From: an uncultured Candidatus Saccharibacteria bacterium
GTDB taxonomy: Bacteria; Patescibacteriota; UBA1384; CAYJQE01
DNA length: 60,578 nucleotides
NCBI GenBank assembly: GCA_964372245.1
Contig: CAYJQE010000003.1
Coordinates: 1 to 60,578 of the forward strand
Reading direction: 5' to 3'
Positions within the stretch are counted from its first letter, which is position 1. Every line of letters starts with the position of its first letter. The position numbers were made by a program, and so were the translations under genes. Of the stretch, positions 1 through 60,578 are shown in pieces. The notes beneath the pieces were generated by a model that ran no database searches, was not told the DNA's origin, and saw only the letters and a program-made list of their open reading frames with translations.

Positions 1-71
1 CCTTTTTGGTTCCCTTTTTGGTTGCGCTTTGGAGGATTGAGAGCTAGATTCCGATTATCCGACCTAAAGGG

Positions 72-1115
72 GTGATTAACTTGAAAGTCAATTTTTTGCT
101 CTGGGGGATGGTGATAATCATCATTCTCGTCATCTTCGGGATCATCTACTATCTGATCGAACCTTCAAATCCCGGCTTGCTGACTTCGTTAGCCGGTCTC
201 GTCCTGCTGGCCACCTTCCCTTTCTGCCTTGAACCGGCCTCGAAGGCCGAGCTGAACACCCTGACGGCGCGAATCAATGGATTGAAACAGAGCGTTGATT
301 CACTTTCTCAATCGCATGAAGCGCAAAAATCGGCGCTGGTTGAAGCGGCCAGGGAAGCGATTGTCAAGGTTTTGACGACTGTCAGTCCGGCGCTTGGCAA
401 GCTGGCGGATCAAGGCCTCTCCAACCAGCCGCTTGACAAAATTGATCAACAATTAGCCCGAATCGCAAACGATCTAGAAAAAGTTCTTGCTTTAATAGCT
501 GACCGGCCAACTTTGGAGGCAATCAACCTGGACGCGACCGGCCGAACTGCCCTTCAGGCCCAACAGATCAGAAATCAGATCGTGGAGACGCTAAGAGTTC
601 ATTCAGCCTTAGATGCAGCCACCAGCGAACAAGTCAGCAAGACCGTTCGCAGAGCCGAGGAGATCCTGGCCGAGGTTTCGGAGGGGATCAGACCGGTTTC
701 GCAAATTGGGCTAGCAGTGAAAGAGACCAAACAATCCGCGAGATTGATCGTTGAGGCGATCAAGCTTTTGAGACTAATCCCGACAAGAGAGGAGCTGGCC
801 TCAATTATCGCTCAAAGCCCAGCCTCGATTGACGGAAGAGAAGATGAGCAATTTGAAAGGCTGGGAGAAGCTATCGCGGCGAAACTAACGGAGCGATTTG
901 AGAAGCTCATAGCCGATTCTGGCGTCGAAAAAATAACCGGCGAGATTAGCCGGTTACTCGATTCCCAGCTAAAAGAGGTCGGATCGACGGTCCAATCGCA
1001 TCTCTTGGCCGACAGACAGGCGCGAGCAATAGAGTTTGGCCTTGTCCTCCACCTCTTGTCCGCTCTCTTGAGACTCGTTGAAGAGATTCACGAGGCTCTC
1101 TATGTCAAACCCTGA
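72..1115 (+). CDS. Hypothetical membrane-anchored helical/coiled-coil protein
   Basis: 347-aa ORF with two hydrophobic N-terminal segments and a long heptad-rich helical body; no recognisable motif. Confidence 0.7.
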   Translation: MINLKVNFLLWGMVIIIILVIFGIIYYLIEPSNPGLLTSLAGLVLLATFPFCLEPASKAELNTLTARINGLKQSVDSLSQSHEAQKSALVEAAREAIVKVLTTVSPALGKLADQGLSNQPLDKIDQQLARIANDLEKVLALIADRPTLEAINLDATGRTALQAQQIRNQIVETLRVHSALDAATSEQVSKTVRRAEEILAEVSEGIRPVSQIGLAVKETKQSARLIVEAIKLLRLIPTREELASIIAQSPASIDGREDEQFERLGEAIAAKLTERFEKLIADSGVEKITGEISRLLDSQLKEVGSTVQSHLLADRQARAIEFGLVLHLLSALLRLVEEIHEALYVKP

Positions 1116-1137
1116 TGGGAAGAAACGCAAAGGCCGC

Positions 1138-2286
1138 CTAACTTTGGGCGGCCTTGTTCGTTTCTTCTCTCAAAGCTTCAATCAGGCGATAATAATATCT
1201 TAAGTTGTGAGCCGAGAGGAGCCGAACCGAGAGTGGATCATTTTCTTTTAGGAGCTGATGAAGCCAGGCTCTGGTGTAGCCGAGAGAGCAGGCAATACAA
1301 TCGCAATCCGGAGACAAGAGATCTCGAGAAGTAGTATATACTAATTTTTTGAGATCAATTTTTTCGAACCGGCCGGCCGCGATGTTAAAAATAGTATATA
1401 CTATTCCGTGCCGAGCCAATCGTGTTGGCAGAACGCAGTCAAAGAGATCAACTCCTAAATTGACAGCCATCGCGAGATCGTCCGGCTCGCCAATCCCCAT
1501 GACATAACAGAGCTTTTCCGGCGGCAGACAGCTTTTTGACCAAGCGATCTGCGCCGCCATTTCGGTCTTTGACTCGCCGACCGAAACGCCACCAATCGCG
1601 TTGCCGGGCGCGTCAAGTTCGGCCAAGACTTTGGCGCTCTCTTCTCTCAAGTCTTTTTCCGTTCCGCCTTGAACTATCGGGAAGGCGGCCTGTTTGTCAG
1701 CCCTGGACTCTTTTTGATGATAGTATATACTAGTTTTTGCCCAATCGTGGGTCTTTTCGAGTGCCGCTTTCAACTCTCCCCGGCTGGATTTGTAAGGGGC
1801 GCAAACATCAAGGACCATGGCGATATCGGAGCGAAGCTGCCACTCGATATCAAGAACCTTTTCCGGCGTAAAGCGATGTTTCGATCCATCGAGATGAGAA
1901 TAAAAAGTGATACCTTGCTGATCAATCTCCGGTCGTCTGACCAAATGAGGTCCCGAAAAGGCCTCGCCTCGCCGATGACGACCAAGCGAGAAGGCTTGAA
2001 AACCGCCCGAGTCGGTTAAGATCGGGCCTGTGTATCCGATCAGGGAGTGGAGCCCGCCCAGCCGAGCAATGTTTTCAGCCCCCGGCCGAAGATAGAGGTG
2101 ATAAGCGTTGGCAAGAATTATTTCCCCTCCAAGATCGGTAACCTCTCCCGGCAGCAATCCTTTCACGGCTCCGACGGTCGCGACGGCCATAAAAGCCGGA
2201 GTTTTAATCTCGCCGTGAGGCGTCTTGAAAACTCCGACTCGGGCCGCTGTCTTCTTTGATCGGGCTTTGATCTCAAATTCAAACAT
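1138..2286 (-). CDS. tgt: tRNA-guanine transglycosylase (queuine tRNA-ribosyltransferase)
   Basis: TPHGEIKTPAFM, NAYHL, TDSGGFQ, GIVQGG-like and MGIG motifs; C-x-C-x2-C...H zinc site. Confidence 0.97.
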   Translation of the reverse strand: MFEFEIKARSKKTAARVGVFKTPHGEIKTPAFMAVATVGAVKGLLPGEVTDLGGEIILANAYHLYLRPGAENIARLGGLHSLIGYTGPILTDSGGFQAFSLGRHRRGEAFSGPHLVRRPEIDQQGITFYSHLDGSKHRFTPEKVLDIEWQLRSDIAMVLDVCAPYKSSRGELKAALEKTHDWAKTSIYYHQKESRADKQAAFPIVQGGTEKDLREESAKVLAELDAPGNAIGGVSVGESKTEMAAQIAWSKSCLPPEKLCYVMGIGEPDDLAMAVNLGVDLFDCVLPTRLARHGIVYTIFNIAAGRFEKIDLKKLVYTTSRDLLSPDCDCIACSLGYTRAWLHQLLKENDPLSVRLLSAHNLRYYYRLIEALREETNKAAQS

Positions 2287-2307
2287 TCAAATCCCGAAAA
2301 AGGGGAA

Positions 2308-2328
2308 AAAGGGGTCAGGAGCCTTTTT
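2308..2328 (+). repeat. Short interspersed repeat AAAGGGGTCAGGAGCCTTTTT, copy 1 of 3
   Basis: Identical 21-nt core found in reverse complement at 27764-27784 and 41609-41629. Confidence 0.7.
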
Positions 2329-2542
2329 CGCGCCCCGAATTAAAGGCCACAGAAGCCAACTTTTGCGGGCCATTTGAGCGCTATATTTCACAACCTTCTC
2401 CCAAAAGCCTGTCTCGCACAACCCGCTCGGACCAAATTTTGTCCGGCTGTGCTTTTCAGGCTTTTCGTTTGATCTCGAAAAACTGAAATCCTCCGTCCCT
2501 TTTTTCTTATCCTTGCTCGTTGCTGGTTCTTTTCTCTCTCGA

Positions 2543-3451
2543 TCAACCGGTGAGAAGTTTCACCGCCAGATAGTCGCCGACATCGGCTAATTCCCGCGTT
2601 CGGTCCGGCTCCTCTTTTTGATCAAAACCAAAGAGCATTTTTTTTCTGATCCGGGCGATTGAATTGGTCATCAAGCTCCGATCAAGGGCGGCTTTGGCGG
2701 CCCTGGCGCTCAAGACTTCAACCGAGAGGTCGCTCAAAAGCCCGACCTGTTCATAAATCTCCGAGAGGCTGGCCTCGTAGACGCCAAAACCAACCGTCTC
2801 TTGCTCCTCGAAAGCTCTAGCGGTTAAGGGCGCGCCGGCGATTATGGCCGCCCCGAGAAGACCAGAGCCCTTGCCGATCGCCCGCCAGAGCCGATCTTTC
2901 AGGCCATAAGCGAGATTTGTCGTAGCCGCTCGAGCCGATCGGTTTTGCCGATCGGCTAGCCCGAAAACAATCGTCCGTTGATTCTCCCTTTTGGCCTCGA
3001 GAACAGAAAGGTCGCGCGAGCGCGAGAGGCTTTCCAAAATTTCCGAAGGCGGAAATAAAGGTAGGGCTCGGAGCCGGTCGCCCGGCCAGAGGTTTAATTC
3101 TCGGTCGAAAAATTCGGCTAACTGAATCAGCAGACGTCGGGGGATATGACCCTCGAAAACCTCGGCCATCAGAAGGCCATATTCACCATCGGCTCGAATC
3201 GCCCTTTTAATAAAAAGACTCTCTTTTTTTTGCCACTGGGGGAGCCCGGGAAAGCGTTTTTTTGCTCGGTGATGGTGAAAACCGATCTGAACCAGTCCCA
3301 ATCTGCCTTCTCGAGCGAAGAATCGCTTCAAAATCGCCAGTCGGCCATTGAGACGAGAGGCGGCCAGAATTTCAGCTTGACCGGCCAAGCGCGCGATCGC
3401 GAAGCGGCCAATCGTCTCCGGGTCCTCTTGTTCCCGACTTAAAATCATCAA
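2543..3451 (-). CDS. Hypothetical protein
   Basis: 302-aa ORF whose start overlaps the stop of the upstream DUF5663-like gene (ATGA), suggesting translational coupling. Confidence 0.6.
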   Translation of the reverse strand: MMILSREQEDPETIGRFAIARLAGQAEILAASRLNGRLAILKRFFAREGRLGLVQIGFHHHRAKKRFPGLPQWQKKESLFIKRAIRADGEYGLLMAEVFEGHIPRRLLIQLAEFFDRELNLWPGDRLRALPLFPPSEILESLSRSRDLSVLEAKRENQRTIVFGLADRQNRSARAATTNLAYGLKDRLWRAIGKGSGLLGAAIIAGAPLTARAFEEQETVGFGVYEASLSEIYEQVGLLSDLSVEVLSARAAKAALDRSLMTNSIARIRKKMLFGFDQKEEPDRTRELADVGDYLAVKLLTG

Positions 3452-3786
3452 TAAGCTCCCTCGGACTCAAAAGGCGAGAGGTGATTTATGATATCGGCTT
3501 TGACCAGCAAGGCCTCCTGGAGAACAAGGTCGGCGACGTCTATTGCCTCCGACTTCAAAAAAGCTCGGATCTCCTCATCATTGGCCGTATCTAAAAGCCG
3601 GAAAAAACACTCTTTTTTTTCCGGTGTCAGAGAATTGTCAATTCTCGCGAAAACTCGATGCCGAACCGTGTCCAGAATTCGCTCAAAAATCTCCTCTTTG
3701 TCATCAGCTCGAAGATCATTAATTGACAAAAGATCAAACAAATTCTCCTCGACCAGAGTCTTGGGATCTAGATGCCTAAAATCCAA
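3448..3786 (-). CDS. DUF5663-like small helical protein typical of CPR
   Basis: NLFDLLSINDL...EEIFERILDTVRHRVFARI...LTPEKKECFFRLL pattern; TTG start at 3786 follows an AAGGAGG SD, preferred over 3840. Confidence 0.72.
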   Translation of the reverse strand: MDFRHLDPKTLVEENLFDLLSINDLRADDKEEIFERILDTVRHRVFARIDNSLTPEKKECFFRLLDTANDEEIRAFLKSEAIDVADLVLQEALLVKADIINHLSPFESEGAY

Positions 3787-3833
3787 ACAGCCTCCTTGCT
3801 TTGATTTTTTTATTATCTCAATCAAAACCAGGC

Positions 3834-3862
3834 TTGACAAGAGAGGGCGTTTCTTCTATGAT
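3834..3862 (+). promoter_or_regulatory. Sigma70-type promoter TTGACA-17-TATGAT
   Basis: -35 at 3834-3839, -10 at 3857-3862, upstream of AGAGGTG SD and ATG 3918/3927. Confidence 0.8.
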
Positions 3863-3917
3863 TTGTTCGGACAATCGGGCTCCCAAAAGGACCCGATCGA
3901 AAAATTTGAAAGAGGTG

Positions 3918-5156
3918 ATGAAGAAGATGGTGACACTGGGAAGGGCCGACTGGTTAATGGCCGGTTGCGAGAGCCTGCCCAAGCACCCGGCTATCCTAAA
4001 GCTTGAGCGGGACGAGGCGACGATCCAGAATTTGGCGCCGCTGATGGTCAGGCGGGCGGCGGTCTTCGACCCGGAGGGGGGGTGGTTTGGGGCTAATATC
4101 CCCAAAAATCTGATGGCCCGGGCGAAAAATTATTTCCAGGTTGTCGCCTTTTGCTCTGACGGAAAAGGCGGACAATTGGAGATAAGTTCAGGCGTAAAAC
4201 CGGAACTGGTCAAGGTTTACTGCGAGGAGAAGTTCGAGCTTGAGCCGGGGCAGCTCGTTGATTTCCCCAGCGGCGAGGGCCTGCTGCTTGTCGCATTCGT
4301 AGGCGATTACGCCAAGGACTTTCGGGTTTGGTTAAGGATTGTCCAGCCCGGAGTCGGCGACGACCTAACAGCCGCCGTCACGGAGTGGGTCAGTCGGCAG
4401 GTCAAAACGCGGGGCCTGCCAGATTGGGTCAACCACGTTGACTCGGCTTTCGTTGACAATCGCCTTCATCGTTTAGTCCGCGAGGCGCGATGCGTCACCT
4501 CGACAAGGCGGTTGATATACGAGGCCGGTTTGTCTAGAAGTAAGGGACGACCTCCGGAGGCGGTTTTCGAGCCGCTGCGGGTATATGTCTCCGGAAAAAC
4601 CGATGGAGGTGCCCAAGAGTTAGCTCGGGATGACATCGAAAAATTCCGCCGGGCGGTCACGGAGATCAAGGACCTGGCCGAATTCACGATGGAGGGCGAC
4701 ACGGCCAATGCCGCATTGGCGCTTTACGCCTGCCAGCTCATCGGCGGCCGGACTACTCTGGCTGACATTCAAGAAAAGTTGGCGGGCCGGGTTCAAGCTC
4801 TGGCGCCAAAGCAATCGGCAGGCGAAGAGAGGACCGGGAGCCTAGCGGTTGCTCGTAAAGAGCTCTCCCAGTTTTTGGGAATTGAGACCCACAGGGTTCT
4901 CAATAATCAATTGGTTAAAGAGCTCATTCAAGAAAAGCCGACAGATGCCGTCGGCTGGCTCGAAAAAATTTTACTGAGAGAGGCCGAGCGGGTAATTCCG
5001 ATCGCTCGTAAACTGGGCAACAAGAAGTACCGCCGGCTTGGCGAAAAAACGGGCAAGCTTAGATCGGCCGTCGTAAGACTGGTCGCGACCGGATTTCTCA
5101 ACGACACGGATTTGTCCCAATGGGTCAAGACCGAGGTCGAAGAGGGGAGACTCTAG
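3918..5156 (+). CDS. Hypothetical protein (orphan)
   Basis: Long ORF; start moved from 3801 to 3918 (or 3927) because a consensus promoter and SD lie inside the longer ORF. Confidence 0.75.
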   Translation: MKKMVTLGRADWLMAGCESLPKHPAILKLERDEATIQNLAPLMVRRAAVFDPEGGWFGANIPKNLMARAKNYFQVVAFCSDGKGGQLEISSGVKPELVKVYCEEKFELEPGQLVDFPSGEGLLLVAFVGDYAKDFRVWLRIVQPGVGDDLTAAVTEWVSRQVKTRGLPDWVNHVDSAFVDNRLHRLVREARCVTSTRRLIYEAGLSRSKGRPPEAVFEPLRVYVSGKTDGGAQELARDDIEKFRRAVTEIKDLAEFTMEGDTANAALALYACQLIGGRTTLADIQEKLAGRVQALAPKQSAGEERTGSLAVARKELSQFLGIETHRVLNNQLVKELIQEKPTDAVGWLEKILLREAERVIPIARKLGNKKYRRLGEKTGKLRSAVVRLVATGFLNDTDLSQWVKTEVEEGRL

Positions 5157-5171
5157 AGAGGAGTGAGAAGA

Positions 5172-6365
5172 ATGAAGAGGGAGAAGGAAAAGCGGTTCAA
5201 TCCGCTCGTGGCAAAAGAGCTCCTCGAGGCTTACCGGCTTAAATGCCTGGATGGGGCTCAAAGGGTAGTGTTTCAATCAAGGGGGTTGAGACACGCCCAA
5301 GAGGCGGTTTCAGCCAATCTTGGTTGGGGTTTTTTCGCCCTGCCGGCCTCGGTTCGGTATAATTTTCCGGTCGGGCAGGATGTCGTCGTCCGGTTGGACT
5401 GGAGCCAGAAGCTTGGCTGCTTTCTCGCTCATCCGACGGGAGAAGATGTCGGCCAGTTCTTGAAAACAGGGGCGATTTTAGTAGAAACTCGCCTTAGATC
5501 AAGAGAGGTGCTGACGAGGAGCGGCAGGCGGCGGGTCCAGCACACGGCCGTTCACCCGTCGGGCAAGATTATCGTGGTTGACGGACAACCACCCGAGGGC
5601 GAGGTTTTTTTGATCGAGTGCAAAGAGCTGCCCGGCCAGACGTTCCTCAAGGGACGATTCCTGGTAAAGCGAGAAAAGAGCGAGGAGGGGACCGTGATCG
5701 GGGTGGTGGCGACCGAGGAGGCGGTCGAAGAGATCGAAGGGCCGCCCAAACTCGACCACGAAGAGCTCGCGGTTGAATTCCTCAGTAGCCCCCAGAGATT
5801 AGTCTACGGCGGGAAACGGCTTACACCTTACGAGATCTTGGATGTAAACCGATACGCCTCGCGGGTTGAGATCAAAAAGGCCTATCGCGCGAGGGCGGTT
5901 AGTCTTGGGGAGGGCCATCCAGATCTAGTGAGCTTAAATCTGGCCAGAGAGTACGCTATGGTTGTACACCAGGTCGTGGCCGGGGACATGGTAGAACTCG
6001 GCCAGATTATCAGGGAAAAGCTCGCGCTTCCGAGCGGGTTGTCGCCAGGCGAGGGGACCCCTGGGGCTGTTCGGGAGGCGATGCCTAAAGCGCCGCCGCC
6101 GGAGCAACCCCCCGCGCAGGGGAAAAAAGACAAGATCGCCGTTAGGCGGAAGGAAGGCACCAGGCTAAGGGCCGAGGATTTTCGGGGCAAAATGTTCGGC
6201 CGATCGGTCAATTCGGTCCTTACGCAACTGGCGGCCGCCGGGGTCAAGGATTACGGCTCGCTGGCCAACCAGAAACCCGCCAGTCTGGTTGGCGGCTCGC
6301 TTAACCTGACTCGGGCAAAAGCTTATGTCGAGCGAGCCAAGGCCCTCCTCGCGGGAATCGGGTAA
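5172..6365 (+). CDS. Multidomain protein with TRAM-like beta domain(s), non-canonical J-domain and C-terminal HhH-like module
   Basis: TPYEILDVNRYASRVEIKKAYR...HPD J-domain signature; HPSGKIIVVDGQPPEGEVFLIE TRAM-like segment; LAAAGVKDYGSLA...AKAYVERAKALL HhH-like tail; GAGGAG SD favours ATG 5172 over GTG 5163. Confidence 0.7.
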   Translation: MKREKEKRFNPLVAKELLEAYRLKCLDGAQRVVFQSRGLRHAQEAVSANLGWGFFALPASVRYNFPVGQDVVVRLDWSQKLGCFLAHPTGEDVGQFLKTGAILVETRLRSREVLTRSGRRRVQHTAVHPSGKIIVVDGQPPEGEVFLIECKELPGQTFLKGRFLVKREKSEEGTVIGVVATEEAVEEIEGPPKLDHEELAVEFLSSPQRLVYGGKRLTPYEILDVNRYASRVEIKKAYRARAVSLGEGHPDLVSLNLAREYAMVVHQVVAGDMVELGQIIREKLALPSGLSPGEGTPGAVREAMPKAPPPEQPPAQGKKDKIAVRRKEGTRLRAEDFRGKMFGRSVNSVLTQLAAAGVKDYGSLANQKPASLVGGSLNLTRAKAYVERAKALLAGIG

Positions 6366-6386
6366 GAAATGGGGCGAGAAACAATG

Positions 6387-6418
6387 CCCCCGAGATCAGG
6401 ATGATCTCGGGGGTTTCT
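6387..6418 (+). terminator. Intrinsic terminator
   Basis: 12-bp perfect stem CCCCCGAGATCA-GGA-TGATCTCGGGGG followed by TTTCT, 21 nt after the stop. Confidence 0.75.
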
Positions 6419-6465
6419 CATAGCCTTTGGATTGAAAATTAGCTAATCTTGATTGAGAAGGGAAT

Positions 6466-6792
6466 ATGATCGAGAGAAAACAAACCGAAGAGAATGGGGG
6501 AGCGAGGGATCGAGAACCGGACATAAGATCAGAGACGGCGCCTCTCTCGCCGGCTCAAGAGCCGGTCATTCGCCAGGCTCCGGAGGAGCCTTTAGATCCG
6601 AACAGACCGAATGGCCAAAATGGTCAAAATGTCCCGCCGCTTCAGCCAAAAGAAACTCCCACTAAAACCGCCGGCGCGCGCAGCCTTTTACCAAGCGAAA
6701 TTGATGAGTTGATGGCTGTTATCAAGAATTCAAACGAGAATAACTTTAGAGATCTCGATCGGAAACTTTTACGACTCCGGGAAGGTAAATAA
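6466..6792 (+). CDS. Hypothetical Pro/Glu-rich protein
   Basis: 108-aa ORF after AAGGG SD; stop overlaps the next start (TAATG). Confidence 0.6.
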   Translation: MIERKQTEENGGARDREPDIRSETAPLSPAQEPVIRQAPEEPLDPNRPNGQNGQNVPPLQPKETPTKTAGARSLLPSEIDELMAVIKNSNENNFRDLDRKLLRLREGK

Positions 6793-9284
6793 TGTTTGAA
6801 AGTCCAGTCCTTTTCCTCTTTTGGTCCTTTTTGATAGTTCTGGTTTTAGGTTCGATCGCTCTTGCCGGTTATCTTTTTTATATTAAAAAGCTCTCGCTCA
6901 AAGAGGCGATTAAGCGTTCAGTCGAGCTCGAGTTTTTGCTGGTGACTTTGCCGAGAGCTTCGGGCGAAGAGCAACTGCCGCCCTTCGCCGAGATGGTGGC
7001 GACGATGGAGCCGGTCGTTTCAACGATTGATTCTTTTTACAAAAAGGGCTTCTGGCCTAAAACTCTCGGCCAGAAAGAGCTGATCTTTGAGATCGCGACC
7101 CGCCAGAACGAAGTCTTTTTTTATGTCGGTCTGCCAAGAAGTTTGAGCGGCCTGTTTGAGCGTCAGATCCAAGCCCATTATCCCGAGTCGGAGATAGAGC
7201 CGGTTTTAGATTACTCAATTTTGCCGTCCGAGGGCGAGATCTTTTATTCAGCGGCCGAGCTGAAACTCTCAAAATCCTTTGTTTTCCCGATCAGAACTTA
7301 TAAATCGCTTGAATCCGACCCGCTCTCCGGCATCGTCGAGGCTCTGGCCAAAGTCGGCAACCGGGGAACGGCGGTGTTTCAGGTGGTCGTCCGACCGCTT
7401 GACCAGAGCTGGCGACAATCGGTTGAAGAGGCGGCGAAAAAAATTCAGGAAGACGGAAAACTCGACGAGCCAAAAGCCTTCTTAAAAGCGGCGACTCGAG
7501 GCGCCGCCGGTCTGGCTCGCGACGTTGTCAAAGGGGCGGTTTCCAGCGGCAAAGGCGCTGGCGATCAGCCGAAAACCGAGTCCTCGCGGCTCAACCCGCT
7601 CCAGGAGTCTCAACTCAAACTCCTTGAAGAAAAATCGGCCAAAATTGGTTCTGAGGCCAACTTTCGAGTGGTGACAACGGCGACCAGTCAAACCGAAGCC
7701 GAGATCGAATTGAACAACATCTTAGCCGCCTTCGCGCCGTTTCAACTTTCGGGCGGCAACGGGTTTTCAGTCGTTAAAAAAGACCAAAAAGCGATTATGA
7801 CCGACTACATTACCCGCCGATTTGAACCAAAGTCTCGCATGATCTTAAACATCGAGGAACTGGTTTCGGTCGTTCATTTTCCGACAAAATATATGACAAC
7901 CGCCGCCATTCGCTCGGTCCGGGCGAGATCTCTGCCGCCGCCAACCAACTTACCGGAAGAGGGGACGCTCCTTGGTATCAGCCTCTTCCAAAATCGGGAG
8001 CGATCGGTCAAACTCATGGCCGAAGATCGGCTGCGACATCTCTACATGATCGGCAAGACTGGCGTCGGGAAGACCGTCCTTTTCGAGAACATGATCTTGC
8101 AGGATGTGAAAGAGGGGAGAGGGGTCTGTTATATTGATCCGAACGGCGACGCGATTGAATTTCTGCTCGATCGGATCCCGAGCGATCGGCTGGGCGACGT
8201 CATTCTTTTTAACCCGTCCGACATTGAGCGGCCCTTTGGCCTCAATCTCCTCGAATACAGAGCCGACGAGGAACGAGACTTTTTGGTCCAAGAGGCGATC
8301 CAAATTTTCTACAAGCTCTTTGATCCCGGCCAAACCGGCATAATCGGACCGCAATTTGAGCACTGGTTTAGAAACGCCGCCCTAACGGTCATGAGTTTGC
8401 CAGAAGGCGGCTCGTTGATTGATATCCCGCGGCTCTTTATAGACAAAGACTTTGAACAGCAAGCGATCTTGCACATCAAGGATCCCGAGGTCAGAGCCTT
8501 CTGGGAAAAGCAGATGGCCCAGACAAGCGAGTATCACAAATCGGAGATGCTCAATTATTTCACCTCAAAGTTTGGTCGGTTTTTGACCAACGATATGATG
8601 CGAAATATCATTGGTCAAAGACAATCCTCATTTGACTTCAGAGCCGTTATGGACGAGCAAAAAATCCTCTTGATCAATCTCTCGAAAGGCTTGATCGGCG
8701 AGATCAACGCTCAACTTCTGGGCATGATCATCAACAGCAAACTGGCGATGGCCGCCTTTTCAAGACAGGATGTCGAAGAATCGGCGCGGCTTCCGTTTTA
8801 TCTCTACGTTGACGAGTTTCAGAACTTTGTTTCCGATGTTTTCGCGACCGTCCTTTCAGAGGCCAGAAAATATCGTCTTTCGCTCAACATTACGAACCAA
8901 TATATCGCCCAATTGCCCGAGGCGATCAGGGACGCGGTGATCGGCAATGCCGGGACGATGATCGCTTTCCGGATTGGAGCTTCAGACGCGGAGTTTCTGC
9001 AAAATGAGTTCCAACCGCTGACCGTTAACGATCTGGTTTCGATCGAGAAGTTTCAATTCTATTGCAAGCTTCTGATTAACAATACGCCTCAAAAACCGTT
9101 CAACGTTCGGGGTCTGCCGCCTTCTTCCGGAATTAACTCCGAGTTGAAACAGAGAATACTGGAGTTTTCAAGGATACAATACGGACGCGCGCGAAAAGAG
9201 GTTGACGAGGAGATTCGCGAACGGGCAAAGCTCGGTTCGTTAGCCGCCCCCGGTGTGGCAGAAGGGCCGATCAACCGAACTTGA
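6792..9284 (+). CDS. Membrane-anchored VirB4/VirD4(TraG)-like HerA-FtsK superfamily ATPase, paralog 1
   Basis: N-terminal TM helix; Walker A GKTGVGKT; IDPNGD; Walker B LYVDEFQNF; SEARKYRL...NQYIAQL. Confidence 0.88.
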   Translation: MFESPVLFLFWSFLIVLVLGSIALAGYLFYIKKLSLKEAIKRSVELEFLLVTLPRASGEEQLPPFAEMVATMEPVVSTIDSFYKKGFWPKTLGQKELIFEIATRQNEVFFYVGLPRSLSGLFERQIQAHYPESEIEPVLDYSILPSEGEIFYSAAELKLSKSFVFPIRTYKSLESDPLSGIVEALAKVGNRGTAVFQVVVRPLDQSWRQSVEEAAKKIQEDGKLDEPKAFLKAATRGAAGLARDVVKGAVSSGKGAGDQPKTESSRLNPLQESQLKLLEEKSAKIGSEANFRVVTTATSQTEAEIELNNILAAFAPFQLSGGNGFSVVKKDQKAIMTDYITRRFEPKSRMILNIEELVSVVHFPTKYMTTAAIRSVRARSLPPPTNLPEEGTLLGISLFQNRERSVKLMAEDRLRHLYMIGKTGVGKTVLFENMILQDVKEGRGVCYIDPNGDAIEFLLDRIPSDRLGDVILFNPSDIERPFGLNLLEYRADEERDFLVQEAIQIFYKLFDPGQTGIIGPQFEHWFRNAALTVMSLPEGGSLIDIPRLFIDKDFEQQAILHIKDPEVRAFWEKQMAQTSEYHKSEMLNYFTSKFGRFLTNDMMRNIIGQRQSSFDFRAVMDEQKILLINLSKGLIGEINAQLLGMIINSKLAMAAFSRQDVEESARLPFYLYVDEFQNFVSDVFATVLSEARKYRLSLNITNQYIAQLPEAIRDAVIGNAGTMIAFRIGASDAEFLQNEFQPLTVNDLVSIEKFQFYCKLLINNTPQKPFNVRGLPPSSGINSELKQRILEFSRIQYGRARKEVDEEIRERAKLGSLAAPGVAEGPINRT

Positions 9285-9346
9285 CAGAAAATCAATTATC
9301 GGCTATATTCGGCAAAACGGTGTTTAAATAAATAAAATAAAAAAAT

Positions 9347-9898
9347 ATGACGGACAAGGAACAGGCTCTAACCCAAAATGAAAACCAGAAGACTGGGGAA
9401 ACGATCGATCTGGCTCAAATCGGACAGCTCATAGATGTCGCTCAACGGCGGCTGCTTGAGGCGAAGCAGTTGATTCAGAGATACACTATCTCGGATCTTT
9501 TACCCAAGGAGAGCGCTCAATCCGAACGGATCATCGAGGGCATTTTCGACGGTCAGGCCATGATCTCAAAAAACGGCGATCTTTATCCGGTGCCACAAAA
9601 TTACGCTTCGAAATCAAAGCTGGTCGAAGGCGACCTCTTGAAGATGACAATTGCCGACAGCGGTCAGATTTTCTTCAAACAGATCGGGCCAATCGAGCGG
9701 CAGTCGGCCATTGGCCATGTTATAGAGGACGATGGTCGCTATCTGGTTATGGTTCGAGGCCGGGCCTATAACATCCTTAAAGCGTCGGTGACCTTTTGGC
9801 AGGTCGAGCCCGGAGACAAGCTGGCCGTTTTAATTCCGGCCGGCTCGTATCAGGCGACTTTCGCCGCCGTTGACTACAAAGTAGAAAGCGCGGACTAG
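9347..9898 (+). CDS. Conserved hypothetical protein (N-terminal helix plus two small beta domains)
   Basis: IIEGIFDGQAM...YPVPQNYASKSKLVEGDLLK...KQIGPIER pattern recalled from CPR proteins; stop overlaps the next GTG start. Confidence 0.75.
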   Translation: MTDKEQALTQNENQKTGETIDLAQIGQLIDVAQRRLLEAKQLIQRYTISDLLPKESAQSERIIEGIFDGQAMISKNGDLYPVPQNYASKSKLVEGDLLKMTIADSGQIFFKQIGPIERQSAIGHVIEDDGRYLVMVRGRAYNILKASVTFWQVEPGDKLAVLIPAGSYQATFAAVDYKVESAD

Positions 9899-12800
9899 TG
9901 GATCTCTTGAGCCTGCTGGTTGGCCTCATCGTAATTTTAGCGCTCGCTTTTGCGGTCACAATCAGCCTGTCTTTTTATAAAAAGGGGAGACTTATTCAGG
10001 CTCGAGCCAATTTCCTCAATTCGTTGAAAATGATTACCCTAGCGGTCTCGGTGCCTCGGGAAAATGAGAAAACGCCCCAAGCGGCCGAGCAGATGTTCTC
10101 CGCCCTCCACGGCATCCTCCGACAAGATCCGATTCAACAGGAGCACTTCAGTTTTGAACTCGTGGCCGAAGAGAGCTCAATCAAATTTTTTATCAATTTA
10201 CCGGTTCATCTCAAAGATTTCATCACCGGCCAGATCTACGCCCACTATCCGACGGTTGATATCAGCGAGCTGGAAAACGACTACACCGACGACTTGCCAG
10301 ATATCGGTTTTGCTCACGCCTCCTCAAACCTGGCGCTCGAAAAACCGGACGCTTATCCAATCCGAACCTTCGAAAGTTTTGAGGTTGACACTCAAGCCGG
10401 CATCACAGCCGTCCTCTCGCAAACTGGTCAGGGCGAGCGGGTCTGGCTTCAATATCTCCTTCGGCCGGTTGACGAGACTTGGGAGAAAAAAGCCGAGCTC
10501 GAAATTCTAAAACTCAAGGGCGAGTTTAAGGATACAAGGTTGACTTTGGCTGGCGCGCTGAAAGGATTTACGGCCTTTCTTTCCGACATCGCGACTGGCT
10601 TTTTTTCCGCCGGTCGAAATGGCGAGAGATCGGAGAATGGCGGGGGAGGAGATCCCTTGGCGAAGCTCTCCGGGCCGGCAAAGTTGGCAATCGCCGGAAT
10701 AGAGGAAAAGATGACGAAGCTCGCTTTCGCGACTATCGTCCGGTCGATCTCGATCGCCAACGACGAGACTTCGGCCAGAGCGCGGCTCGAGGCCCTGATC
10801 GGCGCCTTCAAGCAGTTCAATCTGACCAACCTGAACGGCTTTAAGGCCGAAAAAATTTCAATCGGCGACTCGTCGGCGATCGAGGCTTATAGAAAGCGAT
10901 CTTTTCCAAGCGGAGCCGGCAATATTTTCACCACTTCCGAACTCGCTTCGCTTTACCATTACCCGGCGACCTCGGTCGAGACGCCCAATATCGTCTGGAC
11001 CGGCGCCAAAAAAGGCGAGCCGCCATCGAATTTGCCGGTTGAGGGAACAGTTTCAACCGAGGCGCTGACGGTTTTCGCCAAGACCGATTTTCGTGCTCGA
11101 AAAGAGCGATTCGGCATCAGCCTTGACGACCGCCGACGACATATGTATCTAATCGGCAAAACCGGCGTTGGCAAGTCGGTCCTGATTTCAAATATGGCTT
11201 TATCCGACATTTATGCCGGTCATGGCTGCTGCGTCGTTGATCCTCACGGCGACCTGATCGAGACGATTCTCCAGGCCATTCCCTCTCATCGGATCAACGA
11301 TGTCATTCTTTTCGATCCTTCGGACCGAGACTTTCCAATCGGTTTCAATCTTTTGGAACAGGTTGATGAAGATCTCAAGGGCATTGTCGCTTCTGGCTTC
11401 GTCGGCATTTTCAAGAAAATTTTTGGTTTTTCTTGGGGCCCAAGACTTGAGCATATCCTTAGGAACACCGTTTTGGCGCTGCTTGACAACGAAAACCAGA
11501 CCATGCTTGGCATTCCAAAGATGCTAACCGACAAACGATATCGTCAGGAGATCGTTTCGAATGTCAGGGACCCGGTCATCAGAGATTTTTGGGTTAACGA
11601 GTTTGAGCAGTACGATACCAAATTTCGGACCGAGGCCGTTTCGCCGATCTTGAACAAAGTCGGCCAATTTCTCTCAACGACAACGATCAGGAATATCGTC
11701 GGTCAGGTTAAGAGCACGGTTGATATGAGAGAAGTTATGGATAATCGAAAAATTCTTTTGATCAATCTAACCCGCGGTCGAATTGGCGAGGACAACTCGG
11801 CGCTTTTGGGTTCGATGCTGGTCACTAAAATTCAGCTTTCGGCTATGAGCCGGGCCGATATACCCGAAGACCAAAGAGTTGACTTCTTTCTTTACGTTGA
11901 CGAGTTCCAAAACTTTGCCACCGAATCTTTTGCCGTCATCCTCTCCGAAGCCCGGAAATATCGTCTCAATCTGGTAATCGCTCATCAATACATCGCTCAA
12001 CTGCCGGAAGAGGTGAGAGACTCGGCCTTTGGCAATGTTGGGACAATCATCGCCTTTCGAGTCGGCGCGGCCGACGCCGCCTTTATGGTCAAGGAGTTTG
12101 AGCCGGTTTTTACCGAAAACGATTTGGTTAATCTCGAAAAATACCACATTTACATCAAGTTAATGATTAACGGGGTCGCCTCGCCGGCCTTCTCGGCAAT
12201 TACCTTGCCGCCGACCGAGATGACGACTGATAGTCGCGAGAAGATCGTTGTCTTAGCTCACGCCGCCTATGCCAAACCAAGAACAAGCGTCGAAAGGGAG
12301 ATAATTGATTGGTCGAGGCGATTGGAACCGGAGCTCTCGCCGACCGACAAAGCGGTCGAGGAGCTGATGGCCTCAAGGCATCAATCAAAGACAAACTCAA
12401 GCGGCCAGTCGTCTTTCGAAGCGGCTCGCCTTAACGAAAAAGAGGGTGAAAAGAGCTCGGAAGAAAGATTCAATCCGGCCGATCTGATCAAGGCACAATC
12501 TGAGAACGAGCCGACGATCGGCAAGGCGATGATCAACGATGTGATCTATCGGGAAGTCAGCCAAAAGGGCGGACTCCTCTGGTATGTCGGCGAGGTGGGA
12601 GACGACAAGGCAATCGCCAGTTTTCAAGGGATAAAGCTCGGCTTGATTCCAAAAGAACGTCGGACCGAAATTGAAAAAATAAAGGCTGCGAGCGAGAACA
12701 AGCAAGCTGAACGATTGCGGAGCCGAGCCGAGCAGGAGGTGATCAAAGAGCAAACCGAAAGAAAGGACGACGATCAACCGCCAACCGGATCGAGCGGGAC

Positions 12801-12996
12801 TGGCGGCAATCAAGATCAAACCATCAATCGAGAGCTAATTCAAAAGCGCTTGAATCGGCAAGGTTCATCCAAACCGCCAGATATTGGGACGAGCGGGGGA
12901 GAGGCCGACTCTGGCCAAGAGGACAAAAGAGAAAACGAGAGAGAAGGCAAGGTCGTCATTCTCAAGCCGAACGAGGTCGTTAGCTTGAGAAAATAG
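9898..12996 (+). CDS. Membrane-anchored VirB4/VirD4(TraG)-like HerA-FtsK superfamily ATPase, paralog 2, with long charged C-terminal tail
   Basis: N-terminal TM helix; Walker A GKTGVGKS; VDPHGD; Walker B LYVDEFQNF; clearly paralogous to 6792-9284. Confidence 0.88.
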   Translation: MDLLSLLVGLIVILALAFAVTISLSFYKKGRLIQARANFLNSLKMITLAVSVPRENEKTPQAAEQMFSALHGILRQDPIQQEHFSFELVAEESSIKFFINLPVHLKDFITGQIYAHYPTVDISELENDYTDDLPDIGFAHASSNLALEKPDAYPIRTFESFEVDTQAGITAVLSQTGQGERVWLQYLLRPVDETWEKKAELEILKLKGEFKDTRLTLAGALKGFTAFLSDIATGFFSAGRNGERSENGGGGDPLAKLSGPAKLAIAGIEEKMTKLAFATIVRSISIANDETSARARLEALIGAFKQFNLTNLNGFKAEKISIGDSSAIEAYRKRSFPSGAGNIFTTSELASLYHYPATSVETPNIVWTGAKKGEPPSNLPVEGTVSTEALTVFAKTDFRARKERFGISLDDRRRHMYLIGKTGVGKSVLISNMALSDIYAGHGCCVVDPHGDLIETILQAIPSHRINDVILFDPSDRDFPIGFNLLEQVDEDLKGIVASGFVGIFKKIFGFSWGPRLEHILRNTVLALLDNENQTMLGIPKMLTDKRYRQEIVSNVRDPVIRDFWVNEFEQYDTKFRTEAVSPILNKVGQFLSTTTIRNIVGQVKSTVDMREVMDNRKILLINLTRGRIGEDNSALLGSMLVTKIQLSAMSRADIPEDQRVDFFLYVDEFQNFATESFAVILSEARKYRLNLVIAHQYIAQLPEEVRDSAFGNVGTIIAFRVGAADAAFMVKEFEPVFTENDLVNLEKYHIYIKLMINGVASPAFSAITLPPTEMTTDSREKIVVLAHAAYAKPRTSVEREIIDWSRRLEPELSPTDKAVEELMASRHQSKTNSSGQSSFEAARLNEKEGEKSSEERFNPADLIKAQSENEPTIGKAMINDVIYREVSQKGGLLWYVGEVGDDKAIASFQGIKLGLIPKERRTEIEKIKAASENKQAERLRSRAEQEVIKEQTERKDDDQPPTGSSGTGGNQDQTINRELIQKRLNRQGSSKPPDIGTSGGEADSGQEDKRENEREGKVVILKPNEVVSLRK

Positions 12997-13102
12997 TCAG
13001 AATTTTAAGGTTCGCTTGTCGTTAATCTTAAAAATCTTAGTCGACTGTCAGACCGGCGGCTTTAAGAGCTCTTCGAGGCGATCAACCATTAGCTCGGTTG
13101 TG

Positions 13103-13134
13103 TTGTGTCGTACAATGATACTTGTACGACACAA
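13103..13134. repeat. Perfect 13-bp inverted repeat TTGTGTCGTACAA-N6-TTGTACGACACAA
   Basis: Read directly in the AT-rich gap between convergent genes. Confidence 0.8.
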
Positions 13135-13184
13135 GATTATTCCTTTTCTATAAACAATCATATATATAGAATGATAATTGAATG

Positions 13185-14063
13185 TTAAGGACTTTTTCGT
13201 TTCTGCCAGAAAACCAGGAGCGGAGTGGCTAAAAATAGCGATGAATAAGTCCCGATTGATATGCCGATTATCAAAGTCAAGACAAAATGTTTGATGGTCG
13301 CCCCGCCGATTAGAAAAAGACTTATCAAAGTTAACAAAGTGGTGAACGAGGTCGTGATCGAACGACCAAGCGTCTCTTTGAGCGAACGATCGGCTATAAC
13401 CTCAAAATCGCCGCCAGCGGTCTTCTGGAGGTTTTCTCGTATTCGGTCAAAGACAACGATCGTGTCGTGAACCGAAAAGCCCAGAACCGCCAGAATGGCC
13501 GATATGAAAAGAGAATCAATCTCGATCCAGGAATAAAAATGACCAAGAAGCGAAAAGGCCCCGATCGTGATCAAGACATCATGAATCAGGGCGACTATAG
13601 CAATAATTCCGAATCGCCAAGAGTTGTAGGGTTTGTCGATTTTCCGAAAAACAAAGGCGATATAACCAATGATCGCCAGAACGGCCAAATTGACAGACAG
13701 GAGCGCTTTGTTGATCAGAGTCTTGCCGATCGTCGGTCCGACGGTTTCGAACCGCGACTCCCCCACTTCCGGATCAATCTTTCGCAATTGCTCGATCGCT
13801 CGGTTCTTTTTTTGATCGTCAATCGTTTTTGATTTTAAGAGAAAACTTTTATCGCCAAGCCGAGAGACGGACAGAGATTCAAATTCGAGATCAGAAAGCT
13901 CGTCTTTTACGCCCTCGATAGAGAGATTCGAAGCCTTAATCTCGAGCAGGCTGCCGCCTTTGAAATCGAGACCGACATTGAGGCCATAAAAATAGAGGCT
14001 GGCCAGACTCGAGAGAGCCAGAAAAGCCGAGAAGAGATAGTATGAACGACTGTGTCTTAGCAT
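13185..14063 (-). CDS. secF: Protein translocase subunit SecF
   Basis: GLDFKGGS, VGPTIG, GFSVHDTIVVFDRIREN, RSITTSFTT motifs. Confidence 0.96.
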   Translation of the reverse strand: MLRHSRSYYLFSAFLALSSLASLYFYGLNVGLDFKGGSLLEIKASNLSIEGVKDELSDLEFESLSVSRLGDKSFLLKSKTIDDQKKNRAIEQLRKIDPEVGESRFETVGPTIGKTLINKALLSVNLAVLAIIGYIAFVFRKIDKPYNSWRFGIIAIVALIHDVLITIGAFSLLGHFYSWIEIDSLFISAILAVLGFSVHDTIVVFDRIRENLQKTAGGDFEVIADRSLKETLGRSITTSFTTLLTLISLFLIGGATIKHFVLTLIIGISIGTYSSLFLATPLLVFWQKRKSP

Positions 14064-14242
14064 CTGGAATATGTTTTAACCGATGGAACAATTGTCAAAA
14101 ATCGAGAAATCAAAGGCCCTTGGCCACTAAAAAGGCTGGTCGGAAAGGGCCGAAAAGCCCGATCCTTCTCTCGGCCGCCTGAAAGCGATCGAAGCGCGGA
14201 ACCGATAGCCGATTGAAGTTTCATCTCTCCCCTTTCATAGTT

Positions 14243-15511
14243 TCATCCGAAGGTCAACTTTAAGAGATTTCTGGTAACGGTTAAAGCGGTGAAAAGCGAG
14301 ACCAGGATCCCGATCGAGAGGGTAAGGGCGAAACCTCGAACGCTGCCTGTTCCAAACCAGAAAAGAATCGCGGCCGTGATCAAGCTCGAAATGTTGCTCG
14401 CCATAATCGCCGATTTAGCCCGATAAAATCCCTCCTCAAAGGCTCGAGGCCGACTTTTCCCCTGTTCAAGCTCTTCTTTCGTCCGCTCAAAAATTAGGAT
14501 GTTGGCGTCAACCGCGGCCCCGATCGACAGTATAAAACCGGCGATCCCGGCCAAAGTCAGAGTGACCGGAATCAATTTATAAAAAGCGATGTTGACGATG
14601 AAATAGATTAAAAGCGCGATTCCGGCGATAAAACCGTCCAGCCGATAGTAAAGAGTCATAAAAAGAAAGACCAGAAAGAATCCGATAAGGCCAGCGATGA
14701 ACGAGGTCAGAATTGAGTTTCGGCCGAGACTGGCGCCGACCGTTCGTTCCTCGATTATCTCGATCGGAACTGGCAGAGCGCCAGCGTTGATCAGATCTTT
14801 CAGCTCCCTCGCCTCGGTGATTGTGAACGATCCGGAGATCTCGGCTCGACCGCCGGCAATGACAGACTGGACGACCGGAATCGAGATCGGCTGGCCGTCC
14901 AGAACGATGGCGACCGGTTGATTGAGATTCCGGCCGGTGATCTCCTCGAAAAGCTTTGGGCCTTCGTCTTTGAGCTCAAGGCTGACGACCGGCTGACTGG
15001 CGATTGATCGGTTTTGGCCGCCGGATTGGAAATCAATCGTCGCCCGCTTGACATGTTTGCCGGAAAGGCCGGTGTTCTTGAAGCTTGGATCAAAACCGTC
15101 GCCTGTCTCCCCCGCTTTGACCGGTTCTTGGAATTGAAGATTGGCCTCGGTGCCGATCAATCGTTTAGCGGCTTCGATATCCTGAATCCCGGGCATCTCG
15201 ACTATCAAGGCCGGTTGACCGCCGATCTTGGCCATCTGAATTACCGGCTCGGCGACGCCAAGGATATTGATCCGGCGATCAATCGCGTCTCGAAGCGATT
15301 CCAAAGCCTCGCTCTCCTCTTTGCCCGAGAGACCTTCGGTTTTCGCGCGGTAAACCAGTCGGCTGCCACCTTGCAGGTCAAGGCCGAGGTGAAGTTTAAA
15401 CTCTTTCTGAAAGTTGCCGATTTTAATATTCGGCCCTTTCGGCCAAACGACCAAAAGGCTCAAAAAAACGACCAAAGCGATAAACAAATAACTCAACGAA
15501 GCTTTTCGCAC
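14243..15511 (-). CDS. secD: Protein translocase subunit SecD
   Basis: LGLDLQGG, VGASLG, TLAGIAGFILSIGAAVDANILIFER; GTG 15511 lies 6 nt after a TATTCT -10 (alternative start TTG 15547). Confidence 0.95.
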   Translation of the reverse strand: MRKASLSYLFIALVVFLSLLVVWPKGPNIKIGNFQKEFKLHLGLDLQGGSRLVYRAKTEGLSGKEESEALESLRDAIDRRINILGVAEPVIQMAKIGGQPALIVEMPGIQDIEAAKRLIGTEANLQFQEPVKAGETGDGFDPSFKNTGLSGKHVKRATIDFQSGGQNRSIASQPVVSLELKDEGPKLFEEITGRNLNQPVAIVLDGQPISIPVVQSVIAGGRAEISGSFTITEARELKDLINAGALPVPIEIIEERTVGASLGRNSILTSFIAGLIGFFLVFLFMTLYYRLDGFIAGIALLIYFIVNIAFYKLIPVTLTLAGIAGFILSIGAAVDANILIFERTKEELEQGKSRPRAFEEGFYRAKSAIMASNISSLITAAILFWFGTGSVRGFALTLSIGILVSLFTALTVTRNLLKLTFG

Positions 15512-15571
15512 CAGTCCAGAATAACCGATCTGAAAGCTCAAAGCCAAAATTGGGCCCGATAGATTTAAATT

Positions 15572-15602
15572 AAAAAAACCTCGCGGCTGTCAGAGAGCGA
15601 GG
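15572..15602 (-). terminator. Intrinsic terminator downstream of the RluA-family gene
   Basis: Minus strand CCTCGC-N12-GCGAGG followed by T7. Confidence 0.55.
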
Positions 15603-15708
15603 CTGGAAAGACGGCAGTCTGGCAAAATCTTAAACTAAAAAGCGTTCAAGAAAACCGGGAGACGAGATCGGAAGAAAAACGTGGTTTTTTAAAACCTCGC
15701 TCTTATTT

Positions 15709-16509
15709 TTACGACTCCTGATTCGAGTGGCCGGCATTCAAACTCTTGATGACCCTTTCGAGATCAAAAGGCAAAGCCGATTTGAAAGTCAGCCTCTCCC
15801 CCGTCGCCGGATGGTCAAACGAGAGCCTCGAAGCGTGCAGGAACTGTCGCCCGAGTTTAAGCCCGCGGCTTAACTCTCGACTTAATTTTGTCTTGTAGAT
15901 CGGATCGCCCATGATCGGGTGAAGAATCGCTTTGAAATGAACTCTCAACTGATGCGTCCGGCCGGTGATCGGCTGACATCGAACCAGAGTCAGGGTTGTC
16001 GATTTGCCGCCTTTTGCCATTGCCTGAAAGGTCTTTTTGACGCTATAGAGGCTTTTGCTCGGACGGCCAGCAAACTTTTCGGAGAGTCGAAAATAGCCGG
16101 TTTTCCGGCTTCGCTCGATTCCACCCTCGATCGCCCCTTGGGGCTTCTCGGGTCGGCCACAGAGAAGCGCGGTGTAGATTTTCTCAAACCGACCTTCTTT
16201 CAGTTCGGCCGAGAGTTTTTTTAGCGCCCCCTTGGTTCTGGCGACGACCATCAGTCCCGAAGTCATTCTGTCGAGCCGATGAACGATCCCCGGCCGAAGC
16301 CGGCTTTTTTCGCTCAAGTCTAAAGTCGCCTCCCCTATCGTCGGCCATTTTTCAATCAGCCAATCGGTCAAATATCGCTCGTCCGTCAGTTTTGGCTTCG
16401 CCGTTTTTTCAATCTTGTTTCGGTGAACGATCCAGCCAGCCGGCTTCTCAAGAACCAGAAAAGATCGGTCTTGATAGATCAGCCGTGGCCGCCGGTCACG
16501 ATCTTTCAT
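15709..16509 (-). CDS. RluA-family pseudouridine synthase
   Basis: KPAGWIVH, HRLDRMTSGL (catalytic Asp), TGRTHQLRVH, GDPIY, LHASRLSFDHP. Confidence 0.95.
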   Translation of the reverse strand: MKDRDRRPRLIYQDRSFLVLEKPAGWIVHRNKIEKTAKPKLTDERYLTDWLIEKWPTIGEATLDLSEKSRLRPGIVHRLDRMTSGLMVVARTKGALKKLSAELKEGRFEKIYTALLCGRPEKPQGAIEGGIERSRKTGYFRLSEKFAGRPSKSLYSVKKTFQAMAKGGKSTTLTLVRCQPITGRTHQLRVHFKAILHPIMGDPIYKTKLSRELSRGLKLGRQFLHASRLSFDHPATGERLTFKSALPFDLERVIKSLNAGHSNQES

Positions 16510-16876
16510 TGCTCAATGACAAGACAGAGAGGCCCGGACCTTCGAGTTAAGCTCGAGGATCTCGTTGGCTCTCGCTTGGCGATCAGGGTTTATTATTTTT
16601 AGCATCCAAGCCTTAAGGACTTTTTCTGTAAGTTCTAACCGACGATGAAATGTTATTCCGATTCTCGTCATCTCGATTGTGCAGGCCGCTAAGGAAGGAG
16701 GGGCTAAAACCTTAACGACTCTGCACAACCAAAACGACCAGAGATCGAAATGGCTTTCAGTCGCTTGGATTGTAGCCGAGTTTCGACCGGCTGTCAACAG
16801 TTATTAAAGAAACTTTGACGATCAAGTTTACCGTTTTTTAAATCTCAAAAAGAATCAACGATGGTTGTCGAAAGTG

Positions 16877-16903
16877 AAAAGGGGCGAGCACATAGCTCGC
16901 CCC
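16877..16903 (-). terminator. Intrinsic terminator of the candidate ncRNA, copy 1
   Basis: Minus strand GGGGCGAGC-TATGT-GCTCGCCCC-TTTTCACTTT. Confidence 0.75.
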
Positions 16904-17123
16904 CGGGGCTGACGGGTCAGCGGTCGGCTTTTAGCGCAAGCCGGGCCGCCTTCCCCCCGCCCCTCCCGTCGGCGTCGAGGGCCGAGTGGCGTCTATCCAG
17001 CCACTCTTAGCGCTAATTACCTCTCTTCGCCGCCAGGTAGGTGGATGGGTTTGGGGCGTTTTTTTAAGTTCCCCGCCCGTCCACTTACCTGTCGACGAAA
17101 AAAACCTTGTTTTCAATTCTCAG
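16877..17123 (-). ncRNA. Candidate ~250-nt structured non-coding RNA of unknown family, copy 1
   Basis: Bounded by a near-consensus promoter and an intrinsic terminator; contains a ~74-nt long hairpin, three shorter hairpins and a possible 7-bp pseudoknot; no SD-led ORF. Confidence 0.6.
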
Positions 17124-17129
17124 AGCCCT

Positions 17130-17158
17130 ATTGTAGCATATATTAAAAGGTTTGTCAA
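17130..17158 (-). promoter_or_regulatory. Sigma70 promoter TTGACA-17-TACAAT with extended -10 (TG), copy 1
   Basis: -35 at 17158-17153, -10 at 17135-17130. Confidence 0.85.
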
Positions 17159-17338
17159 GAGCCAGTGACACTTATCAAGATCGAGTATGGCCTTTGGCCC
17201 TAATCAAATGAAATTCGCTTCCGTTTTCTGGCAAAATCCGGATTCCTTTTCAACCGCCAATCGATAGCGATTTTTGGCTCCCTCTCGGCTTAAATGCCAG
17301 ACTTGCTGACATTAACCTTTCCGCGGTTGTCGAAAGTG

Positions 17339-17365
17339 AAAAGGGGCGAGCACATAGCTCGCCCC
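17339..17365 (-). terminator. Intrinsic terminator of the candidate ncRNA, copy 2
   Basis: Identical to 16877-16903. Confidence 0.72.
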
Positions 17366-17585
17366 CGGGGCTGACGGGTCAGCGGTCGGCTTTTAGCGCA
17401 AGCCGGGCCGCCTTCCCCCCGCCCCTCCCGTCGGCGTCGAGGGCCGAGTGGCGTCTATCCAGCCACTCTTAGCGCTAATTACCTCTCTTCGCCGCCAGGT
17501 AGGTGGATGGGTTTGGGGCGTTTTTTTAAGTTCCCCGCCCGTCCACTTACCTGTCGACGAAAAAAACCTTGTTTTCAATTCTCAG
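17339..17585 (-). ncRNA. Candidate ~250-nt structured non-coding RNA, copy 2
   Basis: Identical to copy 1, offset +462. Confidence 0.55.
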
Positions 17586-17591
17586 AGCCCT

Positions 17592-17620
17592 ATTGTAGCA
17601 TATATTAAAAGGTTTGTCAA
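17592..17620 (-). promoter_or_regulatory. Sigma70 promoter TTGACA-17-TACAAT, copy 2
   Basis: Identical to 17130-17158. Confidence 0.8.
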
Positions 17621-18088
17621 GAGCCAGTGACACTTATCAAGATCGAGTATGGCCTTTGGCCCTAATCAAATGAAATTCGCTTCCGTTTTCTGGCAAAATC
17701 CGGATTCCTTTTCAACCGCCAATCGATAGCGATTTTTGGCTCCCTCTCGGCTTAAATGCCAGACTTGCTGACATTAACCTTTCCGCTTGAACCGCCCGGT
17801 TGCTCGATGACCTTACACAGCCCGGCCGATCGTTCTTTTTCAACCGGCCTTTTTTGCCCTGGGTCTCTTTTAGTGAGGCCAGAAACCGCGATCGAGATCA
17901 CGAACTCTGGTCTTTGGCCCACCCACAACAGGTGGGCCAAAAAAAATATGATTGCGGGTGCTTTTTTAACGCAGGGCACCACACTGCGGCCGGTTTCTGT
18001 TTTCAGGGTTCAAGCGGGGCTTCACGCCCGCCCGGCTCCCCAGCCCCGCCCGCGTTTTTTCGCGGCGGGGAAGAAGTGTGGCGTTCCC

Positions 18089-18472
18089 CTAGCCCCCCCT
18101 CTCGGCCAGATAGGCCTCGAGGGCCGCCCGCGCCCGCGCCCCTGCCCCTTCGGTTGAACGATTAGGGCGGTGTGCGGCGCGCGGCGTCAGCCGCTTGGCT
18201 CGCCGCCTTTCGGCGGCCGGCCTCAGCCTTTCGGCCTCGGCCTCGGCCTGCCTGACAGCCAAACGTTGACTGTTCAGGACAGGCTCTAGAGCGCGCAGCT
18301 GCCGGCAGGCCTCAGCCGAGCCAGCCGGGTCAACCCCGGCCAGCCGGCGAGCCCGAGCCTCTAACGCTTCATGCTTAGCACGAAGCGTCTTTAGCTCGGC
18401 AACCTGACTGGACTGTTTGGCCTGCGCGTCGCCGAACGCCAGCTCCTCTTGGGAGAGGAGCATTTTCTTCAT
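18089..18472 (-). CDS. Orphan GC-rich, Ala/Arg-rich coiled-coil protein
   Basis: 127-aa ORF preceded by a strong AGGAGGTG SD; heptad-like helical content. Confidence 0.6.
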   Translation of the reverse strand: MKKMLLSQEELAFGDAQAKQSSQVAELKTLRAKHEALEARARRLAGVDPAGSAEACRQLRALEPVLNSQRLAVRQAEAEAERLRPAAERRRAKRLTPRAAHRPNRSTEGAGARARAALEAYLAERGG

Positions 18473-18547
18473 CCTTTTTCACCTCCTCTTGGCGCTCGTC
18501 CTCTCCTTGGTCGAATTTCGACCGTCGGGGGATTAATGCGCGAGTGG

Positions 18548-18584
18548 AAAAAGGCGAAAGAGCTTTTTTAGGAGCTCTTTCGTC
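18548..18584 (-). terminator. Terminator-like hairpin in the leader of the 127-aa ORF
   Basis: Minus strand GACGAAAGAGCT-CCTAAAAA-AGCTCTTTCGCC-TTTTT, ~75 nt upstream of the ATG. Confidence 0.5.
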
Positions 18585-18646
18585 TGCTTCCAGAGAGTTT
18601 AAATCGGACTTTAAATTTCAATTAGAGCGGCGCGACCTCGATGCCC

Positions 18647-18676
18647 TTGACAACTTTTAAGATTTTTTACTAAACT
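18647..18676 (+). promoter_or_regulatory. Sigma70 promoter TTGACA-18-TAAACT
   Basis: Upstream of AAGAGGAG SD and ATG 18707. Confidence 0.7.
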
Positions 18677-18706
18677 TCAGTGAGTAGCATTAAGAGGAGA
18701 AAAAAA

Positions 18707-18904
18707 ATGGACGATGACACGAATTCAATGATTGACGACAGCGGTGATGAGGAAGAAACCGAGGAAGAAACCGAGGACGAAACGACCGGCGCCGCCACAA
18801 GCGGTGGATCGGGCGATGACGATGGAGACGAAGAAGGCGGAGCCGGCGGAGACGACGAAAAAGAAGATCAAGGCGGCGATCCCGCCCCGCCTAGCTGGCA
18901 ATAA
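18707..18904 (+). CDS. 65-aa extremely acidic, low-complexity peptide
   Basis: Has its own promoter, AAGAGGAG SD and a downstream hairpin; 15 Asp + 12 Glu and a single Lys in 65 aa. Confidence 0.72.
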   Translation: MDDDTNSMIDDSGDEEETEEETEDETTGAATSGGSGDDDGDEEGGAGGDDEKEDQGGDPAPPSWQ

Positions 18905-18910
18905 TCGTCG

Positions 18911-18954
18911 GATCGAAGAGAAGGTCGGGTTTTCACCCGGCCTTCTCTTCGATC
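18911..18954. terminator. 19-bp stem-loop, probable terminator (possibly bidirectional; no classic U-tract)
   Basis: GATCGAAGAGAAGGTCGGG-TTTTCA-CCCGGCCTTCTCTTCGATC, 6 nt after the stop. Confidence 0.65.
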
Positions 18955-19199
18955 GGAATTCACCGAATTTGCCAGTCGCGGGCTTTTGCCTACTAGTTAA
19001 AGGGAAAAGCGCGAAACTGGCAGATTGGGTGAATCATTCCGAGATCGAACTTTCGGTTGATCAGACGCAGGCGCGCCTCTCGGAAGAGACCTGTTGGCGA
19101 CTGACTTTTGGGCTCAAACTTCAATCAGACTTTGCTCAAGGTTGGTCGCTTTAAGCACAGTGACTTGGCTTCGTTACGGCTTGGCGGTTTCCCGGCCAA

Positions 19200-19384
19200 A
19201 CTATAAGGAAAGCGGGGTCGGTCGCCGAACAAGGCCCGACTTTAAGGTCAGGCGGCTTGGTTTTTCGGAACCTAGCATAGGCTAAACAGCCCTCCCCGAT
19301 TGATAAGGGGCCTGATTTGGCCGCTTTGCCTCCTTTTTCGAGATCGGCCTATTGGCCCCTCTCAACCCGCTCCTTATTTTCAAC
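19200..19384 (-). ncRNA. ssrS: 6S RNA-like rod (candidate)
   Basis: Closing stem ATAAGGA-GCGGG / CCCGC-TT-TCCTTAT spans 175 nt; second helix AATAGGCCGAT / GTCGGGCCTTGTT; internal bubble; apical stems; strong promoter directly upstream. Confidence 0.55.
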
Positions 19385-19390
19385 GACGCC

Positions 19391-19419
19391 ATGATAACAT
19401 AAAATGGCCGGATTGTCAA
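19391..19419 (-). promoter_or_regulatory. Sigma70 promoter TTGACA-17-TATCAT with extended -10
   Basis: -35 at 19419-19414, -10 at 19396-19391; no ORF follows. Confidence 0.82.
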
Positions 19420-19590
19420 GTCCTGGAAAGGCAAATCATGACTTGATCAAGAGAGATTCCCGGAAAAATGGCTCTTTTCTCGACCCGTAAGCTCTTAAAG
19501 CCCGAGGATTTTCCGAACTCCGATTTTAAAAAAAACCGACTCGACCTCGGAATCGAAACATCGGTGGGTTTTGAGATTAATTGATCTAAA

Positions 19591-21204
19591 ATGAATCAGA
19601 TGGCAGAAAATAAAACTTATCACGATCTCGAACCAAATGGGCAAGTTCAAGCTGGCCTAAAGGTTCACGAGGTGGTGGACCGGCTGTTGGGCCAAGATCT
19701 TAAGGCCAAGCTTAAAACCTTTGAGCTTGTTGTCTCTTTGGCCAAAGCGGTCAAGGAGCGATCGGGCCGGCTGCTTCTGGTTGGCGGTTCGGTTCGAGAC
19801 GAGGCGATGGGAAAAACTCCCAAAGATTTCGATGTCGAAATTTATCGGTTGCCGCTCGAGGCGCTTAAGGAGCTAGCTTCGAAGTTCGGCAAAGTAAAAA
19901 TGGTCGGCGAAGCTTTTTTGGTTCTAAAACTAACGACCAAAGAGGGCATTGATCTCGACATCTCCCTGCCAAGAAAAGATTCGAGGACCGGCCGAGGCCA
20001 TAAAGGCTTTTTGGTTGAGGAACATCCGGAAATGACGATCAGAGAGGCGGCGAAGCGGCGAGACTTCACAATGAACAGTTTGGCCAAAGACCCCTTAACC
20101 GGGGAGATTTTTGATTTCTTCGGCGGCCTTAACGATATCGCCCGCCGAGTTCTTCGAGTGACCGATCGTGAGAGATTTCCGGACGATCCGCTTCGAGCTT
20201 TGCGGGCAATCCAGTTCTGCGGCCGATTCGAGATGGGAATTGATGACGATTCGAAAGAGATTATCAGGACTCTCAATCAGGAGCTGAAAGATTTGCCGCC
20301 AGAAAGAATTGGTGAGGAATGGCGGAAGCTTTTGCTCAAAAGCCGACGACCGTCCTTTGGTCTTTCCGCTGGATTGGAGCTTGGGATTTTTGATCAACTC
20401 CATCCCGAACTCTCGGCTCTGAAAAAGACCCAACAGGAAAAAAGGTGGCACCCGGAAGGCGATGTTTTTATTCACACTCTGATGGTAGTTGACGAAGCGG
20501 CGAAAATTGCCAGAAAGGAGAATCTTTCATCCGATCAAAGACTCAAGCTCTTGCTTTCAGCCCTTTGCCACGATCTTGGAAAACCGGCGACAACCAAAGT
20601 TGAGGCCGGTCTGATTCGGTCGCCTGGCCACGAGCCAGCTGGCGGACCGTTGGCCGAACAGTTTTGCCGCAGCCTCGCGATTGACAACAAGACGACAGCG
20701 ACAGTCGTCAAGCTGGTCGAAAACCATCTCGCGCCAGCCCTTTTTTATCAACAATCGTCATCGGGTCAAGAAATTTCCGACGGCGCTTTTCGCCGACTGG
20801 CAAAAAAGATCGAACCGGCCAATTTTTATCTTTTGAATCTTTTGGCTTTCGCCGACCACCGCGGACGAGGTCCTTTCACCGATCCAAAAAAACCCGGTCA
20901 GTTTCTGATGCCCGATGATTTTCCGGCCGGAATTTGGTTTATGGCTCGAGTTTTGGGCCTCGGCTTGGAAAAAAAATCGGCCGAGAGTTTGATCAGAGGC
21001 AAAGATTTAATTGCCCTTGGCCTGAAGCCGGATAAAAAGTTCGGTGAAATTATCAGGCTGGCCGATGACCTAAGGGACAACATAAACTTGAGCCGCGAGG
21101 CGGTCCTGGAGATGATCGCAAAGGCTGGAACCAGCGAGCGGGCGACCGCTCTTCTTCAAGAAAAACTCGCTGGCGCGGGTTTCGGCGATGACCAATCAAG
21201 TTGA
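19591..21204 (+). CDS. cca: CCA tRNA nucleotidyltransferase with HD domain
   Basis: VGGSVRD, DFDVE, RRDFTMN, DDPLRALR, WHPEGDVFIHT...CHDLGK. Confidence 0.92.
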   Translation: MNQMAENKTYHDLEPNGQVQAGLKVHEVVDRLLGQDLKAKLKTFELVVSLAKAVKERSGRLLLVGGSVRDEAMGKTPKDFDVEIYRLPLEALKELASKFGKVKMVGEAFLVLKLTTKEGIDLDISLPRKDSRTGRGHKGFLVEEHPEMTIREAAKRRDFTMNSLAKDPLTGEIFDFFGGLNDIARRVLRVTDRERFPDDPLRALRAIQFCGRFEMGIDDDSKEIIRTLNQELKDLPPERIGEEWRKLLLKSRRPSFGLSAGLELGIFDQLHPELSALKKTQQEKRWHPEGDVFIHTLMVVDEAAKIARKENLSSDQRLKLLLSALCHDLGKPATTKVEAGLIRSPGHEPAGGPLAEQFCRSLAIDNKTTATVVKLVENHLAPALFYQQSSSGQEISDGAFRRLAKKIEPANFYLLNLLAFADHRGRGPFTDPKKPGQFLMPDDFPAGIWFMARVLGLGLEKKSAESLIRGKDLIALGLKPDKKFGEIIRLADDLRDNINLSREAVLEMIAKAGTSERATALLQEKLAGAGFGDDQSS

Positions 21205-21222
21205 AGTCTTTAAAAAACCCAA

Positions 21223-21619
21223 TTAGCCGATATTGGTTTGGCGACGACGATTCTGGTCGGAAGAATCGTCCTTTTCTTCCCGACGCTTCCTTGATCTAAT
21301 CACCGGCTTTTGAGTTCTTTTCGTCTCGGGCTGATTTAAATCCGACCGATTGGTATTGAGAATCCGCCTCAAAAGGCTTTGGCCGATAGGCTTTGCCTCT
21401 CCTTCCACTTGGCCATCCGGCCTAAACCAAAGTGATAATATTTGTTCGCCCAGGGCGGTTTTGACTTCGATCAGCTCGCTTTGTCATTCCCGGGTGATCG
21501 CGCAAAAAGGCGAAAAGCGCGGCCGAACCTCGCAAAATCAGCCGAGCACTTGGCGATCGTTTTAATTCGGGCGAGGGCGGTTGATCGGGCCGATAGGGGA
21601 CCTCGGGATTGTTGAGCAT
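21223..21619 (-). pseudogene. Possible frameshifted orphan gene (~131 aa if base 21484 is removed)
   Basis: TGnTATATT -10 lies 7 nt before ATG 21619; frame 1 runs to GM at 21487 and the +1 frame continues QSELIEVK... to the stop at 21223. Confidence 0.35.
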
Positions 21620-21688
21620 CGAACTTAATATATCACTTCTTAAGTCAGATCTCTGCGGCTTCACAGTCAGCCAAAAGCTGAAAACCTC

Positions 21689-21770
21689 AAAGAGAAAGGG
21701 GCGGTCGAAGAAACAAACGACCGCCCCCGCAGCACCGCCCATCTCTCAAGAGCGATGAATCTTACAGACC
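21689..21770 (-). ncRNA. Candidate ~80-nt small RNA
   Basis: TTGACA-16-TTTAAT promoter (21805-21778), two small hairpins, then a 10-bp GGGGCGGTCG/CGACCGCCCC terminator with TTTCTCTTT. Confidence 0.4.
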
Positions 21771-21850
21771 CAGAATCATTAAAGACGATTCCAGCTGATT
21801 GTCAAGCCCCACCCACTTCACGGGAGACTCACGGCGCAAAAAGCGAGGTT

Positions 21851-22816
21851 TTAGCTAGACGGGCTCTCTTCGGCCAGTTGCTCGGTCGTTGAGCTTTCCA
21901 GTCGTCCAACCGTCGAGATCCTATTGCCCAGCTTTTGATAACCGGAGTTTACCTCTTCCATTGAGTTTTTCGCGTTTTGGAGATGGCGATCGAGAACCGA
22001 AAGGCTTTTTGAAAAACGGCTCGCTTCTTGCTCAAGACTTTTCAACTCGAGAAGGACAGCTTTGAGATTGGTTCCGAGCCGTTCCGCTCGCGTGAATCGA
22101 ATGATATAGCGGAGAAAAGTCACCAAAAGATTAGGCGAGGTCAGGCCAACTTTTTTCTCGCGCGCGTAGTTTCCGATCTCTCTGTCGGTGACAACGAGAT
22201 TGAAAATCGGCTCGAAGGGAATGAACATCAGAACCTCCTCGACCCCCGCCTCGGCCCGGGCGTATTTCTTGGCAATTTCAGCAATGTGTTTTTTAACATC
22301 GCTTTGAAAATCCTTGATTGCCCGTTCTGTTTCCACGCCCGATTGAGCTTGTTGGTAGCGATCGAAAGACTCCTTGGGAAATTTTGAATCGATCGGAATT
22401 ACGCCCTGTTTCAAAACTATCGCCGCGTCCACCGTCTCGCCGGTCCGGAAGCGATATTGGAGCTTATAGAGTTCCTTGGGCAAAAAATTTGAAAGAATGG
22501 TCGAGAGCGACTCCTCCCCCATCTGACCCCGGATTTTTGGTGACCGGATAAGATCTATCAAATCTTTCATTCCCCTGCCCACCTCGCTTATCGAGCCCAG
22601 TTCCCTTTTTAAGCCGCCAATGACCGCCGCCGTTCGATCAAGCCGATCGGCCATCATTCGCTGGCTCTGATTGACATTTTCGCCAGTCTGTTTTAGCCAA
22701 CCGGCCAGATCGGAAGTTTGAGTGTTTAAAAGACGATTGAGCCGATTTAAAACCAAAACTAAAAGACCAAACAGACCAAGAACGAGAATGATGAGAAAGA
22801 AAATCGAGGCCGCCAT
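21851..22816 (-). CDS. rmuC: DNA recombination protein RmuC
   Basis: N-terminal TM and coiled coil; RGQMGE...L, VDAAI, IPIDSKFP, LMFIPFE motifs. Confidence 0.9.
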   Translation of the reverse strand: MAASIFFLIILVLGLFGLLVLVLNRLNRLLNTQTSDLAGWLKQTGENVNQSQRMMADRLDRTAAVIGGLKRELGSISEVGRGMKDLIDLIRSPKIRGQMGEESLSTILSNFLPKELYKLQYRFRTGETVDAAIVLKQGVIPIDSKFPKESFDRYQQAQSGVETERAIKDFQSDVKKHIAEIAKKYARAEAGVEEVLMFIPFEPIFNLVVTDREIGNYAREKKVGLTSPNLLVTFLRYIIRFTRAERLGTNLKAVLLELKSLEQEASRFSKSLSVLDRHLQNAKNSMEEVNSGYQKLGNRISTVGRLESSTTEQLAEESPSS

Positions 22817-22894
22817 ACAAGACCAGTATATACCATCTCTTAGAGTTTTTGGCCATCAGAGAGCTTGGCAAAATGCCGGCTCTGTTCGATCGAG

Positions 22895-25810
22895 TTAGCG
22901 GACGGCCGAGTAAGGGCAGTGATTCTTAAATGGGCAGCCGGCGCAGTTCAAAGGGGTCGGTTTCGGTCGAAAATCTTCGGCTCGGATGCCATCGGCCGCT
23001 TTTTTGATCTCCTGTTCGGCCCGAGTAAAATCCGATTCTTTAGGCTGATATTGGCCAACGAGACCTTTGTCTAGAAAAGAGATGGCCAGCCGAGCCGGAA
23101 AGCGGTCGAAAAGCCTTTTGTAGGCCAGGCCGTAAATCAAGAGTTGAAGCGATTTTTTGACTCTTGAGTTGGCGGCGGCTTGATCGGCGACAAAACCGGT
23201 TTTGAAATCAAGGATTGTCTCCTGATCCCCTTCTTGATAGATGAGGTCAATTCGACCCCTGACCTCAAGTTTGGGAGTGATTTTTAGCTTGAATGGTTGC
23301 TCGACGGCAACCGGACGGGTCTTTTTAGCTTCGGTTTTTAGAAACCGGTGAAGAATTCTTCGGGCCTGCTTTTCCCTCTCTCGCTCGTGTTTTCGATTAA
23401 TAAACCAGCCCCGCTTCCAAGCTTGCTCGAAAAACTCGAGAAGCTCATCAAGCGAGGTTTTTTTGTTTAAGATCAAGGCTTGAAAATAATACTCGAGAGT
23501 CCGATGAATCGCCGAACCAAAAAAAATGGCCTCGTTCTCGATAACCGGCATCTTTAAGCGATTGATATAACGGTACTTCCAAGGGCAGGTTAGGTAATCA
23601 TCAATTTGACGGTGAGAAAGCGAAAGAAGAGGCGATTTGGTCGAGCGGCCGGAAGGCGGGGCGATTGACGGGGACAAACTATCGTATTTTTGGAAGAGCT
23701 CTAGTTGTCCGATCGGCTCTTCGGCCGACAAAGTCCTCAGGGCTTGATCAACCGCTTCCCGATCAAGAAGTTCGGCCAGAAAAATCGAGGCCTTCCTTGG
23801 CCGCCTCCCGCCATAGCTTCTGGCAAACGAGAGGTGAAGTTTGTGTTTCGTCCGGGTCACGGCGACAAAAAAAAGTCTTCGCTCTTCCTCAAGATGTTCG
23901 TCGCCCACCGGCAGTTTTTCTTTGATCAGCTCTTTTGGCAACTTGAACGGATCGCTCCGCCGCCGAGCTGGAAAAATCTCGGCCGCTAAGTTGGGTAAGA
24001 AAACTTGATCGAACTCGAGACCCTTGGCGGCGTGGACGGTCATAATCTGGACCTGATTTTTATCAAGCGCCGATTCCTCCTCTGTCTCCGATTGATTGCT
24101 CCGGGTAAGGAGAATTTCAAGATGGTTGGCAAAGTTAAAGATTGATCGGTCAGAACTCGCGCCCTCGAAATCCCTGATGATTTTGAAGAATCGGTTTAGA
24201 TCTTGGGCCATCTTTTCGAGCTCGGGCTTTTCCGACATCAACCGCTCGATAACTTTTTTTTCTTCGAGAAAGGTGTAGAGCACTTGACCGGTGGAAAGCG
24301 ATCTAGCTTTTAAGCGAAAAGAGTCGAGGTCGGCGATCAGGCCTTTGATCTCCGGATTGGCCGAATCGGTCCCGAGCTCGGCTCTCATGATCTGCTCGAG
24401 ACTTAAAGTCCGGCGCTTAGCCTTTGAAGCGAGAGCGATCAACGCGTTGGTTTCGAAATTGTAATAATCGGAAAAGCCGAGATGGATCAAGCTCAAATCG
24501 TCGTTTGGGTCAACTAGAACTCGAAGCAAGTTGACAAGATCGACGATTGTCGGCTCGCTGAAGAGACCGCTCTGGCCGGAAAATTGGTGAGGAATCGAGG
24601 CTGCCTTAAACTCGGCGACAAAGGCTTCGCCGATTGTGTTCGATCGGACAAGAACGGCTAACTCGCCCGGCCGCCGGCCTGCCTTGATCGCTTTGACAAT
24701 CTCCTCGGTCACAGCCCGCCTCTCTTCCTCGCCGGTTGAGAAATATTTTAGAAAAACTGTTTCTGAAGAGACTTTCCTGCCGATCAGGCTTTTGTCAATT
24801 TCTTGAACGACCTCGAGCCGATCGGGATCATTCTTCCGGATCAGATGATAGGCTCGGTCGAGAAGATTTTGAGGTGAACGGTAATTATTCTTGAGAACAA
24901 TCGTTTTCGGGCGATAATCGGAGATGAAACTCAAAATATTTGAATAAGCCGCCCCCCTAAAACGATAGATCGCCTGATCGTCGTCGCCGACAACCATCAA
25001 CTTGATTTTCGGCTTCGACTCTGGTTTTTTTGATTTTTTGGGAGGAGGGGCGAGGAGTTTCAGAAGTTGATATTGAGCAAAATTAGTGTCCTGCAGCTCA
25101 TCAACCAAAATATATTCGTATTTCTCGGCCAGTTCGTTTGCGACTTTCCGTTCAGTCTTCAACAGTTCAACCGAGCGGAAAATGAGATCGCCGTAATCGA
25201 GAAAGCCATGTTCTAGAAGAAGACTTTGATAATTCCGGTAAGCCAGGCTAAGCTCGAGATAAAGAGCGCGCTCGCTTCGATCGTCGGCTTTTCGAGCGTG
25301 CTCTCTCAACTCCTCCGGACTTGTAAGCTCGTCTTTGAGCCGGGAAAAAAAGAGCCTGATGGGAAAAAGATAGTTTGTCGGGTTTGAAAGGTGGATCAGA
25401 TTTTTAAGACCGAGGTTGAAGATATTCTCTTTTAGAAAAACGGTCTGCTCTCGATCAGAAAGGACTTTGAAGCCGCTTTTCAGTCCGAGTCGAAAAGCGT
25501 GATCGGTTAGAAGGTCGAGACCGAAGGCGTGGAAAGTTTTGATTTCATAATCGGTCGCCCCAAGAGAGACCAGCTCGTCGGCTCGTCGCTCCATCTCCAA
25601 GGCGGCTTTTTCGGTAAAAGTCAGAGCGAGAATTTTTTTTGGCTCGACGGCAAGGATTTCGATCAGATATGCGATCTTTCGAGTGATTATAGTTGTTTTC
25701 CCTGTCCCGGCTCCGGCGACAACCAGAATTGACGGCGCCTGACTAACCACCGCCTCAAGCTGGGACTGATTGAGGTCGCCAGTCAACTTCCGCTTAGTCT
25801 CTTTCGTCAT
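22895..25810 (-). CDS. UvrD/PcrA-type SF1A helicase fused to a PD-(D/E)XK nuclease with Fe-S staple (AdnA/B- or AddA/B-like)
   Basis: AGAGTGKT, VDELQD, VGDDDQAIYRFRGA, TVHAAKGLEF, EERRLFFVAVTR; GRIDLI...DFKTG...QLLIY; Cys in CPWKY and CAGCPFKNHC. Confidence 0.9.
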   Translation of the reverse strand: MTKETKRKLTGDLNQSQLEAVVSQAPSILVVAGAGTGKTTIITRKIAYLIEILAVEPKKILALTFTEKAALEMERRADELVSLGATDYEIKTFHAFGLDLLTDHAFRLGLKSGFKVLSDREQTVFLKENIFNLGLKNLIHLSNPTNYLFPIRLFFSRLKDELTSPEELREHARKADDRSERALYLELSLAYRNYQSLLLEHGFLDYGDLIFRSVELLKTERKVANELAEKYEYILVDELQDTNFAQYQLLKLLAPPPKKSKKPESKPKIKLMVVGDDDQAIYRFRGAAYSNILSFISDYRPKTIVLKNNYRSPQNLLDRAYHLIRKNDPDRLEVVQEIDKSLIGRKVSSETVFLKYFSTGEEERRAVTEEIVKAIKAGRRPGELAVLVRSNTIGEAFVAEFKAASIPHQFSGQSGLFSEPTIVDLVNLLRVLVDPNDDLSLIHLGFSDYYNFETNALIALASKAKRRTLSLEQIMRAELGTDSANPEIKGLIADLDSFRLKARSLSTGQVLYTFLEEKKVIERLMSEKPELEKMAQDLNRFFKIIRDFEGASSDRSIFNFANHLEILLTRSNQSETEEESALDKNQVQIMTVHAAKGLEFDQVFLPNLAAEIFPARRRSDPFKLPKELIKEKLPVGDEHLEEERRLFFVAVTRTKHKLHLSFARSYGGRRPRKASIFLAELLDREAVDQALRTLSAEEPIGQLELFQKYDSLSPSIAPPSGRSTKSPLLSLSHRQIDDYLTCPWKYRYINRLKMPVIENEAIFFGSAIHRTLEYYFQALILNKKTSLDELLEFFEQAWKRGWFINRKHEREREKQARRILHRFLKTEAKKTRPVAVEQPFKLKITPKLEVRGRIDLIYQEGDQETILDFKTGFVADQAAANSRVKKSLQLLIYGLAYKRLFDRFPARLAISFLDKGLVGQYQPKESDFTRAEQEIKKAADGIRAEDFRPKPTPLNCAGCPFKNHCPYSAVR

Positions 25811-25825
25811 CAGCCGTCAACCAGT

Positions 25826-26266
25826 TCAGGCTTGAAGATCGGCAAGCTCTTTCTTGAATGAGTCGAGAGTCCGAAATCTTTTATAAACCGAGACAAAGCG
25901 TAGATAGGCGACCCGATCGATCCGTTTTAATTCCCTGACAACTCTTTTGCCAATCTCGGTTGTCTTGATTTTGTTTCTCTGTAGAGCCATCAGTTGACGC
26001 TCGATCTTGTTGACCATTGCCTCTATGTTCGAGCCTGAAATCGGCCGCTTGCGACAAGCGAGCTCGATCGAGCCTAAAACTTTATCGCGATTGTAAGGTA
26101 CGACTGTCTTGTCTCGCTTCACGACCAAAAATTGAGGCCGTTCAAGTCGTTCGTGAGTCGTAAACCGGAGGCGGCATTTCGAACAAAGACGGCGGCGGCG
26201 AACAGCGTCGGTTGTTTGACGGGAATCGGAAACGGCAGTTTTGCCACCACACCTCAGACATCTCAT
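25826..26266 (-). CDS. nrdR: Transcriptional repressor NrdR
   Basis: CxxC...RRRLCxxC zinc ribbon, RFTTHE, ATP cone, VAYLRFVSVY; ATG 26266 lies 6 nt after TGCTATCTT. Confidence 0.96.
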   Translation of the reverse strand: MRCLRCGGKTAVSDSRQTTDAVRRRRLCSKCRLRFTTHERLERPQFLVVKRDKTVVPYNRDKVLGSIELACRKRPISGSNIEAMVNKIERQLMALQRNKIKTTEIGKRVVRELKRIDRVAYLRFVSVYKRFRTLDSFKKELADLQA

Positions 26267-26420
26267 AGTCAAAAGATAGCAGTTATGGGGACAAGCTGGT
26301 ACAGCGCGTAAAAAATAACCGAGAAACCGCGAATCGCAAAAAGGCTTGAAACCGATCGCCGACCCCCTGCCCGGAAAGCTGGAAACGGCGACCTGAAGAT
26401 TAAAACCGGATTGGGTTTCG

Positions 26421-27575
26421 CTACTTCAGTTTCCGTCGGATAAAGGTTGGAATATCAAGCTCCGAAGACGAATCATCGTTTTTGACATCCCGTCTGGTAA
26501 AGGGCGCTCTTTCCGACTCGGGCTCCTTATCCTCAATCGCCCCATCTCCCGATTGAGCGAATTGACCGGCTAACTGACGATCCTTTTCGACCGAAGAGGC
26601 CTTCATCTGTTTGTATTCAGCGTCAAAACCGGTTGCGATAACCGTGATCTTGACCTGACCGGACATCGCTTCATCGATAATCGCCCCGAAAATCGTGTTG
26701 CATTCCGGGTCGGAAGCCTCGGTGATCGCCTTGGCCGCTTCATCTATCTCATACATACCGAGATCCGGCCCGCCGGTAATGTTGAATAGAATGCCCTTCG
26801 CCCCGTCAATCGAAAGTTCAAGGAGAGGGCTGTCAATCGCGGCTCGGGCCGCCTCGATTGCCCGATTGTCGCCTTGAGCGATGCCGATGCCCATCAAGGC
26901 CGAACCGGAATCTTGAAGAATCGCTTTAACATCGGCAAAGTCAACATTGATGATGCCATGCAAAGTGATGAGATCGGAGATGCCTTGAACGCCCTGACGC
27001 AGAACATCATCAACGATCGAAAAAGCGTCGAAGAGAGTGGTCTTCTTGTCAATGACCTGAAGCAGACGATCGTTGGGAACGGTGATTAGGGCGTCAACTT
27101 TCTCTCGCATCTCCTCAATCGCCTCTTCGGCGATCCGTCTCCGTCTTTGACCCTCAAAAGTAAAAGGCTTAGTGACGACGCCGAGCGTCAAGGCGCCCAA
27201 CTCTTTGGCAATGTCGGCGACGAGTGGAGCGGCGCCTGAACCGGTGCCGCCTCCCATGCCGCAAGTGACAAAAACCATATCCGAACCCTTGAGGGCTTCA
27301 TAGACTTCTTCCTTGTTTTCTTCTATCGCTTTCCGGCCAACTTCCGGATCGGCGCCGGCGCCCAGTCCCCGAGTTTCCTCTTTGCCGATCTGAATCTTTA
27401 GCGGCGCCTCGTTGTTGGCTAGCGCTTGAGCGTCGGTGTTGATAGCGATAAATTCAACCCCCTTAAGTTTTTTGGCAATCATTCGAGTCAGGGCCGCGCC
27501 GCCTGAACCGCCAACCCCGGCGACTTTGATCGAAGCCGCGGACTCGTATTCCGATATCATCGTTTTGTCGTTCAT
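26421..27575 (-). CDS. ftsZ: Cell division protein FtsZ
   Basis: GMGGGTGSG tubulin signature, INVDFADV, C-terminal [10 protein letters not shown]. Confidence 0.99.
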
Positions 27576-27763
27576 TAACTCACCCTCTATTAGCCCTACC
27601 GTCTTTCGTTCTTTTTGTAAAGCTATCTTAAACCAAATAATAAAAAAAGTCCCTCCCTGGTCTTTTTTACAAGCTCGCCAAGGCTGGCTCTACCGAGCCT
27701 GCTTGTAAGTTTCGTTTAAAGTGGCCAGTAAAAATGGCTCCCAAAGCCTGTTATTTGGGAGAA

Positions 27764-27784
27764 AAAAAGGCTCCTGACCCCTTT
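27764..27784 (-). repeat. Short interspersed repeat, copy 2 of 3, flanked by a GGCTCCCAAAG motif and degenerate CCCCTTTCTTT iterations
   Basis: Same 21-nt core as 2308 and 41609; the flanking ATGGCTCCCAAAG is shared with copy 3. Confidence 0.7.
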
Positions 27785-27829
27785 CTTTGACCCCTTTCTT
27801 TCCCCTTTCTTTCCCTTTTTCTTTTTGGA

Positions 27830-29092
27830 TCAGTAAAACTGCTTAAAAAAAGACTGGATCCGTTCGACAATCCTGATCTGGCCGGGCGCTTTAAGATTTA
27901 ACCTCGGCAACGAGAAAATCCGCTTCGGTTTAGCTTCTTCCAAACCCCAAAGCATCAAACCAGAGCTCGCGGCGTAGATCGGGTCGTCGGTTCGATCAAT
28001 CATCCCGCCAAGCGGAACTATCGGCGAGCCGACTTGGGCCGGCAGATGGAGAATCTCCTTGCCAAGCTCGACCAGCCCGTCAATCCGACTACCGCCGCCG
28101 GCGAAGATCGCCCCGGCTGGCAACCGGCCGTCTCGGCCAACTATTTTCAGCTGATCGCGAACGAGCAGAAAGATTTCGTGGAGTCGGGCCTCGATAATCT
28201 CGGAGACATACTTGAGCGAGGCCACGCCTTCGTCCTGCCGACCGATTTTCGAGAGATCAAGATTATCATTATCGGAAAATTTCGAGGGAATGGCCGATCC
28301 GTATTTAATCTTGACGATCTCGGCCGTGTCAATCGAGACTCTAAGACCTATAGCGACATCGTTGGTGATATGTTCGGCGCCGATCGGAATGACGCCCGAA
28401 GTCAGAACATCGCCATCTTCAAAGACCGCGAAGTTCGTCGAGCCGGCGCCGAGATCAATGAGAATAACGCCGAGCTCTCGTTGACGTTTCGAAAGAAGGA
28501 CTTTGGCCGTTGCCAAGGGCGAGAAGACGAGCTCGTCAATCTCCAGTCCTGCCTGATAAACGCACTTGGTCAAATTTTTAATCAAGGTTGACGCGCCAGA
28601 GATAACATGAGTTTCAACCTCAAGCCGGACACCATTCATCCCGACCGGATCGGTTATGCCCTCTTGGCCGTCGAGAACGAACTTTTTCGGGATGACATGA
28701 AGAATCTCCTGATTGACCGGAAGGTTAACCGCCCTTGAGGCCTCGATAACCCGGTCGACATCCTCCTCGGAAATCTCACCGTCGGCTCGCGAGACGGCGA
28801 TAACGCCTTGGCTGTCAAGGTTAGAGATCGGTTGGCCGCCGATTGAAACAACGGCGTGATTGACGGCTACGCCGCTCATCCGCTCGGCGTCTTCGAGAGC
28901 GGCGGTAATGGCCGAAACGGTATCGTCAAGACTCACAACCACTCCCCGGCGAAGACCTTGGGCCGGGGCCAAACCATAGCCGCTGATATTGACCAAACTC
29001 CCATCCTCCCGGCCGATAGTAACCGCGACTTTGGTCGAACCAATATCCAGTCCGACACTGACAGGGATCTTTTTTAAGCCGTCTCGGGCCAA
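27830..29092 (-). CDS. ftsA: Cell division protein FtsA
   Basis: GLDIGSTK, GLRRGVVV, IDLGAGST, HITNDVAIGL, IIEARLHEI. Confidence 0.97.
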   Translation of the reverse strand: MARDGLKKIPVSVGLDIGSTKVAVTIGREDGSLVNISGYGLAPAQGLRRGVVVSLDDTVSAITAALEDAERMSGVAVNHAVVSIGGQPISNLDSQGVIAVSRADGEISEEDVDRVIEASRAVNLPVNQEILHVIPKKFVLDGQEGITDPVGMNGVRLEVETHVISGASTLIKNLTKCVYQAGLEIDELVFSPLATAKVLLSKRQRELGVILIDLGAGSTNFAVFEDGDVLTSGVIPIGAEHITNDVAIGLRVSIDTAEIVKIKYGSAIPSKFSDNDNLDLSKIGRQDEGVASLKYVSEIIEARLHEIFLLVRDQLKIVGRDGRLPAGAIFAGGGSRIDGLVELGKEILHLPAQVGSPIVPLGGMIDRTDDPIYAASSGLMLWGLEEAKPKRIFSLPRLNLKAPGQIRIVERIQSFFKQFY

Positions 29093-29526
29093 AGACTGCC
29101 TCCTTTATCGTTGTGATGCCTCCCCAAAAGATGGCGACCGGCGTGGATAACTAACCGATTCACCCGCTCCTGAAAACGATCTTCCGAGACTGAAGATACT
29201 TTCATCTCCGCCCTAACCCGACTCTCGCAGATTATGATACTGCCGAGCAAGATCAGAGGGAGAGCTGGTTTTATTCTAAACGCGTAAGTCGGAAAACTCA
29301 AGACATCGGTTGAGACCGATTTTTGACGATAAAGCCGATTCAGACGAAAAATCTCCTTTTCCGAAACAAGTCCGAGCTCAACCTTCAGCTTGCTCGTCTC
29401 GGGTATTTCCCGAAAGACTTTCTGTTTTTCAAACCAGCGCTCGAGCCGAGAAACGGCCTCGACTAAAAAATCGGGCGATCCCTTGGGATAGACGACAACC
29501 TCAAGCCGACAATTTTGAGTCTCCAA
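29074..29526 (-). CDS. ybeY: Endoribonuclease YbeY
   Basis: LNRLYR...TDVLSFP, LGSIII, H-x3-H-x5-H metal motif (HAGRHLLGRHH). Confidence 0.88.
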   Translation of the reverse strand: METQNCRLEVVVYPKGSPDFLVEAVSRLERWFEKQKVFREIPETSKLKVELGLVSEKEIFRLNRLYRQKSVSTDVLSFPTYAFRIKPALPLILLGSIIICESRVRAEMKVSSVSEDRFQERVNRLVIHAGRHLLGRHHNDKGGSLWPETA

Positions 29527-29540
29527 CCGACGACCAAAAA

Positions 29541-29984
29541 TTAAGATTTCAACTCTTCGGCCACAATCGCCGCCACTCGACCGCCGCCAGCCCGATTGCT
29601 AATTTTTGACAGGACCTGTCCGGTAATTGGGCCGGCCTTGATCTCAGCGCCCGAGAGCTTTTCGATTGTCGCTCTGACGACCATTCTGATCTCATCGTCA
29701 GACATCTGCTCCGGCAAAAAACCGGCTATCAGATCAAGCTCGTATCTCTCTTTCCCAACGAGTTCCTCCCGACCGGCCTTTTGGTATTCCTCAATCGCCT
29801 CTCGCCTTTTTTTAGCTTCTTGATTAAGAACCAAGAGTTCGTCCGATTCCGAAAGCTCCCGCCTGACCTCGATCGCCTTGTTCTGAAGGGCCGACAATAT
29901 CTGGCGAAGCGAGATCAGCCGAACTGAATCGCGAGCCTTAAGAGCCAAGTTTATCTCTTGCCTCAAGGTCTGAACTAAACTCAT
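29541..29984 (-). CDS. yqeY: GatB/YqeY domain protein
   Basis: ALKARD...LRQILSALQN...EAKKRREAIEEYQKAGR...E...IAGFLPEQMS; ATG overlaps the rpsU stop (TGATG). Confidence 0.92.
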   Translation of the reverse strand: MSLVQTLRQEINLALKARDSVRLISLRQILSALQNKAIEVRRELSESDELLVLNQEAKKRREAIEEYQKAGREELVGKERYELDLIAGFLPEQMSDDEIRMVVRATIEKLSGAEIKAGPITGQVLSKISNRAGGGRVAAIVAEELKS

Positions 29985-30238
29985 CACCAACCCCTCTTTG
30001 TGAGCCTAATCTTCTCTTTTCGGCTGGCAATGTCTCGACGACGACGACGATTAGGCTTCTTGATGAAAAACCGTCGTTCTCGAACGATGGCCGCGATACC
30101 ATAGCTTTGGGCGTCGCGATTGAATCGCCGGACCAAGGCTTGAGCGGCCTCGCCCGGTTTTTGGTCAACCACAACCAGACCGCTGTCAGCCGAGCGATGG
30201 CCCTTTTTGGCATCATGTTCTTTCTGGCTATCTATCAA
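29984..30238 (-). CDS. rpsU: 30S ribosomal protein bS21 (start uncertain)
   Basis: GEAAQALVRRFNR...RERRFFIKKPNRRRRR; HIT-rpsU-yqeY-ybeY synteny. Confidence 0.8.
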   Translation of the reverse strand: MIDSQKEHDAKKGHRSADSGLVVVDQKPGEAAQALVRRFNRDAQSYGIAAIVRERRFFIKKPNRRRRRDIASRKEKIRLTKRGW

Positions 30239-30639
30239 CTTTTCCCCGATTAAATTATTCCAGTTTACCCCGAGGAATAATATCAGAACAACCGGAAAAT
30301 TGAAAGTCGGTCTGAAGCGACCGCTTTGTAAAAAGCCGCCTCTTGTCGAGGATAAAGTTCCAAAACTCGGAGTTGTTTTTTTTTAGCGCGGCTTGGCGCC
30401 AGCTTTGGCCCTCTGTTCGAGAAGCCGGTCGAGAAAAACCGGAATCCCAAAAAAAGCTCTTTACCCAGCCTTTGAAAACTACTTTTTTTGGAGGCAGAGT
30501 TCTTACGAACGACCGATCGGCGCGAAGACTGGCTGCCGGCTTGAGGAGCGGCCGGCCCACTTCAATGCTCTTTGAGTTCTTTTCTTAGCAAGGAGACCGT
30601 CCCCTGTTTTCCCGTTGCCCCCTTCAACCAGAAGAGCTT

Positions 30640-30954
30640 TTAATCGGCCAGAAAATGAAGATGGAGGTGATCTATGACCTGACCGGCTTTTTTCCCGACA
30701 TTGATCTGGATTTTGTAATTTTGCAGGTTGAGCTTTTTCGAGACATCTTGGGCTTCGAGCACTAGACGACCGGCCAATTCGAGATCGGAGTTTTCGAGCT
30801 GGTTGACCGATTCGATGTGACGATTCGGAACGATCAAAAAATGGTGAGGCGCTTTGGGATTGACATCCTTGAAGACCGTCAACTCCCGATTCTGGTTGAT
30901 AATCTCGGCCGGGGTTGAAAGCTCGACTATTCGGCAAAAAACACAACCGTCCAT
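30640..30954 (-). CDS. HIT (histidine triad) family nucleotide hydrolase
   Basis: CVFCRI, DVNPKAPHHFLIVP, GQVIDHLHLH. Confidence 0.95.
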   Translation of the reverse strand: MDGCVFCRIVELSTPAEIINQNRELTVFKDVNPKAPHHFLIVPNRHIESVNQLENSDLELAGRLVLEAQDVSKKLNLQNYKIQINVGKKAGQVIDHLHLHFLAD

Positions 30955-31041
30955 ATTTCAGGCTTACCAAAAAGAGAGTGGTTTGTACAGCTCCTGTCTC
31001 AACCGACCAGATCGGTCGCAAATTGGTTGGACAAGGTTAGC

Positions 31042-31143
31042 GGGACTGGTTGAAAACTTCCTCATCGATAACTCCTTTCTGAAGCAACTTTCCGTCCTGC
31101 AATTTTGAGGATGAAGTCTCCACGATGTGTCTGAACCTACGCA
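31042..31143 (-). mobile_element. 102-bp miniature remnant of an IS3-family element
   Basis: IRL TGCGTAGGTTCAGACACATCGTGGAGAC (31143-31116), AAGGAG SD and ATG AGG AAG TTT TCA (MRKFS, orfA-like start), joined directly to a degenerate IRR; 51/61 nt identical to the end of the 38401-38781 element. Confidence 0.7.
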
Positions 31144-31211
31144 GTATTTTTGATGATAATAATATACAATGTTCTTTCCCTATCGGGCGCGAGGCGTGGT
31201 ATAATACGTTT

Positions 31212-31908
31212 ATGAATTTAGAAAAAGCGTTGATTCAATCAGGATTGACCGAAAGAGACGCCGGTTGGCAAACTAACCACAAAGTTTGGCCTCCATCGAG
31301 AACTGGTTTATGGAGCGCTGAAAAGGCTCCAGCAACAAGGTTATGTGACTACAACTGAAAAGAAAAAGATCCGCCATTATGTCGCGGAAGGTCCACAATC
31401 CCTGATCGCAAAAACTCGACAAAATCTTGAACTGGCTTCGCCGATTCTGCCCGAGTTGAAAACCCTTTATAAGCAAGTCCCGACGGTTGTTAGAACCTAT
31501 GAAGGCCCTGAAGGCTACGAGGAAATCCAACGGGATATTCAAAACTCTTTTAGAGATGGTCAAAAATACTACGTCATTGGCGCTTAGGGTGGGCAATGGT
31601 ACGAGATCACCAAAGATTTTTATAAAACCTATCGAAAAAAGTGCCTCAAGCGCAATATCCATATCCAGATAGTCGCCCATCGCAATGAAGCTCAAAACCT
31701 GCTTGAACGAGAAGTGCCTGGCTTTGCCGAAATTCGAGTCCTCCCCCAGCAGTACGCCGCCCCCTCTTCAACTAAAATCTACGCCGATAAAATCGTTCTC
31801 CAAGTCTTTGGCGAGCGTCCGGCGGCGGTGATGATTCAATCCCAAGCGGTTGCCGAAACCCATAAAACCTGTTTTCAGACGCTCTGGAGTATCGCTAGAC
31901 CGGTTTAA
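31212..31908 (+). pseudogene. TrmB-family transcriptional regulator pseudogene
   Basis: MNLEKALIQSGLTER, then a frameshift into ETPVGKLTTKFGLHRELVYGALKRL (wHTH); in-frame TAG at 31585-31587; frame continues to ...FQTLWSIARPV. Confidence 0.8.
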
Positions 31909-32216
31909 TTTACCGATATAATAAACCACCGCAAGCATCTTTTAGTCGGTTTTAGGCCAGAAATAATTTTTAAGATTTGAGAAAAGGACGCTAAACGTCC
32001 TAGACTTTTACAGGCTCTTACAACACCGGGGCTGTAAGGTTTGAAAAAAGCGGTCCGGAAAGCCGTCTTGCTCTCGGTCCAGCTAATTGACAACCGGGCT
32101 CGTCGCGAGAAAAACCCCGACCCTGTCCCCCGCTTGGCCGTCCCGTTTCACCGCCAACCGATCACCCAATTTCCCAGCGTGAGATAAAACTGAAACTTTA
32201 CGCTCAAAAGGGAGAA

Positions 32217-33512
32217 CTATATCTCGCCCGTTTGCTCTCTGATCGTTTCCAAAAACTCTTGAATCTTTTTCTCGAAACCGACAGATTTTGGATTATAAAA
32301 GACACTCCCTTTGAGGTTTTCAGGCAAATAGTCCTGTTTTACATGGCCGCCAAAGGCGTGGGGATATTTATAATCACGGCCGGCCCCAAGTTGACGGAGC
32401 AGTTCGGCTGGCGCGTTCCTTAAGTGGAGCGGAACCGGTTCTAATCTTCGTTCATCAACAGCTCTTTTTGCCCGACTTAAGCCCTCGTAGGCCGCGTTGC
32501 TCTTTGGCGCCGTCGAGAGATAGGTTACGGTTTGAGCCAAGATCAACTGGGCTTCCGGCATCCCAATCATATGGGCGGCCTGCATCGCCGCCGTCGCGAC
32601 AACTAGAGCTTGGGGATCGGCGTTCCCGATATCTTCCGAGGCAAGAATCGTCAACCGCCGAGCGATAAAAACCGGATCTTCGCCGGCCTGAACCATTCTG
32701 GCCAACCAGTAGAGGGCGGCGTTCGGATCGGAACCGCGGATACTTTTGATCAAGGCTGAAATTGTGTCGTAATGATTATCGCCCTTTTTGTCAAAATAGA
32801 TCGCCTTTCTTTGAACCGCCTGTTCAGCGATCGAAAGGGTGATGTTCCTAGCCATAAAGGCTCCGAGCTCCAAAGCGTTCAGGGCGGTCCGGCCGTCGCC
32901 GTTGGCCGTCTTGACGATGTGAGTTAGGGCCTCGGGCGCGATCGTATGAGTCGGATAGGCTCGTTTCATCGCTCGGTTGAGAATCAAACGGATGTCATCG
33001 TCCGACAAGAGATCGAGAACATAGACCTTGGCCCTGGAAATTAAAGGAGCGTTAATCTCAAAGGCCGGATTTTCAGTTGTGGCGCCAATCAAAACGATCG
33101 TGCCATCTTCGACCGCCGGCAAAAAAGCGTCCTGTTGAGCTTTGTTAAATCGGTGAATTTCGTCAACAAAAAGAATCGTCCGCTTTTTTTCAAGTTTCAG
33201 CCTATCCCTGGCTTCAACCAGAACCCGCCGGACGTCGTTTACCGAAGCGGTGACGGCCGAAAACTCCTCAAATTGAGATCTCGTTTGGCCGGCGATCAGC
33301 CGAGCCAGAGTCGTCTTGCCGGAACCGGGCGGGCCCCAGAGGATAATCGAGGTCAGATTGTCGCCCGAGATCAATCTGGTCAACGCTTTGCCCGGACCTA
33401 AAAGTCTTTTTTGCCCGACAAAATCATCAAGACCGACCGGCCTCATCCTCTCGGCTAGCGGCGCGACTTGGCCTCGGACTTGATTGAAACTTTCGTCAAA
33501 AAGGTCTTTCAT
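32217..33512 (-). CDS. rarA: Replication-associated recombination AAA+ ATPase RarA/MgsA
   Basis: PLAERMRP, WGPPGSGKTT, FVDEIHRFNKAQQD, YDTISALIKSIRGSDPNAA. Confidence 0.97.
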   Translation of the reverse strand: MKDLFDESFNQVRGQVAPLAERMRPVGLDDFVGQKRLLGPGKALTRLISGDNLTSIILWGPPGSGKTTLARLIAGQTRSQFEEFSAVTASVNDVRRVLVEARDRLKLEKKRTILFVDEIHRFNKAQQDAFLPAVEDGTIVLIGATTENPAFEINAPLISRAKVYVLDLLSDDDIRLILNRAMKRAYPTHTIAPEALTHIVKTANGDGRTALNALELGAFMARNITLSIAEQAVQRKAIYFDKKGDNHYDTISALIKSIRGSDPNAALYWLARMVQAGEDPVFIARRLTILASEDIGNADPQALVVATAAMQAAHMIGMPEAQLILAQTVTYLSTAPKSNAAYEGLSRAKRAVDERRLEPVPLHLRNAPAELLRQLGAGRDYKYPHAFGGHVKQDYLPENLKGSVFYNPKSVGFEKKIQEFLETIREQTGEI

Positions 33513-33653
33513 CTGGCGTGGGAAACAAGACCACTATATCATCTCCGCCTCTTGTCAAGAAGCTCGGCGGCGGTTGCCGCGCTTTCAATCCCTTGTTCTC
33601 AAGACGGCCACGCCCTTTATCGGTTCTGAAAACAAAAAAAGGCCTTGCTAGAC

Positions 33654-33682
33654 TTGACAATCAGCCATTCGTAGCCTATAAT
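33654..33682 (+). promoter_or_regulatory. Perfect consensus sigma70 promoter TTGACA-17-TATAAT
   Basis: -35 at 33654-33659, -10 at 33677-33682. Confidence 0.9.
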
Positions 33683-33776
33683 TCTCTGACCCTCGGTTTA
33701 ATTCGAGATAAGACTCTGGCGAGTAGGTTAGAGTTCTTTTTCTTGATAAGGACCGAATCGAGGAGAGATTTTAATT

Positions 33777-34430
33777 ATGAACCAACTCATCCGCCTGTGG
33801 ATGAGGAGGGGAATCAGGATCCTTAGGGATCGGCTTGAAAATCTAGTCCTGACCATCAAATCCCGGCCTTTCGAGGTCGGACCTTTTCTGATCAGTCTGA
33901 TTGTCCTTTCGCGGCTCCTAATGCCGGCCGGAGAGAGTTATCAGCCGGTCAAGTTGGCGATGGCCGAAGATCGCCTTTACGCGACCGAGTCGGGAAGGAT
34001 CATCAGCTTTAAGCCGGAAAAACGAGCTCGGCCTATGCCTAAAAGGCGTAAAGCGCCAGTCGAAAACCGAGACTTTACCGATCTCTATCAATCGGCGGCC
34101 GAACGGTTTGGCGTTCCTTGGCAGCTCTTGAAGGCTGTTCATTACATCGAGTCCGGCGGCCGAGGCGACTCTGATGTTCGATCGCGGGCCGGCGCGACCG
34201 GTCCGATGCAGTTTATGGCCGACACTTGGCGACGTTACGGCTTTGACGCCAACAATGATGGACAAAAAGATATCACCTCGGTTGAAGATAGCGTTTTTGG
34301 AGCCGCCAACTACCTGGCTGAAAATGGCGCCAGCGCTGACAAAATTGATCAGGCTCTCTACCGCTACAACCGATCGGTGAGTTATGTTGCCAAAGTCAAG
34401 GAAATCGCCGACTCGATAGAACCTCTCTAA
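33777..34430 (+). CDS. Lytic transglycosylase (SLT-like domain) with N-terminal membrane anchor
   Basis: YQSAAERFGVPWQLLKAVHYIES (catalytic Glu), AGATGPMQF, AANYL, ALYRYN. Confidence 0.9.
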   Translation: MNQLIRLWMRRGIRILRDRLENLVLTIKSRPFEVGPFLISLIVLSRLLMPAGESYQPVKLAMAEDRLYATESGRIISFKPEKRARPMPKRRKAPVENRDFTDLYQSAAERFGVPWQLLKAVHYIESGGRGDSDVRSRAGATGPMQFMADTWRRYGFDANNDGQKDITSVEDSVFGAANYLAENGASADKIDQALYRYNRSVSYVAKVKEIADSIEPL

Positions 34431-34459
34431 CCAAAAGGCCCCCGCGAGGGGCCTTTTGG
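34431..34459. terminator. Bidirectional intrinsic terminator
   Basis: CCAAAAGGCCCC-CGCGA-GGGGCCTTTTGG immediately after the stop, between convergent genes. Confidence 0.85.
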
Positions 34460-34568
34460 GGTCTGCGAAGGGCCGCGAGGTCAGGCTTTTAGGCGGCTGA
34501 TTGAACTGACAAGCTTTAGATTTCAAAGTCAGGCCGGCTCTTAAGTCGGCTCCTAGACCTCGTCTCCG

Positions 34569-35354
34569 TCACTCGAATTTAACATATTCCTGCTCGACCG
34601 ACCGGCGGCGGATTTCAACCAGCTCGAGCTTGCTTAAAATAAACACCATCAGCCAGACGAGGAATACCGCGCCGTAGTGAATAAAGGGCGAGATGACAAT
34701 CAAAGAGATAAAGATGACCAGAGCGAGGAAAGTCGGCAAAACAAAAGGCATTTTTGCCGCTGCTTCAATAGACTGACTAACTGGTCGCAATTTAGCTTCC
34801 AGATCAGGTTCGGCTTCGCGGTCAAGCGAGCTTCGGGTCAGTCGCCGACTGATAATGGCGATTGATTCTTGAGTGATAATGTCGGGTTGACCGGCGGCAA
34901 AATTAGAGATACGGACGGCCAAAAGGCTTGAAACGGCCAGCAGAAAAACCAATGTCAAAATCGCTAGACTGCCGGTGATGGTCCGTGGCCTTAAGGTTAA
35001 ATTGTCATGTTGAGCCTGTTTAACTTGATTCTCGGCCACAAAAACGGCGTAACCGACCACAAGGCCGATCAACAGCAAACCGAGTTTTAAAGGCTCGGAA
35101 TTCAAAACCGTGAGACCGAATAGGACCGGGTAGATATTTTGATAGGCCGTGCTGCCTTCGACCAAGCTGGTAACGCCTAATGTCGCGAGGAAAAAGATCA
35201 AAAGAAGGCTCGGGAGCAGAAGACTCCGGCTTAAGGTGATAGCTTGCAAATCAGAGTTCTCGAAAGCCGATGTCAGTGTCGCCAAGGACCGCCAAAAAAA
35301 GAAGAGGGAGAAAAGGCCGGCAATTTTTAAACTGTGCCAAAGGATGTGCCCCAC
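34569..35354 (-). CDS. Polytopic membrane protein, unknown function
   Basis: 261 aa with about six hydrophobic segments; GTG lies 6 nt after TATGCT. Confidence 0.75.
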   Translation of the reverse strand: MGHILWHSLKIAGLFSLFFFWRSLATLTSAFENSDLQAITLSRSLLLPSLLLIFFLATLGVTSLVEGSTAYQNIYPVLFGLTVLNSEPLKLGLLLIGLVVGYAVFVAENQVKQAQHDNLTLRPRTITGSLAILTLVFLLAVSSLLAVRISNFAAGQPDIITQESIAIISRRLTRSSLDREAEPDLEAKLRPVSQSIEAAAKMPFVLPTFLALVIFISLIVISPFIHYGAVFLVWLMVFILSKLELVEIRRRSVEQEYVKFE

Positions 35355-35458
35355 AAGTTCAGCATAGCTTTAGCGGGGTGAATTCAAAATCAGGGAGCCT
35401 CCGAATGATTATGGCCAACAAATCTTTAGATTATTTCCCGCGGCCCGCGCCGGTATTT

Positions 35459-36457
35459 TCAGCCTCGGGCTTCATCTTTCCATGTCCCCCAATCAATTGT
35501 GATCGCCGGCCGGCCTTGTTTTTTCATAATATATTCAAAGGCCGATAGAGCCGCGCTTGCCCCTTCGCCGGCCGAGATGACGATCTGCTTGTACGGATTT
35601 TGGGTTAAATCACCAGCCGCGAATACTCCCTCAAGAGAGGTCTCTTGTCGGCGATTGACAAGAACTTCTTGATTTTCATCGAACTCGACCAGCTTTTTTA
35701 CAAAATCGGCCTTAATGCCGTAACCAATTTGAACAAACAAACCGTCGAGCCTTAATCTTTCCGGTCGGCCATCGGGCTTAAAGTCGCCAGCTTTGAAAAA
35801 CGCTTTTTCAATCTCGATTGCCTGGAGCCGGCCTTTTCCCGAGACCAGCTTGGTTACAATAAAGCCTCGATGGTAAACGATGTTGTTTAAGGCTTTAAGC
35901 CTCTCGAGCAATATCGCCTCGGCCCGAAATTCTCGCCGCCGGTGGATAAGATGAACTTCTTTGGCGATCGGGCTGGCCAGCGCCGCCCCCTCGATTGCCG
36001 AATTGCCTCCGCCAACAATCGCCACCGTCTTGCCCTTAAAGCCCAAAATCTCCTCTGAAACCGAGTAGCTCAAGCCCTTGCCGATCAGCTGATGCTCGTT
36101 CTCAAGCTCAAGCGAGGTCGGAGATTTACCAAAAGTCAAGATAACCGACTGCGCAAAAATCGTCCTTGACGGGGTCTTGATTAAAAAGTTTTTATCCTTC
36201 ATCTTCTCGACCGAAAGAACAACATCAAAGAGATAGTCGGCGCCGGCCTTTTTCGCCTGCTCCAAAAAAACCGTCATCAACTCCCGACCATGGACGAGAC
36301 TGATGCCCGGGTAGTTTTCGATGTGAGGCGTCGTTGTCGCCTGACCACCGAGATCTTTCGAGACAAGCAGAGTCGAGAGGCCTCGCCGAGCGCCATAGAT
36401 GGCGGCCGTCAAGCCAGCCGGACCGGCTCCGATAATTACTAGATCCTTTTTGACCAT
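35459..36457 (-). CDS. Thioredoxin-reductase-fold FAD/NADPH oxidoreductase lacking the CxxC motif
   Basis: [35 protein letters not shown]; the usual SYCATC is replaced by SYSVSE; no Cys in the protein. Confidence 0.88.
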
Positions 36458-37089
36458 CGTCTAACCAACGCTAAAATATAAGCAAAGATCAAAGCTATCA
36501 GTTCGACGCCGATCACGAAAGTCATGAAGGGGAGGAGATCTAATCCAAGCAAGGCTCTAAGGCTGATTTTTTGATCAAGAAATAAAAGATAGCCGAAAAA
36601 GCCGGTCAAAAAGACAATCGCGCCGAAAGCCGAGAGGCCGGCTTGAAGGTCGAGCTTTGAGGGAGCGAGGGTGGCGGAAATGTTGATTATCAGGTAGATG
36701 AGTAAAATCGTCACTGGCCAAGCCGGGAGATCGCCGAAAAACGATCGAAGGTCGAGGTTTTCGACCCGAAAAAAGTTAGGCGAGATCAGCCAACCGGCGC
36801 CTAAGAGGATAAAGGTTCCTAAAACTGCCGGCCCGAAAGCGATCAGAGTCCGCGAAAAAAGACCCTTCGGTCGTTCATGGATCACCTCGCCGCCCTGCCA
36901 CTTCCAAGCGTTGAATTCATAAACTCGGTGGCCGGTAAAAACACTCATCAGAGTATGGCCAAGCTCGTGGATAAAGACACCGGGGGCGAGAAAGATCCGC
37001 AAAGCCCTCGCCGGAATAGCTCTCTGCATAACCTTTAAGATCAGAAAGCTTAAAAGCTCGATAAAGATCAGGGCCAGAAAGATACTCAA
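36439..37089 (-). CDS. M50-family (HExxH) membrane metallopeptidase
   Basis: PGVFIHELGH, GEVIH, LIAFGP, LAPSKLD; multiple TM segments. Confidence 0.8.
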   Translation of the reverse strand: MSIFLALIFIELLSFLILKVMQRAIPARALRIFLAPGVFIHELGHTLMSVFTGHRVYEFNAWKWQGGEVIHERPKGLFSRTLIAFGPAVLGTFILLGAGWLISPNFFRVENLDLRSFFGDLPAWPVTILLIYLIINISATLAPSKLDLQAGLSAFGAIVFLTGFFGYLLFLDQKISLRALLGLDLLPFMTFVIGVELIALIFAYILALVRRWSKRI

Positions 37090-37096
37090 GGATTAA

Positions 37097-37837
37097 CTAT
37101 TTTTTGCCTATCACGACGACTAGATCCGAGTTTTCGACAACCGAGTTGTTCTCCTCAAGCTCGGCTTGACGACCGCTCAAGGCCTCCCGAAGGAGTTTGG
37201 CCTCCTCGGCCTTTCCGGTTTTGTGATATATCAAAGTTTTTTCGTAAGTGAATCGCTTAGCGTTGCCAATATCATGGACGACAAAGCCTTTGGCCTCAAG
37301 ATCGTCGGCAACAACTTGGGCCGAGCCGATCTGACCGTTGCCGTTTAGGACCTTGATCGAGATATCCTTTTTTGAGATTGGGGCGAGCGTTAATGTCCGA
37401 TCTTCTGTTTTTGGTTGGGTTTTTTGATCTCCCTCATCGTCATTGACCGGTTGATCCGAGCCTTGATCGGTCGGCCGATTCAAGTCCTCCGGCAGTTCGG
37501 GTAGAGCCGACCGCTCGCTCGAGCGACCGTCTTTAAGGGCCCTTAATAAGGATCGAATTTCATAGGAGACGGCCAGAACCAAGCCCAGGATCAGAACTAG
37601 AAGAACTATGTACTGGACAAGGTCGGCCTTTCGGGCCTTGATCGAAGACTCGCTTTTTCGGTTCATTGGATACATCTCCTTTTTAGTCTTTGACCGATCC
37701 TCCTCTTCCTCGGACTTGGCTGACGCCTCGAGAAAGGCCGCCTCGGCTTTTTCGAACTCTCCCTTCAAGGCCCCTCTCTCGGGCTCTGAAGTCGGCCTCG
37801 ACTTCCTCCTCGGTTCGATATCAAGCGACTTTGCCAT
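37097..37837 (-). CDS. LytR C-terminal domain membrane protein
   Basis: Single TM; ISIKVLNGNGQIGSA...GFVVHDIGNA...KTLIYH...DLVVVIGK. Confidence 0.85.
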   Translation of the reverse strand: MAKSLDIEPRRKSRPTSEPERGALKGEFEKAEAAFLEASAKSEEEEDRSKTKKEMYPMNRKSESSIKARKADLVQYIVLLVLILGLVLAVSYEIRSLLRALKDGRSSERSALPELPEDLNRPTDQGSDQPVNDDEGDQKTQPKTEDRTLTLAPISKKDISIKVLNGNGQIGSAQVVADDLEAKGFVVHDIGNAKRFTYEKTLIYHKTGKAEEAKLLREALSGRQAELEENNSVVENSDLVVVIGKK

Positions 37838-37840
37838 CGT

Positions 37841-38140
37841 CTACCAATCGAGTGATCTTTTCGGAGGAGGGGTCTTTTCGTCGGTTGTCTCCCGCCAAGA
37901 ACTTAAACTCGACGACTCGGCTGAAGATTCTTCCTCCCCTTCTCGCAGAACCGGTTTTTTCAAGATTAACCGGTTGTTATCGGAATCGAGCTGGAATTCG
38001 ACTGGATCTCCAGCCTGCCAGCCAAGCCTTTGAAGATCCGTCTTGGGCAGAACAACAGCCGTTGAATAAGAGCCGAGAGTCATGAGTTGAGGAAAGGCTT
38101 TGGGTTTGAGCCGATCTTTCTTTCTATCTTTCGAGGTCAT
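37841..38140 (-). CDS. AbrB/MazE/SpoVT-family DNA-binding protein
   Basis: LGSYSTAVVLPK...LGWQAGDPVEF...LILKK; no toxin gene adjacent. Confidence 0.8.
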   Translation of the reverse strand: MTSKDRKKDRLKPKAFPQLMTLGSYSTAVVLPKTDLQRLGWQAGDPVEFQLDSDNNRLILKKPVLREGEEESSAESSSLSSWRETTDEKTPPPKRSLDW

Positions 38141-38143
38141 TGA

Positions 38144-38347
38144 TTATAGCTTAAAAGGGAAAGCAAAAACTGTCGAGCCGAAATAGAGAACGATCAACAA
38201 AAGGGCGGCGGCTATGACCAGCATTATTGTCCCCTTGATCAAACGAAGAACCAGAGCGATAACAATCGCCGCCAAAAGATAGTAAACATAAGGCGCCGAA
38301 GCGTCCGGCAACGGATCGAGAAGGTTTTTTATAAGTTCGGTGATCAA
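38144..38347 (-). CDS. Small two-TM membrane protein
   Basis: 67 aa with two hydrophobic helices; GGGGAG SD; adjacent and co-directional with the AbrB-like gene. Confidence 0.65.
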   Translation of the reverse strand: MITELIKNLLDPLPDASAPYVYYLLAAIVIALVLRLIKGTIMLVIAAALLLIVLYFGSTVFAFPFKL

Positions 38348-38400
38348 TCTCGACTCCCCGATCTTAATTCTAGGCTTTTAGAGACCTTCTAGCAAATAGT

Positions 38401-38781
38401 TGGACTGGTTCAACACATCGAGGAGACCTTTTAAGTTGACAACATTCTCTCAAAATACTGTCTTGGTGCCAAGTAATTGAGGGCTTGATCGGGTCGGCGG
38501 TTGTTAAACCGCTCAATCCATGACCCGGCCTTCTCGTTATAGTTCTTTGACCGCTAAAGGCAGGGTTGTCTTTAGCCAAGAAGTAATTAGTGAGATGTGA
38601 TCGCCTTTGTTCTTTCGAGGAAAGTCTGACGATTTCAGCCAGTTTTTGCCGATGGGGCAAGAGAGTGATCAGTCGGGCTGATATGTCGATTGATCCTTTC
38701 ACGCGAGACTCCTTTTTTAAAGCGACTTTCCCTCCCGCCATTTTGAGGATGGAGTCTCCACGCTGCGTCTGAACAAAGGCA
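38401..38781 (-). mobile_element. 381-bp internally deleted IS3-family element (non-autonomous)
   Basis: TG...CA termini; imperfect 27-28-bp TIRs ending in GGAGAC; 5-bp direct repeat ATAGT on both flanks; transposase C-terminal remnant KNYNEKAGSWIERFNNRRPDQALNYLAPRQYFERMLST* at 38547-38431. Confidence 0.82.
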
Positions 38782-38897
38782 ATAGTCCATCGGGGATCGA
38801 ATCGAAGCTTTGGTCAGGGTGGACAAACTGCAAAGCCATTATCGCCAAAGGCAGGCCAAAAGTCAGGCCGCAAGCCCTGGCGATAGGAGTCGGACGA

Positions 38898-39497
38898 CTA
38901 GACAAACTTTCGAATTACTCCCTTGACTCGACCTTGGATCGTAACTCGCCGAGTTCTGATGGGCGGATATTTTTTATTCGCGGCTTGAAGGCGAATTGTC
39001 TTTTTTTCTCGGTAAAAACGTTTGAGGGTCGCGGTGTCTTGGTCGATGAGAGCGACCACAATGTCGCCATTTTTTGGCTCGGCGATCTGATCTACGATGA
39101 TATAATCGCCTTCAAAGATGCCGTCTTCGATCATTGAGTCGCCCCTGACTCGAAGAGCAAAAGTGTTCGGACCAATCATGTCGCGAGGGATTTCGATCGT
39201 ATCGTTAGTCCTAATGGCTTCGATTGGCTCGCCGGCCTGAATTGTGCCTTCAAGGGGGACTTCGAAATGACGCTCATCCCAAGCTGGAGTCAACTGAAGC
39301 GACCGAGCAAGGTTTTCGACCTTAATGAGATAGCCCTTTTTCCTCAAGGCCTCAACATAAGCGGCGACCGTCGCGACCGACGAAAGTTTAAATTGGCGAG
39401 CAATCTCGCGAAAACTCGGGCTGTAATCATGCTCGAGAATATATCGCTTGATGAATTCAAAAACGGCTTTTTGTTTTGGGGTGAGTGTGGTTGCCAT
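38898..39497 (-). CDS. lexA: SOS repressor LexA
   Basis: LTPKQ...PSFREIA wHTH; IQAGEP cleavage site; GDSM (Ser) and TLKRF (Lys) catalytic dyad. Confidence 0.96.
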   Translation of the reverse strand: MATTLTPKQKAVFEFIKRYILEHDYSPSFREIARQFKLSSVATVAAYVEALRKKGYLIKVENLARSLQLTPAWDERHFEVPLEGTIQAGEPIEAIRTNDTIEIPRDMIGPNTFALRVRGDSMIEDGIFEGDYIIVDQIAEPKNGDIVVALIDQDTATLKRFYREKKTIRLQAANKKYPPIRTRRVTIQGRVKGVIRKFV

Positions 39498-39531
39498 GCT
39501 CCTTTAGTTATCGCCCGTCTCTTTTAGATTC

Positions 39532-39546
39532 GAACAAAGAGCGAAC
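39532..39546. promoter_or_regulatory. Candidate LexA operator GAAC-N7-GAAC at the lexA promoter
   Basis: GAACAAAGAGCGAAC lies just downstream of a minus-strand TTGACA (39554-39549). Confidence 0.55.
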
Positions 39547-39624
39547 GGTGTCAAGTCGGCGGTAAAGGCCCTGGCCGCTTGGGTTAAAATTGGTCAAAGA
39601 AAAACTTAAAATCATTATCCTCTT

Positions 39625-41022
39625 TCAGAGAGATCGGTCTTTTAGCCTCTTGTCCCGACCGTCCGGAATCGGCTCCAAGATTCCCTTTGCCAGCAGACTG
39701 CCGGCAAAAACAACCGACCACGAGCCAAAACGGCCGGATATTTGATCAAGCGCCTCGGTTAATCTTTCCTGTCGCCGTTCCGATCCGAAGAGCGAAAGAG
39801 AGATCTGATCTTCCCCGAAAAGATCGGTTGCCGAAAGACCGATTCGACGGATCGGCAAAAATCGAAAATCGGCCGGCGCTTCAAGAATTATATTTCTGGC
39901 AACTTCATAGATTTGACGGCCTTGATTAATCGGTCTCGCGATTCGTCTGTTTCGACCAAAACTTCGACCGTCATCAAGCCAGAGAAAACTCCAAATTCTT
40001 TGACCAAAAAGTCTCTTTCTTCTCATCCGTCGCCCGACCTGATCCGAAAGTCGGAACAGGACGGCTTGAGCCGACCGCCAGTCAGAGCAATTTCTAGGCA
40101 GGCTGTAAGAGTGCCCAAAAGATCTCTCGACTGAAAGATCGCCAAAAGTCGCGATTGGAAGATGGTCTTCGCCCTGACCCATCTGCCAGAGAGCGATGCC
40201 TCGATGATGACCGAATTCGGAGATCAGGACCGCTCGTTCAATATGAGCAAGGTCTTCCGGCCGATAGATGCCAAGACCGTTTAACCGTCGAAGAACCTGA
40301 CGACCGATGCCGCAAAAATCGGCCAGTTCAACCTCCGCGAAGAGTTGATCTTTTGTCACAAATCGGGCTGACCGAACGGTTCTTTTTGACCGCGGAACAG
40401 GCCCTCGGGTCTCCCTGTCAATCACGACCGTCAGACCGTCGGGCTTCTTTGATTCCGAAGCAAGCTTGGCCATAAATTTGTTGTCGGCAAAGCCAATCGA
40501 GGCGGTGACACAGTCGCCAATTTCCCGCCTGATATTCCGCTTGATCGAAAGAGCGGTCTCTATCATACTTTCAAGGCTAATTGCTTTGAGAGTCTCAAAA
40601 TCGAAAGCGAGACCGTCGCGATCATTTTTCTCACCCTTAAGTTCCTGACTCCCGATTTGGTCGCCAAGCCTTCGAACTTCGAAAAACGCTTCGTCAATCG
40701 AGAATGGCTCGATCCTGGCCGAGTAGCGATCGAGAATCTCAAGGAATCTTCTGTTGATCTCGAGATAACGCTCGTAGTCGGCTGGAATAAGAATCAGCTC
40801 CGGACAAAATTGTCTAGCCTCAAAAACACTCATGCCCGACTTGACACCGCGCTTTTTCGCCTCGATCGAAGCAGCGACGACAACCGTTCTCTGTCGAGTG
40901 ACATTCTTGCCAGAAACGCCGATCGGACGGCCGCGGAGATGAGGATTGGCCTGCTGCTCAAGCGTGGCGAAATAGGAGTTCATATCAATATGAGCGATGG
41001 TTCTGGCAGGAAAAAACCTCAT
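39625..41022 (-). CDS. dinB: Y-family DNA polymerase (DinB/UmuC-like)
   Basis: HIDMNSYFA, VVAASIEAK..GV..GM, SIDEAF, KFMAKLAS..KKPDG, GIG; C-terminal little-finger domain. Confidence 0.92.
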   Translation of the reverse strand: MRFFPARTIAHIDMNSYFATLEQQANPHLRGRPIGVSGKNVTRQRTVVVAASIEAKKRGVKSGMSVFEARQFCPELILIPADYERYLEINRRFLEILDRYSARIEPFSIDEAFFEVRRLGDQIGSQELKGEKNDRDGLAFDFETLKAISLESMIETALSIKRNIRREIGDCVTASIGFADNKFMAKLASESKKPDGLTVVIDRETRGPVPRSKRTVRSARFVTKDQLFAEVELADFCGIGRQVLRRLNGLGIYRPEDLAHIERAVLISEFGHHRGIALWQMGQGEDHLPIATFGDLSVERSFGHSYSLPRNCSDWRSAQAVLFRLSDQVGRRMRRKRLFGQRIWSFLWLDDGRSFGRNRRIARPINQGRQIYEVARNIILEAPADFRFLPIRRIGLSATDLFGEDQISLSLFGSERRQERLTEALDQISGRFGSWSVVFAGSLLAKGILEPIPDGRDKRLKDRSL

Positions 41023-41158
41023 GGTTAATCAAAAAAACTTTCGACGGAAGAAACGAAAAGTCTTCGACTTGAGAGAAAAATCTTCCCGCGAAAACAGGTC
41101 TCGGTTGAACGACTTGACATCTGATTTTTTTCGTCGCTCGGGCTCTTTAGGTTTTGAT

Positions 41159-41407
41159 TTAGTCGGCCCAGAGCTCTAAAAGCCGCCACTCTAATGTTTC
41201 GCTATCGAACAAAAGCTTGTAGGCCGCGACCCTGTTTGAAACGGCAAAGGTATAGAGTTTTTTCCGGCCGTCGCGGAACGAGTGGACAAGATTGACCGAA
41301 TCAATCTTGATCACTCTTCCTCGCCACCTGATCGCTTTGGGCCTGACAAGCGAACCATTAAAGGTAACAAAGACTTCAATGATCTCGTTGATCGGGGTCA
41401 AAGTCAT
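41159..41407 (-). CDS. Small beta-rich protein (DUF6504-like), first gene of the dinB unit
   Basis: PKAIRWRGRVIKI...YKLLFD..TLEWRL; ATG lies 6 nt after TGATATTAT. Confidence 0.7.
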   Translation of the reverse strand: MTLTPINEIIEVFVTFNGSLVRPKAIRWRGRVIKIDSVNLVHSFRDGRKKLYTFAVSNRVAAYKLLFDSETLEWRLLELWAD

Positions 41408-41421
41408 AACTGAATAATATC

Positions 41422-41436
41422 AAACAAAAATCGAAC
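41422..41436. promoter_or_regulatory. Second candidate LexA operator AAAC-N7-GAAC
   Basis: AAACAAAAATCGAAC abuts the extended -10 (41419-41414) of the small-ORF/dinB unit. Confidence 0.5.
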
Positions 41437-41608
41437 ATCAAAGGGGTGTCAAGGATGGCCGAGGGCGTTTTTTCCAAACGCCCAAAACAAAACCATCCGT
41501 TTCTGTTTCTTTCAAGCCAGCCGGGTATGGCTCTAATAAGGCTGGCGTGCGAGTTACCTCTCGGAAGGTCGATAAAAGATGGCTCCCAAAGGCAATTATT
41601 TGAAAGAA

Positions 41609-41629
41609 AAAAAGGCTCCTGACCCCTTT
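41609..41629 (-). repeat. Short interspersed repeat, copy 3 of 3
   Basis: Same 21-nt core, 7 nt after the stop of the 2-hydroxyacid dehydrogenase gene. Confidence 0.7.
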
Positions 41630-41636
41630 ATTCCCT

Positions 41637-42602
41637 TTATTGGTGGATGGGGTTGGGTGGTTTTTGGCCCGAGAGGACGGCGATGATATTTTTGGCCGCT
41701 ATCTCGCTCATCGCCTCTCTCGCCTCTTCCGTCGCCGAAGCGATATGCGGCGTCAGAACGACATTTTTCAGACCCTTCAGATCGGGTGATAACTTTGGCT
41801 CGAGTTCAAAGACATCAAGACCGGCGCCAAAAATCCTCTTTTCCTTGAGCGCCAGAACAAGCGCCCGCTCGTCAATAACCGGCCCGCGCGAAGTGTTGAT
41901 CACAATCGCCGTCGGCTTCATAAGCCGAAGCGTTTTGGCGTTGATCAGATGTTTCGTGGTCGGCAAAAGCGGGACATGAATCGTCAGCACATCGGCTCTT
42001 TTGAGAAGGCCCTCGAAGCTCAGAAACTCGGCTTTCTCTTCTCTCTCAAACTGATTGTTCCGCCTGACATCGTGATAGAGGATCTTCATTGAAAAACCTC
42101 GTCCGGCGATATGGCCGACGATCGAGCCGATCCGGCCGAGGCCAAGAATGCCAAGAGCTTTGTTTTTCAGGCCGGCTCCCAAGAATCCCATCGGCATCCA
42201 AGACTTAAATTTGCCGGCTCTGACAAATTGATCAGACTCGACAACTCTTTTGGCGACCGCCATGATCAAAGCGAGCGTGTGCTCGGCGACCGAGTCCGAG
42301 AGAACCCCGGGCGTGTTGGTGACCACGACGGATCTTTTTTTGGCGGCTTGAAGATCGATATTGTCGAAACCGACAGCATAGTTGGCAACGATTTTAAGCT
42401 CTCGACCGGCCGACTCGAAAACCTTTTCGTCAATCTTTTCGGTCAAGATCGAAAGAATGGCAAAAGCGCCCTTGACCCGCTTTAAAAGTTCTCCTCTGGT
42501 TATCGGCCCTTTGCCTCGATAGACCGAAACCTTAAAATGTTTTTCGAGGAGCCGGACGCCGTTGAGCGGAATCTGGCCGGTGATAAAAACTTTCTTTGTC
42601 AC
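41637..42602 (-). CDS. D-2-hydroxyacid dehydrogenase (glyoxylate reductase/D-glycerate dehydrogenase-like)
   Basis: VGFDNID, TNTPGVL, GLGRIG, INTSRGPV, GAGLDVFE, LTPHIAS. Confidence 0.93.
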   Translation of the reverse strand: MTKKVFITGQIPLNGVRLLEKHFKVSVYRGKGPITRGELLKRVKGAFAILSILTEKIDEKVFESAGRELKIVANYAVGFDNIDLQAAKKRSVVVTNTPGVLSDSVAEHTLALIMAVAKRVVESDQFVRAGKFKSWMPMGFLGAGLKNKALGILGLGRIGSIVGHIAGRGFSMKILYHDVRRNNQFEREEKAEFLSFEGLLKRADVLTIHVPLLPTTKHLINAKTLRLMKPTAIVINTSRGPVIDERALVLALKEKRIFGAGLDVFELEPKLSPDLKGLKNVVLTPHIASATEEAREAMSEIAAKNIIAVLSGQKPPNPIHQ

Positions 42603-42755
42603 GGCCGACTAAAAGCTAAAAAACAAAGCCGAAAAATCCCATTATCCCTAGCTCGGCCACCGCTCGAAAAACAACCTTTCAGCCGAAGTCTTTCCGCTTC
42701 TTGCTTATTCACCGGTGGTTCGCGTCTCGTCATTTTCGGTTCCATCTCCCGGTGT

Positions 42756-43418
42756 TTATAGTCCCGACAGACGAGTGTGAGCCACCAGACAGAGCGGCCG
42801 GTCGGAGACTCTTGCCTCTTCCAAAGCGGTCGCCAGTTCGTTATAGTCATGTCCGTCAATATCCCTCGCCCGCCAGCCAAAGGCCTCGAACCTCTTTGAG
42901 ATCGGCTTGGGCGCCTCGGAGTAGTCGGCAACAACAATTTTGCAGATATTGTTCAAATTTCTTTCAGCCGCCCGATAAACCGCCTGCCAGAGCCGTCCGG
43001 AATCCTGATGACCGGAATCACCGATAACATAAACCACTTTCCGTCTCGATCCAATGATCCGTTGAGCCAATTTAACGGCTCTCGAAAGGCCGGAAGCCCT
43101 CGGACCATGATGACTTTCAAATCGATCCTCGATCGCCCGATGATGATGAATCGAGGCGTGACTAACATGAACGGCCCTTAAGAGGGAAAAGGCGGCCTCG
43201 AATATCGGCCGACACTCTTGACAGGCGACTATCAAGCGATCTCGTTCCGGCCAGTAGGGATTTTTCGGGTCAAAGAGATAGTGATTGCCGAAAATCAAAG
43301 CAGAAAAAAGATCGGCCGATTGAAGATGGGTCTTCTTCTGGCCTGTCGGGGAATCTCGGTCGGACCCCAAGACCCGGACCTTGATCGCCTCCGACTGTTT
43401 TTTGAGCCTCTGACTCAT
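42756..43418 (-). CDS. Degenerate transketolase N-terminal (TPP-binding) paralog
   Basis: Aligns with 44755-45612 (FDPKNPYWPERDRL, WQA, FEAFGW...IDGH) but lacks the SAGH/SCGH/GHP histidines and the canonical GDG...N motif. Confidence 0.7.
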   Translation of the reverse strand: MSQRLKKQSEAIKVRVLGSDRDSPTGQKKTHLQSADLFSALIFGNHYLFDPKNPYWPERDRLIVACQECRPIFEAAFSLLRAVHVSHASIHHHRAIEDRFESHHGPRASGLSRAVKLAQRIIGSRRKVVYVIGDSGHQDSGRLWQAVYRAAERNLNNICKIVVADYSEAPKPISKRFEAFGWRARDIDGHDYNELATALEEARVSDRPLCLVAHTRLSGL

Positions 43419-43459
43419 CACTCCCCCGCCTTTGCCACTGAATTTAGTCTAGCAGAGTT

Positions 43460-44491
43460 TCAGTTTTCACTGACTTTGATTTTGATCGACTGACTCTGAC
43501 GACGTTTAACCGCTCTCAAAGCCGCTTTAACGATATCTTCGGTCGTCATATTAAATTTTTTTAGGAGTTCGTCCGGTTGACCGGATTCGCCAAATTGATC
43601 ATCCATCCCAACCGGCTCAATCGGAGTTGGCTGAAACTCGGCCAAAACTTCGGAAACCGCTCCGAAAAGGCCGCCAAAACATTGATGTTCCTCAACCGTA
43701 ACCAGCGCGCCAGTTCTCTTGGCCAGCTCGCTAATGGCTTTCCGGTCAATTGGTTTGAGCGTGTGGCAATTGAGCACAATCGAACCAACTCCGGCCTCTT
43801 TTTCGAGTTCCCTCGCCGCTTCGAGGGCTCGATAGAGAAGCGGGCCGATACCGATAATTCCGACTTTCGGCTTTTCCGACCGCCAATAGATCTCGGCCGA
43901 ACCGATTCTGAAAGGAGTCTTTTGACTGGTAAAAAGAGGAGACGCCTCCCTCGCGAATCGAAAGTAGACCGGTCCTTGATGTTTGGCGGCAGCCAGAGTC
44001 GCCTTTTTAGTCTCAAGAGCGTCACAGGGAGCGATGACCGTCATATTCGGCAAAACCCGCATTATCGAGAGATCCTCGAGAGCTTGATGAGTCGCCCCGT
44101 CTGGTCCGACCGAAACACCAGTGTGGGCGCCGGCGATTTTGACATTGGCTTTTGAATAAGCGATCGCTACCCGAATCTGTTCCCAAGCTCGACCGGGTGA
44201 AAAAACGGCGTAAGAGGAGATGAAAGGAATCTTTCCCGCCAGAGCCAAGCCAGCCGCCACTCCGGTCATATTTTGCTCGGCCACCCCGCACTCGATAAAT
44301 CGATCGGGGTATTTTTCCTCGAAAAGTTGGGCTCGGGTTGATTCCTTGAGATCGCCGGTCAAAACAACGATGTCGGGATTTTCCCGACCAAGCTCAAGCA
44401 GACCCTGTCCGTAACCATCGCGAGTCGGGACCGCTTTGATCTTTTCCGAAAAGAGATCGCTCACCAAATTTGCTGCCGAAACGATTGCCAT
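43460..44491 (-). CDS. Transketolase, C-terminal subunit
   Basis: TRDGYG, GVAEQNM, GPDGATHQALED, VTVEEH, FGESG. Confidence 0.93.
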   Translation of the reverse strand: MAIVSAANLVSDLFSEKIKAVPTRDGYGQGLLELGRENPDIVVLTGDLKESTRAQLFEEKYPDRFIECGVAEQNMTGVAAGLALAGKIPFISSYAVFSPGRAWEQIRVAIAYSKANVKIAGAHTGVSVGPDGATHQALEDLSIMRVLPNMTVIAPCDALETKKATLAAAKHQGPVYFRFAREASPLFTSQKTPFRIGSAEIYWRSEKPKVGIIGIGPLLYRALEAARELEKEAGVGSIVLNCHTLKPIDRKAISELAKRTGALVTVEEHQCFGGLFGAVSEVLAEFQPTPIEPVGMDDQFGESGQPDELLKKFNMTTEDIVKAALRAVKRRQSQSIKIKVSEN

Positions 44492-44754
44492 GTCAGGTCA
44501 TAAATGCCAAATTATCGGTCAGAACGGGGCGGCTCGGGTTGGCTGTTTCGGCCCTTGAGCGCCAAGTGATAGGCCAAAGGCAAAACAAGACCAAGGCTCC
44601 TCGTCGAAGCAAAGAAAAAGGCCTTCTAGCTTTTGCCAATCTGGGCTTTTTCGATAAAAAGCCAGTTTGCCGACCGGCTCCTGTTTTCATGATCTTGGCT
44701 GGCAGTTTCATGACCGGGCCTTCATTGTCTTTCTTTGACACTCCCGATTCCGTA

Positions 44755-45612
44755 TTAATCAAGCTCGCTCTGAACCCGACCCTCAAGGGTTCGAAGTTCT
44801 TTGAGAGCCTTTTGGGCTTCCACGGCTGTCGGCGGCTTGCCATGCCACCGGAAGTCCCGCTCCATAAATGGCACTCCTTTACCGGGAATGGTATGGCAGA
44901 TAATGGCGACCGGTTTCTCGTAAACCGCTTGAGCTTCGTGGCAGCCGTCAATGATCTCCTCAATGTTGTGACCGTCAATCTCTAAAACGTGCCAACCAAA
45001 GGCCTGATATTTTTCGTCAAGCGGCTCGAGCGGCATAATGTCCTCGGTAAAACCGTCAATCTGGATGTTGTTCCGGTCAATCAAAACCGTTAAGTTGTTC
45101 AGACGATATTTCGCCGCCATCAGGATAGCCTCCCAAGTTTGGCCTTCGTCGTGCTCGCCATCGGAAAGAATGGCATAAACCCGCCAAGGGGCCTGATCGA
45201 GCTTGGCGGCTAAAGCCATGCCGATCGCTTGGGACAAGCCTTGACCGAGCGGGCCAGACGAGTTCTCGACTCCCGGGGTGACAAGATTGTGAGGATGGCC
45301 GTGAAGCCGACCGCCGAACTTTCTCAAAGTCGTCAGAAATTCGGCGACCGGAAAATAGCCGGCGTGAGCCAAGGTGGCATAAAAAACCGGATTGATGTGA
45401 CCGCAGGAGAGCACCAGACGATCACGCTCGGGCTTATCGGGCCGTTTTGGATCGTAGTCCAGGATCCCTCCAAAATAGAGAGCGGTAAAAACATCGGCCA
45501 TGCCAAGGGGACCGGCGCTATGACCAGAGCCGGCTTTGACAAGGGCCCTAATAATATCTTGGCGAATCGCGTTGGCGATCTTTTTAAGATCTTGCAGATT
45601 TCTAGTTTTCAT
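44755..45612 (-). CDS. Transketolase, N-terminal subunit
   Basis: GSGHSAG, DRLVLSCGH, LHGHP, GPLGQG, SDGEHDEGQTWEA, DRNNIQIDG. Confidence 0.95.
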   Translation of the reverse strand: MKTRNLQDLKKIANAIRQDIIRALVKAGSGHSAGPLGMADVFTALYFGGILDYDPKRPDKPERDRLVLSCGHINPVFYATLAHAGYFPVAEFLTTLRKFGGRLHGHPHNLVTPGVENSSGPLGQGLSQAIGMALAAKLDQAPWRVYAILSDGEHDEGQTWEAILMAAKYRLNNLTVLIDRNNIQIDGFTEDIMPLEPLDEKYQAFGWHVLEIDGHNIEEIIDGCHEAQAVYEKPVAIICHTIPGKGVPFMERDFRWHGKPPTAVEAQKALKELRTLEGRVQSELD

Positions 45613-46627
45613 CGTTTAGCTTCTTGCCCAGAACAACCACCTGATCGATCAGGCGGTTGGCATAGCCCCATTCGTTGTCATACCAAGAAACGACCTTGAC
45701 CAGATCTTGATCAACAACTCGGGTCAAAGAGAGATCAACGATCGCCGAGTGGCTGTCGCCGATAATGTCCGAGGAGACTAGCGGTTGACTGGTAACGGCC
45801 AAAATGCCTTCAAAGCCCGGATCTTTGCTGGCCTGAATAAAGGCCCGATTGACAGCCTCAAGGCTCGTTTTCCGAGCAACCAAGGCCGTAATGTCCGAGA
45901 TCGAACCGAGAGGGACAGGGACCCGGATCGCCAAGCCGTCAAACTTGCCTTTAAGTTCTTTGATTACCTCGGTCGTCGCCTCGGCCGCTCCGGTCGATGT
46001 CGGAACGATGTTTTCAGCCGCCGAGCGAGCTCTTCTCAAATCGCGATGAGGACCGTCCTGGAGATTTTGATCGGCCGTGTAAGCGTGAACAGTTGTCATC
46101 ATCGCCTTCCTTAAGCCAAAATTCCTTTCCAAAACGGAGATGACCGGCGTGATCGAATTGGTGGTGCAGGAAGCATTGCTGATTACCGGCTCGCGGCCGG
46201 TAAGCGAGTCGTGGTTCAGTCCGATTATCGTCACCGGCGGCCGATTTTCGCCCTCCGATGGAGCGGAAATTATGACCCGTTTGGCCCCGGCCGAAAGATG
46301 CTTCGAAGAAAGCTCGGCGGTCGTAAACCGACCGGTTGATTCGATGACAACATCAATTGAGCTCTCTCGCCACGGCAGTTCCTCGGGCTGGCCGATCGAA
46401 AAAACTTTGACCTTTCTGCCCTCGACAATCAGGTGTTCCTGATCATAGCTGGCCGACTTATTGTAACGACCGTAAGCGGTGTCATAGTTCAAAAGATGGC
46501 AGAGAGTCGGAGCGTCGGAAAGATCGTTAACCGCGACAACCTCAACCTCCGGCCGTTCAAGAGCAATCTTAAAAGCCGCGCGGCCAATCCGGCCAAAACC
46601 ATTAATCGCCAATCTGATGATTTTCAT
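45602..46627 (-). CDS. gap: Glyceraldehyde-3-phosphate dehydrogenase (type I)
   Basis: INGFGRIG, SNASCTTN, WYDNEWGY; ATG 46627 follows a GAAGGAGG SD. Confidence 0.98.
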   Translation of the reverse strand: MKIIRLAINGFGRIGRAAFKIALERPEVEVVAVNDLSDAPTLCHLLNYDTAYGRYNKSASYDQEHLIVEGRKVKVFSIGQPEELPWRESSIDVVIESTGRFTTAELSSKHLSAGAKRVIISAPSEGENRPPVTIIGLNHDSLTGREPVISNASCTTNSITPVISVLERNFGLRKAMMTTVHAYTADQNLQDGPHRDLRRARSAAENIVPTSTGAAEATTEVIKELKGKFDGLAIRVPVPLGSISDITALVARKTSLEAVNRAFIQASKDPGFEGILAVTSQPLVSSDIIGDSHSAIVDLSLTRVVDQDLVKVVSWYDNEWGYANRLIDQVVVLGKKLNDEN

Positions 46628-46679
46628 CCCTCCTTCTTTCTCTCTTTTCCGGCCCGAGCTTCTTTGGCCAAAACAGCTT

Positions 46680-47357
46680 CTATTCGATGATCTCTGAAAC
46701 CTCTGTCTTAACCGAGCCGGAAGGCAGCTTGGCAAGAGTTTCGACTATCTCCTGATAAGCCCCTTTCGGATCGCCGGCCTGAAAAATCGCCGAGCCGATA
46801 ACGATCTGGTCGGCCCCCATTTCGGCCGCCACTTTAGCCCGTTTTGAATTCATTCCCCCATCAACGGCAATTTTACCGCGAAATCCCAGATTCCGCAATT
46901 GAGCGATTTTTTTCATACTCGTCTCTAAAAAATCGCCGCCGTAAAAACCTGGCTCGACGGTCATAATCAAAACGGCCGGCAGTCCCAAAACAAAATCGGC
47001 GATCGAATCAATCGTGGTTTCCGGCTTAAGAGCCAGACCGACTTTCCCGGGAAAACTCGATCCGATCTTAACCAGCGCGCGCCTTCCGGCCAAGGCTTCA
47101 TTATGAATAAAGACTAGCCGCCAGTTTTCAAGATGCCTAAGATACCGCTCCGGCTCCTCGACCATGAGATGGGCGACGAATGAAAACGGCCAATCTTGAG
47201 AACCCAAATCATAAGGCAAAATGGTCTTATTTTTGGCAAACCGGCCATCAACAAAATCAACGTGAACCTTTTTGGCAAAAGTCTTTAAAAGCGACAACTT
47301 TTCGATATACTCGGACAGATTCTTGGCTAAAACGGCTGGTAGAACCTCAGGTCTCAT
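46680..47357 (-). CDS. rpe: Ribulose-phosphate 3-epimerase
   Basis: HVDFVDGRF, HLMVEEP, MTVEPGFYG, VDGG, GSAIF. Confidence 0.92.
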   Translation of the reverse strand: MRPEVLPAVLAKNLSEYIEKLSLLKTFAKKVHVDFVDGRFAKNKTILPYDLGSQDWPFSFVAHLMVEEPERYLRHLENWRLVFIHNEALAGRRALVKIGSSFPGKVGLALKPETTIDSIADFVLGLPAVLIMTVEPGFYGGDFLETSMKKIAQLRNLGFRGKIAVDGGMNSKRAKVAAEMGADQIVIGSAIFQAGDPKGAYQEIVETLAKLPSGSVKTEVSEIIE

Positions 47358-47367
47358 CAAAAAAAAC

Positions 47368-47814
47368 CTAGCATCTTGCCTCGAGATCTTTGATCTGATT
47401 AAGCCGCCGGCGGCGACGGGCTAGAGCCTGAAACTCGGTCTTCAGAAAAACCTTTAGGATAGACTCGGCCTTTCTGGGAGAGATAAAATCGCCAGCCAAG
47501 CATAAAAGATTGGCGTCGTCGTCATTTCTCGCCCGCCTGGCCGATTTTCGGTCCCAGGCTTGAGCCGCTCTGATCCCTTTAATCTTGTTAGCCGCGATGC
47601 AGGCGCCTTGACCGGAGCGACAGATGATAAGGCCAAGCGAGCCCCGATCGGCAAGAAGCCGATTTGAAATCATCTCGGCGATAAGAGGGTAATCGGACGG
47701 GCGATCGTCGGCGGCTCCGAGATCAACGACTTCTCGCGTCTCGGTTTTGAGACGTTTTAAGAGCTGTTTTTTGAGCCGGTAACCACCATGATCGTTGGCG
47801 ATATAAAGGGTCAT
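47368..47814 (-). CDS. rpiB: Ribose-5-phosphate isomerase B
   Basis: DHGGYRLK, DYP, ICRSGQG..IAANK..GIRAA, ARNDDDAN. Confidence 0.92.
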   Translation of the reverse strand: MTLYIANDHGGYRLKKQLLKRLKTETREVVDLGAADDRPSDYPLIAEMISNRLLADRGSLGLIICRSGQGACIAANKIKGIRAAQAWDRKSARRARNDDDANLLCLAGDFISPRKAESILKVFLKTEFQALARRRRRLNQIKDLEARC

Positions 47815-49013
47815 GCCGCCGCGGGGCCGAAGAGTTGGTCTTTCAGAAAACCAATAATCTCTTCTTGAAGGAGAGTCTCTTGCGCTCCGCTCTCAAGATT
47901 CCTGATCATCGCCTGACCTTCAATCGCTTCCTTGTGGCCGATGATGATAGCGAAACGAGATCTTGATTTTTGAGCGGCCAGAAGTTGGTCTTTAAGGGGC
48001 GAGCGATCGGGCAAAAATGGCGCCATGATGCCGTTGCTCCAAAGATCGGCCAGGATTTTCAGGGAAGCCAGTCGCGCCTCTCTCCCGATTTGGGCGACAA
48101 AAACCGGCACCGGCTTGAGAGTTTGGCGACTCTTTTTATCAACCGACTTCCGCCAGACAAAGCCGGCAACTGACTCGGACTTGCCGATCAGATCGGGAAA
48201 AGACTCAAATGAACCGCCAAACGCGATCTCTTCGTCTTTCTCGTCAGTCAGTCGAAAATTGATCCGGCCTCGAAAAAGATCCGGCAGGTGAAGACGAGGC
48301 TCAAGCTCGAAAGGGACTCGCATCAACTCAAGCTGCTCAAAGACCAGCTCCAAGTGGCCTTTACATTCAAGACAAAGACGATCGAGAATTGTTTCCTGCG
48401 CGTCAATCAGTCGCCGACAGATCGGGTTATGACAATCATAAATTTCAAACGAGCCGGGCGGGGTGGAAAGACTTAACCTGCAACGAGAACACAACTCGCC
48501 ACTTTGCGATTTAAGCGCTTGCCTGAGAACTTTGAAGAAAACCGGCCGGCAATTCTGACAGCCAGCGGTTCCGATAACGGAGGTTTTGGCCGATTGACCA
48601 AGAAACTTTTTAAGCTGGTCAACCAGAAAAACCAGACCGGTGTCGGTTTCAGGACCAAGATTGCCTCTTAAGAGCACGCCGAACTGCTCTTCGGCCGCGA
48701 GGGACGATCCCTGACTCGCCCTATCCGGAGAAGCGGAAAAAAAGTGATCGGCAAAGTAATAAAGTTCGCTCGAGGTCAAGAGATCCCGACCAATGTGAGG
48801 CAAGAGACTGATCAAACCGTTGAAACGGAAAAGGGTTGACTGATCGGAGTGCGCGAGCAGCACCGGTTTTCGGGTCAGATTATCGGCCGAGTCGAGAATT
48901 GATTCAATCGCCCGCGAGCGCCGTTCGATCAAGGGCAATTCGACCTCCTTGAAGGCAAAAGTCCGAGCGAAAGACCTGACCGATTCGAAAAATGACAAGT
49001 CTTTTCCGCGCAT
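47811..49013 (-). CDS. Degenerate histidyl-tRNA synthetase paralog (catalytic motifs lost; Cys-rich insertion and anticodon domain kept)
   Basis: HisRS fold order and size; LRPE, motif-2 FRYERPQ, RGLDYY, GGRYD and GxGxER not recognisable; four Cys pairs and the LKDQL..A......AIIIG..E anticodon domain present. Confidence 0.7.
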   Translation of the reverse strand: MRGKDLSFFESVRSFARTFAFKEVELPLIERRSRAIESILDSADNLTRKPVLLAHSDQSTLFRFNGLISLLPHIGRDLLTSSELYYFADHFFSASPDRASQGSSLAAEEQFGVLLRGNLGPETDTGLVFLVDQLKKFLGQSAKTSVIGTAGCQNCRPVFFKVLRQALKSQSGELCSRCRLSLSTPPGSFEIYDCHNPICRRLIDAQETILDRLCLECKGHLELVFEQLELMRVPFELEPRLHLPDLFRGRINFRLTDEKDEEIAFGGSFESFPDLIGKSESVAGFVWRKSVDKKSRQTLKPVPVFVAQIGREARLASLKILADLWSNGIMAPFLPDRSPLKDQLLAAQKSRSRFAIIIGHKEAIEGQAMIRNLESGAQETLLQEEIIGFLKDQLFGPAAA

Positions 49014-49015
49014 CG

Positions 49016-51598
49016 TCAACCAATTTCCATTGCTTTAGGACTCATGGTCTTTCCGATCATCCGACGACGATGAACCGGCTTAATCGTCGTTTTGTCGTTC
49101 AGAAAATCGATTTTTAGTTCATCGCCGACTTGAAACTCTCCGGCATAGAAACCCTCGGTAATTGGATCCTCGATTAGATCTGCGATCACCCTTCTGACCG
49201 GCCGAGCGCCAAACTCCTGACTAAACCCAAGTCGAGAGACCCGATCGAGCATCTTACTTGAAACATCAACCGAGAGACCGAGGGTTTCTAGTCGGGCCCT
49301 CAACTCTTCAATCTGAATCCGAGCGATACTCCTTATCTGCTGACGATTGAGAGGCTGGAAAACGATTGTGCCATCAAGACGATTGAGAAACTCCGGTCGG
49401 AAATAATCTCTAAGTTCTCTTTCAAGACTGGCCTTGGCTCGGCTGAAGAGGTTGTCAGCCCGATCCCGCTCCGAGCGACTCTCGGCCTCGAAACCGATCC
49501 TTAAACTCCGGTTAAAGGCCTGAAGTCCGATGTTGCTGGTCATGACAAGGAGAGTGTTCTTAAAATCAACCTTTCGACCCTTGGCATCGGTCAGATTGCC
49601 GTCTTCCATTATCTGAAGCAAAACATTAAAAACTTCTGGGTGGGCCTTCTCTATTTCATCCAAAAGAATGATCGAGTAGGGCCGTCGTCTGATCTCTTCA
49701 GTCAGACGACCGCCTTCTTCATAACCGATATAACCGGCCGGGGCACCAAGGAGCCGGCTGAGATTGTGACGTTCCATAAACTCGCTCATATCAATCTTGA
49801 TCATGGTTTGAGATGAACCAAACAACTCATCGGCCAAAACTCTAACCAGCTCGGTCTTGCCAACGCCGGTCGGCCCGAGAAAGATGAAAGAGCCGATCGG
49901 CCGATTCGGATTTGACAGCTTGAGACGAGCTTTTCGGATAACCTTGGCCATCTTCTTGATTGCTTCATCCTGACCAACAATTCTCTTTTTAATTCTAGTC
50001 TCCAGATCTCTTAGTCGGACCAGTTCTTCTTGGGCCAGGTTCGAGAGAGGAATCTTTGTCCAGCGACTAACCACCGCGGCCACATCGCCGGCGGTTACCC
50101 GACTTCTCTCGACCTGCTCGCCGGCCAACCGCTCGATGGCCAACTTCTCACGGAGCAAAGTCTCCCGTTTTTTGAGCTCGATTATCAGCTCGTACCGTCG
50201 CTCGTTGACCGCTTGAGCCTTGGCCAATTCAGTTGTTTTTAACAATTTTTTGAGACGGGAAAGCTCCGTTTTCTCGTTTTGACGAAGAGAAACCGAGGCC
50301 GCCGCTTCATCAATGGCGTCGAACGCCTTATCGGGCAAAAAACGGTCAGAGATATACCGGTCGGTCAATAAGACGCTTTTGGAGATGGCCTCATCGGTAA
50401 TCACGACCTTGTGGAATTCCTCGAAATACTGCTTGGTGCCGTTCAAGATCTCGATTGATTCGTCGGCCGACGGCTCATCAATCACGACCGGTTGAAACCG
50501 TCTCTCAAGCGCCTTATCTCGTTCAAGATATTTTTGAAACTCATCAAAGGTCGTCGCTCCGATCACCCGAAAGTCGCCCCTCGAAAGCGAGGGCTTTAAG
50601 ATATTGGCCAGATCGAGGGTGCCTTCGGCGGAGCCGGCGCCGATCATGGTATGAAGTTCATCAATGAAGAGAATGATATTGCCTTGACTCGCAACCTCGG
50701 AGAGGAGTTTTTTGATCCGCTCCTCAAACTGGCCGCGATACATCGTGCCCGAGATCAGAGCGGTTACATCGAGCATTAAAATCCGCTGTTGTTTCAGGTT
50801 CTTTGGAACCAGGTTGGCGCTAATTTTTGAGGCCAGCCCCTCGACCAAAGCCGTTTTACCGACACCTGGCTCGCCGAGTAGAATCGGGTTGTTTTTCGTT
50901 CTCCGAGCCAGAATGTGAACGACTCTCTCCATCTCGAGCTCCCGACCGATCAAAGGATCAAGCTTGCCTTCAGAGGCAAGTTTCGTCAGGTCAATGGTGA
51001 AGGCTTTCTCGGCTTGACCAAACGACTGACCTCTTTTCGGCAAATTGGTCTTCTCGGGCTCCAAAAAAGGCTTTTGAGGCGGACCTTCTAGTTCACTCAA
51101 GCGCTGAAAGATTTGGTCAATCTGACTTCTGATTGATTCCGGGCTGACTCCGAGCTGCTCGAGCAGATGATAGCCGATCGAAACTTGATGAGAGACTATG
51201 CCGTAGAGCAAATGTTCGGCTTCGATCGCGAAGTGGCCGAAAATGCTGGCCCGGGTGACGGCCTTTTCAATCACCTCTTTGGCTTCATCTTCTATTGAGG
51301 AGCCGAGGTCAAACTTCACTCCCTGTTCTTGTGTCTGATCGAGATCTGGCTCTTTTTCCTTTCGACCTCGAAGATCGAATCGGAGCGAGCGCGAAAGCCG
51401 GAGTTTCTCGGCGTCGAGCGAGAAGCTTCTCAAAATCTCGGCCGCCAAAGTCCCTCTCTGACTGATCATCGCCTGGAGAAGATGATCGGAACCCAAGGGC
51501 AAGTTGTGCGATTCGGCCGACTGTTGAGCGACAATCAAGACATCCCTCGCGGTCTTTCCAAACTTCGAAAATATGTGCTCAAAACTCCCGGCCATCAT
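49016..51598 (-). CDS. clpC: ATP-dependent Clp protease ATP-binding subunit (ClpC-like)
   Basis: Two Clp-N repeats; GEPGVGKT/LFIDE; GPTGVGKT/LLDEIEKAH; GAPAGYIGY; FGARP. Confidence 0.93.
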   Translation of the reverse strand: MMAGSFEHIFSKFGKTARDVLIVAQQSAESHNLPLGSDHLLQAMISQRGTLAAEILRSFSLDAEKLRLSRSLRFDLRGRKEKEPDLDQTQEQGVKFDLGSSIEDEAKEVIEKAVTRASIFGHFAIEAEHLLYGIVSHQVSIGYHLLEQLGVSPESIRSQIDQIFQRLSELEGPPQKPFLEPEKTNLPKRGQSFGQAEKAFTIDLTKLASEGKLDPLIGRELEMERVVHILARRTKNNPILLGEPGVGKTALVEGLASKISANLVPKNLKQQRILMLDVTALISGTMYRGQFEERIKKLLSEVASQGNIILFIDELHTMIGAGSAEGTLDLANILKPSLSRGDFRVIGATTFDEFQKYLERDKALERRFQPVVIDEPSADESIEILNGTKQYFEEFHKVVITDEAISKSVLLTDRYISDRFLPDKAFDAIDEAAASVSLRQNEKTELSRLKKLLKTTELAKAQAVNERRYELIIELKKRETLLREKLAIERLAGEQVERSRVTAGDVAAVVSRWTKIPLSNLAQEELVRLRDLETRIKKRIVGQDEAIKKMAKVIRKARLKLSNPNRPIGSFIFLGPTGVGKTELVRVLADELFGSSQTMIKIDMSEFMERHNLSRLLGAPAGYIGYEEGGRLTEEIRRRPYSIILLDEIEKAHPEVFNVLLQIMEDGNLTDAKGRKVDFKNTLLVMTSNIGLQAFNRSLRIGFEAESRSERDRADNLFSRAKASLERELRDYFRPEFLNRLDGTIVFQPLNRQQIRSIARIQIEELRARLETLGLSVDVSSKMLDRVSRLGFSQEFGARPVRRVIADLIEDPITEGFYAGEFQVGDELKIDFLNDKTTIKPVHRRRMIGKTMSPKAMEIG

Positions 51599-51684
51599 GT
51601 CCTCCCCTTGATCCGCCCTCTAGTCACAACCCAACTCTAGCAGAAAAACTTAAGACTTGGCAAACAATGACTTCGGGGCCGTTA

Positions 51685-52983
51685 TCAAGGCTTTTGATCC
51701 GATCCTTGATGATCAGCCTCGACCCGACTTTCAATCCCCTCCGACTTCTGACTCATAAAAAGATTGACCGCCCCGAGAATTTTTCCCGCCATCTTAATGC
51801 CGATGCCCGGAATCGCCGTCAAATCCTCGGCCGATTTGACAGCGACATCGCCAACCGTTTTAAATCCGGCCTGTTCCATTTTTTTAATCGTCGCCTTGGT
51901 CAGCCCGAGTTTCATTAAATCGTCAGCCCTCGCTTCGGTCTTGCGGCCCTCTAACTCTTTGTTGATGTCAATCATATAACCGCTGATCTTTGAAGCTAAG
52001 CGGACATTCTGACCGGCCTTGCCGATCGCCAACGAGAGTTGATCTTCCGGCACTCGAACCATCGCCCGGAGGCTCTTTTCGTCAAGCTCGATCTCTTCGA
52101 TCCGAGCCGGCGAAAGAGCGTTTTGAATAAATTGTTTGGGATCTTCGTCATAAGCGACGATATCAATTTTCTCATTGCCAATCTCCGCCAGAACGGCCTG
52201 AACCCGAGTCCCCCGCTGACCAACGAGCGAACCGACCGGATCGAGCGAGTCGTCGTTGGTCTTGACGGCGATTTTCGTCCGGGCGCCGGCCTCTCTCGTC
52301 GAACGGACAATTTCAACCTGACCGGTTTCGATTTCCGGCACCTCGTTTTTGAACAGCTCTTCAATGAAGGCCGGATCAGACCGGTTGAGAATAATCTGCG
52401 GACCTCGGGTTGATTCCTGAACCTCTTTAACCAAAACCCTCAATCGCTGGCCAATGTAGTAATGTTCGCCCCGAATTTGACCCGAGGAGGGCATAATCCC
52501 CGCGGTTCGACCAACCGAGACAAAGACATTCCCTCGATCAATCTGTTGAACCGTGCCGTTGACGATGACGCCAACTTTTGATTTAAACTCTTCATAAACC
52601 AACGAATTCTCGGCCTCGCGCAGTCGCTGAATAATCACTTGCTTGGCGGTTTGAGCCGCTATCCGACCAAATTCAGACTCCGGCTTTTGAGCGACCTCCA
52701 ACTCATCGCCAAGTTCGGAATCGGCCTTGATCTCTTTCGCTTCTTCTAGGGTCTTCTCGGCGTGACGGTTTTCGACCTCTTCGACAACGGTATAGACTTC
52801 CCAAACTCTTGCCTCACCGGTTTTCGGATCAAACTCGGCCCGGATCACCTGTTCCGGGTGACCATAATCTCGACGATAAGCGGCCGCGATCGCAACATTG
52901 ATGGCATCGAAGATCACCTTTTTCGAGAGCCCTCTTTCTTCGGCCAATTGCTCGAGAGCGATTTTAAACTGATCGTAATCCAT
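51685..52983 (-). CDS. nusA: Transcription termination/antitermination factor NusA
   Basis: FGRIAAQTAKQVI, S1 domain, REAGARTKIAV, VGQRGTRV, AIGKAGQNVRLAS, C-terminal HhH. Confidence 0.98.
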   Translation of the reverse strand: MDYDQFKIALEQLAEERGLSKKVIFDAINVAIAAAYRRDYGHPEQVIRAEFDPKTGEARVWEVYTVVEEVENRHAEKTLEEAKEIKADSELGDELEVAQKPESEFGRIAAQTAKQVIIQRLREAENSLVYEEFKSKVGVIVNGTVQQIDRGNVFVSVGRTAGIMPSSGQIRGEHYYIGQRLRVLVKEVQESTRGPQIILNRSDPAFIEELFKNEVPEIETGQVEIVRSTREAGARTKIAVKTNDDSLDPVGSLVGQRGTRVQAVLAEIGNEKIDIVAYDEDPKQFIQNALSPARIEEIELDEKSLRAMVRVPEDQLSLAIGKAGQNVRLASKISGYMIDINKELEGRKTEARADDLMKLGLTKATIKKMEQAGFKTVGDVAVKSAEDLTAIPGIGIKMAGKILGAVNLFMSQKSEGIESRVEADHQGSDQKP

Positions 52984-53314
52984 CTCGTCTCCAAAATTAT
53001 ACTAGATCCAAACTCGGACGGCTTAAAAAACGGCCGCTTTGGCGACCTCAATCAAGGCTGACAGAGAAAGCCGAGAATGTCAATCTTTCCCAAAAATCGA
53101 GCTTTCTCCTCTGGCCCGATTGCCGGCCGGCGCGGCCGGCGTCGGCCTAAGAACTTTTATCGAGTTGGCCAAAGAGTTGGCGGGCTGGCGCTCGGTTAGA
53201 TCTAGTCAGTTTATTTGGGATAGAGCCTTCTCAAGCGCAAGATGGCTTTTCGGGACTTTAATCGCCAACCGGATAATCTCTCTCAAAGACGAGACGATTT
53301 TTTTGCCCGAAGAA

Positions 53315-54118
53315 CTATTTTTTCAGCCGATAGACCAGTTTCAAAAAACGCAAGGTGGCGGTTAGAATCCGATTAAGACGTCTGGGTTGGGTCATCAGCC
53401 GCCAGAGCCACTCGAGGTTCTCGGCCATCAGCTTGGGCGGCCTAAGAGCTTTGCCGCTCAAATAGTCAAGACTGCCACCGACCCCGATTGCCAGCCGCCA
53501 GCCTAAAAGCCGTCCGTAGCGATCGATAAAGAGCTCTTGCTTGGGCGATCCGAGCGCGACAAAAGCGATCTTCGCCCCCAAGCCGGACAGCCTTTCAAAC
53601 GCCTTTCGATCAATCTCACCCGAATCTTTAACTGCCACGCCGCCCAAAGAGCGAACATCGAGATCGGGATTTTGCCTTCTTAAAAGCTTGGCCGAAGACT
53701 CGGCGACCTGTTGACTCCCGCCAAAAAGGAGAAGTCTCGCCTCTCTCTTGGCCGCGATTTTGGCGATTGGGAAAACAAGCTTTGAGCCCCTAATCGGCTC
53801 TCTAATGATCGAGAAGGATCGCGGCGAAAAGAGCAGCTTGAGCAGAAAAAAACCCAGCCTGAAAAAAGATGGCCGACCGGCTAGATATTCGGCCGCGACT
53901 TGGAGGCCGACACCGTCGGCCGTTCTCAAATCGGCTCGATTTAAGACATTCTTAAAATCAGACAAGCGTTGAGCGGCCACGATAAACTCGGGATTAACGG
54001 TCACGACATAGTGGAAACCCGGCCTCTCCAGCAGTTGGTCAATCCTTTCAAGCGCTTGATCGAAGCCTAAACGATCAACAAAAACGCCAGCGATCTCAAC
54101 CGATCTTCTCACCGACAA
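53315..54118 (-). CDS. WecB/TagA/CpsF-family glycosyltransferase
   Basis: TVNPE, ADGVGL, VALGSPKQE, GVGGSLD, LEWLWRL...PRRL. Confidence 0.92.
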   Translation of the reverse strand: MSVRRSVEIAGVFVDRLGFDQALERIDQLLERPGFHYVVTVNPEFIVAAQRLSDFKNVLNRADLRTADGVGLQVAAEYLAGRPSFFRLGFFLLKLLFSPRSFSIIREPIRGSKLVFPIAKIAAKREARLLLFGGSQQVAESSAKLLRRQNPDLDVRSLGGVAVKDSGEIDRKAFERLSGLGAKIAFVALGSPKQELFIDRYGRLLGWRLAIGVGGSLDYLSGKALRPPKLMAENLEWLWRLMTQPRRLNRILTATLRFLKLVYRLKK

Positions 54119-55190
54119 GCCCTTGGATTATCTTTTCCAACCCGCTCTTAAACCGACCAATCTCAAACTCCTCGGCTCTCTTGACTAGTTCGGCCTCGAG
54201 GAAGCTCTCCTCAACTTCGAGAAATCTCTTGATCGCAAGGTTAAGAGCTTCGGGCGATTGGATCTCAAAAAATAGGCCGGTTTTCCGGTTGACGGTCTCG
54301 ATCGCGCCGCCTTTTTTGTAAGCGACAACCGGCGTGCCAGAGGCGAAAGCCTCAAGCGGCGTCAAGCCAAAATCCTCTTCTTGGGGATGAATGAGAGCTC
54401 GGGCTTTGGCCAAAAGCCGGTTTTTTTCCGACTCCTTTTGAAAACCCAAAAACTCGATCTTCCTTGATCTCCTTAAGCTTTCGAGTCGAGCCCTATCTCT
54501 CCCCTCGCCGACAATCAAAAGACGATAAGGCAAGCGATTGAAAACCTCGATCGCGAGATCAATCTTTTTATAAGCTGAAAGGCGGCTGACAATCAGAAAA
54601 AAATCTTCCTTCTTCTCGGTCGGATGAAAACCTAAAAGGTCAATCGGCGGATAGAGGATCAGACTTTTCCGACGGTAATATTTCTCAATTCTGGTCTTGA
54701 CGTTCCGGCTATTGGCGAGATATAAAGTCGGTCTGGTCGAGGCCTCTATGTCCCAGACTCGTTGGCGGTGAAGCATCACTCTCAAAACCAATCCTCTCAA
54801 TCCCCGGTCAAGACCTTCCTCCTTTAAGTACTCGTGATTGTAGTCCCAGAGATATCTGGCCGGGCTGTGACAATAAACAATATGAGTCGCCCCCCTAGCC
54901 ACTCTGACACCATGGGCAAAGGAGTTCGAGTTTGAAATCACCAGATCGAACCGGCTCAAATCGAATGACTCGATCAGACGAGGAAAAGAGCCGAGCCGAG
55001 ATCTTTGAGGCAAGAAAGAGGCTGGCGGAATGATAATTTCCCGACCGGCGAGAAGAGTCCGAAAAGCTTCGCGATCGTAGGTCAAGGTAAAAATCGGCGC
55101 CCCTTTAAATATTTTCGCGAGTTCAACCAAAACTCGCTCGGCGCCGCCGAAAGCCGTGAGAAAATCATGAACGAGGGCGATCTTTTTCAT
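54096..55190 (-). CDS. GT4-family glycosyltransferase
   Basis: IALVHDFL...GGAERV, YCHSPARY, SRLSAYK, EDFGLTPLEAFASGTPVVA. Confidence 0.92.
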   Translation of the reverse strand: MKKIALVHDFLTAFGGAERVLVELAKIFKGAPIFTLTYDREAFRTLLAGREIIIPPASFLPQRSRLGSFPRLIESFDLSRFDLVISNSNSFAHGVRVARGATHIVYCHSPARYLWDYNHEYLKEEGLDRGLRGLVLRVMLHRQRVWDIEASTRPTLYLANSRNVKTRIEKYYRRKSLILYPPIDLLGFHPTEKKEDFFLIVSRLSAYKKIDLAIEVFNRLPYRLLIVGEGRDRARLESLRRSRKIEFLGFQKESEKNRLLAKARALIHPQEEDFGLTPLEAFASGTPVVAYKKGGAIETVNRKTGLFFEIQSPEALNLAIKRFLEVEESFLEAELVKRAEEFEIGRFKSGLEKIIQGLVGEKIG

Positions 55191-55207
55191 CAGTCTGACG
55201 ATAAGCT

Positions 55208-56332
55208 TTAACCGATCCGACCGAGGTGGTCAATCACCCGCTTCAAAACAACCGCCGACTTTTGCCAAGAGTAGAGGCTGATTCGACTTCGACCTTTCGA
55301 TATGAACGATCGTTGCATCGAAGGGGTGTTGAGGAGACGAGAAAGCGAGGCGGCTATTTCAAAAGGCTTGTTCTGATTGACATAAATGGCGGCTGAACCG
55401 GCGACCTCGCGATGAATCGGAATATCGGAGAGCAAAACCGGCGTTTTGGCCGCCATCGCCTCGAGAATCGGAAGGGAAAAACCCTCGGCTTGACTCAAAA
55501 AAACCAGCGCCTCGGCCTCTTTATAGAGGAGGCCGAGCAGACTGTCATCAACAAACCCGAGCTCGAAAATTGCCCTGCCGATGGGACCGAGAGCCGATAT
55601 TTCTCGCTTTATCTCTTCATAACCAAAGCCTCTAGGGCCAACTAAAACAAGCTTTAAAACCTGTTTCGGCTCCCGCCTTAAAAGGCCGTAGGCCCGAACC
55701 AGATTAACGAGATTCTTCCGAGCTTCAAGGCGACCGACATAAAGCAAAAACTTCCCGCCAATTTTTGAGAGCGCTTCTCGATCCAAATCCGTCTCGGCCG
55801 GCCAGTCTGTTATTCCCGGCGACAGAACAAGCGGCTTTAGTTCAACTTCGAAATTTTGTCTCAAATCATTGGCCGTCGCTTTCGAAGGAACAAGAACTAT
55901 GGCCGCTCGTCTGACAACCGACTCAACCGCCCGTTTTTGAATTTTCAACTCACTTTTTTGATACCATTCTTCATCTTTCAAGAAGGCAAGATCATAAACG
56001 CAGCCGATCGTTTTTTTAGGCGCGAACCTCGGGATACCGCTTGAAGGCATAAAAAGAATCTCTGGCCGATTGAGCAGCAATTCGAGCGGCAATTGGTAAC
56101 GATAATAGCCCGGCTTGGCCTCGATCACTCGTTCCTCGACATTTTTAAAATCGAGAAAACTTTTCGGTAACCTTAAATGGCTATAGAGCCGAAAACGATT
56201 ACCGCCATCAACCCTAAGAAGATTAAGAACGAGATTTTTGACGACCCGACTGACACCGGTTGGATTTTCGGCCACGATCGAATCGAGATCAACGCCGACT
56301 ACTGATGACCGATCTAATCTAATTTGAGACAC
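55208..56332 (-). CDS. GT4-family glycosyltransferase
   Basis: TGVSRV, YDLAF, VGRLEARKN, EGFSLPILEAMAAKTPV. Confidence 0.92.
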   Translation of the reverse strand: MSQIRLDRSSVVGVDLDSIVAENPTGVSRVVKNLVLNLLRVDGGNRFRLYSHLRLPKSFLDFKNVEERVIEAKPGYYRYQLPLELLLNRPEILFMPSSGIPRFAPKKTIGCVYDLAFLKDEEWYQKSELKIQKRAVESVVRRAAIVLVPSKATANDLRQNFEVELKPLVLSPGITDWPAETDLDREALSKIGGKFLLYVGRLEARKNLVNLVRAYGLLRREPKQVLKLVLVGPRGFGYEEIKREISALGPIGRAIFELGFVDDSLLGLLYKEAEALVFLSQAEGFSLPILEAMAAKTPVLLSDIPIHREVAGSAAIYVNQNKPFEIAASLSRLLNTPSMQRSFISKGRSRISLYSWQKSAVVLKRVIDHLGRIG

Positions 56333-56339
56333 CGAATAT

Positions 56340-57356
56340 TCAGTTCGTGGCTAGATTTCTCGTCCAGAGAACGCTCTTTCGAAAAGAATCGAGATTCTCT
56401 ACCGCGACGCCGGCGCCTCTGGCAACGGCCAGAAGCGGGTCCTCCGAGACTTGGCAAGGAACGCCGGTCACCTTGGTGAGAAGAGCGTCAATCTGGCGAA
56501 GCATCGAGCCGCCACCGGTCATGACTATGCCCTGGCCCATAATGTCTGAAGCCAGTTCGGGCGGAGTTTTTTGAAGAACGACTTTGACGGTGGCTATGAT
56601 ATCCGAAAGCGGACCCTTAACGGCGTAAGCGATATCCGAGGTTTTAACGATCACGCTCTCTGGCAGGCCGCTGATACTGTTCGAACCGGAAACTTCCATC
56701 TGCAAATTCTTTTTCTCCTCGCCGACGCTGCCAACGGCTATTTTAACTTCCTCGGCCGTCTGTTCGCCGATGATTAAATTGTACTTCTTCCGAATGAAAT
56801 CGGTGATCGCCTGGTCAAAGTGGTTACCGCCGACTCGAACCGAGGCCGAGGAGACGATATCGCCAAGCGATAAAACGGCGACATCGGTCGTCCCTCCGCC
56901 GATATCGATCACCATGTGTCCGGTCGGCGAAGAGATATCTATTCCGGCCCCGAGCGCGGCGGCGACCGGATCCTTGATGACATAGCAGTTTCTCGCTCCC
57001 GCTGAAAGACAGGCGTCAATCACGGCCCGTCGTTCGGTTGAAGTTACACCCGAGGGGATGGTCACCATCAAGTCCGGCTTCAGAAAGCGAATCGCGCCGC
57101 TGACACGATTAATCAGAATTCTAATCAAGGCTTGGGCGGTCCGATAGTTGGCGATAACGCCCTCCCTCAAGGGATAGGAAGCGATTATGCTCTCCGGTGT
57201 CTTGCCAAGCATCTTTTTCGCTTCGCCGCCGATCGCCATTATGCTTTGATCCTCGGCGCTCAAGGCGACAACCGTCGGTTCGTTGACGACAATTCCCTTA
57301 TGAGAAAGAACTATCGTTGATGTCGTTCCAAGATCAATCGCTATTTTCTGATTCAT
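56340..57356 (-). CDS. mreB: Rod shape-determining protein MreB
   Basis: IDLGTT, EPTVVA, PLREGVIA, TSTERRA, DIGGGT, TGGGS; ATG 57356 chosen because the longer ORF overlaps murA. Confidence 0.95.
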   Translation of the reverse strand: MNQKIAIDLGTTSTIVLSHKGIVVNEPTVVALSAEDQSIMAIGGEAKKMLGKTPESIIASYPLREGVIANYRTAQALIRILINRVSGAIRFLKPDLMVTIPSGVTSTERRAVIDACLSAGARNCYVIKDPVAAALGAGIDISSPTGHMVIDIGGGTTDVAVLSLGDIVSSASVRVGGNHFDQAITDFIRKKYNLIIGEQTAEEVKIAVGSVGEEKKNLQMEVSGSNSISGLPESVIVKTSDIAYAVKGPLSDIIATVKVVLQKTPPELASDIMGQGIVMTGGGSMLRQIDALLTKVTGVPCQVSEDPLLAVARGAGVAVENLDSFRKSVLWTRNLATN

Positions 57357-57366
57357 TGCGGCTAAT

Positions 57367-58632
57367 TTAATCTTCCCTCCGGCTGATTCTAGCACCAAGC
57401 GATCGAAACTTTCGATCAAGATCTTCATAACCTCGCTCAATCCGATCGATCTGGGCAATCTTAGAACGTCCTTTAGCCAAAAGAGCGGCCAGAACCAGAG
57501 CGGCGCCAGCCCGAATGTCTGGAGACTCGATGGTCGCGCCAAAAAGCTTTGTCGGGCCGGAAACCAAAGCTCGGTGAGGATCGCAAAGTGTGATGTTGGC
57601 TCCCATTTTGGTCAAATCGTCAACATAGCCAAGCCGTCGCTCATAAAGCCAATCGTGAACAAGGCTTGTCCCCTGAAGTTTGGTGGCCAAAACGGTCAAG
57701 AGCGGCAGAGTGTCGGTCGAAATTCCCGGATAAGGCCGAGCCTGAAACCGAGCCGCGTTTAAAACTCGGCTCTTTTTGACCAGAACGCCATCTTTTTCAA
57801 TCTCGATTTCGGCTCCAAGCTCGATCAATTTTAGACTTGTCGCTTCGAGATCAAGCGGATTGAAACCGGAGACTCTCCCCTCTCCGCCCGTGGCCAAAAG
57901 ACTGATGATAAAGGTCGCGGCCTCGATCTCGTCGCCAATGACCTCGATCGAGCGACCTATTTTGAGATTTGACCGACCATAAATTGTCAGGCTCGGACTG
58001 CCTAGACCTTCGACCAGAACCCCGGCTAAAATAAGCGCCTCGGCCAGAGACCGAACATGAGGTTCCATCGCCGAGTCGGCAATGGTGATCGGTTTTTCCG
58101 ACCAGGCGCTAAAGAGAATCGCGTTTTCGGTTGCCGTAACCGAGGCTTCGTCAAGAAAAACTCGCCTGCTCGACGGTCGGGTTATCGTCAGCTTATAGAC
58201 TAAATCGTCAACCTCGACTTTGGCCCCCAAGGCTTTCATCGCCATTAGGTGAGTGCCGAGCGGCCGCCGACCGATAACGCAACCGCCGGGATGACGAAGA
58301 ACGGCCCGACCAAATCGAGCCAGAAGCGGACCGAGAAAAAGAATCGAGGCTCTCAATCTCGGCGTCAAAGGGTGATCAAGATTGAAACTTCGGACCGGCC
58401 GACTGTCGAGCTTCAGGCCGCCTCCTTTTTGCCAAGCCGCCCGCCCGCCAAGCGACTGAAAAAGCTCGACCATGACTAGGACGTCGGCAATTTTCGGGAC
58501 TCGCTTGAGAACCAAGGGAGTTTGAAATAAGAGGCTGCTGGCTATTAAAGGCAGAACAGCATTTTTACTGCCCGAGACAGAGACATCGCCTTTGAGCGAA
58601 CGGCCGCCCTCAATCTGGTAGGAATTTGCCAT
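57367..58632 (-). CDS. murA: UDP-N-acetylglucosamine 1-carboxyvinyltransferase
   Basis: SGSKNA, LRASI, PGGCVIGRRP (catalytic Cys), SVTATEN, PDIRAG, RGYE. Confidence 0.97.
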   Translation of the reverse strand: MANSYQIEGGRSLKGDVSVSGSKNAVLPLIASSLLFQTPLVLKRVPKIADVLVMVELFQSLGGRAAWQKGGGLKLDSRPVRSFNLDHPLTPRLRASILFLGPLLARFGRAVLRHPGGCVIGRRPLGTHLMAMKALGAKVEVDDLVYKLTITRPSSRRVFLDEASVTATENAILFSAWSEKPITIADSAMEPHVRSLAEALILAGVLVEGLGSPSLTIYGRSNLKIGRSIEVIGDEIEAATFIISLLATGGEGRVSGFNPLDLEATSLKLIELGAEIEIEKDGVLVKKSRVLNAARFQARPYPGISTDTLPLLTVLATKLQGTSLVHDWLYERRLGYVDDLTKMGANITLCDPHRALVSGPTKLFGATIESPDIRAGAALVLAALLAKGRSKIAQIDRIERGYEDLDRKFRSLGARISRRED

Positions 58633-58717
58633 TGGCTTTAATAAATTATAAGCTGGGAGAGTTTTCGATTAATTTATTCTATTCGAATTTAGGGCCCAAT
58701 ATCAATCACTTTGCCTG

Positions 58718-59569
58718 ATGGAGTTCAAAAATAGTCAGATCGGAAAAAACATCTGGAAGCTCGCGGGTCTTTCAACCTTTGGCCTTTTAGCCCTTGGTCT
58801 GGTTGTCCTCGCTCAAGGTTATCAGATTGACCCAGAGTCATTGACCTTAAAACAAACTGGCCTTTTGGTCCTCGATTTCCGTCCAAATAAAGCGATTTTA
58901 ACAATCGAGGGACGGGAGGACCGGGAGATCGAGTCGCCTCATGCCGAGCAACTCTCGCCCGGTGTTTACGACATCGGGCTCAAAAAACCCGGCTACGCAA
59001 ATTATCAGGCACGGGTTACGATTGAAGCCGGACTGGTCTCCAAGCCGGAAGCGATTTTTCTCGTTCGGGAACAGCCGCTGATTGAAAAAATCGCCGAGGG
59101 GCCAGAGTTGGAGCGATTCCGAAAGATCTTTAGCAACTTTCCGACCGATCCCGATCTTTTAATCGTTGACCAGTCGGAGCTCTGGTATAGCAATCGCTTG
59201 ATCACCCGTCTTTCGGGCGGTTTGAAAGCGACCGTCTCTTTTTCCGGCGGCGAACTTTTTTTGATTCAGATCAATGACGAGTTGAGACTGATTCTAGGTA
59301 AAACCGACAGCCCGCAGACTGGTAATCGCGTTGTCAGCCAATACGATGTCCTGATCAAAAAACTTGACTCTCAAGATGAGAGAAAATTTTTCTTTCAAAA
59401 GGCCGGCCGGGAAATGATCTTAGACGATAAAGGTTCGATTGAACGGATAACCTTGCAACTAGCCGAAGAGAGCCTATCTTGGCGCCGGCAAACGTCCGAT
59501 TCCGATTGGTTGGCCAAGAAAGGCCCTGTTTTGAGCCGGATCGGGGCTTATCTGATCGGCCAGAACTAG
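58718..59569 (+). CDS. PEGA-domain membrane protein
   Basis: TM helix, then GYQID...QTGLLVL..RP..A..TIEG...LSPGVYDIGLKKPGY. Confidence 0.8.
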   Translation: MEFKNSQIGKNIWKLAGLSTFGLLALGLVVLAQGYQIDPESLTLKQTGLLVLDFRPNKAILTIEGREDREIESPHAEQLSPGVYDIGLKKPGYANYQARVTIEAGLVSKPEAIFLVREQPLIEKIAEGPELERFRKIFSNFPTDPDLLIVDQSELWYSNRLITRLSGGLKATVSFSGGELFLIQINDELRLILGKTDSPQTGNRVVSQYDVLIKKLDSQDERKFFFQKAGREMILDDKGSIERITLQLAEESLSWRRQTSDSDWLAKKGPVLSRIGAYLIGQN

Positions 59570-60169
59570 AAGCCGGTTAAGCCTGGTCCCAAGCGGGGTG
59601 CAGGTCATCAGGCTGACAACCGATTTTTCGGTCGGCGCCAAAGGGGATAAATCGCTCGGCCGAACGACCGATTTTTTGAAGACCCGATAGCGATAAACTC
59701 GACCCTGGTAGGCGATCATAAACTCATCGCCGATTTTCAACCGGTCAAGGAGAGAAAAGACGGTTTTATAACGACCTTTGTTCCAGAAATAATCGCTCGA
59801 ATGCCCGGCGACAAAGACATTGCCGATCTCGCCCGGATGGGCGGTGCCAAGAAAATGAGCCACCCCGCCCTGGAGAGCGGTTAGGATTGTCTGATTTTCG
59901 GCTGGAACGTCAATCCAGAGAGGGACCTTTACGCCAATTGACGGGATTATCAGGTGGTTGTCGGGCAAATCAAGTTCGGATGGCGCGACGAAGTCGTCAG
60001 ACAGCACTCTTGGCAGAAGGCCGATTGCCTCTCGGTCGACCGGCGGACCGGCGAGAAGGGCGCCGGTTTTTTTAGCAAAGGCCGGGAAGTTGATCAGAAG
60101 ATAGAAAACACTCGTCAGCAAAACGAGACTCAAAAGCCTTGTCGGGTAGCTTAATCGGGCCTTGTTCAC
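59474..60169 (-). CDS. Sortase
   Basis: N-terminal TM; LIIPSIGV, AGHS (His), LMTCTP (Cys), NRL (Arg). Confidence 0.92.
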   Translation of the reverse strand: MNKARLSYPTRLLSLVLLTSVFYLLINFPAFAKKTGALLAGPPVDREAIGLLPRVLSDDFVAPSELDLPDNHLIIPSIGVKVPLWIDVPAENQTILTALQGGVAHFLGTAHPGEIGNVFVAGHSSDYFWNKGRYKTVFSLLDRLKIGDEFMIAYQGRVYRYRVFKKSVVRPSDLSPLAPTEKSVVSLMTCTPLGTRLNRLLVLADQISPDPAQNRAFLGQPIGIGRLPAPR

Positions 60170-60524
60170 CGTGCCAGACTAGCCAATCGGCGGCCTTTAG
60201 TCCAGCCGAAAGCAAGGACAGCCGCTTTTCAGCCTTGGCAGGTGACCGCGTGAGTTGGCAGCGGATCAGAAATTTCAAGCTTGGTAATCTCAAAAGCCGA
60301 CCGGGTGGTTTTGAGTTTGATCAAGGAAGCGCCGCTAACCAATAGCCGGAGAATTTGCAAAAGGTCAGGTTTGACAGAGAGTACTTGATTTAGCCAGAAC
60401 CGCTTTCACCGCTAGCGGCGAGGAAGTCCCCGCCAAAATTGAGGGGCTTACTTGCGGTATTTAATGGTTTCAAATTTTTCCGATAAGTCAAGTTTAGCTC
60501 ATTTCAATCAATTTTTCAATGAAA

Positions 60525-60578
60525 TGGACTGGTTCAATACATCGAGGAGACCTTTTAAGTTGATAATGTTCTCTCATA
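60525..60578 (-). mobile_element. Right end (IRR) of another IS3-family copy, cut by the window edge
   Basis: 49/54 nt identical to 38401-38454; minus strand encodes ...YERTLST* followed by the IRR. Confidence 0.8.

Follow-up and report, generated by a model that had tools for sequence, protein, structure and literature searches.

A plausible orphan small RNA gene, perfectly duplicated in tandem, from an apparently Berkelbacteria-like CPR bacterium

Does the segment 16877-17158 of the window (the whole 60,578-nt stretch of contig DNA analysed here) hold the gene of a structured RNA and, if so, on which strand and of what kind? The original prediction described a structured non-coding RNA of about 250 nt bounded by a promoter and a terminator, and allowed that the folded species could be the antisense strand or a single-stranded DNA copy. 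The sequence features noted in this segment are real, and they are located on the minus strand. The promoter scan placed a promoter at 17158..17130 (minus strand), composed of TTGACA, a 17-nt spacer and a TG-extended TACAAT (TGcTACAAT), with 11 of 12 consensus positions matched. The anticipated TTGACA-17-TGnTACAAT arrangement was thus recovered. The RNA start was inferred 7 nt downstream of the -10 hexamer and the 3' end was set in the U-tract, which gives a predicted minus-strand RNA of about 250 nt at 16872..17123 (254 nt as folded, from ~17123 to 16870). An intrinsic terminator lies at 16870..16904 on the same strand, where a GC-rich stem (16904..16880) is followed by the U-tract UUUUCACUUUC. 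The terminator hairpin is GGGGGCGAGC-UAUGU-GCUCGCCCCU and has a mean pairing probability of 0.97. A terminator with a U-tract had been expected and is present, though its stem comprises 10 bp and not 9 bp. The RNA has a GC content of 60% against 51% for the contig, and no Shine-Dalgarno sequence was found by direct reading before any start codon of the transcript, in agreement with the GC-rich transcript free of a Shine-Dalgarno-led ORF that had been described.

On the plus strand a strong promoter was not found in the promoter scan, which returned only two 9/12 sites inside the element. A plus-strand terminator was not found either, the hairpins being followed by A-runs on that strand. Therefore, the minus strand is the predicted transcribed strand, because promoter and terminator both work only there. 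Promoter-like sites are also unusually dense around the element, with 8 observed in 3.3 kb against 1.3 +/- 1.2 expected. In the 60.6-kb contig, both strands counted, only seven sites reach 11 or more matches to the 12 consensus positions. Four of them are on the minus strand within 16769-19419. The remaining three (3834, 9281, and 33654) are each directly upstream of a listed ORF start, which suggests that the near-consensus motif has a meaning in this genome. With codon log-odds trained on 23 contig genes, each of the six frames of the RNA region scored below zero (-0.10 to -0.37), against 0.12-0.36 for the real genes of the contig. A non-coding segment framed by its own promoter and intrinsic terminator is the mark of an sRNA gene, and this is what was found. 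A free-standing non-coding RNA gene is supported by the anatomy of the unit, by its strong folding and by the absent coding signal.

The fold of the 254-nt minus-strand RNA has -128.1 kcal/mol (z = -6.5), a stability reached by none of 200 dinucleotide shuffles. For the contig as background, 250-nt sliding windows of the minus strand have a mean z of -0.98 with a standard deviation of 1.37. The partition function gives four hairpin domains in succession (H1-H4, all on the minus strand) and the terminator, with all helices at a probability of at least 0.9. H1 (17019..17106), a long and imperfect hairpin, has 31 bp, of which 5 are G-U, an A-rich loop of 14 nt, AACUUAAAAAAACG, and a mean probability of 0.96; the long hairpin of ~74 nt first seen at 17026-17099 is its core. 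A single-stranded linker, AAUUAGCGCUAA (17007..17016), follows; it carries the 10-nt palindrome UUAGCGCUAA and is predicted to be accessible. H2 (16984..17006) consists of the GAGUGGC/GCCACUC stem, just as described before, with the loop UGGAUAGAC and a mean probability of 0.96. H3 (16965..16981) is a short 6-bp hairpin, CCCUCG/CGACGGG, with a mean probability of 0.91. In this hairpin only one arm agrees with the CCCTC/GAGGG stem of the original prediction: CCCUC does start H3, and its partner is CGACGGG rather than GAGGG. H4 (16905..16963) has 21 bp in three segments, with probabilities of 0.97-1.00 per segment, and a 7-nt apical loop, GCGCUAA (16931-16937). Its pairs are GGCGG..CGGCUU/AAGCCG..CCGCU, extended by GGGGCGG/CAGCCCC, so that the proposed GCGG..CGGCTT/AAGCCG..CCGC stem is retained at a probability of at least 0.97. 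The further GCTGAC/GTCAGC stem is not favoured. Its probability is about 0 because its bases go into the base of H4. The 5' and 3' ends of the RNA pair only over 5 bp (UGAAA/UUUCA, probability 0.68).

In this fold only the H1 loop, the linker, the H2 loop, the H4 loop and the terminator loop are predicted to be exposed, which amounts to ~45 of 254 nt. The UUAGCGC of the linker (17010-17016) can pair without mismatch with all 7 nt of the H4 loop, GCGCUAA, and this heptamer is itself present in two of the exposed segments, the linker and the H4 loop. A 7-bp complement between unpaired segments was matched or exceeded in 142 of 5000 shuffles (p about 0.03). The complementarity of linker and H4 loop in the predicted fold may point to a pseudoknot between the two, to a site of dimerisation or to a protein-binding site that is repeated.

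The whole RNA gene lies inside a perfect tandem duplication. TRF and blastn gave a unit of 462 bp in 2.0 copies at 100% identity and with no indels, occupying 16863..17786 (copy 1 at 16863-17324 and copy 2 at 17325-17786). Each 462-bp copy comprises the promoter, RNA and terminator together with about 160 bp of spacer upstream. In the second copy the promoter, of the same sequence as the first, is at 17620..17592 on the minus strand. The predicted second RNA (17334..17585, minus strand) is identical to the first and has its terminator stem at 17342-17366. A covariance model scores 151.6 bits on each RNA copy. By blastn, there is no microhomology at the repeat junctions and no further copy of the 462-bp unit elsewhere in the contig. 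Two independent Logan contigs of run ERR4904390 are identical to the flanks, one ending at 16892 and the other beginning at 17757. Their break points are each 30 nt inside the repeat edge, as expected for a k = 31 graph at a repeat. Since these contigs break exactly at the repeat edges, the junction between unit end and unit start, at which ...CCTTTCCGC runs directly into GGTTGTCG..., exists in the reads. From its presence there it follows that the unit occurs in at least two tandem copies or, as a less simple reading, that it forms a circle. A duplication may be perfect and yet neutral. Neither the duplication nor the wider structured region described below was part of the first reading of the sequence.

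The RNA was compared with known families. Rfam 15 (4227 models, including tmRNA, RNase P, SRP, 6S, riboswitches, T-box and ribozymes) gave no match at gathering score over the whole window. With E up to 10, in searches of 3.3 kb and of 311 nt, only plant miRNA hairpins and terminator-bearing sRNAs appeared, and these sub-threshold matches scored 14-25 bits against family thresholds of 39-111. ARAGORN found no tRNA or tmRNA in the window. The earlier failure to match the RNA to tmRNA, RNase P, SRP or a common riboswitch therefore agrees with the absence of a credible Rfam 15 match and the negative ARAGORN result, and assignment to a known family, named at the outset as the outcome that would overturn a new RNA, did not occur. 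Several individual candidates were considered and rejected. For 6S RNA, the fold lacks a single end-closed rod and there is no 6S match at E up to 10. A CsrB/RsmZ-type sponge for CsrA would need GGA-bearing loops, and only one loop GGA is seen, in the H2 loop, with the five GGA of the whole RNA being about the number expected by chance. The hammerhead-like CUGAGA...GAAA at the 5' end is missing the intervening helix II and has no Rfam match. An integron cassette, MITE or IS was rejected for the lack of core sites at the junctions, of terminal repeats, of a recombinase or transposase domain in the Pfam-scanned ORFs, and of dispersed copies in the contig. The neighbouring 470-nt RNA was likewise rejected as RNase P or tmRNA, having neither motifs nor matches.

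Tandem duplicates are familiar among Rho-independently terminated trans-acting sRNAs, with PrrF1/PrrF2 and the Qrr genes as examples. The present unit resembles such sRNAs: it has a sigma-70-type promoter of its own, is a few hundred nucleotides long and non-coding, contains several hairpins, ends in an intrinsic terminator and is duplicated in tandem. It differs from them in having no family, no conservation and no identifiable seed or target, in its CPR host, and in being far more paired than typical seed-pairing sRNAs. Like the structured ncRNAs of Rfam such as raiA, OLE and ROOL/GOLLD, the RNA would be stable, GC-enriched and built of multiple helices, with a possible tertiary contact and no known function. 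Unlike them, it matches no model and is unrelated in length and helix layout; moreover, those classes were defined by covariation across many genomes, whereas the RNA of the window is a single-genome prediction. With 6S, SRP, RNase P and tmRNA it shares a strong promoter and terminator, a stable structured RNA and a small genome. Unlike in 6S or SRP RNA, its ends form no long closing rod and four successive hairpins are found instead. By eye, the transcript shows neither the P4 or CR motifs of RNase P nor the GGAA-loop motif of SRP. On the basis of its sequence, the RNA appears to fit no known family and in kind looks like an ordinary bacterial sRNA gene.

The host appears to be a CPR bacterium of Berkelbacteria-like affinity. 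The best matches of its FtsZ, at 73-75% identity, are from Patescibacteria and Candidatus Berkelbacteria, which bears out the initial guess of a CPR genome. The best match of RluA among 5.8 billion proteins reaches 41%. In genome contigs RluA found only relatives at no more than 40% identity, mostly Actinomycetota, and the Cca protein gave no match in metagenome contigs. The lineage is thus isolated, and none of the collections searched contains a close relative. As a piece of bacterial chromosome the contig is ordinary, with tgt, two TrwB-like ATPases, secDF, rluA, cca, rmuC, an addA-like helicase-nuclease, nrdR and ftsZ/ftsA. Further genes are lexA, dinB, pentose-phosphate genes, hisS, clpB, nusA, mreB and murA. 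Pfam, applied to the 50 ORFs of at least 120 aa in the window, gave no reverse transcriptase, integrase, transposase, Rep or Cas domains.

Relatives of the RNA were searched for in several ways. BLASTN of the 462-bp unit against phages and plasmids gave no match. A structure-aware exact pattern (linker, N6, H2 loop, N6) was found neither in JGI metagenome contigs nor in viral contigs, and three additional 18-19-mers were absent from the viral contig collection. In 1.3 Mb of fetched loci, blastn and nhmmer returned only the organism's own Logan contig. The covariance model R1, covering a 118-nt core, was run on 297 kb with 17 CPR loci among them and matched nothing but the two window copies. 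None of the CPR loci reached by synteny through RluA and FtsZ homologues holds the RNA. Homologues with covariation, on which the original prediction had proposed to settle structure and strand, were thus not found by blastn, nhmmer or covariance model. With no close relative of the organism in the databases, the missing homologues are uninformative rather than negative. Duplexes with possible targets were scanned for six segments, namely the five predicted to be exposed and a G-rich tract, against the rest of the ~60-kb contig. The best z values of -4 to -5.8 in ~12,000 windows are not clearly beyond the extreme-value expectation, and no convincing trans target was found in the available 60 kb.

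The surroundings of the RNA raise the strongest alternative. In relatives, the gene order is ftsA-ftsZ-nrdR-...-addA-rmuC-(deacetylase)-rluA-...-secD-secF. The window carries about 5.3 kb extra after rmuC (16510-21850), including an inverted cca, and in three relatives (L084, L085, and L097) rmuC is followed directly, with no gap, by the deacetylase gene and/or rluA. The RNA unit thus lies within a lineage-specific break of the otherwise conserved order ftsZ-addA-rmuC-rluA-secDF. Structure in the contig is strongest in a 3-kb, mostly non-coding region at 16510-19590, as 12 of the 13 most negative z windows (250-nt folds, minus strand) fall in 16501-19125. Upstream of the duplicated unit, this region contains a minus-strand promoter matching the consensus at 19419..19391 with a structured RNA of ~470 nt (z -7.5). 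Downstream, a minus-strand promoter at 16797..16769 is followed by a 250-nt structured leader before rluA, with a hairpin of about 45 bp (z -6.6). The window's other structured transcripts have no significant similarity to the RNA by Smith-Waterman alignment and shared k-mers. The region also holds a minus-strand 127-aa ORF with a good Shine-Dalgarno sequence, gene-like codon usage and no homologue, and a very acidic 65-aa ORF on the plus strand. Because the 3-kb region is hairpin-rich throughout, strong structure could reflect foreign or decaying DNA and not this transcript.

It is conceivable, if unlikely, that the region is relic or passenger DNA, that is, a hairpin-rich and GC-elevated piece left by a foreign or mobile element, or the scar of a rearrangement at the synteny break. 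Its promoters and hairpins would then have no current cellular function, or only one at the level of DNA. The gapless junctions of the three relatives, the concentration of the most structured windows, the region's ORFs, which are unique to the organism or of low complexity, and the RNA's lack of a found homologue all fit such an origin. On the other hand, four near-consensus promoters, each with a structured segment on the same strand, are unexpected in decaying DNA, and the structured part is precisely what the matched promoter-terminator pair encloses. No integrase, transposase or Rep was found in the window's Pfam-scanned ORFs, and the unit has neither obvious terminal inverted repeats nor another copy in the contig. 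There is no phage or plasmid match, and the region's ORFs gave nothing against PHROGs and PADLOC.

The same junction was inspected in two other CPR lineages. In the rmuC-rluA gap of L087 (JGI 3300029268), an extended -10 promoter of consensus type, oriented like the flanking genes, is followed by ~490 nt of extremely structured non-coding sequence (z -9.1) that ends in a long hairpin and U8. L087 and L088 are identical in this RNA region, so no variants were available. In L082 (GCA_040961635.1), an 857-bp gap upstream of rluA holds a divergent consensus promoter, ~430 nt of non-coding sequence and a terminator. Neither of these positional analogues has an Rfam match, and their RNAs show no significant similarity to the window RNAs or to each other by Smith-Waterman alignment and shared k-mers. 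The predicted structured RNAs at the rmuC-rluA junction in L087 and L082 may be a coincidence or may mark a recurrent home for fast-evolving, possibly regulatory RNAs in these reduced genomes.

A cis-acting leader is less probable still, and we regard it as improbable. The RNA would then be a riboswitch or attenuator controlling read-through into rluA-secD-secF, with the duplication as a tandem switch. The RNA, its terminator and rluA-secDF do follow one another in that order, all on the minus strand, and a compact fold with a possible pseudoknot resembles an aptamer. The AGGGGCG at the base of H4 could also pair with the terminator 3' arm CGCCCCU instead. However, a convincing mutually exclusive antiterminator was not seen by direct reading, and no riboswitch or T-box model matched at E up to 10. 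The terminator is ~370 nt from the rluA start codon, and the separate near-consensus promoter at 16797..16769, with its own structured leader, intervenes. What follows copy 2 is copy 1 and not a gene.

That the functional species is the plus strand or an ssDNA/cDNA copy of the retron kind is very improbable. The unit does resemble a retron msr-msd ncRNA in its size and in its long hairpin, of which a DNA copy could in principle be made. As RNA, the plus strand folds nearly as well (z -7.0), and both strands fold as DNA, with -60.5 and -64.0 kcal/mol. The original prediction had drawn its caveat about an antisense species from G-T wobbles in the stems. The best folds of the two strands have 85 and 81 pairs and -128.1 and -123.7 kcal/mol for minus and plus, respectively. 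The wobble counts cannot decide the strand because each of these folds holds 9 G-U pairs, and it is the transcription signals that place the RNA on the minus strand. The plus strand has neither a strong promoter nor a terminator, as described above. A search for a reverse transcriptase had been proposed, and in the window neither an RVT nor a Rep domain was found among the Pfam-scanned ORFs of at least 120 aa. The a1/a2 flanking repeats of a retron are also absent, the 5-bp pairing of the ends being too short for them. With signals on the minus strand only, no reverse-transcriptase domain in the scanned ORFs and equal wobbles, the antisense or DNA-copy alternative of the original prediction is unsupported. 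Finally, it is scarcely credible that the region encodes a small protein: a 61-aa minus-strand ORF (16931-17116) and a 60-aa plus-strand ORF (16986-17168) exist mechanically, but they start with TTG and GTG without a Shine-Dalgarno sequence, have codon log-odds of -0.23 and -0.10, respectively, below the range of real genes, and both traverse the long hairpin.

The best explanation is a free-standing gene on the minus strand for a highly expressed, trans-acting, structured small RNA that was recently duplicated, with its function and expression being predicted. We give this reading a probability of roughly 0.55, and the locus is accordingly described as a plausible, unproven orphan trans-acting small RNA gene. 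As such a gene, it would be transcribed at a high level into a stable, compact structured RNA acting in trans. The UUAGCGC of the linker may pair over 7 bp with the H4 loop and form a loop-linker pseudoknot. Alternatively, the palindrome UUAGCGCUAA may bring about an RNA dimer or be bound by a dimeric protein. A role in binding proteins or as a scaffold would be favoured over that of a classic seed-pairing regulator, because nearly all of the RNA is paired and the self-complementary heptamer that it exposes is repeated; this preference is an inference only. The recent duplication would double the gene dosage.

A more far-reaching proposal joins these elements. The 250-nt RNA would found a new class of compact, pseudoknotted and probably protein-binding RNAs in a deep, Berkelbacteria-like CPR lineage. 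It would be a member of a 3-kb 'RNA island' of at least four strongly promoted structured transcripts (the ~470-nt RNA, the two RNA copies and the 250-nt rluA leader) that replaced a compact gene junction, with one member amplifying by tandem duplication. We consider this combined proposal speculative and unlikely to hold in full.

The regulatory RNA biology of CPR/Patescibacteria appears to be little explored, and a literature search on ncRNAs of these bacteria found nothing on sRNAs in the group. The hosts have tiny genomes, are mostly uncultured and are probably symbiotic. The tandem duplication, the surrounding cluster of promoters with structured segments and the CPR host set this unit above a routine sRNA prediction. 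Even if it is no more than relic DNA, the region marks a breakpoint of synteny and a repeat at which assemblies break. A just-duplicated promoter-RNA-terminator unit among similar units would be a concrete and testable entry point into this biology. If the RNA is real, it would mean that such reduced genomes invest in lineage-specific structured RNAs.

Comparison with CPR relatives revealed a synteny break at 16510-21850 of the window. In the relatives, a deacetylase gene and/or rluA is located directly after rmuC. In the window, rmuC and rluA are separated by inserted DNA that comprises a 3-kb non-coding region and cca in inverted orientation (19591-21204, plus strand). The window RluA is also devoid of the N-terminal S4 domain, which is present in some relatives.

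A second candidate non-coding RNA, of ~470 nt, was found on the minus strand of this region (18915-19419) from its promoter and fold. The promoter (19419..19391) is near-consensus, with TTGACA, a 17-nt spacer and a TG-extended TATCAT. The z value of the fold energy against shuffled sequence is –7.5, and the 3' end is closed by a 23-bp inverted repeat (18908-18957). No convincing ORF was detected in the ~470 nt downstream of the promoter; an SD-led 27-aa ORF lies near the 5' end and its coding score is negative. The Rfam search gave no match for this candidate.

Another near-consensus promoter (16797..16769) is predicted from the sequence to drive a ~250-nt leader ahead of rluA on the minus strand (16510-16797). 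The leader contains a ~45-bp hairpin (z –6.6), and its loop, UUUUAGCCCCUCCUU, is similar to the 16S anti-Shine-Dalgarno sequence. The same loop shows 8-nt complementarity with GGAGGGGC of the 250-nt RNA. A mechanically called 94-aa ORF in the leader region has no coding signal.

The non-coding region also carries two small ORFs. The first encodes an extremely acidic 65-aa product (18707-18904, plus strand) with D and E runs and a C-terminal PPSWQ; a strong SD and its own promoter-like site, at 18647, precede it. Pfam, PHROG and PADLOC gave no match, and the Logan contig annotation also calls this ORF as a gene. The product may resemble DNA-mimic proteins, or the ORF may simply be a low-complexity stretch. 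The second is an Ala/Arg-rich ORF of 127 aa (18089-18472, minus strand) with a good SD, gene-like codon usage and a coiled-coil appearance. No homologue of it was found among 5.8 billion proteins, and its region also ranks among the most structured 250-nt stretches of the window (z –7.1).

Unannotated candidate RNAs were found next to the rmuC-rluA junction in CPR relatives. In L087, a locus from JGI 3300029268, a ~490-nt candidate (8606-9135, plus strand) is flanked by rmuC on one side and the deacetylase-rluA genes on the other. Its promoter matches the consensus and is TG-extended, its fold scores z –9.1, and its 3' end is a long hairpin followed by U8. It showed no Rfam match and no similarity to the RNAs of the window; the identical sequence is also present in a Logan contig (L088). 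In a different CPR genome (L082, GCA_040961635.1), a ~430-nt candidate (9190-9658, minus strand) lies upstream of rluA and is oriented divergently from it. Its promoter consists of TTGACA, an 18-nt spacer and a TG-extended TATACT, its terminator is at 9218..9195, and it has no match in Rfam. Three further relatives have a ~1-kb gap from the thioredoxin gene to addA (L098 12135-13081, L097 12071-13026, L084 12138-13296) with short, non-conserved ORF calls only, which may mark a further non-coding locus. This segment is absent from the window, where nrdR adjoins addA directly.

Elsewhere in the window (42756-45612), the N- and C-terminal parts of transketolase appear to be on separate ORFs (44755-45612 and 43460-44491, respectively), and there is a short additional Transketolase_N-like fragment (42756-43421). 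Next to secDF, two large adjacent TrwB/VirD4-like ATPases of 830 and 1032 aa (6792-12996; DUF8128 and TrwB_AAD_bind) are encoded. The pair is syntenic in the CPR loci L082 and L083. Gene order thus indicates that these ATPases are a conserved chromosomal feature rather than a mark of a plasmid.

Follow-up and report, generated by a model that had tools for sequence, protein, structure and literature searches.

Several proteins derived from aminoacyl-tRNA synthetases have acquired new roles, among them HisZ, GCN2, PoxA and YadB, and each of them revealed unexpected biology. HisZ is the regulatory subunit of ATP phosphoribosyltransferase; it lacks the anticodon-binding domain of histidyl-tRNA synthetase (HisRS) and works together with HisG. 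A 2022 review of synthetase duplications presents HisZ as the only paralog derived from HisRS and gives no HisRS duplicate, and the same source reviews the trypanosomatid TyrRS pseudo-dimer and SLIMP as synthetase-derived pseudoenzymes (PMC9437257). A report on GCN2 describes the HisRS-like domain of this protein (9c9q) as a mimic of the catalytic and anticodon-binding domains of HisRS that is without the adenylate-forming elements, presumably acts as a sensor by binding tRNA, and has an anticodon domain without the side chains that decode the anticodon (PMC11363354).

The window analysed here, a stretch of 60,578 nucleotides from the genome of an uncultured Candidatus Saccharibacteria bacterium (G000), carries on its minus strand a catalytically degenerate HisRS-like gene (47811..49013) coding for 400 amino acids plus the stop. 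By prediction, its product has the same fold and the same domain order (core, insertion and HGTP anticodon-binding domain) as bacterial HisS proteins (1qe0, 4e51, 1htt, 4rdx), and with the HisS of relatives it shares the genomic position, four cysteine pairs and, likely, the anticodon-contacting residues. Unlike bacterial HisS, the protein has its RPE, motif 2, HisA and HisB elements replaced, scores far below the equivalog cut-off and is encoded in the same genome as an intact HisRS of a different type. The resemblance to HisZ lies in the derivation from HisRS and in the absence of aminoacylation, which for the window protein is predicted from the lost motifs. In contrast to HisZ, its most conserved part is the anticodon domain, and it is encoded in a genome without HisG; an identity as HisZ is excluded by the presence of the anticodon domain and the absence of matches to PF01634 and to the HisZ model.

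With GCN2 the window protein appears to have in common the mimicry of HisRS without adenylate elements, a resemblance in possible working and not in membership. The GCN2 domain is fused to a kinase, whereas the window protein is bacterial and stands alone with 400 amino acids in which Pfam finds no kinase domain. Moreover, it appears to keep anticodon side chains that are absent in GCN2, which predicts specificity for tRNA-His and not for uncharged tRNAs generally. By analogy, the closest comparison for the window protein would be a GCN2 sensor domain that stands alone and is specific for tRNA-His. The TyrRS pseudo-dimer and SLIMP also retain a synthetase scaffold after the loss of catalysis and have a presumed non-canonical function, but they belong to another synthetase family and to another lineage. 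A description of a displaced, dead HisRS with an anticodon domain was not found in the open literature searched.

Gene order and ancestry of the HisRS-like gene

On the minus strand, the HisRS-like gene is preceded by nusA (51685..52983) and by a gene coding for a clpC-like double AAA+ ATPase (49016..51598), the product of which carries Clp_N repeats (Pfam). It is followed by rpiB (47368..47814), then by rpe, gap and the gene for the N-subunit of a transketolase. The reading frame is intact from the ATG at 49013 to the stop at 47813-47811, which overlaps the start of rpiB as ATGA. A sequence-only reading of the window had placed the gene at these coordinates and 2 nt after the clpC stop, and both statements were correct: the TGA of clpC occupies 49018-49016 and the gap to the ATG is exactly 2 nt. 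An alternative TTG start at 49019 would instead make the gene overlap the clpC stop as TTGA (4 nt). In this arrangement nusA opens a conserved nusA-clpC-hisS gene order, the clpC-like gene directly upstream is the ancestral neighbour of hisS in the class, and rpiB begins a pentose-phosphate block which relatives do not have at this position.

Of 40 genomes from the same class, most possess a single bacterial-type hisS. It codes for about 435 amino acids, with complete catalytic motifs and cysteine pairs identical to the four of the window protein, and in relatives this canonical gene is found in the order nusA-clpC-(relA/spoT)-hisS-lexA. The degenerate copies of G011, G021, G039 and G068 come after clpC, adjacent to it or nearly so, and that of G028 comes after nusA and a relA/spoT-like ORF, without clpC. 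The window gene, which the sequence-only reading had taken for a paralog coupled to clpC, is therefore not a new paralog, given its ancestral nusA-clpC-hisS position. It is the positional ortholog of the bacterial-type hisS of the ancestor, an original gene that a second HisRS of a different type has displaced. Because the canonical hisS of relatives has the same gene order, the linkage to clpC is the inherited synteny of an ordinary hisS; the order being the same around active genes, the dead copy has no feature of its own that ties it to Clp proteolysis. The cysteine-rich insertion had likewise been regarded as a retained peculiarity, and is ancestral, since canonical HisRS of this group normally carry it.

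Domain architecture, lost motifs and retained residues

The predicted protein, encoded on the minus strand, can be divided into four segments: the first half of the class II core (residues 1-145; 48579..49013), N-terminal and with RPE and motif 2 lost, a helical insertion domain (residues 146-238; 48300..48578), a C-terminal half of the core (residues 239-300; 48114..48299), with HisA and HisB replaced and a shortened motif-3 region, and an anticodon-binding domain (residues 301-400; 47814..48113). The full-length AlphaFold2 model, based on an alignment of 121 sequences, reached a pLDDT of 89.5 and a pTM of 0.89, and it predicts the three-domain HisRS fold of class II core, insertion and anticodon-binding domain. 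The best structures found for the model with Foldseek were the bacterial HisRS 4e51, 4rdx and 1adj (E 1e-27 to 1e-28), and the GCN2 structures 9c9q and 9c9r were also among the structural matches.

The insertion domain carries all four cysteine pairs, namely C152/C155 (CQNC), C175/C178 (CSRC), C194/C199 (CHNPIC) and C214/C217 (CLEC), with their codons spanning 48363-48560, and every pair is placed at or beside the start of a helix in the model. On zinc or on cysteines in the insertion domain of HisRS, nothing relevant was found in the open literature. The proline and glutamate of the motif-1 dimer interface are also kept (ELPLIE). Divergence from canonical copies is unevenly distributed over the domains. 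Identity between the window protein and canonical copies is 0.21 in the N-terminal half of the core (0.48 among canonical copies) and 0.21 in its C-terminal half (against 0.52), the most diverged domain, and it reaches 0.32 (against 0.41) in the anticodon domain, which is the best conserved.

In the Pfam scan the protein matched the anticodon domain PF03129 (E 1.5e-9) and, weakly, PF12745, while the HisRS core family PF13393 was not listed. The NCBIfam scan, at an E value of 0.01 or better, gave only hisS, thrS and PRK12420, and against the hisS equivalog TIGR00442 the score was 77.4 bits for a cut-off of 286.75, which leaves the protein outside the family. Alignment with 20 canonical relatives revealed that LRPExT is replaced by FRFNGL, with loss of the RPE glutamate, and that the motif-2 core FRxERPQxGRxRQF has become FFSASP...SSLAAEE, with loss of the motif-2 arginines. 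HisA has changed from VRGLDYY to HLPDLFR, its arginine and Tyr-Tyr being replaced, and HisB from GGRYD to GGSFE, in which the GG is kept and Arg-Tyr is replaced. The motif-3 region is shortened; R288, within VWRK, is a possible remnant that lies at or beside the column of the motif-3 arginine, varying with the alignment, so that the loss of this arginine is uncertain. The catalytic residues of a histidine--tRNA ligase are thus missing, with the motif-3 arginine ambiguous, and neither by score nor by these residues is the window protein predicted to be a HisRS. The earlier description of a dead, full-length HisRS-like protein that retains the cysteine pairs and the anticodon domain is borne out, the RPE element being a further loss; its list of catalytic losses stands for motif 2, HisA and HisB, and is doubtful for the arginine of motif 3.

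Conservation was examined in an alignment of 50 degenerate sequences, in which C155, C175, C194, C217, G266, G359, E362 and Q378 are invariant and C152, C178, C199 and R371 are conserved in at least 90%. Columns of the pocket show no conservation across the degenerate copies. In the complex of Thermus HisRS with tRNA-His, E386-E388 bind G34, K397 binds G36 and Q404 binds U35, with hydrogen bonds to the anticodon from E388, K397 and Q404; R115 and R122 of motif 2 hold the acceptor end and G-1, and the insertion domain clamps the stem (PMC4357726). E362, R371 and Q378, the codons of which lie within 47880-47930, would correspond to Thermus E388, K397 and Q404 by an offset of +26, taken from the end points of the phmmer match to 1adj, and by a spacing of 9 and 7 residues that also occurs in the E. 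coli alignment. On this mapping, made by offset and spacing and not by residue alignment to 4rdx, the three residues are probably the anticodon-contacting positions. If the mapping holds, the anticodon readers would be preserved and the residues for G-1, acceptor end and catalysis gone. The retention of these residues and of the motif-1 proline and glutamate, together with the loss of the catalytic ones, predicts a dimeric, non-catalytic binder of the tRNA-His anticodon. With no motif-2 arginines left to hold G-1 and the acceptor end, the affinity for tRNA may be much reduced.

The second HisRS, related copies and selection

The assembly of the window genome amounts to 677 kb and is 98% complete. 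As the proposal of a dead HisRS had presupposed, a canonical hisS is present elsewhere in it (G000:C7:9721-10929), so the window gene is not the sole hisS. This second gene scores 360.6 bits, above the TIGR00442 cut-off; motif 2, ARGFDYY, GGRYD and motif 3 are intact, and the cysteine-rich insertion is absent. In the PDB it is best matched by 6nhi, 3net and the human and Thermoplasma HisRS, which assigns it to a eukaryote/archaeal-like HisRS group. The window protein, the best PDB matches of which by sequence are the bacterial 1qe0, 4e51 and 1htt, belongs to the bacterial group. The absence of hisG, likewise presupposed, also held: no match to PF01634 was obtained in the genome, while all control genomes matched. 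Homologs of ClpP are present. The only tRNA-His(GUG) of the genome carries C73, and its G-1 is encoded; an unusual tRNA-His was therefore rejected as an explanation.

A survey of the class by a TIGR00442 scan of 142 genomes, completed by further targeted searches, identified a degenerate copy in eight genomes (G000, G011, G021, G028, G039, G068, G069 and G328), and a canonical second hisS accompanies it in all eight. Four of these genomes, each from a different genus, make up family f22 (G021, G039, G068 and G069); G328 belongs to another class. Where the type-2 HisRS is present, two further outcomes were seen beside a degenerate bacterial-type copy. Both HisRS are intact in G034 and G094 (type-1 plus type-2, confirmed by motif and tree), and two TIGR00442 hits above the cut-off were obtained in each of G114 and G123. 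In families f25 and f31 there was one hisS hit above the cut-off each and the bacterial-type copy was not found. The f25 genomes (G024 and G040) gave no match with the window protein as query, nor was a remnant of the bacterial-type gene found downstream of clpC (best tblastn E 0.065). The window copy shows the features that define the degenerate set, with catalytic motifs lost and the cysteine pairs, the E/R/Q triad and a second intact hisS kept.

The window protein has no close relative: a word-indexed homolog search returned only two distant matches, and the best non-self match in a representative library of 1.84 billion proteins was 34% identical. Among the best 150 matches in that library, about 45 of the 136 full-length representatives (at least 380 amino acids) are similarly degenerate with the cysteine pairs kept. 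Two degenerate proteins bear the public names 'hypothetical protein' and 'histidyl-tRNA synthetase'. A search of the phylum with a profile built from degenerate sequences did not enrich for such copies, its top 30 loci comprising 29 canonical HisRS and one degenerate copy (G328), and it gives no phylum-wide count.

The f22 degenerate copies are 44-55% identical across the four genera, with pN of 0.30-0.38 and a saturated pS of 0.77-0.83. These pN values are indistinguishable from those of the type-2 hisS (0.30-0.36) and of clpC (0.30-0.31) in the same genomes, and the f22 copies are demonstrably under purifying selection. In the tree, the stem of f22 is long, at about 1.7-1.8 substitutions per site, and the terminal branches beyond it have a normal length, a pattern which is that of a burst of change and then constraint. 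Expressed as a share of the identity that canonical copies have with one another, the seven degenerate copies of the class retain 78-96% in the anticodon domain, 54-82% in the insertion and 29-66% in the core halves, and this domain pattern is the same in all seven, the window copy included, although the anticodon-domain retention of the latter (0.78) is the lowest.

The window copy has the longest branch in the tree. Its terminal length is 2.7-3.4 substitutions per site, where the median is about 0.5, and is roughly three times that of the type-2 hisS of its own genome. This copy is presumably still under selection. In the type-2 hisS tree the window genome groups with family f25 (SH-aLRT 94), which lost the bacterial-type gene without detectable remnant; whatever the copy does is dispensable there. 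As to the origin of the degenerate copies, a first tree grouped them together (SH-aLRT 92) with a warning of long branches, the addition of G007 pulled G028 off the others (support 99), and the AU test did not reject a single clade (p 0.70).

A displaced hisS and alternative explanations

The best explanation of these results, and one that we consider somewhat probable, is that the original hisS was displaced and that its product is now a non-catalytic, anticodon-specific binder of tRNA-His. The second, eukaryote/archaeal-like HisRS of contig C7 would have taken over the charging of tRNA-His, and the old bacterial-type hisS, freed from charging, has lost the residues that bind histidine, ATP, G-1 and the acceptor end. 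It has kept the class II fold, in which the dimer signature of motif 1 is preserved, a helical insertion domain with eight cysteines that is probably metal-binding, and the anticodon-binding domain, three positions of which are the probable readers of the GUG anticodon. Its predicted present activity is that of a stand-alone pseudo-synthetase, a dimer that would bind tRNA-His by the anticodon without catalysis, and candidate purposes are the sensing, sequestering or handing over of tRNA-His, or a second job of HisRS dependent on the cysteine cluster. We infer this binding, and a purpose for it, for the window protein, whereas displacement, motif loss, domain-specific conservation and purifying selection on the equivalent f22 copies are observed. 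The wider proposal, that small-genome bacteria of the phylum repeatedly keep a displaced, dead HisRS that reads the tRNA-His anticodon and functions via an eight-cysteine metal cluster, is made tentatively, as conceivable but short of probable.

Alternatively, the gene may be a slowly decaying relic drifting to loss, its frame and motifs reflecting incomplete decay and the protection of a clpC-to-rpiB operon. We regard this as less likely, yet as a real alternative for the window gene. The branch length of the window copy, its lack of a close homolog, its anticodon-domain conservation, the weakest among degenerate copies, and the complete loss of the gene in f25, the nearest family by type-2 hisS, would all agree with such decay. 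However, the frame of 400 codons has stayed open over a branch of more than 2.7 substitutions per site, and the eight cysteines and E362, R371 and Q378 are all retained in a protein the core of which is only 21% identical to canonical copies; chance retention of these 11 sites would be of the order of 1e-7, by a rough estimate made by hand at 0.21 per site. The confident fold prediction and a domain-specific divergence that matches that of the f22 copies under purifying selection also argue against decay.

The displaced-hisS explanation has likewise to be weighed against proposals of a new function or of persisting activity. The sequence-only reading had favoured a tRNA-binding sensor or adaptor, possibly linked to Clp proteolysis. 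Its first part remains plausible in view of the three conserved positions that likely contact the anticodon, but the Clp part is unsupported. A partnership between the dead HisRS and the neighbouring ClpC, such as one that ties tRNA-His status to proteolysis, appears improbable: active canonical hisS genes of many relatives stand in the same order, often with relA/spoT between, so the linkage to clpC predates the loss of catalysis and is independent of it, and the degenerate copy of G028 lacks clpC. These observations outweigh the spacing of 2 nt (or the 4-nt overlap), the adjacency or near-adjacency to clpC in four other genomes, the ClpP homologs and the Clp_N repeats, all of which would suit a Clp partner. 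A remodelled class II pocket that binds a new ligand or partner, as in a HisZ-like regulatory subunit or an enzyme with a new chemistry, is very improbable. HisZ does offer a precedent for a HisRS relative that does not aminoacylate (PMC9437257), and the GG of HisB and possibly R288 remain; on the other side, there is neither HisG in the genome nor a match to the HisZ model at the NCBIfam threshold, the domain that HisZ lacks is the best-conserved one here, the motif-2 and HisA arginines for ATP and adenylate chemistry are absent, and the pocket columns vary among degenerate copies. Hardly credible, finally, is an active second isoform with an unusual active site, for which the full-length architecture, the confident fold prediction and the two intact HisRS of G034, G094, G114 and G123 could be invoked; a score of 77 bits against a 287-bit cut-off and the replacement of the RPE glutamate, the motif-2 arginines, the HisA Arg/Tyr-Tyr and the HisB Arg-Tyr all oppose it.

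The outcome found here differs from HisZ: the catalytic pocket was discarded and the anticodon reader, as predicted, and the cysteine cluster were kept, in at least 8 genomes and in dozens of metagenome protein clusters. For annotation, this means that in genomes such as that of the window the true synthetase is another gene than the bacterial-type copy. If the wider proposal is true, the protein would belong to a class of bacterial pseudo-synthetases that has not been described, would match the sensor domain of GCN2 in a free-standing form specific for tRNA-His, and would indicate that bacterial HisRS has a second job besides charging. Should tRNA-His be bound, these proteins would provide a simple bacterial system for the transition from a synthetase to a tRNA sensor or chaperone, and would suggest a role other than charging for the conserved cysteines of bacterial HisRS.

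Gene order around clpC

In the genome under study, the degenerate HisRS-like gene that adjoins clpC is separated from the dinB-lexA pair (window 38901-41028) by a pentose-phosphate block comprising rpiB, rpe, gap and tkt (window 44755-47814), whereas in relatives lexA lies close behind hisS; the loci compared were L037-L044 and L090-L092. Members of f25, the family that groups with the window's genome in the type-2 (eukaryote/archaeal-like) hisS tree, carry clpC followed by 2-3 kb without conserved ORFs and then by dinB-lexA. The clpC-hisS interval of several relatives holds a RelA/SpoT-type gene, for which the HD_4, RelA_SpoT and TGS domains were confirmed in locus L043 (L043:4291-5787), equivalent ORFs being present in L041, L042, L044 and L047. 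A search of the window's genome for RelA_SpoT (PF04607) gave zero matches.

Downstream of clpC in G042, five canonical HisRS queries gave marginal tblastn matches (E 0.07-1), all at a single spot on the minus strand (L091:7811-7933), opposite to clpC, with the HisA region as the aligned part. These matches were too weak for the spot to be accepted as a hisS remnant.

Other Clp-family matches were also recorded. Second ClpB/ClpC-like matches in G024 (C1:270840-271805) and G042 (C1:508657-509676) each contain one in-frame stop, TAG and TAA respectively, in frames of about 850 aa. Two ClpP-family matches were found in the window's genome, on contigs C5 (582-1112) and C12 (17895-18380); one of them is strong, at 276 bits, and the other is weak, at 55 bits.

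A hisS with an in-frame gap in the family of G028

The bacterial-type hisS of G007, which belongs to the same family as G028, a genome with a degenerate copy, is a 336-aa open frame (L051:1276-2283, contig C46). About 100 residues, among them RPE and motif 2, are missing with the reading frame kept, and RGLDYY, GGGRYD and motif 3 are all perfect. No second hisS was found in this genome, although it is just 82% complete. Either recent inactivation or an artefact of assembly could account for the gap.

Genomes with two HisRS genes

Four genomes of about 1 Mb each carry two HisRS genes scoring above the curated cut-off: G034 (contigs C9 and C4), G094 (C12 and C5), G114 (C18 and C7) and G123 (two sites on C1). 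The pairs of G034 and G094 consist of a bacterial-type gene at the clpC locus and a type-2 gene. The two-HisRS state of these four genomes may represent a stage preceding degeneration or loss of one copy.
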